DNA of 64,000 nucleotides from Eledone cirrhosa (lineage: Eukaryota). The position numbers were made by a program, and so were the translations under genes. Positions 1-64,000 of the stretch are shown in pieces. The notes beneath the pieces are model-generated. The model was given only the letters and a program-made list of their open reading frames with translations. It ran no database searches and was not told the origin of the DNA. How positions within the stretch are numbered: position 1 is the first letter of the stretch; every line of letters begins with the position of its first letter. Location of the stretch: the NCBI GenBank assembly GCA_964016885.1, contig OZ024740.1, positions 197,346,001-197,410,000 of the forward strand. Reading direction: 5' to 3'.

Positions 1-1090
1 AGAAAATGAAGGGACGCAGCTCCGAACTCACATTTGCTGGGGTTGATAACAATTCCGTATTCACGCAAACGTGTGAATAGGAGATCCAGGTGTTTCTCAT
101 GTTCTTCATCGGAGCTGCTGGCCACCAGTAAGTCGTCAATGTATGCGTATACAAAAGGTAGACCTCTGGTGACTGTATCGATGAATCGCTGGAATGTCTG
201 CGCTGCATTTCGCAAACCGAAAAGCATACGCAGAAATTCGAACATTCGAAAGGGTGTTGTGACGGCGGTCTTAGGAATATCTGCAGGCTCAACGGGTATC
301 TGATTGTAAGCTCGCACAAGATCGATCTTCGAAAATATGCGAGCACCGTGTAGCGAGCTAGAGAAGTCCTGTAGATGAGGCACTGGATAAGAGTCAGGAA
401 CGGTGCAGTTGTTCAGTGCACGGTAGTCGCCACAGATTCGCCAGTCGTTCGACGACTTCTTGGGTACACAGTGTATGGGTGAGGACCAGTTGCTGCTGGG
501 CGGACGTATGATGCCGAGATCCAGCATGTGCTGAAATTTTTGTTTGACGGACTTCAGCCGGTCTGGTGGTAGCCTTCTAGGTCGTGCAGCGACAGGTGGG
601 CCGTGTGTTTTTATGTGGTGTGTGACATCATGTTTTACAGGGCAAGCGTTGAATAGTGGTCGAGCTACGTCTGGGTATTTGTTGATGATGTGGTTGTGCC
701 AAGTTGTTGTCGATCGTGAAATGACTGGACTGACTGTGGCTGTCCTAACGGCTATGCCGCACACAGCGAGACCAGTGGAGTTGTCAACGAGTCGTTGGTT
801 TTTCAGGTCCACTAGCAGTGAGAAGTGCTGAAGAAAGTCAGCTCCTAAAATAGGGGTCGGCAGCTTAGCCACAACGAATACCCACTGGAAAGTGCGGCGT
901 AGTCCCAAATTTAGTGTCAGGGACTGTTCTCCGTAGGTCGGAATATGTGAGTGATTCACCGCCTGGAGCCAGGCTGGTGTCTCTCTCCTTTTTCCAGGAA
1001 CGCAGGAAACCGGGATGATGCTGACTTCAGCACCGGTGTGGACCAGGAAACGCGTGTCTGTGACGCGATCCTGAATGAAAAATAGGCGAC
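1..1090 (-). pseudogene. Gypsy pol fragment: aspartic protease and reverse transcriptase
   Basis: Reverse complement translates to [25 protein letters not shown] (protease, DTG changed to HTG), [38 protein letters not shown] and [11 protein letters not shown]. Confidence 0.9.
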
Positions 1091-1149
1091 TTTGGTTATG
1101 AGGGCCAGAAACGTCCGTCGCATTCAGTTTCTGGCTGTGTCGTTTCCCT

Positions 1150-1773
1150 GATTCGTTTTCGAAACAAATGAACAGGGATGGCTGCACTTTTGCGCTCGTC
1201 TCCCGAATCTTTGGTGGTTCCAACACATTTCTGGTTAATCCCGAGATGCGCTCGGAATTCTTGAGCGACCACCAAATCGGCAAGTTCTTCTATGGTGGTG
1301 GACTCCCTGGTGGATGCTAGTACAACTTGTGTGGCAGAAGGCAAACGCTGGAGGAAGTGTTGCTTGAAAATTTCATCCGGGAGTTTATGTTCGCCCAGAA
1401 GCTGCTTCATTCGCCGTAGGAGTTGCGTCGGCTTTTTATCTCCTAATTCCTCCGATATGAGGAGCTGGTGTAAACGCTTCTGCTATGACTCCGACGTCCG
1501 CTTAACTAATGTTCTTTTAAATGTGTCATATGACGCAGAGCCGGGTGGTGCTAAAATGAGGCCTCGAACCTCATTCATAATCTCCGGAGACATCAAACCG
1601 ATGACATGTGTGAGACGGGATGCCTCACTAACGATCCGGTTCGATGCGAACTGCGCTTCGATGTGCGCGAACCACAGTGTTGGATCGTGCACCCAGAATG
1701 GTGGAATCCTTAATGTAAATGCCGCCCTGACTGCCATTTCTGCCGCTGATGAATCGTCGTGTGCTAGAGACAT
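1150..1773 (-). pseudogene. Gypsy gag with an in-frame stop and a frameshift/deletion
   Basis: RIPPFWVHDPTLWFAHIEAQF..., in-frame TAG at 1483-1485, then [32 protein letters not shown] zinc-knuckle-like [18 protein letters not shown] follows in another frame. Confidence 0.85.
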
Positions 1774-1787
1774 CGTTTGTAGTGGAT

Positions 1788-1824
1788 GATCAGAAGGTTG
1801 TGTGTCTGTTTTACGGGGTCACCA
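1788..1824 (-). promoter_or_regulatory. Primer binding site for tRNA-Trp, bipartite
   Basis: Plus strand reads GATCAGAAGGTTGTGTGT(ctgtttta)CGGGGTCACCA. Metazoan tRNA-Trp 3' half as recalled: GATCAGAAGGTTGCGTGT(tcaaatcacgt)CGGGGTCACCA. Confidence 0.8.
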
Positions 1825-1879
1825 GTTGTAACGGAATATTATGTGTGTTTGTAACGATAAGTGGATGGATGGATGTAAC

Positions 1880-2235
1880 TGTAGCGGTTGTCTCCCTTGT
1901 TTGGATTAACATCTAGACGGGAAGTAGAACCCTTTCTGTAACTTCCGGTCAGAACCCTATAAAACTAACAACTTTAAGTTCTCACCCTCTCATTGCCCTC
2001 TTTTCGGCACCAGGCCAAGAGCCTCTCATTTGGCCTTCCGGCGCCTGGCCTTAGCCAGGCGTCCTCTGCCAGCCGCGTTTGCCTGGCAATCAAAACGGTA
2101 ACGACTAACTTTGTTTCATTCTATAATCTATTTCTTTGACATGTCAACTATACTATCTACCATTGTTAATTAAATATTATACACACAAACAATGTATTCC
2201 TTGTTACATTCATGCAACCCAGTACTCTCGCTATA
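1880..2235 (+). repeat. 5' LTR of the nested element
   Basis: TGTAGCG...CGCTATA termini. Near-identical to 3743-4098 (two differences seen). Confidence 0.92.
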
Positions 2236-2236
2236 T

Positions 2237-2268
2237 TGGTAACCCTGACGTGATACGAACACGCAGCC
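2237..2268 (+). promoter_or_regulatory. Extended tRNA-Trp primer binding site
   Basis: TGGTAACCCTGACGTGATACGAACACGCAGCC is the reverse complement of the last 32 nt of tRNA-Trp (as recalled) with 3 mismatches. Confidence 0.8.
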
Positions 2269-3142
2269 GTTCATCGCTATAAGTGGTCACCCCCAAAAAA
2301 GAAAAAGATAGCAGATCCGGTATTGTGTGAGTAACATTACGAATACACAGCAAATTTATTGACAAACTATGAAAATACTCAAAGAAACGGACACACGCAC
2401 ATGTGGAATTCGCGTTCAGACAGACTTTTTCTCTCACGCATCAACTAACTGTCGCATTTCACGATATATATTCTCGTTTCTTACAACGAACACTTTCAAA
2501 ACAAAAAAAAAATAAAAAACATTTCACGATATATATATGTTTCTCGTTTCTTACAACGAACTCTTTCAAAACAAAAAAAAAAAAGAAATTTGATATTCTT
2601 TAAAAAACATTTCAACAGGAACATTTATTTTCGATGAACCATTGCCTTTTTTTTTCATCGTTTTCTTCATCGTTCAAGTTTTTTTTCCAAAGTTCACACC
2701 AATAATTATGCAAGCCTTTCTTTTTCATCATTGTCACTTTCACACTTGCACTATCATTTTCTCGCACGTTAGAAATATTATTTTTTCAACCTTGTATTGG
2801 CACGTGTAGGCAGCAGAAATTCTCGACTCACAGAGATATCTCGACTCACAGAGATAGCCGCACGCCAGAGTAACGTTTCTCGCCAAGGATTCTTCAGCCT
2901 TAAGCTATATTCTCCTATTTGCCGGTTTAAAAATTTACTACGTAAATTTGCCGTTGAAAACTGCGCATTTATTCAGAATGCTTATTTCTTTGGTCGCTGG
3001 CCTCTTGACCCTTCCAGGTCAACGCATTCTCAACATCGACCATCAACTTCGGCTGCTATTTCTAGCACTTTGCGCAACTCATTTTTTCTGAAAAATTTTT
3101 TTTTACTGTGAATTTAAACACCGAATACGCTCACTCAGCGAG

Positions 3143-3350
3143 ACAACAGCAGCAGCAACAGCAACAGCAATATAACAGCAGCAGCAACAGCAATATAACA
3201 GCAACAGCAATACAGCAGCAACACCAACAGCAATATAACAGCAACAGCAACAGCAATATAACAGCAACAGCAATACAGCAGCAACGGCAATACGGCAGCA
3301 GCAGCAGCAACAGCAACAGCAATACATCAACACAGCTTCACCAACAACCA
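3143..3350. repeat. Compound (CAG/CAA)n microsatellite with a ~60-bp higher-order duplication
   Basis: cagcaacagcaatataacagca units; explains the polyQ, polyC and polyL ORFs here. Confidence 0.9.
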
Positions 3351-3742
3351 AAGCCAGAGAATTTATTTTTGCAGCACTCTTCCTGTGAGAAAATCCATTC
3401 GGAGGTTGGACATTTCACGATATACCACAGAACAGAAACCACCTGCATTCATTCTCTGGAACACACTTTCTTTCCTGCTGTCATGTGATTGCACACCTGT
3501 GAACTATATTTTGTACATTTGAACTTTGAGCCTTCTCTTACTTTATTACATTGTATCTTTGGGTGATGGATAGATAGATGTCCAGTCGTTCTCTGGCCAA
3601 GAGCGGTTGGCTACCTTGATATCTATCATTGATTTTTGCAAACATTCTTTTGTCGTAATTTTCATGCCTGTTACAACATTCTCGCCAACTTGCTACATAT
3701 TTTTATTCGATTTTTATATCCTAAAATTCTGGCGGGAGGTTG

Positions 3743-4098
3743 TATAGCGGTTGTCTCCCTTGTTTGGATTAACATCTAGACGGGAAGTAGAACCCTTTCT
3801 GTAACTTCCGGTCAGAACCCTATAAAACTAACAACTTTAAGTTCTCACCCTCTCATTGCCCTCTTTTCGGCACCAGGCCAAGAGCCTCTCATTTGGCCTT
3901 CCGGCGCCTGGCCTTAGCCAGGCGTCCTCTGCCAGCCGCGTTTGCCTGGCAATCAAAATGGTAACGACTAACTTTGTTTCATTCTATAATCTATTTCTTT
4001 GACATGTCAACTATACTATCTACCATTGTTAATTAAATATTATACACACAAACAATGTATTCCTTGTTACATTCATGCAACCCAGTACTCTCGCTATA
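3743..4098 (+). repeat. 3' LTR of the nested element
   Basis: TATAGCG...CGCTATA; direct repeat of 1880-2235. Confidence 0.92.
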
Positions 4099-4786
4099 TA
4101 ACTGTTGGTATGGTGGTTTCGATGTAAAGAAAAATACCAGGTTTGTGTTGTTACAAAGTTTATTTTATTATAACAATATTCAATTTGAATATTGAATGAT
4201 AAAATCAATAACACAAAATATTCATACAATAATTTGGTGGCTCTTCGAGCCATGTAAATTCAAGTATCACAGAATACGATTATAATATAATTTGTACTGT
4301 ATCAGAAGGGTACAATATGTGTAAACAGAAATGGTGCGTGTATAAATACTGAACTCACTATGAATGCATGTGTGCGTATCAGTATATTTACTTGTTTGTA
4401 TTGCAGGAGTCAGCGATCAGCCAAGAAGGTGAGAATAAGTGGCGGACTGGTTTTTCGTGACGAGAGCTTGTAAATGCGACTTGTCTTGTCTGTATATCAC
4501 TTCTTTTCTGTCGGGGCGTAAACAACCCCTGTATTTATAAGAGTTAAAGTTAGAAGGATAGATATATCCTCTGAACTTTGGTTAGTCTCTCCCAAGGTAT
4601 TAGTTTGCCAAGCGTAAACAAGTCAGAAAGATGGATATATCCTCTGACCTATTTTCTGTCAGGCGTAAACACCTCTGACCTGTGTTTAGCCTCTCCCAAT
4701 GGGTTAGTCTCTTGAGCGTAAACAAGTTACCACGGCTTGTCCCAGAGGCGGGAAAGCTCAGATTCGGTTTCGAATCTTCGCTGCCG

Positions 4787-4820
<34 letters not shown>

Positions 4821-7800
4821 AAGAGGTATAAGTCTACATTTCATAATTTACTTCTTTTATTACTGTTAGAAATAAATCACTATATCCGTTAGGGATCACA
4901 GTAAGTACTTACCAAACTCTATAAACACCAATATACACACAGATTTATATACAGATACATATCACACACGCATATACACACAAAGTGAAAAGAAACCATG
5001 CTATGGCTTCATTTCTAACCTGCATACACCTTTTAATTATATAACGTGCGCAGATCTTTTTGTACACACTCACAATACATAGGAAAACAGGAACAAAAAA
5101 CAAAACATTTTATTTATCTAGTTAACAAGTGTGCTAAACTTACGCAGCATATCTGTTTATATTTTGTTCTATGTACGGATGGACAGAGAAAACAAAATTG
5201 CTATTGTGACATCCATGGATGAAGTGTGTGATAAAACTGGTCGATGTTCCAAAATAGAACATTGCCCAGAAAATCACGCCAGTCATCTCTGTACAGAACC
5301 AGAGAACTCCTTCCGAAATTGATGGGTTGAATGTGGTAAATGTTGTTTCTATTTACCTTGAATGTACCACAACTTTCGAAAGATCCCAGGGCAGAAAAAG
5401 AGACAACATATTTGTATGATGGATGGACTCTGGGAAATGGTCCATACCATTGGCCCTTTCAGTGCCTGGCCTGTGTGTCTGCCTCTACCATTGCTGTTGA
5501 ACAACAACAACAAAAAACCGACGACCGTGTCTTCTTCTACCATTGTTGCTGAACAACGGCAAAAACCGACGCCCGTAGCTTCCGCTACCACTCCTGTTGA
5601 AGGACATCATCATCAACAAGAGGACCCCATGTCTTCCTCCCCCGTTACTTCTCAACAACAGCAACCAACGACTGTGTCTTCCTCTACCATTCCTGTTGAA
5701 TAACAACAACAACAAAAATTGACCATCAATACAGAGTTTGCGGAAATACGACAAATGTTTTCTGCTTTAAGCCGAGAAATAGCAGGAATCAAATCAAGCG
5801 TTTGTGTAGAACCTCACAATGAGGGATCTCACCGGAGTGCCTTGCTAAAAAATCTCCCTGTAACTCTTGCCGAATCTAGACGCATTGAGAAAGGCACTGA
5901 ATCTGTAAATTATGAAGTAATTAGCATTGTTGTATCAGAGGACTTAGCTGATCATCAGGCATTTACTGCCAGCTCATCCAAAGACCTAGGCTGTGCTCCC
6001 TTGAAGGGTGCTCTACGCCTTGGCTGATCAGGTCCGAAACCCAGACTAATTAGGCTGTCTTTTTCAAACTCTACTGAGGCACATTCATATCTTTTAGCCT
6101 CTGATAAAGCTAGGCGTGAAAATCGGATTGCCTTCCAAACACGCCCTGGCCTACCACCTGATGTACGTCCAAAGCTACATGCTGCTGCTTCCTTAAATTG
6201 CCACTCAGCACAACATAAAAGCTTCAGCCTACTTGATAATGGGCATATATGCAAGTTTATTAAGGCTGGTGAAACATGGAAAAGAGATACCAGCTGGTCT
6301 GATACCCACAATAGCTGGCAATGAAAAAACTGTGGGAAACTAAATCAGAACAACCTGCCATTCCCTGCACATATCATAAACTGAAATCAAGGTACAAATT
6401 GTTGTCCTTAAATGCTCGTAGTCTATGCAACAAGATACATCTTTTTGATTCTTACGTCGAAAGTATTGATCCTGATTTCATTACAGTCATGGAAACATGG
6501 GCACATTCCTTACTCTGTGATGGGGTTATCAGCATAGCTGGCTACAACTTGTTTCACAAAGACCGCATTAATTGTTGTGGTGGTGATGTAATGGTCTACG
6601 TTCGTTCAAACTTTTCAGCAATTCCTTGCATTGATTTGAACCAATCACAAGAAGTATTCTTTTGCGATATACGTATGACCATGTCAGCACTTCTACTTCG
6701 AGTTGTTTACTGCCCTCCAAATTACCATCAGGACACAGCTTTGTGATATCCTCAGAGCTGCTGTCAGGAAAACAGCCACTTATGTTTTTATTTTAGGCCA
6801 CTTCAATCACCCTGAGATTGATTGGGAAACCTTTTGTTGGCCACAAAGTGTAAATGTTTTTCTCGAGCTAGTGCTGGACTCGAACTGGTCCCAAGTAGTC
6901 ACCTCCCCAACAAGAGGTGACAACACTTTGGATCTACTCTTTACCACTACTCCTGAAATGGTTATTAGTGTTACTACTGAGGAACCTTTAGGTGACTCTG
7001 ATCATACTATGATCAATCTGTCTCTTATAGCTGGCAATGAAAAAACTGTGGGAAACTAAATCAGAACAACCAGGTAAGTGTTCAATAAGATGATGATGAT
7101 ATGATAGTTCCTTGATCACGCAGAAAATGTATATAAATGAACCGCGATAACACCAAACTGCTATATTATTAATTTATTGAAAATAGCTCACACCGAAGTT
7201 ATACGAAAATTACACAAGAATTATCAACGTTATTTGTTTGTAAAAGTAGAATTAAATAGTATTTACCAAGAAAACTTCATGAACTTCACTGGCTTGGTTG
7301 AGAGAGAGACCAAGAGATAGAGATTGAGTGAAAGAGAGAGAGTTAGAGAAGGTAAGAGTCTGTAAGACCCCAAAGGATCTGTAGAAAGCAAATGTTTACT
7401 CTATCTAGAATTGCTCCAAATTGCCTGGCCTGATCTAAGGCAGGCTATTTGTCGCTTCCTCTGTCTCCAAGACTTGAGAACAAAAACCACAACAATCTGC
7501 AAACTGCTCACTTTGACTGGAATAAAGCAGACTCGAACTATTACTGCACCAAGCTGCAATGCCCAAACTGGCTTAAATTTTATGACTCTGGAGATGTGAA
7601 CACTATACTTCAGAACATCCTGAACTCAGCATCAGTGCAACAAAAGCAGAAAAAAACATCCTAAAAGTGCAATTTGGGAGACTGCAGCAGTCTGACTTGC
7701 CAGGAAAGAACATTGTAATGCTGAACATGAATACAAACTGCATAAATCAGATATCAATAGAAAAAAGTGAAATAAATCATCCAACCATCTCAAGCAGGTG

Positions 7801-9120
7801 ACAAAAAAAGCAGTGCTTGAATTTGAACAGTGCATAGCAACCAATCCTGACAGTAAGGTGTTCTGGAAATATGTACATTCAAAGCAGAGGCCTCACTCTC
7901 CAGTTGGTCCTCTTAGCAATCCCCACACAAGCCAGATTACTGACAGTTCCAAAGAATGCGCAGAACTCATTGCTGAATGCTATGCAGGTATTTTCACTGT
8001 TGAAAACCAAAATGTACCATCTCCACCACCTCTGACATCAAATTCTATAACAACTATGGAATTTACACCTGCAATGTTGTGATATCACCTTGAGAAAAAT
8101 CGCAACTATGCCTCTCCTGGTCTTGATGGTGTTACATACCTGCTTCTCAAACGTGGCGGGTACTTCCTTCTGCACCAGATTTCACTCTTCTTTCAATTCT
8201 GTCATAACAATGGTGCTACTCCGGAGCAGTGGAAAACTGCCAGTGTCATTCCTCTGTTCAAAAAGGGTGACTGCATGTCGCCTGTCAACTATCGTCCAGT
8301 CAGTCTTACTAGCTGCATTGCCAAACTGATGGAATCCTGTTTCAGAGAAACACTCTGGAACTTCTGGAATTCTCAGTCTTATCTGGCCTCGCAATTTATC
8401 CTTAACTCCAGTTGCTGGGATCAACTTATCGAGTTTCTTGAAGATAATCACCTGGATCACTGATGGCGGCTCATGGGTGGATGTTGTTTACCTTGACTTT
8501 GCTAAAGTTTTTAATTCCTTGCCACACAAAAGACTTATGGCAAAACCCTCTGCAATGGGTATGAAGGATGATCTTTTTAACTGGTTGAAGTCCTTCATTC
8601 TCAGTCGAAGAGAGGTAGTCATGGTTCTAGGACAGCATTCTTCACCATATGAGATGTCATCTGGTGTACCACAGGGATCTGTTCTTGGTCCCCTTTTGTT
8701 TGTAGCATATATTAATGACATAGATGCCAACTTAAAGAATGCCACAGTACTGAAATATGCAGATGACATCAAGCTGTACCTTGAGATAAAAGGGACAGAT
8801 CCTGAACACTATAGATCTTTCCTGCAATCAGACCTGGACACAATGGGGCAATGGATCACAGACTGGCAACTCAAGCTGGCTGTGGACAAGTGTACCACCA
8901 TGCATTTTGGGAGTAAAAACCCAGCGTCCACATACTCCCTCCACAACACTAATATCAAGAAGTTTTCTTGTGAACGTGACCTGGGCATTACTGTCAGCAG
9001 TGATTTGCGTTGGACAAAGCACATCTCTAAAATTGTCAAGAAGGCCAAGGGTGTCTTAGCATCACTCAGCAAGACCTTTGTCAGCCACTCTCCAGCTATC
9101 TATTTAAAGCTGTATATATA

Positions 9121-9462
9121 TGGAGGCACATGGCTTAGTGGTTAGAGCATTGGCCTTGCAATCGAAAGGTTGTGAGTTCAATTCTCAGACCGGGTGATGT
9201 GTTGTTTCCTTGAGCAAGACACTTTATTTCACATTGCTCCAGTTTACTCAGCTGTAGAAATGAGATGATAGGAGTGGGATCCCTATCATTCTACTGCAAA
9301 GTGGACGTGTAGGCGCCACGGCAAAAAAGCATCCAGCACTCACTGTAAATGAGGTTGGTGTTAGGAAGGGCATCCAGCTGTAGAAATCAAGCCAGAATCA
9401 GTTCCCGTCCCACCCTTGCAAGCAGGGAAAAGCGGACGTAAAATGAAATGATGAAATGATGA
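9121..9462 (+). mobile_element. tRNA-derived SINE (family A), copy 1
   Basis: A box TGGCTTAGTGG, B box GAGTTCAATTC, central CCTTGAGCAAGACACTT, RTE-like 3' tail ending in (ATG)n. Confidence 0.88.
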
Positions 9463-9737
9463 TATAGCTATGGTGCGGCCAAACTTAGAATTTGCATCAC
9501 CAGTCTGGAACCCTTATCTTGCTCATAACACTGACCTCCTGGAAACTGTTCAGAGATGTGCAACCAAGCAAATACCCTCCATCAGGCATCTATCATACTC
9601 TGAACGCCTTGCTTCCCTGGGCATGGATACATTGAAGCTCTGATGTCTGGCAACTAACTTGGTAAACAACCACAAAATTATTAACCATCTTGCCAATAAC
9701 AACCCTGAGCACCTTTTTGATTTCCATGGATTTCCTA

Positions 9738-10080
9738 TGGAGGCACATGGCTTAGTGGTTAGAGCATTGGCCTTGCAATCGAAAGGTTGTGAGTTCAATT
9801 CTCATACCGGGTGATGTGTTGATTCCTTGAGCAAGACACTTTATTTCACATTGCTCCAATTTACTCAGCTGTAGAAATGAGATGATAGGGACTGGGATCC
9901 CTATCATTCCACTGCAAAGTGGTCGTGGAGGTGCCATGGCAAAAAAGCACCCAGCACTCACTGTAAATGAGGTTGGTGTTAGGAAGGGCATCCAGCTGTA
10001 GAAATCAAGCCAGAATCAGTTCCCGTCCCACCCTTGCAAGCAGGGAAAAGCGGACATAAAATGAAATCATGAAATGATGA
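9738..10080 (+). mobile_element. SINE family A, chimeric middle copy
   Basis: Body matches copy 3; tail matches copy 1. Confidence 0.88.
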
Positions 10081-10355
10081 TATAGCTATGGTGCGGCCAA
10101 ACTTAGAATTTGCATCACCAGTCTGGAATCCTTATCTTGCTCATAACACTGACCTCCTGGAAACTGTTCAGAGATGTGCAACCAAGCAAATACCCTCCAT
10201 CAGGCATCTATCATACTCTGAACGCCTTGCTTCCCTGGGCATGGATACATTGAAGCTTTGATGTCTGGCAACTAACTTGGTAAACAACCACAAAATTATT
10301 AACCATCTTGCCAATAACAACCCTGAGCACCTTTTTGATTTCCATGGATTTCCTA

Positions 10356-10698
10356 TGGAGGCACATGGCTTAGTGGTTAGAGCATTGGCCTTGCAATCGA
10401 AAGGTTGTGAGTTCAATTCTCATACCGGGTGATGTGTTGATTCCTTGAGCAAGACACTTTATTTCACATTGCTCCAATTTACTCAGCTGTAGAAATGAGA
10501 TGATAGGGACTGGGATCCCTATCATTCCACTGCAAAGTGGTCGTGGAGGTGCCATGGCAAAAAAGCACCCAGCACTCACTGTAAATGAGGTTGGTGTTAG
10601 GAAGGGCATCCAGCTGTAGAAATCAAGCCAGAATCAGTTCCCGTCCCACCCTTGCAAGCAGGGAAAAGCGGACGTAAAATGATGATGATGATGATGAT
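10356..10698 (+). mobile_element. SINE family A, copy 3
   Basis: Same boxes as copy 1; pure (ATG)n tail. Confidence 0.88.
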
Positions 10699-11413
10699 GT
10701 GTCTAACACACATGGGCATGCCTACTAAGTCAGAAAACAGCACAGCTCCCTTGACTTTCAGAAACATTTTTTCATGCTCAGAGTTGTTGAAGCATGGAAC
10801 AAACTACCTGCATCAGTTGTTAGCTGCTGAGACACTACGTCCTTTAAAACCTCCATGCTGCCTGAAATTCGCCAACATTACACCTGATACCCCCCCCCCC
10901 CTCCATACATGCACCTTTGATGGGTTGTAGTACCCCTGAGCACAGTACACAATAATTTCATTATTATTATTATATATATTTCGGTGATAGCCCCAATCCA
11001 ACACCTATGACCTCTTCAGACAGTTAGAAGCAATACATAGAAAACAAAGTTTATCTTGGAGAAAATAATATCAGAGAAAAATAAAGTTATATATAAATAT
11101 TGGGTCGTCAAGTATGAAATTTGTAGATAAAATAAAGATGGTGTAGATATACAATACAACAGGAGGAACATAATAGCACCACTGACGATGTTGCAGATGT
11201 GCAACAAAAGAACTTTGTTAGACTATATATATATATGTGTTTATATCTCTATTATATCTGTATTTTTTACCGTTGGTCAGTCAATGGTAAACATTCAGAA
11301 CCAAATGAATTAACTGATATAAAAGATACAGAAGCGAAAACCAACCAAACAGTGAGTGTGTTCTGTTATTAATTCTGGCAATATTATTACAACAATATGA
11401 CCCTCCCCAAGTA

Positions 11414-11463
<50 letters not shown>

Positions 11464-11489
11464 TAGAGAGAAAGAGAGAGACAGTTTGT

Positions 11490-12540
11490 GGGTAGTATTA
11501 TATTATGGCACCAGTTTAATCACTCAATGGGATGTTCCACTTGCTGGTAGAGAAATTGTCATTGCTTGTTTCATCCCAGATGAGTACCTTACCACTGCAG
11601 AACAGGAAGAACTGGCATTTTGCTGTCTCCTTGGTTCAGCTCTACCGACAGAGTCCAAGCTAGCAGTGTGATGTGGGAGTCCAAGCCATGATGTTGTTGA
11701 GAGCATTGTGATGTGGGAGGCGGCCAGCAATGTAATAGCATGAGAGTGTGTGGGATATGAAAAGAGGTCACAATGAAGCCATAACAACATTTGTGTGGCT
11801 TGCAGATTTAGAGGCCAAGCCTCAGGGAAACAGGGATATGTAAACAGATGCTATCCAACTGAGTGTCAGTTGACGAGGTGACAGTGTTAGGCCAGGCACC
11901 ACCATGGGGCGGTGAGGCCGAGTGAAAACAAGCCATTGGATGGCATTCCATTTACTTTGAGGGGACTGGATGTCTACAGAGAAGAGGGAGAGTGAGATGT
12001 TTGCTGAGTGGAGGCCAACCTGGTTCCATGTCTCGCAGGCCTGCTTGCATTCTCTGCTCATTGTAGGTTCTGTTGTGTTATGGAGAATCTTGTTGAAGAA
12101 GACATAACAAGAGGTTGCCGAATAAAGAAATGCCACCAAAGCCAGTGAGACTGGAGAAACAGAATCCAAAGCCACCATATCTGATGGGTAGGGTGGCTTG
12201 TTGCCATCCAGTATCAGCAAATCGAATGTTACATATTTCCTTAGCAGCTCTTCAGATACAGTTATCGAGAGGCACTGCAGAGGGTATATAGAATTTTGGG
12301 CATGGTGAAACAGTTCCTCCACAGGAAGAGAACCTGATTGATGCCTTGGGTTCCTTTTCCTGCCTTGCAGCCCTAGATATCAAGAGTGTTGGTTGGCGCT
12401 GAATGAGTTCATGCAGCAGGAGTAATGTTGCTTGGTGCCTTACCACCTCTATGCTCCTACTGCTGCCACTCATGGGCTTTAACTTTTGGCCTTTCTTCAA
12501 AGGTGACGAGTCTTTCAGCAGAAGTAGTGTTGGTTCTGCC
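11490..12540 (-). mobile_element. Old CRE-like non-LTR retrotransposon fragment
   Basis: Minus strand gives MPKILYTLCSA and RAAKEICNIRFADTGWQQATLPIRYGGFG, homologous to the larger copy near 38000-38190. Confidence 0.7.
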
Positions 12541-13081
12541 TCCCCATCTCCACTTATGTAATAGTGCTGCTACTATAAAATGTATCCAGTACACACTGTA
12601 ATGTAGTTAGCATTGAGGTGGGCATCTAGCCATAGAAATCATGCCAAAATGGAACAAATGAGCAAGACAAGATCATCTGACACATTTACTCTTAGAATGT
12701 GAAAATCTGTACAACCCATGTCAACATGGAAAAAAAAGACATAAAATGGTAATAATAGTGATAATAAATTTGAAAGACAGTTTTTATTAAAAATAGAGTA
12801 GTAAGTAATCTCACCAATGTAGATATAGTTGAGGTTACATAAAATATAATGCTGGGAGAATATAAAAATGTTATATCATTTTTCCTGTGTTAATATATTT
12901 AAGGTTATAGATATTTTTTCACAAAAAACAAATTTTGACATCAGTAAACTTACTCTCTTGTATTAATACACACATGTAGTTAAGTGACAAAATAAGTTAC
13001 CAGTGGTTCTCTCGTATATACCAATGTATTTCTCCTATATTTATAAGTAGTTAAATGATCTGTTTTAAATAATGATTTATG

Positions 13082-13954
13082 TCAGCAAACAGTGATACAG
13101 CTCCTCTTCATGATATGATTTTTTTCATGTATAGTTAAACCACTTCTTTTAGTGTATGATTTACCGCATATATCACAATGATATGGTTTCTCTCTTGTAT
13201 GAACGAGTTTGTGTTTAGTTAGGTCACTATTTTGAGAGAATGTTTTACCACAAATATCACAGTTATGTGGTTTCTCTCCTGTGTGAATATATTTGTGAAT
13301 AGTTAAATGACTTGTTTGAGAGAATGATCTATCACATATATCACACTGATAAGGCTTCTCTCCTGTATGACTATACTTGTGTGTAGTTAAGTGACATGTT
13401 TGAGAGAAAGCTATACCACAGATATCACAGCGATAGGGCTTCTCTCCTGTATGGATGCGGTAATGTCTAGTTAGGTTATTTTTCTTAGAGAATGATTTAC
13501 CACAGATATCACATCGATAGGGCTTCTCTCCTGTATGGATGCGGTAATGTCCAGTTAGGTTATTTTTCTTAGGGAAAGCTATACCACAGATATCACAGCG
13601 ATAGGGTTTCTCACCTGTATGGATGCGATGATGCTTTGTTAGGTGACTTTTATCAGAAAATGATTTACCACAGATATCGCAGTGATATGGTTTTTCTCCC
13701 GTATGAATATATTTGTGAGTAGTCAAGCTACTTCTTCTAGCGAATGATTTACCACAGATATCACAGTGATGTGACTTCTCCCCTACATGAATGTGTTTGT
13801 GAGTAATTAAGAGATTATTTTGAGTGAATGATTTACCACAGATATCACAGTGATGTGAAGTTTTTACTTTCTTTTCCATTATCTCACCAGGAAAATCAAT
13901 CCTTTTGGATTGTGTTGTACATTTAACCGGGTTCTCACATAATTCATTTTCCAT
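13082..13954 (-). CDS. C2H2 zinc finger protein, 9 tandem fingers (ZNF-1)
   Basis: Intact 290-aa ORF; CxxC-x12-HxxxH repeats with TGEKP linkers; short N-terminal leader with no recognisable effector domain. Confidence 0.93.
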   Translation of the reverse strand: MENELCENPVKCTTQSKRIDFPGEIMEKKVKTSHHCDICGKSFTQNNLLITHKHIHVGEKSHHCDICGKSFARRSSLTTHKYIHTGEKPYHCDICGKSFSDKSHLTKHHRIHTGEKPYRCDICGIAFPKKNNLTGHYRIHTGEKPYRCDICGKSFSKKNNLTRHYRIHTGEKPYRCDICGIAFSQTCHLTTHKYSHTGEKPYQCDICDRSFSQTSHLTIHKYIHTGEKPHNCDICGKTFSQNSDLTKHKLVHTREKPYHCDICGKSYTKRSGLTIHEKNHIMKRSCITVC

Positions 13955-14444
13955 AATTTTTCTTCTTTCATCAAAATATATTTCTCTTTTTCATATATTT
14001 TATTCCCAATAAATATTTCTACTGTGATCTTTGTTGATATCTGAGGCAGGTTGTTATCTCCTTTGCAAATTTTTCTAAGTTTAATTAGAATGTAAAATCA
14101 TCTTGTACATATTCCATATAATAAACAAAAATGTTGCTATTAATCTCAGTTCAGAAGAAATGTTTCAAAATAATTTTACCATATATTATATCTGTTGCAT
14201 ATAAAATCTTTTAGTCTTTCAAAATAATAAACAATGATGTATCTCAGGTAAAAAACAATTTTGTTGTGTCAACATCATCTGATATCCTGAAATAATAGAG
14301 AAATAGTAAAAATAAAAAGTTAACTGAAAGTTTGGCTTCATTTCTATATTGATAGATTGTAGATATAACATTTAATATGAACATTTGAAGTTTAACTTTC
14401 AATTTATCAAAATAACATACAACCTTGTGTGAAGTAAGCTACAC

Positions 14445-17400
14445 CTTCAGATTGTGAAACTTTATATATATGTTAAACTACAGCTCTATCTTCAGAATGG
14501 GTAACATTATATGTCAAATTACAGCTATACCTTCAAATTATGTAATATATGTGAAACTACAGCTACACCTTCAGATTATGTAATATATGTTAAGCTACAC
14601 CTAACCTTCAGATTGTGTAATATGTTAAACTACAGCTACACCTTCAGATTGTGTAATATATGTTAAACTACAGCTCTATCTTCAGAATAAGTAACATTTT
14701 ATATGTCAAACTTTGAACATGAACATTTAAATTTTAACTTCATTGTGTAACATTATATATATGTTAAACTACAGTTACACCTTCAGATTGTGTAATATAA
14801 GTGAAACTACAGCTACACCTTTAGATTGTGTAATATAAGTGAAACTGCAGCTCTATCTTCAGAATAGGTAACATTATATATGTCAAATTAGAGGGCGGTG
14901 AATTGGCAGTATCGGTAGAGGGTCGGACGCCATGCTTTCCAGCATAGTTACATCCCTTTACGGTCTGAGTTCAAATCCTGTTGAGGTTAACTTTGCCTTT
15001 CATCCTTACGGGGTTGATAAAATAAAGTACCAGCAACGTACTGGGTAATTGCTAGCCCTGTGCCAAAAAGTAGAAAATTATATATGTCAAATTACAGCTA
15101 TACCTTCAGATTGTGTAATATATGTTAAGCTACATTACATCTTCAGATTGTGTAATATAAGTGAAACTACAGCTGTACCTTCAGATTGTGTAATATAAGT
15201 GAAACTACAGCTACACCTTCAGATTGTGTAATATATGTAAAACTACAGCTACATCTTTAGATTGTGTAATATAAGTGAAACTACAGCTGTACCTTCAGAT
15301 TGTGTAATATAAGTGAAACTACAGCTATACCTTCAGATTGTGTAATATATGTTAAGCTACACCTAACCTTCAGATTGTGTAATATATGTTAAGCTACAGC
15401 TACACCTTCAGATTGTGTAATATATGTGAAACTACAGCTACATCTTCAGATTGTGTAATATATGTAAAACTACAGCTACATCTTCAGATTGTGTAATATA
15501 AGTGAAACTACAGCTGTACCTTCAGATTGTGTAATATAAGTGAAACTACAGCTATACCTTCAGATTGTGTAATATATGTTAAGCTACACCTAACCTTCAG
15601 ATTGTGTAATATATGTTAAGCTACAGCTACACCTTCAGATTGTGTAATATATGTGAAACTACAGCTACATCTTCAGATTGTGTAATATATCTTAAGCTAC
15701 ATCTTCAGATTATGTAATATAAGTGAAACTACAGCTACATCTTCAGATTGTGTAATATATGTTAAGCTACATTTCACCTTCAGATTGTGTAATATATGTT
15801 GAACTACAGCTACATTTTCAGATTATGTAATATATGTTAAGCTACATTACATCTTCAGATTGTGTAATATATGTGAAACTACAGCTGTACCTTCAGATTG
15901 TGTAATATATGTTAAGCTACAGCTATACCTTCAGATTGTGTAATATATGTTAAGCTACATTACACCTTCAGATTGTGTAATATATGTTGAACTACAGCTA
16001 CATCTTCAGATTGTGTAATATGTTAAGCTGCATTACATCTTCAGATTGTGTAATATATGTGAAACTACAGCTACATCTTCAGATTGTGTAATATATGTGA
16101 AACTACAGCTGTACCTTCAAATTATGTAATATATGTTAAGCTACAGCTACACCTTCAGATTATGTAATATAAGTGAAACTACAGCTACATCTTCAGATTG
16201 TGTAATATATGTGAAACTACAGCTGTACCTTCAGATTGTGTAATATATGTTAAGCTACACCTTCAGATTATGTAATATAAGTGAAACTACAGCTACATCT
16301 TCAGATTGTGTAATATATGTGAAACTACAGCTGTACCGTCAGATTGTGTAATATATGTGAAACTACAGCTATACCTTCAGATTGTGTAATATATGTTAAG
16401 CTACATTATACCTTCAGATTGTGTAATATATGTTAAGCTACAGCTATACCTTCAGATTGTGTAATATATGTTAAGCTACAGCTATACCTTCAGATTGTGT
16501 AATATATGTTAAGCTACAGCTGTACCTTCAGATTGTGTAATATATGTTAAGCTACAGCTATACCTTCAGATTGTGTAATATATGTTGAACTACATTACAC
16601 CTTCAGATTGTGTAATATATGTTAAGCTACAGCTATACCTTCAGATTGTGTAATATATGTTGAACTACAGCTACATCTTCAGATTGTGTAATATATGTTA
16701 AGCTTCAGATTGTGTAATATATGTGAAACTACAGCTACGTCTTCAGATTGTGTAATATATGTTAAGCTACACCTTCAGATTGTGTAATATGTTAAGTTAC
16801 AGCTATACCTTCAGATTGTGTAATATATGTTGAACTACAGCTACATCTTCAGATTGTGTAATATATGTTAAGCTACACCTTCAGATTGTGTAATATATGT
16901 TAAGCTACAGCTATACCTTCAGATTGTGTAATATATGTTAAGCTACAGCTATACCTTCAGATTGTGTAATATATGTTAAGCTACAGCTATACCTTCAGAT
17001 TGTGTAATATATGTTGAACTACATTACACCTTCAGATTGTGTAATATATGTTGAACTACAGCTATACCTTCAGATTGTGTAATATATGTTAAGCTACAGC
17101 TACATCTTCAGATTGTGTAATATATGTGAAACTACAGCTATACCTTCAGATTGTGTAATATATGTGAAACTACAGCTACACCTTCAGATTGTGTAATATA
17201 TGTGAAACGACAGCTATACCTTCAGATTGTGTAATATATGTTAAGCTACATTACATCTTCAGATTGTGTAATATATGTGAAACTACAGCTACGTCTTCAG
17301 ATTGTGTAATATATGTGAAACTACAGCTACATCTTCAGATTGTGTAATATATGTTAAGCTACATTACATCTTCAGATTGTGTAATATATGTGAAACTACA

Positions 17401-17490
17401 GCTACGTCTTCAGATTGTGTAATATATGTGAAACAACTACACTTCAGATTGTGTAACATTAAATATATGTTAAACTACAACTATACCTTT
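14445..17490. repeat. 38-bp minisatellite array, roughly 70 units
   Basis: Consensus CTTCAGATTGTGTAATATATGTGAAACTACAGCTACAC with a few recurring variants. Confidence 0.95.
14891..15076 (+). mobile_element. tRNA-derived SINE (family B) inserted in the minisatellite
   Basis: GAGTTCAAATCC B box, GCCTTTCATCCTTACGGGGT core, 18-bp TSD ATTATATATGTCAAATTA (14873-14890 and 15077-15094). Confidence 0.88.
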
Positions 17491-17504
17491 AGTGGGAGCT
17501 GATG

Positions 17505-18230
17505 TCTGTAGGGGTGTGAGGTATCGATGTGGCAAACTCCTAGAATCCATGGTCTTTCTTGTTGCCTGAATGCCAGTCGCTTCGCGCATTACATGGAGCT
17601 AAACCTTATTCTCAAGAGAGCTTTAGCCTGGGCAAACATTCCCTCAATCTTGGAACCATTGTCCAGAGTTGATGGGAAATACCTGATGACCTTACCCTGT
17701 GTCCCTGGGCAAGAAGCAGGTGCCTTGTCTGGGATGTCACAGTTAGTGACTCTTATGCTTCTCCCCACATCCTGGATGCTGCGGTTAGGGCGAGAGCCAC
17801 AGCTAAATGGAACAAAATCCTAAAATACCGTGATCTGTCGGCCAACTATATCTTCCAGCTTGTGGCATTCGAGACGTTTGGGGTAGTGAGGCTACTGACT
17901 GCGAGATTCCTATCTGCACTGGCGGCTCGCCTAACAGAAGTAACTGGTGAAGCTCGTGAGGGCGCTTGGTCGTTCCAGTGCATCAGCCACGCCATCACCC
18001 GAGGTAATGCTGTGAGTGTGCCAGTTTGTCTAAAAAATCATTAGAGAGGCTTCCCAATGCTAATTGCGATACTGTTATCTTTTCCTCTGGTAGCGGCTCG
18101 GCTGTCCACCCTTTCACCTGCCTTTTGTAGTACTTGGTCTCAGATGTGTGTGCTTTTTCTATTTTTTCTGTTTTCCCTTTCCTTTATATTATATTTGTTT
18201 GTGCTTTTGTTCTGTAAACATTGGCTCTGT
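17505..18230 (+). mobile_element. CRE-like retrotransposon 3' fragment (restriction-like endonuclease and 3' UTR)
   Basis: HGLSCCLNASRFAHYMELNLILKRALAWANIPSILEP, LVWDVTV, VAFETFG, AITRGNA. Confidence 0.85.
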
Positions 18231-18539
18231 GCATTCTGAGTTCAAATTCCCCCTCCTGCCAGAGTTGTGAATGACAGTGTCAGTATTGAACACGAGTTCC
18301 TTTGATCTAATCTATTGTTTAACATTGTAAATTAAAATTGTATTCACTGTTGTATGAAAAGAAATATAATTATTTCTACTTTTGGCACAAGGCCAGCAAT
18401 TACCTTAGTACATTACTGGTACTTTATTTTATCGACCCCGTAAGGATGAAAGGCAAAGTTTATCTCGAGTTCAAATCCTGCCGAGGTTAACTTTGCCTTT
18501 CATCCTTACGGGGTTGATAAAATAAAGTACCAGTAATGT

Positions 18540-19590
18540 ACAATACTTACAGAACGAAAGCAGGGCGATACTTGGTTTTAGTGTCCTAAATTATCATCAT
18601 CGACATTCAATTATTAGCTCCACCCACTACATTAAACGTCACGACACGTCATCAGCTGCTGCTGCTGCTTTATTTTTACATATTCATTATCTTACATGCT
18701 TCATTTTTACACGGAAAAACATTGAATTTTTAGAATAAATATTTATTTGTTTCTACTTTAGGCACAAGGCCAGCAATTACCCAGTTCATTAGAATAAATA
18801 TTTATTAAAATATTAACAGAGAAAATTAGATTTTTGATTTATTTTTTGAACAAAATAAATATTTATTTACAGTTTTTCACAGAAAAACTATGCTTCATTT
18901 TTACATGAATATTTATTTACAGTTTTTAAGTTTTTAACAGAAACACTATGCTTCATTTTTACATGAATATTTATTTACAGTTTTTAACAGAAAAAAATAT
19001 TGCTGCGAAATACATTTAAAAAAAAACAGATTTACAGTTTTTAACAAAAAAAAAAAAATTTCTTTAAACAATATTGGTGCGATATACAGTATTTTTTTAA
19101 AAACAGATTTACAGTTTTTAACAAAATAAAATTCTTTAAAAAATATATTGTTGCGATACACAGTTTAACATTTACTTTTAGCTGATGACGTGTCGTGTAG
19201 TGGGTGGAGCTAATAATTGAATGTCGATGATGATAATTTAGGACACTAAAATCAAGTATCGCCCGAAAGCAGAAACAAATATATTAAATAAAGTATAACA
19301 AAAAAGGAAAGGGAGAACAAGAAAAAGAAAGAAAGAAAACAACACAGAAGCGGTTAGCACACACATCTGGGACCACATACAACAAAAGGCAAGCGAAAGG
19401 GGTGGACAACCGAGCCGCTACCAGAGTAAAAGACAACAATGTCGGGAAGTGCACTGCTCTAATAATTTTTGGGGCAAGCCAACACGCTCGCGGCGTTTCC
19501 TTGGGTGATGCGCTGGAACAACCAAGCCCCCCCACGAGCTTCACCAGTTACCTGTTAGTCAGTAGCCTGACTACCATAAACGTCTCGAAC
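18540..19590 (-). mobile_element. CRE-like 3' fragment interrupted by a MITE
   Basis: Reverse complement matches the 3' end and T-rich UTR of 17860-18230 and 62690-63065. Confidence 0.75.
18564..19263. mobile_element. MITE with long TIRs and 9-bp TSD (Mutator- or Merlin-type)
   Basis: ~85-bp TIRs GGCGATACTTG...CAAGTATCGCC; TSD CGAAAGCAG at 18555-18563 and 19264-19272; AT-rich subrepeats inside. Confidence 0.88.
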
Positions 19591-19810
19591 GATTTGTTTT
19601 ATGCGTTTATATTTGTTTAACAACGATATATTTGCGAGCAATTTGAAATGTCATTTATGTATATATATACAAATATATATTAGATTATTTACTTTAAGAA
19701 ATGTTTTTTTTTAAATTTTTATTATAATTACTATATACTGCGAGAGAGGAACACAATTCTATTACGTGAACACATTATTACAGACTTAAAAGAAATGTTT
19801 GTCAACTTAC

Positions 19811-20568
19811 GCTCTTCGGAAGTAAACAGTGCATCATTGTGTTTTTATGAAACTACCAAAGAATTAATCTCGTTGTTTTTAACTGTTTTAAATCAACTTT
19901 AATCTACAACATAAACTGTAGATTCTTCTTCCAGTAGTGAAGCTGACTTTATATCATTAGCCGCAGTTTCAATTCGAAATATAGTGTGTGTGTAATATTT
20001 TGGATTGGCTGTTTCGGGAGAGCGTCGGTCACTATAGCACAGGGTTACGTCCCTTTGCGTTTTGAGTTCAACTTTGCCTTTCATCCTTAAATGGGTCGAT
20101 CAAGTCAAGTACCAGTAATCCACAGGATTCGATGTAATCGACTTTCCCCTCCCCCCAAATGATTGGCTTTGTTTCTAAATCAGAAATCAATGTATATTTT
20201 GAGGAGAACTTCAATAATGCTTTTATTCAACAGCTAAAATAATACAAGGCAACATTTAGGACAACTGCTTATAATAAAACTAATCAACTAAATTAAATTG
20301 TTCCATCATAAACAATATTGTTTACTGAAAGATCGTATGTCTAACCGAGTAATGGGGAAGTTGTAGGCTTAAAGCCGTATGTGGTTTCCAGAAAGACTAA
20401 GTGCGGCCTTCTGAAAGAAGCCCAGTAGTCGAAGACTTCATATAGGAGTATATATTTTGCTGATTATATTCTATTGTCTATATTTTCAACATATGACTTG
20501 CACAAATATTACCACTTATATTTCTTTATTTATATTTGTAATTTTATTTTGTAAAATACCTGAGGTTT
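19811..20568 (-). promoter_or_regulatory. Putative non-coding exon 1 and promoter module of ZNF-1
   Basis: Block conserved upstream of every ZNF paralog and ending in the GTAAGT donor; interrupted here by a SINE-B relic at ~20010-20190. Confidence 0.65.
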
Positions 20569-20689
20569 CGTGAATCTGTTGTAAGATGTCTGTCTTGAAG
20601 ATATTTTCCTCCCTACCAGTTCCAGAGACCTTGAAATGGTTCATGGGCAATGCTTTTCCTTTTCTGACTGAAAAGAAAAAAAAAATTGT

Positions 20690-21518
20690 AAGAGAAGTAA
20701 ATTTGATCGTCATGTTGTTAGTTGATTGTGTTGTGGTGTTGATTCATTTGTTGCGTGTGTGCTCACTTGTAGATTGCTGTGTGGTCAGTGTTGTGTGATA
20801 TAGTGTGACCAGAGGTTGCATGTGTGCAAGTAAGTGTTCAATAAGATGATGATATGATAGTTCCTTGATCACGCAGAAAATGTATATATGTAAATGAACC
20901 ACAATGACACCAAACTGCTATATTATTAATTTATTGAAAATAGTTCACACCGAAACGATACGAAAACTGCACAAGAATTATGGACGTTATTTGTTTGTAC
21001 TTTGATGCATTGAGTTACGGCCCTTGCCATTCTGAGTTCAAATCCCGCCGAGGTTAACTTTGCCTTTCATCCTTACGGGGTCGATAAAATAAAGTACCAG
21101 TAATACACTGGTTATTTGCTGGCCTTGTGCCAAAAGTAGAAACAGTTATTTGTTTGTAAAAGTAGAATTAAATAGTATTTACCAAGAAAACTTCATGAAC
21201 TTCACTGGCTTGGTTGAGAGAGAGACTAAGAGGTAGAGAGAGAGAGTTAGAGAAGGTAAGAGTCTGTAAGACCCCAAAGGGTTTGTAGAAAGCAAATGTT
21301 TACATGTTTACTCTATCTAGAATTGTTCCAAATTGCCTGGCCTGATCTAAGGCAGGCTATTTATCTATGTAGATTCCTCTGTCTCCGAGACTTGAGAACA
21401 AAGGGCTGACCTTTCCAGGTCGTCCAATTTTAGACTTGTTGATGCCCGAAATGAGATAACATAGAAAATGACCGTTAAATGTCATCCAGGGATTAAGGTG
21501 TGGACAAATTTCGCTACA
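20690..21518 (-). mobile_element. Solo-LTR-like repeat containing a SINE-B insertion (~21000-21144)
   Basis: Terminus CGCTACA (TGTAGCG on the minus strand), minus-strand AATAAA, partial second copy at 7074-7484. The SINE is flanked by TSD GTTATTTGTTTGTA and is absent from the other copy. Left boundary uncertain. Confidence 0.55.
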
Positions 21519-22189
21519 TTTTACTATTCTAAACAGGGAATTGCTAAGCAGTTGTTTAACCTGCTAAAAATAGCAATCACATTTCCCCCAAATCATACCC
21601 CTACTATCTTAAGATAAAGGACACATTAAATAATACCTTAGATACACTATAGCTGAAGAAAAAAAGACAATTGTGATTGGAAAACATGAATCCTCAATGT
21701 GGTTGGTATCAGAGTTGACCTGGTATTAAAAGACTATAATTGTTCGAAATTACATTACAATTTAGCCATTGCTAATTTGTGCTAGTTAGTATTCAGGGAA
21801 AAATAATAGTTTCTGATTTAGGCTCAAGGCCAACAATTTTTGGGGGAGGGGAAAGAAGATTAAATCAACACCACTGCATTACTGGTGTTTTATTTTATTG
21901 ACACTGTAAGGATGAAAGACAAAGCCTTTCATTCTTTCATGGTCGATAAAATAAAGTACCAGTAATGCACTGGGGTAATGTAATGTTTGAGATGAAGGAG
22001 ATACAGGGGAGTAAACAGTATAATAGCAGACAGGCATAGAAGCATATACAGAAAGAGAACAGGAGGAGGAAGTATTCAATAATGAGTGAGAGAGAATGAG
22101 GGCGGTGTGAGAAGAGATCTTTAAATAGAGAGAGGTGTGCAGCAATGACTATCAAGTATGTTAAATATTTAGTAAATATATTCCACATG

Positions 22190-22492
22190 GCAATTTCACC
22201 AAGCTGGAGCCATGACAAAAGTGCCCAGCCCTCATTATAAAGTGGTCATGTATGTGTCAAGACAAAAGCGCCCAGTCCACACTGTGAAGTGGTCGTGTAG
22301 GAGTCACGACAAAAAGCACCCAGTCCACACTGTAAATGTGGTTAGCGTTAGGAAGGGCATCCAGTCGTAGAAACCAAGCCAAAATCAGTTCTGTGTGAGC
22401 AAAACAGTCGTCTGATCAGTTCTCTCCCAAAGGGACAGCCTGTTCTACCCATGCTAGCATGGAAAATGGATGTTAAATGATGATGATGATGA
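22190..22492 (+). mobile_element. RTE-type 3' end / SINE-A tail
   Basis: GTTAGGAAGGGCATCCAG..GTAGAAACC..CCCATGCTAGCATGGAAAATGGATGTTAAATGATGATG. Confidence 0.75.
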
Positions 22493-24329
22493 GGCTACTA
22501 ACATAAATGAAACTTAAAGATCAATCCACCTCATGGCCCCAGTGCAGAGGATAGAGACAGGGTGAAGAACATCGATCTGATTTCAAATCCTGCCAAAGTT
22601 AACTTTGCCTTTCATCCTCACTGGGTTGATAAAATAAAGCACCAGTAATAAACTGGGATAATTCTTGGCCTTGTGCCAAAAGTAGAAACAATTATTAATA
22701 TAATCTTTATTGAGAAATGAAGCATCAATGTTTTGATACCATTCACATTGGTCTTTAAAAACTCTCTATTCCTTGTCTCATGTTAGCTACATTTTCCTCA
22801 GCTTCCCTTTAACTATTCTACCCCAGCTCTTCTTTTAGCTATACAAGCTTTTGCTTTCCATGTGATGTCTTCTAAATCTTCAGTAAAAAAGGAACAAACA
22901 TAACCCCCAGTAAGCATTATTTTGAATTCACAGTAAAATAATTAGTAAAGAACATTCAGCTTCAAAAATATTTCATTTTGCAATTTCTCCTTAAATATGC
23001 ATATTTTTAGTGCAAACCTTATATGTAAAAACATTCCGCATGCATGGTCCTGTAACTCCCGAGGGAGTTATAGGGGCACCTTATTAACATATGACATTTC
23101 TGGGGCATATTTTATGCCTGCCAGTGCCCAATCCTCTCCAGCTATGAATATTTATCTTCCAAAAAAAGATAGTGACTGAGAGAATGGAAGTGAGAAAGAG
23201 ATATAGAGGAAGAATTGACCCTAGTATTTGACTAGTACCTTTAATAGACCTCGAATGGAGGAAAGGCAAAGTAGACCATGGTGGGATTTGATCTCAGAGA
23301 GCAGAGAGCCAAAATGAATTGTGCAAAGGATTCTGTCAGACATTCTAATGATTCTGCTGATTTGCTGCCTCTAAAGCATTATAAGAAAGACAAAATTGAA
23401 GAAACAACTATAGACATTTATATCCATTAATGATAGATGATAAACTAATCTCATCAAATTATTTTGACATAGAAATATTTCTTAACAGTACTTAGATGGA
23501 GCTCAATCTATTTATGAATTGTATATTCAAGTATACTGTACTTACCAAATTTAAAGTTTCAGTCTGCCCCAAGCCTAGAGATTCATCAGATGATTTCATT
23601 AATGTTAAGCAATGAAAGATACAAGGCTCCTTTCTGAACATGACAGAAGTCTGTTGCAAGGTACTATTTTCTTTTCAGTTGAGTAGACAAGAGCAATATC
23701 AAATGATGTGACTTGTATCAAGGATTGAACAAACTTTATATATACTAAATATATATATTTTCACAAGCTCTGATAGTTGGCAGGTAAGCAATATACTGTA
23801 CTGATGAAGGGTAATCACCCAGAAACATTAGTGCCTGCAGTTCTGTTTACATGCCAACACAAGAGCAAGAATGACAGGGATCATTCTGCTGACATGGCTT
23901 AATGAGGGTGTTTGCATAATTGCAAACAAATTGAATATTATTATTAATATTTGAAAGACTCATATTACATTTATTCAGCGATAAACTATTTGTTAATTAT
24001 TTAATTATATTTAATTTATAATATAGCATATAAACGAATTGTATTTGGAGAGAAAATTTTAGGTAAAATCCTGTAAGTTCTGAAACAAACACCAGCTTAA
24101 CAACGAAAAAAGTTGGTACTATCAATAAATCCCTCCATATTCTTAAATATTTTCAAAACTAATACAAAATTCTAAGTAGTACCATCATTTGAAATATGGT
24201 AACAAATGGGTTAATATATACATACATACATCACCATCATCATTGCCATATACATCCATAACACCATCCTTATCTCCCCAGCTGAGCAGAAAGGGCTCTT
24301 CATTAGGAACAATAACTGATAACCTCTAA

Positions 24330-25120
24330 TGTTGGTGCCACAAAAATGCGCCCAGTACATCCATTCTGTAAGCTGGTTGGCATGAAGCAAGGCATCCTGC
24401 TGTAGAAGCCATGCCAAAAGGGTTGAAATGACTCTTCAGTTGCATCAATGGCACAACATATCTAGTGTTGGTGATCTACATAACCACACCCAATGCATGC
24501 TGTAAATTAGCTGGTGAAAGGAAGGGTATCCAGCCATAGAAAGTTTCAGGAGGACTCTTCATTTGTGTCAAAACATGGCAATCTTTCTAGTATTGGTAAT
24601 CTACATGATAAATGCACCCAGTAGATGCTGTAAAGTGGTTGGTGTTAGGAAAGGCATCCAGCCATAGAATTTTTGCCAAAGGGTTGGAAGGCCCCTTCAG
24701 TTGTCTACTTTGCCATATTAATTATAAAATGAGAAAAAAGCAGTATTCTTGATACCTTTCATGGCTTCCAATATAGATAACAAGAGAGGAACTTATCTTC
24801 AGATGTGAGCCTTGGGCTGAATGCTTGGATCTACTAAAGGACCTGAAGAGCAGGTAATGGTTTTAAATCGTGTGACAAAAAACAAAACAAAAAGAAACTC
24901 AGTCCACGCTGTAATGTGGCCATGTAGGTAACACAGTAAAAAGTTCCCAGTTCCACACTGTAAATGTGGTTGGTGTTAGGAAGGGCATCCAGCCATAGAA
25001 AGCCTGCCAGATAGTCCTATACGAGTGAGGCACGGTCACCTGACCAACCTTGCCTCAAGTGGCACAACTCCCGTCTAACCCATGCTAGTGTGGAAGATGG
25101 ACGTTAAACGATGATGATGA
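24330..25120 (+). repeat. Cluster of RTE-type 3' UTR fragments
   Basis: Repeated GGTTGGTGTTAGGAAGGGCATCCAGCC motif; last copy ends in (GAT)n at ~25120. Confidence 0.65.
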
Positions 25121-25597
25121 CAAATCAATTCCACCATCCATGAACAAGAATGGTTTCTCCAATGGGGTTCACACAAATTTCATCTATGGAATATCACATA
25201 CAAGGTATTGGTCAACTGAAGGTTATAGAAGAAAAGACTTACTCAAAGTGCCATGAACTATGACTGAATCCTAAACCTCGTCGTTTTTAAAAAACATTTT
25301 AACCACTCAGTCATGTCTGTACCCATTTTACATACAGTTATCTCTAAGGATGAAATTTTTTTTTTTAGATGACATTAAGAGAACATATTTTGATACAACA
25401 GAAAAGATAATCATTCAGAAGAGCATGAGATCCATTTTCTTGAACAATACTGAAAATTACTGTTTTCAATAACCTTTAAGTTTATTGATATATACTTCAT
25501 ACCAATCCTAATCGAGCAGTCCTATTTTCAAAAGCCTTATAACAATGGCTACACTATCTTTTTTTATTCAGACACACTATATTTAGAAATACATTAA

Positions 25598-25803
25598 CAC
25601 TTTGGCATTTACATTACTCTATATTTACTATTGCATTTTCCCAGTAAAGACTTTATCTCACATAAAATAGTTATATCGAATCTACAAGATTTTATTTTGA
25701 AAAAAATACCCACATGTCAGTATGAGTACCCAGATATGGCCGGTTTGAACAGAAAGAGGTGAGAGAATTCTGTGTGGATACAGCCGGTTCAAATGCTAAA
25801 AGG
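25598..25803. mobile_element. Putative piggyBac-type MITE
   Basis: TTAA at both ends with imperfect TIRs (CACTTTGGCATTT versus AAATGCTAAAAGG). Confidence 0.5.
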
Positions 25804-25839
25804 TTAAGCATGTTCTGTTTTTACATATAGCAGGGTTAG

Positions 25840-26805
25840 TCAACTTACTATTGCGTGATTTACCATAGATATCATCATGATATGATTTTTTTCATGTTTA
25901 GTTAAGCCACTTCTTTCAGAGAATGATTTACCACATATATCACAATGATATGGTTTCTCTCTTGTATGAACACGTTTGTGTTTAGTTAGGTCACTATTTT
26001 GAGAGAATGTTTTACCACAAATATCACAGTTATATGGTTTCCCTCCTGTGTGAATATATTTGTGAATAGTTAAATGACTTGTTTGAGAGAATGATCTATC
26101 ACACATATCACACTGATATGGCTTCTCTCCTGTATGACTATACTTGTGTGTAGTTAAGTGACCTGTTTGAGAGAAAGCTATACCACAGATATCACAGCGA
26201 TATGGTTTCTCTCCTGTATGGATGCGATGATGCTTTGTTAGGTGACTTTTTTTAGAAAATGATTTACCACAGATATCACAGTGAAATGGTTTCTCTCCTG
26301 TATGAATGCGTTTGTGAGTAGTTACGTCACAACTCCGAAGAAAATGTTTACCACAAATTTCACAAGGATATGACTTCTCTTCAGTATGAATACGTTTGTG
26401 AGCAGTTAAGACATCACTTCGAGAGAATGATTTACCACAGATATCACAGTTATATGGCTTCTCTCCAGTATGAATACGTTTGTGAACACTTAATGCCTTA
26501 TTTCGAGAGAATGATTTACCACAGATATCACAGTGATAAGACTTATCTCTTGTATGAATACATTTGTGTTTAGTTAAGGCATCTCTTGCAAAGAATGATT
26601 TACCACAAATATCACAATCATATGGCTCCTCTCTTGTATGAATGCGTTTGTGAGCAGTTAAAACATTATTTCGAGAGAATGATTTGCCACAGATATCACA
26701 GTGATGTGATGTTTTTTGTTTCTTTTCTATTATCTTGCCAGGTAAATCAATCCCTTGGGATTGTGTTGCACATTTAACTGGGTTCTCACATAATTCATTT
26801 TCCAT
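25840..26805 (-). CDS. C2H2 zinc finger protein, 10 fingers (ZNF-2)
   Basis: Intact 321-aa ORF with tandem C2H2 fingers and TGEKP linkers. Confidence 0.93.
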
Positions 26806-26946
26806 AATTTTTCTTTTTTATCACAATATATTTCTCTTTTTTATATATTTTATTCCTAACAAATATTTCTACTGTTGAATTTCCATAAACATTAATGATG
26901 AATCTCAGGTAAAGAATATTCTGTAAAGTCAACATCATCTGATATT

Positions 26947-28301
26947 CTGAAATAATAGAGAAACAGTATAAAATATAGAGGATACTTAAAGAATAAAAAA
27001 GTTAAGTGAAAATTTGGCTACATTTCTGTAATGGCAGCATGTAGATATAACATTTAACATGAAGATTTAAAGTTTAATTTTTAATTTATCAAAATAACAT
27101 CATACAACACTGTGTGAAGTCTTACAAACTAGAGCAACACCTTCAGATTGTGTAGCAGAATATATATGTTAAACTACAGCTACACCTTCAGATTATGTAA
27201 TATATGTTATACTACAGCTACTCCATCATGAAATTCTGCTACACAAATGAAAATCAAATGAAATTTACAGCTCACACCTAATGCAAGTTTATTGGCATCC
27301 TATGAAGGTTTCTTCAATGTTTTAATAAGGCTCTTACAGCCCTGACTGAGCAAACCTATCATGAATGAAGAAAAGACTGAATGGGAACAACCCCATTAAC
27401 CAAACCTAGCTTAAGTGAATAATAAAGGTTGAATTAGTATAAAGTTGACAGTGGTCTTGATTGACATTACTTTTTATGGACTTCAGTTGAAATATCTCAG
27501 GAAAATATTACAATTCTGAGAAATTGTCTCCAAAGTTTATATTTGAAAATTGGTAAAATGGAAATAAATTAATACAAAATTAGTTGAAGAGAATTAAATA
27601 TGAGAGAATCACAAGGTATAGAACGTGTTAGGTAGAATATTAAAGAGTGTAAAAACCAAACTGGCTATCTTTAATTCGGTATTCGTGCCAACCCTAACCT
27701 ATGGTCATGAATTTTGGGTAATGATCGAAAATGTACGATCACGAATACAAGCAGCCGAAATGGGGTTCCTGCGAAATGCCTATGGAGTAAAATTACTCGA
27801 TAGAGTGCGTGGCTCGGAGATCAGAGTCGCGAATTCTCCGAATATTATGGACATATGGTTAGTATGTTTCAGGAAAGAATCGCTGGGTATATTTTACGCT
27901 AAAACCAACTGGCGGGGCGCTAGTAGTAGAACCCGAGTAAAATGGTTGGATAACATCCATGAGTTTGGGGATCCAGCAGGATCAATTGGAGATGGTTGCT
28001 TCTGACAGGACCGGCTGGATGGAGTGTTTGAGGAATCTTCCACCACAACCCTCTCATGAATAATGGGCGAATCATAATAATAAATAATTCAGAGAACATC
28101 AGTCGGTCCACCTAAAGTGTAATGTATAACAGCACATATTGTATACGATGTATACAACAAAGGAAAAACCTTGTTTCATTTAGCGACGTTAAATATAATT
28201 AAATGGTGTATTTTATAATTTTTCAATTATTATAATTACGGTATACTGGGAGGGAGAAACACAATTCTATTACGTGAACAAAGAAATGTTTGTCAACTTA
28301 C
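26947..28301 (-). other. Predicted 5'-UTR intron of ZNF-2
   Basis: Same donor and acceptor as the paralogs; about 2 minisatellite units at 27135-27225. Confidence 0.7.
27620..28085 (+). mobile_element. RTE LINE 3' fragment
   Basis: KTKLAIFNSVFVPTLTYGHEFW..IQAAEMGFLR..LLDRVR; (TAA)n tail. Confidence 0.8.
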
Positions 28302-28903
28302 GCTTTTCAGAAGTAAACAGTGAATCATTGTGAGTTTTTATAAAACTACCAAAGAATTAATCTCGTTGTTTTTAACTGTTTTAATCAACTTTAATCTACA
28401 ACATAAACTGTAGATTCTTCTTCCAGTAGTGAAGCTGACTTTATATCATTAGCCGCAGTTTCGATTCGAAATATAGTATGCGTGTTTATGCATTCGTATA
28501 TGTGTTTTAATTATTTTTGTAGAGAATTTCTATAAAGCTTTTTATTCAACGGTTAAAATAATTTAAGGCAATATTTAGGACAACTACTTATAATAAAATT
28601 AATCAACTAAATTAAATTGTTCCATCATAAACAATATAGTTTACTGAAAGATCGTATGCCTAACCCAATGATGGGGAAGTTGCAGTCTTAAAGCCGCATG
28701 TGGTTTTCTGAAACACTAAGTGCGGCCTTCTGAAAGAAGCCCAGTAGTCGAAGACAGACACTTCATATAAGAGTTCATATTTTGTTGATTACATTTTATT
28801 GTCTCTATTTTCAACATATTATGGCTTTAAAAAAAACAACAAAAAACTACTTATATTTCTGTATTTACATTTGTAATTCTATTTTGTAAAATAACTGAGG
28901 TTT
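28302..28903 (-). promoter_or_regulatory. Putative exon 1 / promoter module of ZNF-2
   Basis: Paralogous to 19811-20568. Confidence 0.65.
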
Positions 28904-29444
28904 AGCGAAACAATACTTCTACAAAATGCTGCCTCATTGGATGTCAGTAAATTTCAATGTGATCATTCAACAAAAAATGGTTTCCTATATTTTGTCTAAT
29001 ATTTTTGATACTAAAACCACCATTAGTTCTATGATGTAAAACTGTTTGTTTGAGAGTGCTTACATTTATCTAAAATATTTCCATCATAATTTTTTGTAAG
29101 AACATTTATGTTCCAAACAGCACTTGATAAATAACGAGAAAGTTAGTTATAATACTAAATCTTTTCTCATTCTTCATTATTTCTAACATTAATTGAAAAT
29201 CATAGACAGTGTCATTCATTAGAAACATGGTAATGGACGAGTTACTGTACATATTCTTGGTCACGCCCTTAATCTTAAAAGCCTTTTTGTATTTACAAAA
29301 AGACATTATAGAATAATCTCGTGAATATCAACAACTCAGAAAAAGAAATAACATCTAAACTATAATAAAGTAAGGAGCGCGGGACTGCGTACGGTTTATA
29401 ATTCTTTTTATCCCATTAGTAAAATAAGTTGGATTACTTTGAAT

Positions 29445-29635
29445 AAATAATTGTTTCTACTTTAGGCACAAGGCCAGCAATTACCCAGTGCATTACTGGT
29501 ACTTTATTTTATCGACCTCGTAAGGATGAAAGGCAAAGTCAACCTCGTCGGGATTTGAACTCAGATCGTAAAGGGACGTAACTATGCTGGAAAGCATGGC
29601 GTCCGACTCTCTACCGATAGTGCCAATCCACCGCG
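29445..29635 (-). mobile_element. SINE family B, full length
   Basis: Reverse complement of the 14891-15076 type. Confidence 0.85.
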
Positions 29636-30017
29636 AATATTACATAATTTATCTACTAAATTTCATGGCTGTTGATTAAATATATTTTATTTATTTAAAG
29701 ATTCCCTTTAAAATTTCTGAAATATCAACACTTCCGGTTGGCCATCGCTTAAATAAACATACTAATATTCTCCTAATGCAGTTTATATATCATATCGTCT
29801 TTTTTAATGTATCATGGATTACGTTACTGATTACATAAGAAAGTGTAACACGGTCTTCGTTCAATTTCTATGTATTATATATTGTTAATTACGATTTTAT
29901 TTTATGTATCATATCTACATGTATATATACCTGCGTATAATATACACACTACATATGCTAGCAGAAAACCACCCTAAGGGTGGTTTTTCTGCTAGTATCA
30001 ATAAAGAACATTGTATG

Positions 30018-30318
30018 TATAACAAAATACTGGGTTGTATAAGTATAACAAGAGACGTGGTTTGTGTGTATAATATTTAATTAACAATTTGTGGATATAT
30101 AGAACAGTATAGTTGACATGTCAATGAATAGATGAGAGAATGAAGCAAAGTTATTAGTTACCGTTTGGTTGCCAGGCGAACGCGCCTGGCCGAAAAGGCA
30201 AATGAGAGATAGGGAGCTTAAAGTTATTCCCTTTATAGGGTTGGAACGGAAGTTACAGAAAGGGTTCTACTTCCTATCTAGAGAGCGTTAATCTATTGGT
30301 GATGTGAGTGTCACAACA
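30018..30318 (-). mobile_element. Diverged solo LTR of the family at 1880-2235
   Basis: Shared blocks in reverse complement: GGAAGTTACAGAAAGGGTTCTACTTCC, AGTATAGTTGACATGTCAA, TTTGTGTGTATAATATTTAATTAACAAT. Confidence 0.8.
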
Positions 30319-30414
30319 AGGGAGGCAACTCCTGCTACATATGCAAAGTTCGAACTTTCGAAGCGTTGAGGTGTTTTGAAGTTCATAGAAAATGTAAGAA
30401 ACTCAGACATAAGT

Positions 30415-30587
30415 AAACGGGTCCTGGCTCGGGTTAATATCCCCACAGTTCTGGAGTCGGTTGCTTTATCCAGAAGTGATGGGAAGAGACCAGACGGTCT
30501 TACCCTTTGGGTGAGAGGTAGGTGTCTCATTTGGGACGTCACAGTCAGTGACTCTTTTGCCCCCTCACACATCATGGACACCGCGAT

Positions 30588-30663
<76 letters not shown>

Positions 30664-31010
30664 GGGGGGGGGGGGGGGCACTGCTTCCGCTGCCGAACAG
30701 AATAAAATTCGGAAATACCAGGACTTATCAAACAATTATTTTTTCCAGCCTTTTCGAGATGTTCAGTGGAGTTGGGACGCTGACAGCGAAGTTATTGTCT
30801 TCACTATCGCCTTACTGAAATGTCAGGCGATGCTCGTGAAGGTGCCTGCTTATTTCAGCGCCTTAACCTCGCCATCACCTGTCGTAATACTGCAAGTGTA
30901 TTAGTTTGCCTAAAAGTGGACAGTTAACCCCCAAGATGTGAGATGTTGCAGATTGTCATACTTGGTGGTGAATTGCTCCCCTCTTTCCTTCTTTCTTTCT
31001 TTTATCATTT
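30415..31010 (+). mobile_element. CRE-like 3' fragment with an internal (TG)n/(G)n expansion
   Basis: KRVLARVNIPTVLE..RSDGKRPDGLTL..LIWDVTVSDSF, then (TG)n at 30592-30661, then TASAAEQNKIRKYQDL. Confidence 0.85.
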
Positions 31011-31354
31011 TTGAATTTTTATTATTGTGTTATTATACACGGTTTAGACATATTTGTCCTTCTGAACGAATTGCGAGCAATTTTTGGTGTTATTTACGCA
31101 TTTGCTATGTTATTTATGTATATATTTAAAACATATTTGCAACATTATGCTACTGTAAATTTATACAACTATAATTTAAAAAAAAAAAGAAAGAAAGACA
31201 GTAAGCAGTTGGTTGATATAAATGATAACTTACAAACTCTGGTAAAGTTCCCTTATCGGTTTTCTAAGATATTATTTATAGCAACCAGCTGTGTTAACAA
31301 TTATTTTCTGCGTCTGAGTTCCCTAGATTTTATAATATTAAGAATCAGAAGACC

Positions 31355-31600
31355 CTGGAAATGGCAAGCACCCCGACGGAATCACCCTCTTCCCATTCGA
31401 ATGAGGTAGATCCCTCATATGGGACGCCACTTACTGCGACACGTTCTCCGCCTCCAGCTTAGTCGCTTCGGCCACAAACTCCAGCATTGCGGCCCGCCTT
31501 GCAGAAGAACGTAAAATAAAGAAATGCCGGGGTTTGTCCGGCCGCTTCCTCTTCCTAACGGTCGCCGTCGGCGGCCCGTCTCAGGAGGGAGCCCCGCGAG
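31355..31600 (+). mobile_element. CRE-like endonuclease fragment (second subfamily)
   Basis: GNGKHPDGITLFPFE*GRSLIWDATYCDTFS. Confidence 0.75.
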
Positions 31601-31604
31601 GTTG

Positions 31605-31900
31605 GGTGGCCTTGTGCCAAGAGTAGAAACAATTATTATTATTGTTGCAAAGCCGAGGTTAACTTTGCCTTTCATCCTTACGTGGTCGATAAAATTAAGT
31701 ACCAATAATACACTGTGATAATTGCTGGCTTTGTGCCAAAAGTAGAAACAATTATTATTAATTTTATTGTTACTGTAAATAATTGTTTCTACTTTAGGCA
31801 CAAGGCCAGCAATAACCCAGTGCATTACTGGTACTTTATTTTATCGACCCCGTAAGGATGAAAGGCAAAGTCAACCTCGGCGGGATTTGAACTCAGATTG
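31605..31900. repeat. Tail-to-tail inverted SINE-B copies
   Basis: Plus copies at 31605-31760 and a minus copy at 31780-31900. Confidence 0.8.
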
Positions 31901-32114
31901 TTACTGTAAATAATATCATGTTATACAGTTATTATCATTCTTCACTTAAAAAAAATGCATTATAGTGTAAATTGTAAAAAAAAAAAAAAAAAGAAGAAAA
32001 AAAAATTATAGAAGAAGAGAAAGTTAGAGTTATCTCCCATTGACCATCATAATTTGATAATTATGAATGATAGAAATTTTCATAATTTTTTTTTTCAATT
32101 AATTGCTTTGAACA

Positions 32115-33220
32115 TCAACGTCGTCGTTTAACGCCCACCTTCTCCGCTGGCAAAGGTTCGAAGGGCTTACATAGGCTAAGTCAGTACTGAAGTGGGGTTA
32201 CTGACCCATGAGAAAGGCTGGACTCATCTTCCATCGAGTACATAGTGATTGTCATATCTTTAACACAACTGAAGGGTTCTCACAACCCTTTGTTTGGCAA
32301 GCTGGATGCCCTCCATATCGCAAACCACTTCATAGCGTGTACTGCATGCGTTTTTATTGTGGAGATCACTATCACTAGAGCGGTTGTTGCGCCATGACAT
32401 GTCTGAAGGGTTCTCTCAAACTTTTTTTGTTTTGTTTTTATAGAGGAGCGTTCTTCCGGTCACCAACCACCTCACAGCGTGTACCGAGTTGATCGTTGTC
32501 CTCTTTGCTCGGGGTGGCGGGTGTAGGAAGGGGATAAGTGTGGTGTGATGAATGGGGAGGGGGATGGGTGGTGAGAACACTGAAGTGGTGGGAGTGGGGA
32601 TTTTGGATGGTTTGGTGATTAGCGCTGAGGTGGGATGGCATTCACCAGTGCTAGGAGGGGTGAGGTGTAGTGACGGAAGGAATAGATAAGAGGTGATAGT
32701 GGAGAAGCTTTGCTGGGTGTATTGGAGTGAAGAGAGTAGCTACTAGGGTGTGATTGTGAAGGTATGTAAGGGCTGCAGCTAAGGAGTGAATGCTTGTGGA
32801 ATGCAGGGGGTATGGTGATGCTGAGGATATTTGATAGGGTGTTATGGTGGAAGTGGGGACAAGATGTTAGGTCACCAAATAGTGTGCTGTTGGCTGAGAC
32901 TTCACCAGCACAACACAGTCCCTTGTAATTTCTGTTGCATTGTTTAGTTTTTTTAAGGTCAGTCTTCACAGCCTCCATGTCTTCTTGGGTCTGCCTCTTC
33001 CATTGGTCCTTGCCACTAGTGTTTGTCTGCATTTTTATGCAGCTGCTATCTTCCATGTGCATCACATGTTCATACCAGCATATTCTTCTGTCTTGCACAT
33101 TACATCCAATTCCTCTTCTGCCAAATTTACCCCTCAGCTTGCTGATGCAATGTCCCTTATGTACACTAATATTACACATCTACTGGAGCATACTCGATTT
33201 GTTTCTTTCACGCTGTGATT
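32115..33220 (-). mobile_element. Decayed RTE LINE 3' region
   Basis: ISKLRGKFGRRGIGCNVQDRRICWYEHVMHMEDSSCIK; RTE-type tail near 32115-32400. Confidence 0.65.
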
Positions 33221-33699
33221 TTGAAATTTAGTAAGCTGGAAATTTATAAGAGAGCAATCCAAAAATTACTATTTGAAACATATATGTTCACCCCTTACCA
33301 AAATGCAGCATTATAAACTTAAATCTATTACAATCTGTTATATATAGAGAGTGGGAGACAAAAAGGGACAGTTCTTTGTATAGAAGATGTATAAAATACA
33401 TTAATTTCTTCCTTTCTTCTCTTAGTTTTCATCTTTGTCATGTACCTAAATGGCAGGGCTTTCAAATTCAAATACATACACACAAAGAGTGTTACTTTCT
33501 GATTGATTCCATTGATAATTCGGTCTGGATATGACAACTACTGCTAATACTGTTAGTGTTACTACTATGACTGCTGCTGCTACTACTCCAATTGTTACTA
33601 CTGAAACATGCTGTCCAATGGACAGTTGGTGGTGTCTGACACAAAGAATTCTTTCTTGTTATACATTTCTAAGAAAGAAAGAAGTTGAAGTAGTGTCTA

Positions 33700-34830
33700 C
33701 ATTTTATCTGCCATCTGTAGCTACAGATATATGTCAATGGGATTCTAGTCCCTTGGCTGACACATAACCCCTCTGAAAGTTGTGGTCAAACATCAGATGC
33801 GCATAGAATTAATGCTGGCATGTCACAGAAGTCTCTCTTTGGACTGACTCTTTTTCTAATCTTTATTAAGTGATCTGCCTGACTACATCTTAAGATCATT
33901 TGTTGACATTTATGTAGATGGCACCATAGTCTATGGTCGTATATCCAGAAACTGCAATGACCTATCCCTGACAGCTGATCTCTCCTCTTACTTAGAGCAG
34001 ACTGATCAATGGGGAAAAGAGTGGTTTGTTACATTTAACACATTGAAAAAACAAAATTTCTCTCCTTCCATTGCCATCAGAATGTCCCCAACTTTACCCC
34101 TGTTTATATGAATGGTGCCTCGTTGAAAGTAGTTCCCTGTATTGAATGAATCTTAGGCCTAAAGTTCACTCCATCTCTGTTGGAACTCCTATATCAAAGT
34201 TTCTAAAGAAATCATGAGGCCCTCCATCTGCAATTTTGTATGTTTACAAGAGTAAGATTAGACTGAAAATAGAGTAGTGTTGCCACATTTAGGGCAGTGC
34301 TTCTCAGAGTTTATGTAACCTTGTTGGAGAGAAGCTCTTCTCATCTCTCAAGTCACTCTCTTACAGACGTGATGTCACAAGCCTGGCATTACTCTATCGT
34401 TATTTCCATGGGAAATGCTCTGATGAACTTCTCTCTCTAATACCTAAAACAAAAACATTCTCTGCTGAGACCTGTCTCACTAAGTCTATTGAGGCAAACC
34501 AGCCACACTTTCTTCGCATTCCTAACATCAGGCATAGGTTTCATGGAAACAGTTTTGTTTTGAAAACCACATCTCTATGGAACAAACTGCCTAGGGATTG
34601 CTTTCCTTGTGATTACAACATCGACCTTTTTAAGAAAAGGTTTAATAAGTACCTCTCCACATCATATTTTCATCTAAACTGCCTAATCATTCATCAATTT
34701 TGCACTGATAGCAATCACTCTTCCATTTTCCATCATCATTTTCTGCATGTTCAACCTGTCATATACCCCATAACCTTGAGTGACCTTAAAGCCTTGTTAT
34801 ATAGTCACCTTTAGTAGATAAAAAAGGAAA
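33700..34830 (+). mobile_element. Decayed LINE (CR1/Jockey group), RT C-terminal part and 3' end
   Basis: INAGMSQKSLFGLTLFLIFI, VDIYVDGT, RRDVTSLALLYRYFHGKCS, TTSLWNKLP. Confidence 0.7.
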
Positions 34831-35119
34831 GAATTATGGGTTATTGGAAACCTGTGACAAGGAAACTGCATGTTCATTGACCTGGCAGGTGTATTTTCTA
34901 GAAGAAACATTTGTGTCAGTGAAATGTTTTCACCTGTATTATATCTACAAGATCTGACAATTTCTCATAAAGCTTGGATATTTAGAAGACGCAGAACCAG
35001 TGGGCTGTGGTGGTTGTTATTATGAGAAGCCTTTGGCTGTTGTTATCACCAATACAGAACACCTCCACTGAAATTACTACTCAAGAAAGACACTGAATAG
35101 CAATAGAATAATAATTATG

Positions 35120-35480
35120 AAAAAGCTTTTCAAAAATTGAAAGACTTCATGAAAACATCTGCCAAGCTTATTTAAAATCTAATGCAAAGACAGTGATTGA
35201 AAAGTTCTTTCTAGCTTATTTTGGAATTAAGTTCTGGTATGAAAAGACTTATGTATTGTATCATACCTAGAAATTGTTGAAGTTCTTCACAGTCTGTAGG
35301 TATGGGCTTTGATTTGATGTCACATGTTTCTGGATCTAGATGAAAGCCATTTTCATCCCATATAAAATATAAAATTTGATCTGTTTTTATCTCACAATGT
35401 ATTGTCTTTGTTGAAACTATTTGTTTGGTTTTTGTATCAGATGAGCTTAAAGAATTCTGAATTATTTCCCCAATATTCAT
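35120..35480 (-). pseudogene. Gypsy RT thumb/connection relic
   Basis: PIPTDCEELQQFLGMIQYISLFIPEL. Confidence 0.55.
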
Positions 35481-35530
35481 TTCTGTTTGGCTGTAAAATA
35501 GATGGTGACATTGACTGAATACACATTACA

Positions 35531-36898
35531 TTGCTTGCCACACCAAGTTGAACCTAAATGTAAAATAGGCCTAGACCACAGTGCATATATCTTCAATGCT
35601 GGAGCCAGTTAGACTGTCCAGGGTCAGTAATTCTTTTACTCCATCACACATTGGAAATACTGTAGTGGAGGTGGGAGTTGAACGGAATATATTATTGAAA
35701 TATATTATAGTTTTCAGCCAGTGGCAGTTGAGATGTCAGGGAAGGTGGATTGCTGACAAGGTCTTTGCCATCATTGGCAAATAATATTTGAGTTTGTTTT
35801 GTTTCTTTACAAAGCTATCACAACATGATTTTTAAGTATAAAATGTTTGAATAACTTGGGGATATAACCCCTGGAGATAGATATAAGTGGATGGTCTATT
35901 TTTTCCACTTTGAGTGGTTATATGCATAATTTATTATAGTTAAAATCATGAGTTGTGGTAGCTTTGCCAGAACATAAACTCTCAAAAAAATAATAAAGAT
36001 GTTACCACGGAAATATTTAATTGGTCCTTTATATTTCAGATAAAAAACTAAAAGAACATGAAAGTATCTATGTGATTGTTAACTATTTGGCATGTTGAAT
36101 TATGGGAGTTAAATAGCTAAAATGACTCTTACAGGATGAAATTGTTTCAGTTTTAACCCAATCTCAGAACAACTTAAATGGCAACAAATATAATTCAGGT
36201 TTTATTTAAATTTCAGGACTCAAGATTCTGGGCCCCATAGTTGAGAAGAAAAAAGATTAAAGAGTGCTGATATCTTGATTAACAGACATGTCCAACCCAC
36301 AATAGCATGTAGAATGGACACTGATGAGAATGATTAACAAATTATATCATCCATTTTATATTAAGTTTAAGGGTACATACATAATATATATGAGAGAATG
36401 TGTATAAGATCCAGAATAGATATAATTATGGTATGATGAAATTTACTCCCAAAATCAAAAGTGGTAGTGCTGGTGTCATGTTAAAATGCACTCAGTGTAC
36501 TCTGTAAAGTAATAGTGCTGTTACTATAAAATGTATCCAGTACACACTATAATGTAGTTAGCATTAGGTTGGGCATCCAGCCATAGAAACCATGCAAAAA
36601 TGAAACAAGTGAGCAAGACATGTTTATCTGACACATCTACTCTTAGAATGTGAAAATCTGTACAACCCATGTCAGCATGGAAAACAGACATAAAATAGTA
36701 ATGATAGTGATAATAATTTTGAAAGACAAGTTTTTATTAAAAATATCATAGTAGTAATCTCACCAAATTTTGACATCGATAATGTTACTCTCTTGTATTA
36801 ATACATACATGTAGTTAAGTGACATTTTTGAGAAAATAATTTACCAGTGTTTCTCTCATATATTTGTGTCTCCTGTATTTGTAAGTAATTAAATGACC
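35531..36898. repeat. Segmental paralogy: downstream flank of ZNF-3 matches that of ZNF-4 (49758-51790) and partly ZNF-1 (12560-13060)
   Basis: Long near-identical blocks, for example TTGCTTGCCACACCAAGTTGAACCTAAATG. Confidence 0.85.
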
Positions 36899-36959
36899 AA
36901 GGTTACTGTCATTTGAAGTAGGGAGCGTAGATACTGTTATATCGAATGAATAGAAGTAA

Positions 36960-39900
36960 ACATACACACACATGCACGCACGCCAGGTCTGAATACAGAG
37001 GAGCTGAACTCCCACTGTCATTGCCTCCATCTCTCTCACTATTATGAGCAAATGGGGTCTCAAACTCTGGCTGCTCCATGGCCCCGGCAGACAGAATAGA
37101 GAAGGATTCTCCTGAGGATGTTGAGGGGGGTTGTGCTGGAAGAGCCATTCCATCTCACGACGCTCAAACCTGTGGCTAGCCAGCTCAGCGCCTATGATGG
37201 TGAGTAGGAAGGTGGCCCTAGGACTAATGACACCAGAAATCTCCACTGCAAACCTGTTGGAGAGTGACCGATACTTGGAGAGTTTACCTTCCTCAGCACG
37301 AAGTGCAGCAGAGCCTGAGTTAGTCGCAGACTGCATCAGGTTGTGGCTGGAGAATGTGTCGCTGCATGTGGCATCCCAAACGAGGGGTTTACCACCACAG
37401 AACGGGAAGATGGTCATACCATCTGGCCTTTTGCTGTCCCCTCGGTCCACCCCACTGACTCAAGCTGGGAGAGGAAGCCTGCAGTATCCAAGCCATGCTT
37501 TATGCCCTTGTTGAGAGCAGCATGGTGTGGAAGGTGGCCGGCACTGTAGCGACAGGAAAGCGGGTGGAGGCCGAAAGAGTCTAATGTGGATCTGCAGTGA
37601 ATTTTGTGTGGCTTGCAGATCCGGAGGCTGAGCCTTAGGGAAACCCCGATGTGCAGGCTATCATTGTACAGTTGCGTGCCAGTAGAAAAGGAGGGTAAGG
37701 CATGGAGCCAGGCACTGCTGTGGGGTGGTGAGGCTGCGCGGAAACATGCGAGGCGGTCTGGTCAAGCTGGCGCGCTAGCCTGTCCGAGGCCATGTTGCAT
37801 TGAATGGCATCACATATACTCGGGGGGGGGGGGGACTTGATGTCAACAGGAGCAAAAGGAGAAGGGATGTCTACTGGGCTGAGTCCAAGCCAGTTTCACG
37901 TCTTGCAGGCAGTCTCACCTTTCACAGTGGGTTCCATTGTGTTTTGGAGAACCTTGTTGAAGAGGACGTGGCATGAGGTTACCGACGAAAGAAACATTGG
38001 CTAGTGAGACCGGGGACCAGAGGCCAAGGCCATCATTTCTAACAGCTAAGGTTGTCAACCTGACATTGCATATCTCCTCAGCTGCTGCTTGGGTACAAGT
38101 ATTGAGGTCAGCAAGGAGAGATGCGTGACTGTAGCAAGGAGCGCTATGAAGGGTGTAGACGAGCTTTGGCATGGCGTGGGTGGGCGTCAATCATACCCAG
38201 TCCGCTCGTGAAGGTCTTGAGCTGCTGGAGCAGATGGCTGGTGGGAGGATCGGCAACCCGAGGATGAGAACATCCTCTTTAGGGCTCACCAGTACCTGGA
38301 GAATAATAGATTGCATATGCGAGACAGAGACTGTAAAGCTCTCTCCATCATGGTAGATATTCACCACCTCTGACTTGGATGAGTTGACCACGAAGCCGAT
38401 TCTCACCAGAGCAGGAACCATCAATTGCAGGTCGTGGCAGACAGTCTCCACGGACCCGGCCAACATCGCATCATCCAGGTACCAATTGTTGAGAGGGGCC
38501 GTGATATTCCAAGCAATGTGGTCTATATGAAGAGCAAAGAGGAGGGTACCCAAATGGTCACCCTGTAGGACTCCAGTGGCTGAAGGTATGGCCGTGTCAG
38601 TAGAAAACAGCATGCTTGGGGCTCCATATGCCAATGAGTAGGCAGAGGGGGCTTGGCTGAGGCAGGCCACGAGTAGCGGATGGTCATGGCGTATACAGTT
38701 AAAGGCATTCTTCATGTCAAGCTTGACAATGAGGTGCCTGGAGTCCTTCAATGTCGGTTCCGGTGGGCAGCTACTAAAGAAGTACCTGGTTGTGTGTGCA
38801 GCCCCTTCACAGCCACTGGACATGGCGACCCCTTGTGGGACTGGGCTGAGATCCTTGCTCAGTTCGGGTGTAACAGACCTGCAGACCACCTTGGCAGCTA
38901 GCCTCCGGAAGACATTGCCCACAGCGATGGGGCGTATGCCACCCTCTTTCTTCCTGAGAGCAGTTAGGCTGGTCGAATAAAAGAGGCCTCGGGCATGAGG
39001 GTCCAGGGTGCCACGGATAAACCTGTTAGTGTCACAATTGCGCTCAGAAAGCGGCACCCGGCCTCAGCGGAGAGGGAGGATAACAACATCCTGATGTGAC
39101 CAGGTCGGAGGCCATCAGTACCTCCGCTGCTGCTGGCTGGGTAGGACTTGATGTCAGATATGATATCTGTGTAGGAAGCCACAGGTGGGGGTATGGGTCT
39201 GAGGATGGCAGGCGGATCAGGGTGATTGAGCCGCAGGGAAGCTAGGACCTCCTCGGTGGGGTGGAGAACAGTGTCCTCCGAGGTAACCACTCTGACCGCA
39301 GCCGAGACATCACCCTCAGTTAGTTTAGCATTTATGCGGTCGCATAAACGCTTTGTGCTGGCCAGAGGGGTGGAGGATTGAGGGCACCTGAGAACAGAGA
39401 GTGTGGTGCCCAAAGGATGAAACATTGGCCTAGACAAAAGCTGCTGTTGATAGGCTACCAGAGTTGGGGAGGATGAGGGTAAGTGGGGCGAAATAGAAAA
39501 GGCGCTCCCAGTCACTGGCTCGATTAGAGTCCAGGGCCCTCTTGATTGAGGATGCAAGGGCATCGGCTACCGGCACCCGGGCTGTTCTTGCGATCTTGAG
39601 CAGAATCTTCCAGAGCCGCCTGAGCCGAGTAATGTTGACCAGCGAGGCTTGAGCATCAGACAAGCTCGCTATCTCATCTGGTGGTATAGTGGACGGCCGT
39701 AGCTAAGCAGACGAGGGGAAGAGACACGCTGCAAGGGCACTGGAGGCTTGATGTATCAAGCCAACACAAGTAAAGTGGTGGAAACAGCTGCACTCCGAAT
39801 AGTTCTGGCCCCTCTTCTTCTGATGTGGTGCTGCATGTGCTGCAGGTGTCGACTAGTGGGGGTGGAGGGTGGGTCATGGAGCTGGGGACTGGAACACTAA

Positions 39901-40090
39901 GCAGTTTCAATGGTGTGTGGCTGGTTGACACTGGCCAGGGTGCTAGGCTCAAAGGTATGTGGGTGGATGGGAAAAAACGGAACCAAAGGGATGTGGGCAG
40001 GCAGAGTGAGGGCCTTATAGTTCACCTACACCAGATATGGAGGCAACAGAAGACAAGACAAAAAAGGGGGTGCAGGCATGGAGGGGGACA
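36960..40090 (-). mobile_element. Near full-length CRE-like non-LTR retrotransposon (RT and C-terminal restriction-like endonuclease), frameshifted
   Basis: SSGGTDGLRPGHI, LTALRKKEGGIRPIAVGNVFRRLAAK, KLDMKNAFN, GVLQGDHLGTLLF, WYLDD, then RGDSKRPDGMTIFPFCGGKPLVWDAT. Confidence 0.9.
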
Positions 40091-40664
40091 TAAAAAAATG
40101 AATAAATAAATAGATAAGTAAAACCAGGGGGTATTCTAAGAGATTGTTACCTTAAGTTTAAAGAGTTACATATATGCGATAGATTCAATATATTCACTTT
40201 GAAATAAATGAATGTTTGCGATACAAAATGTTTTCAATTACAGAGTGATTACATTACTGGTCCTGAATTTTATCAAGTGGCTAAGGCTTCTAATTCTGTG
40301 AAATACAAAAGTAAGTAGGGATTGACCTCTCAGTCACACCTGTCTATAAATAGATTCAGGTTATTTCAAGAGGGAGATGGGGTGGTGTCATGTGTTGTCT
40401 CTTCTTGTAAAGCTAGTGCCAGTTCCTCGACATTTTTGTTTTAGTTTGTTTTTGAAAAATTGTGAGTGCAAGTTAAGGAGGAATGTGTAAAAAATGCATA
40501 TGCATTAATGAACATATATTTTACTTTAAACACAAAGGGACATCTGTAAATGATAGTAACGATATTTAGATATTGGTCTCATCATTCTTTTTATTTCCTT
40601 CTGTAGCAACACGTGGTTGTGTTTGGCTGCTGACTCTAGCAGAGCCCCCAAATAATGATTTACC

Positions 40665-41702
40665 TCAGCTAACAGTGATACAGCTTCTCTTCATGATATG
40701 ATTTTTTTCATGTTTAGTTAAGTTACTTTTTTGAGAGAATGATTTACCGCATATATCACAATGATATGGTTTCTCTCTTGTATGAACGCGTTTGTGTTTA
40801 GTTAGGTCATTCTTTTGTGAGAATGTTTTACCACAAATATCACAGTTATATGGTTTCTCTCCTGTGTGAATATATTTGTGAATAGTTAAATGACTTGTTT
40901 GAGAGAATGATCTATTACATATATCACAGTGATACGGCTTCTCTCCTGTATGACTATACTTATGTGTAGTTAAGTGACATATTTGAGAGAAAGCTATACC
41001 ACAGATATCACAGCAATAGGGCTTCTCCCCTGTATGGATGCGATGATGCTTTGTTAGCTCATTTTTCTTAGAGAATGGCTTATCACAGATATCACAGTGA
41101 TAAAGTTTCTCTCCTGTATGAATGCGTTTGTGAGTATTTAAGTCAGAACTCCAAGAGAAATTTTTACCACAAATATCACAGGGATATGAATTTTCTTCTG
41201 TATGAATACGTTTGTGAGCAGTTAAGCCATCATTTCGAGAGAATGATTTACCACAGATAGGACACTGATATGGTTTCTCTCCTGTATGAATGTACTTATG
41301 AGTAGCTAATACATTACTTCGAGAGAATGATTTACCACAGATATTACAATGATATGGCTTCTCTCCTGTATGAATACGTTTGTGAGCAGTTAGATTATTT
41401 TGTGAGAATGATTTACCACAGATATCACAATGAAATGGCTTCTCTCCAGTATGAATAGGTTTGTGTTTAGTTAAGTTACCTCTCGCAGAGAATGATTTAC
41501 CACAAATATGACAGTGATATGGTTTTTCTCCTGCATGAATGCGTTTGTGAATAGTTAAAACATAATTTCGAGAGAATGATTTACCACAGATATCACAGTG
41601 AATTGATGTTTTTTGTTTCTTTTCTATTATCTTGCCAGGTAAATCAATACTTTTGGATTGTGTTGTATATTTAACCAGGTTCTCACATAATTCATTTTCC
41701 AT
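40665..41702 (-). CDS. C2H2 zinc finger protein, 11 fingers (ZNF-3)
   Basis: Intact 345-aa ORF; finger 3 is one residue short ([11 protein letters not shown]). Confidence 0.93.
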
Positions 41703-41832
41703 AATTTTTCTTCTTTTACCACAATTTTTTATATACTCTATTCCTAAAAAATATTTCTAGTTGAATTTCTATAAAGATTAATGGTGTATCTCAGGTAAAG
41801 AATATTCTGTAATGCCAACATCATCTGATATT

Positions 41833-43447
41833 CTGAAATAATAGAAAAACAGTATAAGATAAAGAGGATACTTAAAAAATAAAAATGTTAACAGTGAAAC
41901 TTTGACTACTTTCCTATATTGGTAGAATGTAGATATAAAATTTAACCTGAATGTTTAATTTTTAATTTATCAAAATAACATAATACAAACTTGTGTGAAG
42001 TCTACATATCTATAAACTACAGTTACACTTTCAGATTGTCTAACATGTAATATATGTGAAACTACAGCTACATCTTCAGATTGTGTAATATATGTTAAAC
42101 TACACCGTCAGATTATGTAATATAAGTGAAACTACAGCTACATCTTCAGATTGTGTAATATATGTTAAACAACTACACCTTCAGATTGTGTAACATTAAA
42201 TATATGTTAAACTACAGCTTTAGATTGTGAAATAAGCAGAACCTCGCAGTATGAGTGCCCCATTGTACGAGTAATTTGCTGTACGAGCCGAGGATTGTGC
42301 GATTTTTTGTCTTGTATACAAGTGGAAATCCGAGTGAGTTTCATACAATTAATAAAACCAGTTTATTTCTTTTGCATTCTATTTTGTTATGTTTTTATAA
42401 TTGTCATTTTCCTTGTGACTGCACCTTTTCTGTTTTAAAACCCATAAAAAATTATTTTTTTGATGTTTTTTGGGGCAGGAACGGATTATTCATATTTTAA
42501 GTAATTTCAATGGGCACAATCGATTTGTAATAGAAGTATATCGTAAAACGAGCTCGATCATGGAACGAATTAACTCGTACTGCGAGGTATTACTGTATAT
42601 ATTAAACTATAGCTACACCTTCAGATTGCGTAACATTATATGTTAAACTACACTTTCAGATTGCGTAACATTATATGTTAAACTACCAGTAATGCACTGG
42701 TAATTGCTGGCCTTGTGCCTAAAGTAGAAACAATTATATGTTAAACTACAGAATGGTGGACAATAATATTCTGACATGGAAACAATTCATAAAATGGTCG
42801 TGTAGGTGTCACGACAAAAGGTAACTCAGTCCACACTGTAAATGTGGTTGGCGTTAGGAAGGGCATCCAGCTGTAGAAACCCATCCAGAAACAGTTCTGT
42901 ATAAGCAAGACACGATCATCTGATCTGGCTTGTCAAACAACGGGACAACTCGTCTAACCCATGCTAGCGTGGACAAATGGACGTTAAACGGTGACGATGA
43001 TGATAAAAATAGTTGAAGAGAATTAAATAATCTCTTCAATTTCAGAGAGAAAGCATATTCGAAGGTAAGTTTAATTGATAGCACACGGAAAAAAAGACGA
43101 GGAAAAATAATTATTTACCACTGAAATCGACGGGGGTGTTCTATAGATTTACCCAATAAATTAGAGAAATAATTCATAGAACATCAGTCGGTATACCTAC
43201 CTAGTGTGTAATGTATAACAGCATATATTGTATACAATGTATACAACAAAGGAAAAACCTCATGTTTCATTTTACGACGTTAAATCTAATTAATTGTGTA
43301 TTTTATTAATAAATAATGAAATTATTGTGTACAGTGCTCAGGTGTACTACTCCAATTATTATAAGTACGGTATACTGGGAGGGAGAAACACAATTCTATT
43401 ATTTACACACATTACTACAGACTTAAAAGAAATCTTTGTCAACTTAC
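41833..43447 (-). other. Predicted 5'-UTR intron of ZNF-3
   Basis: Conserved donor and acceptor; about 8 minisatellite units at 42010-42750. Confidence 0.7.
42235..42595. mobile_element. pogo/Tigger-type MITE inserted in the minisatellite
   Basis: TIRs ACCTCGCAGTATGAGT and ACTCGTACTGCGAGGTATTACTG followed by TA. Confidence 0.7.
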
Positions 43448-43720
43448 GCTTTTCAGAAATAAATAATGACTCATTGTGTGTTTTTATAAAACTATCAAAG
43501 AAAGAATCTCGTTGTTTTTAACTGTTTTAATCAACTTTAATCTTCTACATAAACTGTAGATTCTTCTTTCAGCAGTGAAGCTGACTTTATATCAATAGCC
43601 GCAGTTTCGATTCGAATATTCGTATATTATTCTGTGTTTTAATATTTATCTTTGTAGAGAACTTCAATAATGCTTTTATTCAACAGCTAAAATAAAATTA
43701 GTTAACATTTAGGATAACGT
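43448..43720 (-). promoter_or_regulatory. Putative exon 1 / promoter module of ZNF-3 (distal part lost)
   Basis: Paralogous to 19811-20270. Confidence 0.6.
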
Positions 43721-44073
43721 AGAATAATCATTGTTATAGATAAGACACACACTTTAAATACAACACCCGACTTTTTCAGCATTTATTTAATTCAAACACA
43801 CGATTCCACATTTGGATACGTAGGAAGAAAACATGAAATTATAAAAGAAAGAATAGAAAAATGGCGATTTTTGGAATCTACTGAAGGATTGCCAGATCAA
43901 TTTTATTATATGTACTACTAACATTTTAAAACGTCACGGAGTGTGTTTAAAAATAAACCAAAATGAAAAATATCCTCATAAATTGAAAAAATACAAGCAG
44001 ATCTGCGAAACCACGTCCTGTAACTTAAAAAAGAATCCTGAAAATTAAAAAAAATTTCCATATTTAAAATATG

Positions 44074-46800
44074 TCATCATTTAACATCCATTTTCCACGC
44101 TAGCATGGGTTAGACCGGTTGACCCATTAGAGGCAAGTCGGGTCACGTGACCGTGTTTTTGCTCATATAGAACTGTTTCTACGACTAGGTTTCTACGGCT
44201 GGATGCCCTTCCTAATGCCAACAACATTGTATGCTGGATGCTTTTTGTCGCGACTCCTACACGACCACTTTACAGTGTGGTCAAGGTGCTTTTTGTTGTG
44301 ACACCTACGCTACCACTTTACAGTGTGGGCTGGATACTTTTTTGTTGTGATACCAACATAACTTTACAGTGTAAGGGTGGTGTGGACAGATGTGGGCGGG
44401 TGGGTGTTGGGGCGCAGGAGGTGTATGGAAGGGGGTATAGTGGTTAAGAGGTGGATACTAGATGTATGTTTGAGTCCATGCACATAGGAAGACATGTCTT
44501 CTGTATTATTGCATAATGCCAAGGATCTCGATCCTGTGTCATTGTCTTTGAGAGGTGCAATTGTGCAAGGTCAGCTTTTATCCCCTCATCCCAGGTCTTC
44601 TGGGTCTTCCTACACCATAGCTTCCGTCAGCTTTGATTGCACTACACCTTTTTATACAGTTGTCATCCTTCATATGCATCACATGACCATGCCAACACAG
44701 TCTCCTCTCTAGCATAGTGCATCTGATCCCTTTTATGCCTAATTTCTCACTCAGTTCATTTATGCTTTGCTGTTCTTGTATTACACATCCATCGGAGCAT
44801 GCGTGCTTCATTCTTTCCAATTTTTGCAGCTCCTCCGCACAGAGTGCCCAGGTGTCACTACCATCTAACATTGCTGTTCGTATACATGCATTGTACAATC
44901 TGTCTTTCATTTTAAGGGTAAACTCTCCTGTAGCTAACAGCAGTAGTAGCTCCCTGAACTTTCTCCATCCCTTTCTTACTCTGGCTACTGTATTTTCGGA
45001 ACACTCTCCTCCACTGCTGATTTCATCAACCTGGTAACAGAAACGGTTGACCATTTCTATAGAACCATCTGGGCATTTGAAGGAGCTAGTATCCTGTGGG
45101 CACTTGCTACTTTCTGCACCTGTGCATCAGCTGCATATAAAACCTATGTTCTTTGATAGCATGCCTGTGATCCCACTACATCTTTTATGTGCTCATAGCT
45201 TGCATTTAGGACACAGAATGAAATTTCTACCTATTTCTTTCCTGCACACTGTGCAAGGCCATTTCCCAGAGGGTTTCTGGGCCATATTTTCTTTTCTACA
45301 TACTAGGATTTAATCTTTGACAAGTTATCTTTAAGACCTTTTGATTCTAGGCCATGCTGCCAGGTTTGGAATTTCTTCTCTAATTCTACTATAAGAGTTA
45401 GATCATCTGTATACAGAAGTTCCCATGGACAACCAATCTTAAACTCTTCTGTTATAGCCTGTAGGGCAATAATAAATAGGAGAGGGTTAAGGACAGACCA
45501 CTGATGAACACCTACCTGTATGCTAAATTCTTCACTATAGTCATTGTTAACCTTGCTGACTGTTACTCTATACATGGCTTGTACAGCTTTCACAAGCAAC
45601 TCATCTACTCCTAGTTTCCTAAGAACCCACCAGATAATTGAATGGGGGATCCTGTCAAAAGCTTTCTCCATGTCAACAAAAACTAAGTAGAGGGGTTTAT
45701 TTTTAGCGAGGTACTTCTGCAGTTGCCTCACCAGGAAGAGAGCACTCGTGGTAATTTTACCTGGCACAAATCCAAACTTTATTTCATTAAGGTTAATTCA
45801 GTCTAATCAGCTGTGTGATAACTCTTTCTGTGACCTTCTTGACCTGGTCAACCAGCTTAATGCCTCTATAGTTTTCTGTCTAGAGCATCTCCTTTGCCCT
45901 TGTAGCAGTTGTCGATGTCATTGGGTATGACCTCCATTTTGTATTACTTGGTTTACAATACAGGTGACTATGGTGTGACCCACCATCCCAGATGCTTTCA
46001 GCATCTAAGCAATTATCCCCAAAGGTCCAGCTGCCTTGCCTGTCTTCATATCTTTGATTGCCTTACTTACTATATTACAACTAACTTGCATTGCTGGTCC
46101 TTCTATTGGGCCAGCTTGGGGCAAACTATCTTCATCCCATTCATTCTCCTCAATTAGTAATCTTTCATAGTGGCACTTCCATGCTAACTTCTTTTCAATG
46201 TCAGCGAGGGCAAGTATATCATTATCATTGTGAACACACTTCTCCCCAACAATTTTCCCTGACACATTGCCTTGCAATCCCGAACACCTCATGCCTTTGG
46301 TCCTCGCATTGCAGAACATGCTTAAATTTTCCATCTTCTGCTTCCCTTCTTGTATACTTGTTGCTTAGTTTCTCTCCTAGCCTCCTGGTAGTGTTCTCTA
46401 CTTCCTCCATGCTGCCATTCTTTCCATGCCTGTCTTTTGGTCTTAATTGTCTCCTCCACTCTACTGTAGAGGCTTACTCCAACCACAGATTTTGTTTGTC
46501 ACCTCCAGTAGGTTATCTTTCAGGAATTCACACTGCTCCTGTATATTGTATTCTCTATTTGCTCTTCCTTACTGTCAAAAGAATCAAGTAACATGCCTCT
46601 AAATTTGTTACTGGCTGTGGGGGTCCTTCAACTTTCACATTATTCTCCTCAAGGTTCTTTTGTCGTTGAGTTTGTCTACCCCTGACTATTAGGTTATGTT
46701 GGGAGGTGCATTCTTCACCAGAAAGAGACTTTGTGTTTACAACAGTCACTCTATCTCATCTTCTGGTAAGGATAAAATGTTTCTGGCTGGTGTACATATG
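44074..46800 (-). mobile_element. 5'-truncated RTE-clade LINE
   Basis: KAIKDMKTGKAAGP, LYLVFVDMEKAFDRIP, VGVHQWSVLNPLLF, ELLYTDDL, RLCWHGHVMHM; 3' UTR with ~42-bp subrepeats and an (ATG)n end. Confidence 0.88.
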
Positions 46801-46859
46801 AATATTAGAGTATCAGAGGATTTCATATCCCGAAACCCCAAAGAGGGTTCAGAAGGGAG

Positions 46860-48500
46860 CAAACCATGACAATTGGAACCTGGAACATCACAAGCCTTAC
46901 AGGTAAGGAGCAGGAACTAGTGGAGGAGGCTAGATGCCACCCACTAGATATAGTCGTCGTTTCCTGAACAAAGTTCCATGGCTCTGATACTGTAGATTTG
47001 TATGGAGGATGGAAACTCCATCATTAAGGTGTGGCACCAGAAATGACTGCACAGATGGGAGTGAGGATACTCACAAGTCCCCAGCTGTCAGAATGTGTTA
47101 TGAACTGAAGCTCATTAGGAGGCTAGGATTTGCCTCATGAAGTTTAGGTTGAAAGATAGGTCTCTGTGAGTGGTACAAGTTTAGGCACCAAACAAGGAGT
47201 CCAAATACAATCGTTCCTTGATGAAGTCACTGTAACATTAAATGTAGTTAAGACATTCATATATCCTTATGGGAGACTTCAATGCACATGTTGGCACTGA
47301 CCACCCGACATAGAAATGAACGGCGACCTCAATCTAAATGCGAATGGAAAGGTCTTATTAGAGATCTGTTCTAGCAATGGACTTTCTATTATGAACACCT
47401 TCCAGCACAGAGACATCCATAAGTATACATAGTATAAGGGGAATCAGGGACAGAGATCAATAATTGATTTTGTTCTTGTCTCTGAGCTCCTTGATTCTGT
47501 TTTAGATGTTTGTGTTAAGAGAGGGGCTGAGCTGTCAACTAATCACCATCTAGTTATCTGCATCTTGAGACAACCTAAAAGCAAAGAAGTCCACAAAACT
47601 GGCAGGGCCAGGACAACTTACAGGATAAAGTAGGAAGTGTTGGTGGCTAAGGAAGTCAGGACATGGTATGCAGATACTATTGCATCCAAATTCAGAGAAC
47701 TCCCTGATCAAACTGAAGACATTGAGACAGAGAGGAAATTGTTCTGCTCAGCAGTTTCTGGTTCAGCTGTTAAATGCTGCAGGTGATAGAGGCTTGGTGT
47801 GGCACTGGATAGCAGGAAGACCCCTTGGTTCAATAAAGAGGTCAAACATGCCATCCGAGCAAAGAAGGAGGCTTACAGAGCTTGGCTTGGAAATAAGTTC
47901 TCCTTGCATTTGTGGTATAAGCAGGCATGAAGAATTGCAGCAGAGACAGTAAAGGCATAAAAAATTAAGACATACTAGGAGTTAAGCTGGAATCTGACTT
48001 CAGATCAGCAAATAGTGTTTTGGTAGACCATTTGCTGACTTCGTAATAAGAAGTCCTTTTCCACACCTGCTATCGCATCTGGGGTTCTCCTCTCTTCAGA
48101 GAGGTGCATCATTGCGAGGTGGAGAGAATACTTTGCTGATCTAAACCTGATCAAAGAATGTCTGATGTACACAATGTGCATCTGGGAGTGGTGACTAATC
48201 TATCGGAGGCTGAGATCACAAGAGCAGTTAAAGAGCTTAAATGCTGCAAGGCCGCTGGGGAAGATGAAATCTGGCCTGAGATGTTAAAAGCCTTAAATAG
48301 AGAAGGTATTCTGAAGCAAGTGGAGAAGTTCAGGTATGTATCAGAGGACATATTCACGAGTGATGGAAGGCAGGAGGCTGAGTTAAGTTCAAGAATATCA
48401 GGAGCTGGTGTAGTAATGCACCAGCTTCAGCATTCAGTAATAAGAAGGGAGGTAGGTGTAAAAGCCAAATTCGCTATCTTCAAAATGGCATTCATGCCAA
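46860..48500 (+). mobile_element. RTE LINE with APE domain and internally deleted RT
   Basis: MTIGTWNITSLTGKEQELVEE, LMGDFNAHVG, SIIDFVLV, LSTNHHLV, KAAGEDEIWPEMLKAL joined directly to LKQVEKFRY. Confidence 0.8.
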
Positions 48501-51500
48501 TCAAGACATGTTGTATTATACAAATGAAGCAGACAGATTTTTAAACATGTAACTTTATTTTGCTATATTTGTTATCTTATTTCTTTTGACAACCCTTGCA
48601 ATAATCGAAAATAGATATAAAATGATTATGATGATGATGCTAATGATTATGACATACACCTCATGCACTTTGATATTAATCATAATTGTTTCTACTTTTG
48701 GTACAAGGCCAGCAATTATTCCAGTACATTACTGGTACTTTATTTTATTGACCCGTAAGGATGAAAGGCAAAGTTAACCTTGGCGGGATTTGAACTCAGA
48801 ACGTAAAGGGATGTAACTGCTTTGATGCTAATCATAATGGTGTACTGAAAGTTGATCTAATTTTACCAGGCATGATGTCACCCACAGCCCAACAAAAAGG
48901 TCTGACCTAGATTTGAATGTTTCAGGGAAAAACCAGATAGAGTCCTTGCTATGGTAAAATCAATGATTGCTGAACTTCATTAAAGGGGTCTTCATATTAA
49001 CATTTCCAAATCATCCAGTTTTGTAATATTATTCTATGGTGGATCTATTCACCGATTTTTTTCCCTCAATCATGGTCCCCTCCCCATCAGCATAATGTTC
49101 TCTTGGAGCTCTCATTTTTAATATCGCTTTTGAGCCCGTCTTTCTGCCAAAGTGTATGTCATTATATATCCTTAGAGCTAAGCTCTTAAGTACTTATCAT
49201 CTTTGTAAATCTTTGATGATTTAGTCTATGATAAAACTGAAAGTATGATTAATGTTGAATTTACTTCAGAATCCTGTGACTAGGTTGCATTGCCTAAAAT
49301 ATTTGGGAGTATAGGACTACATAAATGCCAATTTCTATCTCTATACTACTTCCTTTCTTCCATTCATGCTTGATCATTTTTGATGGGCAATGTCCTCTCC
49401 TTTCCAACAGGGACTAGCTCCAACACATAACTGGATGAAATTCTGCTACAGTAGAGAGAGCTGGGTTTGTCAGTCCCCGAGGAGAATAAGTTGACTCAGT
49501 GATTCTGGGACAAGTTGAAATATATTTTCAACTAATCATTCAATATTCAAAGAATCACCAATTTTCTGAGATGGCCAAATTTCCTGGAGATTAGCTTGAA
49601 GTTCTGTTGGTGAAAAGCCTTGGTGATTTGCTCTAGACATGAAATAAACATCTCGATCACTCTCAGAGTTGCCGGTGATGTCTGTGGTGGATAGAAGTCT
49701 CGATGTGGCAAGCCCCTTGATTTCATAGATGGTCATGTTGATTGAATACAAGTTAGATTGCTTGCCACACCAAGTTGAACCTAAATGCAACATAAGCCTA
49801 GACCACAGTGCATATATCTTCAATGCTGGAGCCAGTTAGACTGTCCAGGGTCAGTAACTCTTTTACTCCATCACACATTGGAAATACTGTAGTGGGTTGA
49901 ACGGAATATATTATTGAAATATATTATAGTTTTCAGCCAGTGGCAGTCGAGATGTTCAGGGAAGGTGGGTTGCTGACAAGGTCTTTGCCATCATTGGCAG
50001 TTTACCCTCACTGAAGTAACAAGTGATGGTTATCACAGTGCTACGGTAATGCAAATAGAACAGTAAATATAAAATAATTTTTGAGTTTGTTTTGTTTCTT
50101 TACAAAGCTATCACAACATGATTTTTAAGTATAAAATGTTTGAATAACTTGGGGATATAACCCCTTGAGATAGATAAAAGTGGATGGTCTATTTTTCCAC
50201 CTTGAGTGGTTATATACCAGATATATTCAACTATTTTATAGATAAAATACTGAGTTGTGGTAGCTTTGCCAGAACACAAACAAACTTTTTAAAAATATTA
50301 ACAAAGATGTTGAAATGTTACCATGGAAATATTTAATTGGTCCTTTATATTTCAGATAAAAAACAAAAAAAAAACATGTAAGTTATCGTGTATTGAACTC
50401 ATATTGAGAGTTATCTAACAAATGCTGTGTAATTGTTTAATTTTTTAACGACAGCCAATGATATCACAATCGTGTTTCAAGTGTACTCATGTTTTTTGCC
50501 TATATATTATGCTTCAGCTAAACAGGAGACACACACACACAATTTTATCCAACAGGCTCAAAGTACAGTCTGACAGTTTGAGGAGTACACAATTATTTCT
50601 GTTGCATAGGAATTACATTCAGTTTTATTATTATTATTACATGCTTGCTTCAGTTCTACAGTTTACTGTGCTTCATTGTAAATCTGTAAAATACTGTTCC
50701 TTGTTCATAAGGAAATAAACAAGATATGACAAAAGTATCTATTTTATTGTTAACTATTGTGGCATATTGAATTATGAAAAGGAGTTAAATAGCTAAAATG
50801 ACTCTTACAGGATGTAATTGTTTTAGTTTTAACATACAATCTCAGAGCAACTTAAATGGCAAAAAAATATAACTTGGGCTTTATTTAAATTTCAGCATTA
50901 GTTAGAACTCAAGATTCTGGGCCCCATAGTTGAGAAGACAAAAGATTGAGAAAAAGTGCTGATATCTTGATTAACAGACATGTCCAACCCACAATAGCAT
51001 ATAGAATGGACATTGATGAGAATGATTAACAAATTATATCATCCATTTTATATTTATATTAAGTTTAAGGGTACATACATAATATATATGAGAGAATGTG
51101 TATAAGATCCAGAATAGATATAATTATGGTATGATGAAATTTACTCCCAATATCATATAAATCAATATCATTTCTCCCTTCTGGAAATATGTTAGCTGGA
51201 ATATGCCACAAGGAAATGCACCTAGTACACTCTGTAAAGTGGTAGTGCTGGTGTCATGTTAAAATGCACTCAGTGTACTCTGTAAAGTAATAGTGTTGGT
51301 ACTATAAAATGTATCCAGTACACACTGTAATGTAGTTAGCATTAGGTTGGGCATCCAGCCATAGAAATCATGCTAGAATGGAACAGATGAGCAAGACAAG
51401 ATCATCTGACACATCTACTCTTAGAATGTGAAAATCTGTACAACCCATGTCAGCATGGAAAACAGACATAAAATGGTAATGATAGTGATAATAATTTTGA

Positions 51501-51850
51501 AAGACAGTTTTTATTAAAAATATCACAGTAGTAAGTAATCTCACCAATGTAGATATAGTTGAGGTTAGATAAAATATAGTGCTGGGAAGTTATCAAAACG
51601 TTATATCATTTTTCCTGTGTGAATATATTTAAGGTTATAGTTGATATTTTTTCTAAAAAAACAAATTTTGACATCAATAAAGTTACTCTCTTGTATTAAT
51701 ATATACATGTAGTTAAGTGACATTTTTGAGAAAATAATTTACCAGTGGTTCGCTCCTATATAAATACATTTGGAGGTAGTTAAATGACCTGTTTTAAACA
51801 ATGATTTACTTCAGCTAACAATTTTATAGCTTCTCTTCTGCAGTGGTTAG

Positions 51851-53395
51851 TCAACTTACTACTGCGTGATTTACCATAGATATCATCATGATATGATTTT
51901 TTTCATGTTTAGTTAAGCCACTTCTTTCAGAGAATGATTTACCACATATATCACAATGATATGGTTTCTCTCTTGTATGAACTCGTTTGTGTTTAGTTAG
52001 GTCACTATTTTGAGAGAATGTTTTACCACAAATATCACAGTCATATGGTTTTTCTCCTGTGTGAATATATTTGTGAATAGTTAAATGACTTGTTTGAGAG
52101 AATGATCTATCACACATATCACAATGATATGGCTTCTCTCCTGTATGACTATACTTGTGTGTAGTTAAGTGACCTGTTTGAGAGAAAGCTATACCACAGA
52201 TATCACAGCGATAGGGTTTCTCACCTGTATGGATGCGATGATGCTTTGTTAGGTGACTTTTATCAGAAAATGATTTACTACAGATATCGCAGTGATATGG
52301 TTTTTCTCCCGTATGAATATATTTGTGAGTAGTCAAGCTACTTCTTCCAGCGAATGATTTACCACAGATATCACAGTGATGTGGCTTCTCTCCTGTATGG
52401 ATACGTACATGAGAGGTTAAGTAACTTAATCCAGAGAATGATTTACCACAAACATCACAGACATATAGTTGTTCTCCTGTATGAATACATCTGTTGTGTA
52501 TAAGCAACTGACTTGTTTGAGAGAATGATTTACCACAAATATCACACTTATATGGTTTTTCTCCTGTATGAATACGCTTGTGTTTAGTTAAGTGATTTCC
52601 TACAGAGAATGATTTACCACAGATTTCACAGTGATATGGTTTCTCTCCTGTATGAATACGTACATGTTTAGTTAAGTGACTCTTATCTGCGAATGATTTA
52701 CCACAGATATCACAGAGATATGGCTTCTCTCCTGTATGACTATACTTGTGAGTAGTTAAGTGAACTCTCTGAAAGAATGATTTACCACAGACATCACAAT
52801 GAAATGGCTTTTCTCCCGTATGAATACGTTTATGTTTAGTTAAGTTGCCTCTTTCTGTGAATAATTTACCACAAACATCACAGTGATATGGCTTCTCTCC
52901 AGTATGAATACGTTTGTGAGTAGCTAATTCACTTGTTCGGGAAAATAATTTACCACAGATACCACAATGGTATGGCTTCTCTCCTGTATGAATACGTTTG
53001 TGAGCAGTTAAGACATTATTTCGTGAGAATAATTTACCACAGATATCACAGTGATATGGCTTCTCTCCAGTATGAATACGTTTGTGTTTAGTTAAGGTAC
53101 CTCCTTCAGAGAATGATTTATCACAGATAGCACAGTGATATGGTTTCTCTCCTGTATGAATTCGTTTGTGAGTATTTACTTCACATGTCCGAGAGAAATT
53201 TTTACCACAAATATCACAGTGATATGGCTTCTCTCCTGTATGAATGCGTTTGTGAGCAGTTAAGACATTATTTCGAGAGAATGATTTACCACAGATATCA
53301 CAGTGATGTGATGTTTTTCGTTTCTTTTCCATTATCTCATCAGAAATATCAATCCTTTCAGCTTTAACTGGGTTTTCAAAAAATTCACTTTCCAT
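51851..53395 (-). CDS. C2H2 zinc finger protein, 17 fingers (ZNF-4)
   Basis: Intact 514-aa ORF with tandem C2H2 fingers. Confidence 0.94.
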
Positions 53396-54557
53396 GACTT
53401 TTCTTCTTTTACCACAATATATTTCTCTTCTTTTTTATATATTTTATTCCCCTTCTGTTAAATTTCCATTAACTGTGATTTTTGTTGATATCTGATGTGG
53501 GCTGCAATCTCCTTTGCAAACTTGTCCAAGTTCAATTAGAATGCATATTGTACATATTCCATACAATAAAATAAAATTTGGCTATTAATCTCAATTTAGA
53601 GAAAATATTTCGCAGTAATATTACACAATCTGATAAATAGTGTTATATCTCTTCTGTATAAAATCTTCTTTTAGTCTTTAAAAATAATAAACATTAATGA
53701 TGTATCTCAGGTAAAAACAATTCTGTTGTGTCAATGTCTTCTGATATTCTGAAATAATAGAGAAACAGTATAAGATAAAGAGGATACTTAAAAAATAAAA
53801 AAGTTAACAGTGAAACTTTGGCTACTTTTCTGTAATGGTAGATTTGAAGTTTAATTTTTAATTTATCAAAATAACATCATACAACTTTGTGCAGAATAAC
53901 ATATAACCTTGTGTGAAGTCTTACAAACTACAGCTACACCTTCAGATTGTGTAATATATATTAAACTACAGCTACACCTTCATATTATGTAATATATGTG
54001 ACACTACAGCTACATCTTCAGATTGTGTAACATTAAACTACAGAATGGTGGACAATAACATTATTCTTTTTCGGAAACATCATTTCTTGATGTTGTTTAC
54101 AAATGAAAATCAAATAAAATTTACAGCTCACACCTAATGCAAGTTTAGTGGCTCCTATGAAATTACATCTCTGTGATAGTTTCTTTAATATTTTAATGAT
54201 AAGGCTCCTACAGCTCTGACTGAGCAAACCTATAACCCAAGCCAGGTTGTTTTCAGCTATGCTACAAAATTTATGATAGATCAAACACAAAGAAACTTAT
54301 TGATGAATGAAGAAAAGACTGAATGGGAACAACATTAACCAAACCTAGCTGGTATAAACCTAACTTAAGTGAATAACAAAGGTTGAATTGGTATAAAGTT
54401 GTGACTGGTCACTGACTGGATTAATATTACATTTGATGGAAATTCAGTTGAAATATCTGGGGAAAATATTACAATTCTGAGAAATTGTTTTCAAAGTTTA
54501 TATTTGAAAATTGATAAAATGGAAATAAATTAATATAAAAATGATTTATAGAAGGCA

Positions 54558-54786
54558 TGTTTGGTGGAATGATGAAGAGAATTAAATACAAAAGTATAAG
54601 TATCCAAGCTGTGTTTGGTGGAATGATGAAGAGAATTAAATACAAAAGTATAAGTATCCAAGCTGTGTTTGGTGGAATGGTGAAGAGATTTAAATATAAA
54701 ACTATCATGAGGTATATATATTCGATATATTTAATTCTCTTCACCATTCCACCTGTTTGATGGAATGGTGAAGAGAATTAAATATA
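54558..54786. repeat. 54-bp tandem repeat (3 copies) followed by a perfect hairpin
   Basis: TGTTTGGTGGAATG units start at 54558, 54612 and 54666; 26-bp stem at 54726-54786. Confidence 0.85.
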
Positions 54787-55947
54787 CTGAGTTGGCCATA
54801 AAAAAGTTTGTTCATCTTTTGCCAACATTAAACTTCAAGCGCTCTAATAAGTAACTAACTTCAGTCTGTCCCTTGAACATGTGCACTTATTAGATACTTG
54901 ACATTTCAACATAGTTTGACAAGTAATTGCTACAAGACAGGTTTCATTTTGTGTGCTTGGGATTATCTTGAAAATGGAGAACCAAAACGAACATTATCGA
55001 CAACTCATGCTTTTTTTATTTAAAAAAATCCAAGGAAGCAGTGGAACCTGCAGGAAGATATGCAGTGTATACAGAGAGGATGCTCTTATGTAACTTATGT
55101 GCCAGAAATTGTTTTCAAGATTTCAATTGGGAAATATTTCGGTTCAAGATGCACCTCCCTTGACACCAACCCCTTGTTATACAACCAGGATGACTGCAGA
55201 TATTCTCCAAATATCCAAATCGAATGTTTAAAACCCTCTGTATCAACTTGGCTACACCAACAGGCTTGATACTTGGCTTCCATCTCAATTAAATAAGGCT
55301 TTCCATCCATGATTCTTTGCAGAAACATGAAGAAAAAAATACTTTTTTGAAGAAAACGGATTGTCTATAACAATCTGAAGTGCAAACGATCATAGGGGAA
55401 ATGTGGCAAACCATGACAAACAACCTCCAAAGAAAGTTATGCTTTCAATTTGTTGGAATTGGAAAGGTATTATCTTTTACAAGTCTCTTCCCAAGGACAG
55501 AGCCGTTAATTTGGATGTGTACTGTGACCAGCTAGACAAATTAAATGTAGTGATTCACCAGAAGCATCCAGCTGCTAATTATAAGGGATTGTCTTTCATC
55601 ACAACAATGCCAGACTGCAAATTTCGTTGTCGACATGGCATAAGTTACTGGAGCTTGGTTGGGAAGTTTTGCTGCACCTTCCATATTCACCTGATCTTAC
55701 AACCTCAGATTTTTATCTGTTTCGTTATCTCCAAAAATCGTTGAATGAACACACCTTCAACCCTGAAGAGTTTTTCAACAGTAAAGACAAGAAATTCTTT
55801 CAGCAGGGAATAAAGGATCTGCCTACAAGATGGCAGAAGATACAGGATCGAAATAGTAATTATATCATTGATTGAATAAATTGCTTTGTGTTTAAAACTT
55901 GTCTTATTTTTTATTAAAAAACCGAATCAACTTTTTAGTCAACCCAA
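54787..55947 (+). mobile_element. Defective mariner (Tc1/mariner) DNA transposon
   Basis: KKVMLSICWNWKGIIFY and HLPYSPDLTTSDFYLF motifs; degenerate TIRs CTGAGTTGGCC../..GTCAACCCAA flanked by TA. Confidence 0.88.
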
Positions 55948-57196
55948 TAAAAGAACCATGGGGTATAAAAACTGTTTGGTGGAATATGAAACGAAGAATC
56001 TTTGATAGATTGTTTGGTAATGTGGAATATGACTGAAAGAACAACTGATGAAGTTCCAACACATGTTCTGTTTAGAGTAGTAGAACCTTAGAATTATACA
56101 AATGTCTTATGTTAAAAAAAACCCCGAACAACTTTTCCACTGTTATATAATTACTGCATTGTGTAAGTAAAATGTTGTTATGTTTCACTTCTATATACCC
56201 TGGAGTAGCCAAGTAGATAACCACAAAATTTTATTTATTGGCTTCTCGTCTCAGTGACGTAGTATGTGAGGCAGGTAAAGGCACATGACAGTTACCTCTC
56301 AGTCTTGCCAACCTTAGTGTCAATGTTGTCACAGCGAAGTATAACCTTTACTATAAATGACGACATTTCAATTCCCGGCGGCGCGTTGTGTTCTTGAGCA
56401 AGACACTGTATTTCATGTTGCTTCTGTCCACTCAGGCAAAAATGTATCTGTAATTCGAAGTGGAAGAATGGACGTAAAACGGTGATGATAATGATGAGCT
56501 TGTCACATTCTGTACCACACTGAATCTCCCTAAGAACTATGTTAAGGGTACGCGTATCTGTGGAATGCTCAGCCACTTGTACGTTAATTTCACGAGCAGA
56601 CTATTCCTGAACTGCAACACTCGTCGTCGTAACCGACTGAATGCCAGTCATAAATGACGAAATAATAGAGATGGAATATTGAATGAAATACTTTGTAGCG
56701 GTTGCATTAAAAAGGAAAGGAGTCGATCTTTAGATTGGACCAAAGAAACCTGTATCCATTGCTGTCATTCGCAACTCTGGCACGAGGAGCAATTTGAACT
56801 TAGAATGCATAGAACCGGATCAAATAATAATTCTTAGACAATTTCGCCAATCCAATCTTTTTTCATCGACTACGATAGGGGTGAAAGGCAAAGTTAACCT
56901 TGGCGGAAAATCAACCAAGAGCGCAGTGAGCTGGAAAAAATACCGAGGCATTTAATCCGATTCCTTGTAGAATAAATAATTCAGAGAACATCAGTCGGTA
57001 CACCTAACAGCATATATTGTATACGATATATACAACAAAGGAAAAACCTCATGTTTCATTTAGCGACGTTAAATCTAATTAATTGTGTATTTTATAATTT
57101 TCCAATTATTATAATTACGGTATATTGGGAGGGAGAACACAATTCTATTATTTACACACATTATTACAGACTTAAAATAAATTTTTGTCAACTTAC

Positions 57197-57480
57197 GCTT
57201 TTCAGAAGTAAACAGTGAATCATTGTGTGTTTTTATAAAACTACCAAATAATTAATCTCGTTGTTTTTACCTGTTTTAATCAACTTTAATCTACAACATA
57301 AACTGTAGATTCTTCTTCCTGCTGTGAAGCTGACTTTATATCATTAGCCGCAGTTTCGATTCGAAATAAAGTGTGTGTGTATATGTCTGTGTTATAATAT
57401 TTATCTTTGTAGAGAACTTCAATAAGACTTTTAGTCAACAGCTAAAATAATACAAGGTAACATTTAGGATAACATAGAAT
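57197..57480 (-). promoter_or_regulatory. Putative exon 1 / promoter module of ZNF-4
   Basis: Paralogous to the other three modules. Confidence 0.6.
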
Positions 57481-58018
57481 GGTAGATTTACCGAAAATGC
57501 CCCTCAGCCGTGTGCTTTCAACGAATCTGACCTCAAAATCAGTCGGAAATGACTATTTTTTTTCCTGGAGATTTTATTCATAATATTTTTATGAGTTTTC
57601 AACGAATCTGACCTCCAAAAGAAACGATAAAATGGGTGGTGTAAGATCATGTACAATATATATGTATGTTCGGCTATATCTCCATATCAGTTTGAGAACA
57701 CCCCCTCTTCTCCCCCTCTCTCATACACACACACATTACCAATAAGTAGGAATGAGGTGTCAAAGTATCATTACTAAGTTTATTCAGGTGTGACGCGCGT
57801 TTCGTGATTGATCAGCTCAATGTTCGATCTGTATCGATGGGTCCCAACTCTGGAATCAAACGTACTACACCACTTACCATACTTAAACGGGCCCACCTAT
57901 ATGTCAAGTGCTTAAGGCGGTGAACCGTAGTAACGTAAAGTTACAATCCTTTAAACTATATATATATATTACTCTTTTAACTGTTCCAGCCATCCGGCTG
58001 AGGCCATGCTGGGACACC

Positions 58019-58112
<94 letters not shown>

Positions 58113-58139
58113 CATTTTTTTTGAAGGATATATTCTTTT

Positions 58140-58945
58140 AATGCTGCAACATTAAAGAAAATGTAAAGGAAGGGGTGAACAACGGAGCCAAAACCAGAGC
58201 AAAAGATAGCAGTGTCGCGAGGAGTACCGGGCAACCTCTCTAATGATTTTTGAGGCAAGCCAGCACACTAGCAGCGTTGCCTCGGGTGATGGCGAGGCTA
58301 ATGCGCTGGAACAACCAAGCGCCCTCGCGAGATTCGCCAGTTACCTCTATTAGGCGAGCCGCCAGTGAAGAGAGGAACCTCGCAGTCAGCGGCCCGACTC
58401 CCCCAAACGTCTCGAAAGCCACAGGCTGAAAAATGTAGCTGGCCGACAGATCACAGAATTTGAGGGTCTTACTCGGCTCGGCTGCGGAAGCTGTGGCTCT
58501 CGTCCTAACCGCAGCATCCAGGATGTGGGAAGAAGGAAAAGAGTCACTAACAGTGACGTCCCAGACAAGGCACCTGCCTCTCGACCAGGGGCACAGGGTA
58601 AGGCCGTCAGGTCTTTTGCCATCACCTCTGGACAACCCAGATGGTTCTAAGATTGAGGGGATCTTCGCTCGGGCCAAAGCTCTCTTGAGAATGAGGTTTA
58701 GCCTCGTGTGACGCGCGATGCGGCCGGCATTCAGTCGGCAAGAAAGATCGTGGAGGCCTGTGGAGTAGAGGAGGTTGCAGCATCGGCACCTCAAACCCAT
58801 GCAGACGCCAGCTCCCACTCTAAGGGTGATGGAGACACGAAGTTCGTCCAGGCTGAGTAGGCCACCAACGTTGACCACGGGTAGGGCATCAACCCAGTCG
58901 CCTGAGTATTTGGCGCTGGTAGATAGTAAGCGGCATCTTGCAAAC
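58140..58945 (-). mobile_element. CRE-like 3' fragment with an uninterrupted zinc-knuckle and PD-(D/E)xK endonuclease reading frame
   Basis: CRC..H..SC, RH, LEP..GDGKRPDGLT..LVWDVT..K..K, AFETFG; 3' end lies next to (CA)n at 58021-58101. Confidence 0.88.
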
Positions 58946-59049
58946 TGAATTTGTGAAGGAACAGAGGTTGTGTTGTTGTTGGATAAAGTGTATTTATAAA
59001 GAAGAGGAAAGCACGAACGGGAGTAGTTTCCCTTCATCAGTTGTCTTCT

Positions 59050-59500
59050 GGAGATCATGGACATTTCTATCATCGTAATTATCATCGTTTTTAGGCGCTT
59101 GCGTGGGTTGGTCGGGTCCTTCACAGCACGGCATCTCTTCATTTGTCGCCTTCCTTCACCATCTCCTCTGCCAGTCTTAGCGACTTGAGGTTAGCTCTCA
59201 CAACCTCTGCCCAGGCCTTTCTTAGTCGTCCTCTACTGCAGCTTCCTTACGCTGGGATTTCCTGACATTTCCTCACCCATGCGCATCACATGTCCATACC
59301 AACACAGTCTTCTCTCCTGCCAGCTTCTCCCTCAGTTCGTCCATGCTCTGCCTTTCTATCACACTTACATTCCTTACCCAACGAAGCATGGTTGCTTCAT
59401 TTCTCTCCAGTCTACGCATGTCCTCAGCAGTTAGAGCTCATGTTTCAATACCATGCAGCATCAGCCGTCCTTTTGTACGCAGGGAGAAACCTTTTGTTAT
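59050..59500 (-). mobile_element. RTE LINE 3' fragment
   Basis: Homologous to 44550-44900 (RRLCWYGHV region). Confidence 0.65.
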
Positions 59501-59999
59501 CAACATTGGGAGTAGTTATTCAGACTTCTTCCATCCTATCCTTATTCTAGTTATTATACTCATCTAAAGTCATGAGTTCGATTCTCGGTGGCGCATTGTG
59601 TCACTGAGCAAGACACTTTATTTCGTGTTGCCTTAGTCCACATAGCTTGCAGAAAATAAGTTGTACCCATACACCGTATCATGCTGAATATTCATGTGAA
59701 CTACGATATGAGTCTGTGATTCACGAATCTGTGGTATGCTCAGCGACTTGTACGTTAATTTTACAAGCAGGCTGTTTCGTTGTTTGAACAACTGGCTCAA
59801 TCGTTGTCGGAAACGATGACGGTCTATACACAGAACACTGGACTGAACTATAATGTAGAGTACAGTAGATTAGACAGTATTTATGCACGTCACACCATAT
59901 ATTAGAAATTAGGGAAGTCAAGAATTTTTCATTTAATCATTTATACATAAATATATTATGTCAACTATATTTTACAAAAAGAAGTTAAACAATGATGGA

Positions 60000-60750
60000 A
60001 ATATGAAAAAAAAAAAAAATAAAAACAAAATTAATTAATGAAAGAAAGTGGGGAAGGGGTAAAGATGGGCAGATCTGGCTGTATAGGAAATAGAGGGAAA
60101 GGACTATAAATGCCATAAATAAGAGGAAGAGGAGGGAAAAAGCCACGGAAGAAAAGTAGGAGGATTGGAGAGGATGACAGGCTCTATACTTAAGGCGTTT
60201 CGGCTGCGTCCTGCAGACAAAACTGCAAAGGCATTTCCGCGGACAAGGGATAGCGACACCCGCGCAACAGCCACTCCACCTCGCGGGCCTCCTTCCCCAG
60301 ATGGGCTGTTAACGTTCCAATTTTACGGAGGAGCTCGGCAGTATGGGGTCCGAAGACGCCTGAGGTCTCGACGGTGAGTGGTGCGAAGAGGATGCAGCTG
60401 GACAATCTCCGGTATTTGTTTGTTTTCCTGTCCTCTGCATTGCAGGCCGCGGTACCGGGGTTTGTGGCCGAAGCGACTAAGTTGGAGGTGGAGAACGTGT
60501 CACAACATGTGGCGTCCCAGATGAAGGATTTACCTCCTTCGACTGGGAAGAGGGTCGAAACCTGCTTGCTGGCTCCAGTTGTGATGGGAAGCTACCTGCA
60601 TCTAGGCTCCTTCTTAATATGTTGTGAGAGGAGCATGTCGGGGAAACCAGCCTCTAGCGACATGATAGTGGGTGCAAGCCAAACTCGTCAATTATAACCC
60701 CACACTATATTTGTGTGGCTCACACACGAAGGCCAAGGAGTTGGGTTACT
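60000..60750 (-). mobile_element. CRE-like 3' fragment with T-rich 3' end
   Basis: FIWDATCCDTFS, FAPLTVETSGVFGP, EAREVEWL. Confidence 0.75.
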
Positions 60751-61189
60751 TCGATGCGAGTGCACTCGTTTCAATTTAATGTAGGCAGATAAAAAACGAA
60801 ATAAAGCGTAAAATACGTTCTGTTAATCTCTTCACACACAAAATATAAGATATACCATTACAGGTTTTCACGGCCTTCCTAATTTGCTGGAAATTTAGCT
60901 GATATTTCTAGTAAATGGAGTGACAACACAGAGATGTTACTATCGGTTATTTTTATCCCCACCTTAAATCTGAGCGACGAAGATGAAACAATCCGACAGA
61001 TGTATTATCAATGGCATTCCAGTCGTGACTATCTTGTGTTTATATGACTATCTAAGAATAAATCATCTAATGATAAGAAGGAAATATTTGGCTGCTTTTT
61101 TTAGCAGACTGAAAGACGTTAAAGGGTAGATAGCTGTTATAAACCTTTTGTGTGAATTTCTGCGATTGCTTTTCTATTTGATTGTATAA

Positions 61190-61500
61190 TATAAACAGTA
61201 TTTTCTTCGGGCATGTGGTTAGAATGTCCCAGGAAAGAATTGCTGGACAGATTTTACGGGCAAAACCAACCGACAGGACACCCAGGGGTAGACCCCGAAC
61301 AATTTGATTAGATAACATCCATATGCTTGGCTGGTCATGTTTGGTGATTCAGCCGCATCTGACAGGACCCGCTGAAGGGAGTGTTTGAGGACTCTGCCCA
61401 TACGGCCCTCGCAGAAATAAGTGAGTGAAGAAGAAGAAGAAGAAGAAGAAGAAGAAGAAGAAGAAGAAGAAGAAGAAGAAGAAGAAAAGGTAGAAGAAGA
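61190..61500 (+). mobile_element. RTE 3' end with a (GAA)n tail
   Basis: FFGHVVRMSQERIAGQIL..RTPRGRPRT; (GAA)n at 61427-61486. Confidence 0.7.
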
Positions 61501-62034
61501 TCTTTCTTATTTGTGGAGTTATCATCATAGTTGGGGGTTGTTTAAGAACTCAGGCCATTCAGGTAAGTTTCCTTTTCTAGTCTGACTTAGTTGAATTATG
61601 TTTAAAGCTTGTACTAGTCATGACCAACGAAGATTTGAGAGAGAATATGGGCTCTATTTCTAACACGTTGGGGAACCGACCACACGCACATACAGACACT
61701 AGTACTCACGCATTAATATACATACATTCATACCCCCTCATATGCATGCGATATCGAAAACAATTTCACCAATCCATCGCCTCTGGAGTTGTACTTTATT
61801 TATCGATCCAGAAAGGATGAAAGGAAAAGTCGACTTCGGTGGAATTTGAATTCAGATCAAAGAAAGTCGAAATAAATACAAATTACTGACACCCTAAAAA
61901 CTTCATGAAGTAAACAAAATAATACCAGAACGAAGAGGAGACACAGACGAAAACAAATGGTTATTGATGAGGTCGCAGAATGTGACGAAAGAACTTCGAC
62001 AACTCCACGCGATAACGAACTAAAACTAATAATG

Positions 62035-62410
62035 ATAATTGTTTCTACTTTAGGCACAAGGCCAGCAATTACCCAGTGCATTACTGGTACTTTATTTTAT
62101 CGACCCCGTAAGGATGAAAGGCAAAGTCAACCTCGGCGGGATTTGAACTCAGATCGTAAAGGGGCGTAACTATGTTGGAAAGCATGGCGTCCGACCCTCT
62201 ACCGATACTGCCAATCCACAGGCCCAAGGCCAACAATTTTTTGGGAGGGGAAAGTCGATTAAATCGACTCCAGTGCGTGACTGGTATTTTATTTTATCGA
62301 CTCCGTAAGGATGAAAGGCAAAGCTCCGCGCGATTTGAACACAGAATGTAAAGGGCTGTCACTCTATGCCACGAAGCAGGGTGTCCGATCCTCTACCGAT
62401 TCTGCCAAAC
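62035..62410 (-). mobile_element. Two tandem SINE-B copies
   Basis: Match the 29445-29635 copy. Confidence 0.8.
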
Positions 62411-62629
62411 GAAGTGCGAGTATTTTTATTGGCCATATGATCCCTCCTGCCAAATATAACAATATATATATTAAGGTAGTAGTAAGTAAAAATATAGATA
62501 ACTAAAAATACGAGAAAATATTTGTACTTCCTTTTTTCGACAATAAATAGTACAAAGTGTATTAAGTTTATTTTGGCAATGTTTTCATTTATAGATTATC
62601 TGTTTCCCACTTTGACAGTTTTGTTTTTA

Positions 62630-63085
62630 TTTCGGAACAAAATCCTAAAATACCGTCATCTGTCGGCTAACTACATTTTCCAGCCTATGGCGTTCGAGAC
62701 GTTTGGGGGAGTCGGACTACTGACTGCGAGATTCCTATCTTCACTGGCGGCTCGCCTAACAGAGGCAACTAGTGATGCTCGTGAGGGCGCTTGGCTGTTC
62801 CAGCGCATCAGCCTCGCCATCACCCGAGTTAACGCTGCGAACGTGCTGCCTTGCCTAAAAAATTATTAAAGAGGTTTCCCAGTGCGCCTCGCCATATTGT
62901 TATCTTTTGCTCTGGTAACGTCCACCTCTTTCGCCTGCTTTTGTTGTATGTGGTTTCAGATGTGTGTATTATCTGCTTGTGTTTCTTTTTCTCTTTCTTA
63001 TTTTCCTTTCCCTTTCCTTTGTATATAATATATTTGTTTGTGTTTTCGTTCTGTAAGCATTGTATCATTATACTTTTTTTTTTAT
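62630..63085 (+). mobile_element. CRE-like short 3' fragment
   Basis: NKILKYRHLSANYIFQPMAFETFGGVG..AWLFQRISLAITR and the shared 3' UTR. Confidence 0.85.
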
Positions 63086-64000
63086 ACAACTTTGACAGTT
63101 ATATATATGAACTTTATTACGGATTTCAATTTGTATTTTTCACATTTAAAATAGAAACTTTCTTTTTCATGGCATGCCTAATTGCAACTCGCGGCAAACC
63201 AGTGTGTCAAGACTCAGAGTTTGGGAATCACTGCTCCAATTGTTCGCTCAATGTGCTAGAAACTAAGCTAAATCAACTTAGAATCAAAAGCAACTCCCTT
63301 AAAGATATACTTTACGTCATGTAGTCCACAATTCATTATATCCAAAAAGAGAAAAAAGAAGAGGGTCATGGTTGGAATGTATTTGACCACAGTCTCAATC
63401 TATTAAGGCCGACTTAAAGAAAGAAAATCAAGAACACAAAATGCTCCATTAAAGAATTATTTATGTAATTGCATTTATCTCCCATATTAATACAAGAGTA
63501 GTGTCCCTTAGATGCGAAGTTAGTTATTACACGAGAAATGGATGGAGCATGGCTGAATAGTTAAGAAGCCGGCTTTGCTATCGTTAGGTCCCGGGTTCGA
63601 CCCTAGTTCATGGTATCTTGCGCACGTGTCATTTCATATACCTTCGGGTCGATTCATTCCTTGTGAGTTAAAATCGGAAGATGGAAACTGTTTTGAAGCC
63701 TGTTAGATGATCTGTAATCGTTGTCTACACGTATCTGGGGAATCTCAACTACATATACGTTGATCGAACAACTGGAACACTTATCGTTGAAACCGATGAA
63801 GGTCGATTCCATATAAAAAAAAAAAAAAAAAAAAAAAAGGGGAACGAGGAGTGGGATGACTGAAAACCCTAGAATGGAAGGTATATCACAGCTGCACAAC
63901 AACAAAAACAACAATAAAAAAATTAACAGCAATAACAGCTAACATGTTTTGATAAGATTATACATACATGTATATCATCATCATCATCATCATCGTTTAA

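Follow-up and report, generated by a model that had tools for sequence, protein, structure and literature searches.

The window, a 64,000-nt stretch of the Eledone cirrhosa genome (GCA_964016885.1, contig OZ024740.1, positions 197,346,001 to 197,410,000), contains close to its start a 2219-bp LTR element (1880-4098), here called the focal element, that inserted beside the LTR end of a neighbouring, broken gypsy element. The features of both are as follows, in window coordinates (PBS, primer-binding site; RT, reverse transcriptase).

3..1773, reverse strand: disrupted frames for gag, protease and RT, belonging to the neighbouring gypsy element (PF23055, PF00077, PF00078)
1788..1805, reverse strand: second block of the neighbouring gypsy element's split PBS, antisense to tRNA positions 37-54 (16/18), 8 nt past the first
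1814..1824, reverse strand: PBS of the neighbouring gag-pol Ty3/gypsy element, 11 nt, tRNA-Trp
1876..1879, forward strand: left target-site duplication, TAAC, 4 bp
1880..2235, forward strand: 5′ LTR, 356 bp, 2 differences from the 3′ LTR
2236..3742, forward strand: internal region, non-coding, longest stop-free frame 140 aa
2237..2254, forward strand: PBS positions 1-18, complementary to tRNA-Trp 59-76 (CCA included) except at 2241 and 2246
2255, forward strand: A opposite tRNA A58, likely a misincorporation at a putative m1A58
2256..2268, forward strand: PBS extension, complementary to tRNA 45-57 (T loop, T-stem 5′ strand, variable loop), 13/13
2269..2283, forward strand: copy of the final ~15 nt of the parent family's LTR, likely the re-landing site of an over-long plus strand
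2284..2295, forward strand: relic of the parent's 12-nt PBS, decayed here and in most derived copies, intact in basal copies
2340..2351, forward strand: decayed second block antisense to tRNA 46-57; in this copy 35/100 shuffles reach its score
3731..3739, forward strand: polypurine tract (PPT)
3743..4098, forward strand: 3′ LTR
4099..4102, forward strand: right target-site duplication, TAAC, 4 bp

With two LTRs, a PBS, a PPT and a target duplication and no coding capacity, the focal element belongs to the non-autonomous LTR retrotransposons. Its PBS-to-PPT distance in 32 other focal copies is 1230-1494 nt, and its non-coding internal region includes a CAG/CAA-rich repeat tract (3144-3350). It is not a TRIM, whose definition as given in PMC10886601 sets a length of <1000 bp, nor is it a Helenus element, as its tRNA-derived part is antisense and outside the LTR rather than tRNA-like sequence within the LTR. 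No tRNA gene was found in the 64-kb window, and no tRNA match across 1700-4300. The locus is rearranged: a 291-nt exact direct repeat of window positions 1592-1882 lies just to the left of the window, and an inverted second focal copy (L305, 77-86% identical) lies ~2.5-4.9 kb to its left. Elsewhere, the window holds a cluster of 84-bp tandem-repeat exons (13044-13990, 25811-26817, 40627-41756, and 51822-53434), of which the one scanned is a C2H2 zinc-finger array; 84-bp repeats occur in other places too.

Host tRNA-Trp(CCA) genes were located by pattern and confirmed by ARAGORN, and the PBS was aligned to their antisense, such that the tRNA position equals 77 minus the PBS position and PBS position 19 falls opposite A58. 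The original prediction described an 18-nt match to tRNA-Trp with two transitions, an A at 2255, and then 13 further matched nucleotides; the host genes bear out each of these. The PBS begins one base past the 5′ LTR end and matches the 3′ end of host tRNA-Trp over 32 nt (2237-2268), with mismatches at positions 5 (2241, G>A), 10 (2246, C>T), and 19 (2255, A where the host gene predicts T). Positions 20 to 32 (2256-2268) match at 13/13, a continuation whose exact occurrence by chance has a probability of ~1.5e-8. The extended match, whose failure against host tRNAs the prediction had named as evidence against it, holds. The end of the match is slightly ambiguous (after one extra G comes TTC, making 32-35 nt possible).

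A58 is present in 65/66 near-intact host tRNA-Trp gene copies, and neither C58 nor G58 occurs among these 66. None of the 66 has both of the letters seen at PBS positions 5 and 10, and a host isodecoder was therefore rejected as their source. The prediction had expected A58 in the host and had named a T58 gene as evidence against it: the expectation holds for nearly all copies, but T58 does exist in two degenerate copies, both classed as tRNA-Trp by ARAGORN, out of at least 67 gene-like ones; neither of the two matches the PBS exactly. One (L303) has 4 mismatches to the intact gene and C20, the same position-20 letter as the focal family, and differs from the extension at position 28; the other (L304) has 3 mismatches and T20, the letter of the other isodecoder, and differs from the extension at position 20. 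The four mismatches of L303 (489-562; G000:C4 near 277.43 Mb, in a tandem cluster) fall at tRNA positions 58, 49, 37, and 32; two named sites among four mismatches have a chance of 0.002 per copy, which coincidence or conversion by cDNA of a modified tRNA could explain. Tandem tRNA-Trp gene arrays lie at G000:C4 353.39-353.49 Mb and 277.40-277.44 Mb, with most genes carrying A57, not G57.

Searching the genome with PBS positions 4-32 at ≤3 mismatches yields 689 matches (a count that takes in some tRNA genes and other families), versus 0 for a reversed-pattern control. A stricter exact pattern returns 479 focal copies, and we put the family at ~500 or more. Among the first 100 of the 479, position 19 reads A 97 times, G three times, and T never, while positions 5/10 are A5/T10 in 78, carry both tRNA letters in 11, and are G5/T10 in 10 and A5/C10 in 1. 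Genome-wide, 37 sites have a non-A at position 19 with positions 11-32 exact; flanks were inspected for 36 (the remaining one is a gene copy), and these 36 include five focal copies with G and no focal copy with T or C. The base at PBS position 19 across copies, a check that the prediction itself had proposed, therefore comes out in its favor: T occurs in no focal copy inspected, whether in the first 100 of 479 or at the 36 non-A sites. Examined for selection, positions 20-32 show no apparent common variant, where ~3 changes would be expected on the trunk (a hand sum from the tree; P about 0.05, in a sample chosen for matching). Five focal copies (L077, L080, L214, L216, and L218) have a tandem duplication of a 46-47-nt unit comprising the long PBS plus LTR end.

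The focal family arose within a parent family that carries a 12-nt PBS. The pattern of LTR end plus 12-nt PBS has 87 matches, at least 3 of them focal; of the 20 retrieved, 19 are the same element without the insert, sharing LTR and internal sequence, and 1 is focal. What the insert adds to the parent is the tRNA copy, followed by a second copy, 15 nt long, of the LTR end. In a tree built from flanks only, with the PBS excluded (91 focal and 19 parent rows), all 91 focal rows form one clade (support 100, stem 0.038 changes per site) nested among the parents, with two parent-type rows inside it. In basal focal copies, positions 5 and 10 are of the tRNA type, the second PBS is largely preserved, and A19 is already present (G in one). 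A separate event in the same parent family (L249) has a 26-nt extension with T19 from the other isodecoder and a similar LTR-end duplication. More broadly, among 33 sporadic over-extension rows, four came down again on their own LTR end, duplicating 9 nt or more, and the others join downstream sequence. A read-through origin of the extension, as originally proposed, is well supported by the 12-nt-PBS parent, the LTR-end duplicate at the junction, and dozens of separate over-extensions of varied length. The LTR-end duplicate, the relic second PBS, and the split-PBS block described below formed no part of the original prediction.

Positions 1-18 and position 19 have different histories within the family. 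Over 77 derived rows (a sample enriched by design for tRNA-type copies), the tRNA-type and mismatched states require 24 changes on the tree, versus 25.2 ± 2.3 with shuffled labels, indicating that the PBS is repeatedly overwritten from the primer. Yet focal copies with tRNA-type letters at positions 5 and 10 show T19 in 0/55 (53 A, 2 G), although under recopying roughly two-thirds of them would be expected to have T. A19 is accordingly inherited, recopying of the extension in every cycle is rejected, and routine copying likely ends at position 18, i.e., at an m1A58 stop, the extension being passed on as ordinary internal sequence. The tRNA letters at positions 5 and 10 are found in only 11-21% of focal copies, not about half; by analogy with other systems, this low share could reflect a dead-end tRNA copy like that of Ty1/Ty3 or selection for mismatches that escape silencing by tRNA fragments.

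Over-extension is not confined to this family. A search with antisense positions 1-37 at ≤3 mismatches gives 52 sites in all; removing 10 tRNA genes and merging one fold-back pair leaves 41 separate events spread over many LTR families, with tRNA copies of 24-52 nt among the over-extension products as a whole. In this set, which required a reach to about position 37, ends gather at 38-40 (21/41), and no event extends past 52. A letter other than T stands at position 19 in 7/41 (4 A, 2 G, and 1 C), and transversions there amount to 6/41, against 9/1312 at the other positions within 1-33 (p = 2e-6); with the window-gypsy family left out, the same test gives 4/35 versus 8/1120 (p = 3e-4). At position 40, opposite G37, a transversion occurs in 3/7 events that read well past it; vertebrate tRNA-Trp carries m1G37.

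A second event set, unfiltered on position 19, combines the first 100 of 143 matches from one search with all 17 of another, after removal of the focal family and one fixed coding family, merging of one duplicate, and dropping of six T rows from biased searches. Its 31 events have 20 T, 5 A, 4 G, and 2 C at position 19 (non-T in 11/31); two sites (L253 and L258) share a junction and are possibly one lineage. G or C accounts for 6/31 despite the lack of any C58 or G58 gene (p = 2e-4, with the background rate and the 31-event set being differently filtered, overlapping samples). The two isodecoders differ in their share of non-T at position 19 (4/20 versus 7/11, p = 0.02). Together, the errors at positions 19 and 40 form a pattern that fits read-through of putative m1A58 and m1G37. 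The proposal that A19 records m1A58 is likely on this showing: position 19 is a mismatch hot spot over separate events, from which we infer the modification itself.

Several over-extension sites stand out individually. In one (L156), a head-to-head LTR-PBS palindrome folds back at the tRNA anticodon stem and has A19 on both arms. In one family (L093 and L104), the extension has A19 and apparently breaks off after 22 nt, beyond which come another LTR end and a short PBS; a stop at 22 corresponds to the second stop described for HIV-1, with a match too short for certainty. At another site (L059), the extension jumps over a five-base stretch that spans the position opposite G37, with short repeats on either side. 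A coding gypsy family (L221 to L223) has a fixed 32-nt PBS extension with T19 in 24/24 copies, which shows that a PBS can be long in the absence of the error. An origin of the focal element from this family was rejected because 3/3 copies lack BLASTN similarity to it, and the coding family is on the same ground a separate event. Its PBS position 30 is matched only by rare host gene copies, and one copy (L107) has an extra G at position 19.

The extension would also alter how the primer is held. Computed duplex energies for unmodified RNA are -24.1 kcal/mol for the parent 12 nt, -28.0 for window positions 1-18, and -56.1 for window positions 1-32, with computed net binding to the folded tRNA of -16.1, -17.0, and -32.3, respectively. 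The predicted lengthening of the primer grip is thus seen in computed binding energy (-32.3 versus -17.0 net) and holds at that level. A19 would be neutral for priming, since m1A, as described in PMC13191261, cannot pair.

The parent family itself has a split PBS: a block complementary to tRNA 46-57 or 46-59 is found 37-100 nt downstream in 17/19 copies (≤3/100 shuffles reach its score), and this block is decayed in the other 2/19 parents and in focal copies. At the site opposite 58, the parent block has T or A, with A in the subfamily closest to the focal family, showing that this site can change by other routes. The window-gypsy family (L261 to L290) is similarly arranged: 29/30 retrieved copies have a split PBS, for the most part made up of 11 nt, an ~8-nt spacer, and a block complementary to tRNA 37-54 (the retrieval search required part of the second block, and one copy has a deletion), and 1/30 has a continuous tRNA copy. 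Across six continuous tRNA copies in this family, position 19 is T in 4 and A in 2, a mixture as expected if separate read-throughs land on the second block. A second T-arm block appears in only 2/21 other 18-nt PBSs, so the split PBS is not general.

We consider it probable that the 32-nt PBS is an inherited copy of the 3′ end of primer tRNA-Trp, likely made once when RT ran past the plus-strand stop, likely misreading a methylated A58, and then spread to ~500 or more copies by a non-coding LTR family. The starting point is the parent family with its 12-nt PBS. Plus-strand strong-stop synthesis would then have passed position 58, with A put in at that point, and come to a halt close to the foot of the anticodon stem. 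The junction has ~15 nt of LTR and the old PBS in duplicate, which may have come about when the 3′ end, left unpaired, found a new annealing site within the end of the LTR. Subsequently the old PBS decayed, and positions 5 and 10 of the new PBS flip to tRNA letters across the tree, with position 19 never T. A19 may have been cost-free because m1A58 cannot pair, and the extension would pair with the freed T-arm strand and may offset the two PBS mismatches. Counter-evidence comes from the read-through events themselves, most of which (20/31) carry the correct T19.

Could the A have been copied faithfully? The extension might derive from a rare T58-encoded tRNA-Trp variant that, free of the m1A58 block, would be read through every time. 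A U58 tRNA, lacking the block, could be over-represented among read-throughs, making it a real rival for A, which accounts for 5/11 non-T events, and both T58 copies bear on it, L303 having the family's position-20 letter. But L303 is off at position 28 and L304 at position 20, such copies number only 2 among at least 67, and a T58 variant does not account for the G or C events. Both are likely to be poorly expressed, as A58 falls in the Pol III B box. We regard this explanation as improbable. We think it no less doubtful that a faithful T19 read-through acquired its A later, either by a founder point mutation tolerated opposite m1A58 or by borrowing from the parent downstream block, in which this site can be either T or A. 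T is indeed the commonest read-through outcome, but the sampled basal copies are all A or G at position 19, and on so short a stem branch (0.038) the likelihood ratio of misincorporation to later point mutation is about 13-25; moreover, extension position 24 has the tRNA's letter and not the block's.

The tandem tRNA-Trp gene arrays of this genome might suggest a tRNA gene piece, or a tRNA-derived SINE, inserted by DNA recombination and involving no reverse transcription of a mature tRNA. This is very improbable: the insert copies start with the complement of CCA, which is absent from the gene copies examined, they sit exactly past LTR ends in many families with varied end points and errors at 58 and 37, and their junctions have no flanking DNA of tRNA genes. 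An over-extended plus-strand strong-stop product is what the insert resembles throughout: it copies a mature tRNA including CCA, runs past position 58, and is joined to the element.

Should the preferred reading, read-through of a methylated A58, be right, genome assemblies hold in vivo evidence of m1A58 as a routine plus-strand stop for Ty3/gypsy RT, a stop that is described as long debated for retroviruses (PMC8599865), and also record the consequences when it fails. Modification sites would become inferable for species that lack tRNA-seq, and an error product called a dead end in HIV-1 is shown to be capable of integrating, of being amplified, and of reshaping a PBS. Somewhat more speculatively, in a proposal whose odds we put slightly below even, LTR insertions may form a dated archive of host germline tRNA modifications (m1A58, m1G37, and a block near 26) readable from an assembly alone, and the same accident may be a route to new working primer contacts, with over-copies turning into PBSs, long or split, whose pairing includes the T arm and on which later over-copies would land. 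The chemistry of m1A and m1G read-through is already known; what appears new, relative to the literature searched, is that it leaves a statistical trace in a genome and that its product was amplified into a family. We found no description of such genomic fossils in literature titles and abstract openings, which is weak evidence of absence given that most subscription journals lie outside that coverage.

Known systems resemble this one in part. The CsRn1 clade of Ty3/gypsy is characterized by a tRNA-Trp PBS and a 4-bp target duplication (PMC2582038); the focal element shares the former, with the 4-bp duplication seen in the window copy only. A CHCC-spaced motif, a feature of CsRn1 Gag, is visible by eye in a copy of the coding family (L223), whereas the focal element is non-coding and lacks Gag and RT. 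Ty1 and Ty3 have a bipartite PBS, and HIV-1 a PAS, in which a short PBS is joined by a second block pairing with the T arm (PMC5371799, PMC3681743, PMC13191261). The parent family and the window gypsy element have a like layout, of putative function, which also recalls the lentiviral primer over-extension sequence. In Ty1/Ty3, the tRNA copy is described as a dead end that is not inherited (PMC5371799), whereas here it is inherited in a minority of copies.

In the mouse ETn, MusD, and IAP elements, two mismatches mark the most frequent PBS form, and perfect copies turn up at dispersed places on the tree, which has been read as reversion by primer copying and possibly as escape from silencing by tRNA fragments (PMC7472051). 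The mismatches given there are not at modified positions; the focal mismatch at position 19 is, and lies in the extension beyond position 18. In tRNA-seq, m1A58, m1G37, and m2,2G26 are marked by stops and mixed mismatches at 58, 37, and near 26 (PMC5066629, PMC8062790), and the m1A signature depends on neighbouring sequence (PMC8062790, PMC5066629). The errors described here occur at the same sites and also differ between isodecoders, but they were written in vivo by retrotransposon RT, are fixed in the germline, and are small in number.

The closest comparison is with HIV-1, in which copying is reported to halt normally before m1A58, with minor products reaching 54-55 or position 37, and in which complementarity just past the PBS, the lentiviral primer over-extension sequence, can rescue over-extended products (PMC13191261, PMC8599865). 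That rescue sequence reaches only to ~54, and products extending past it are described as unusable for transfer (PMC13191261, PMC8599865). Here, by contrast, products of 24-52 nt were integrated via microhomology, misread bases included, and one of them founded a family of hundreds.
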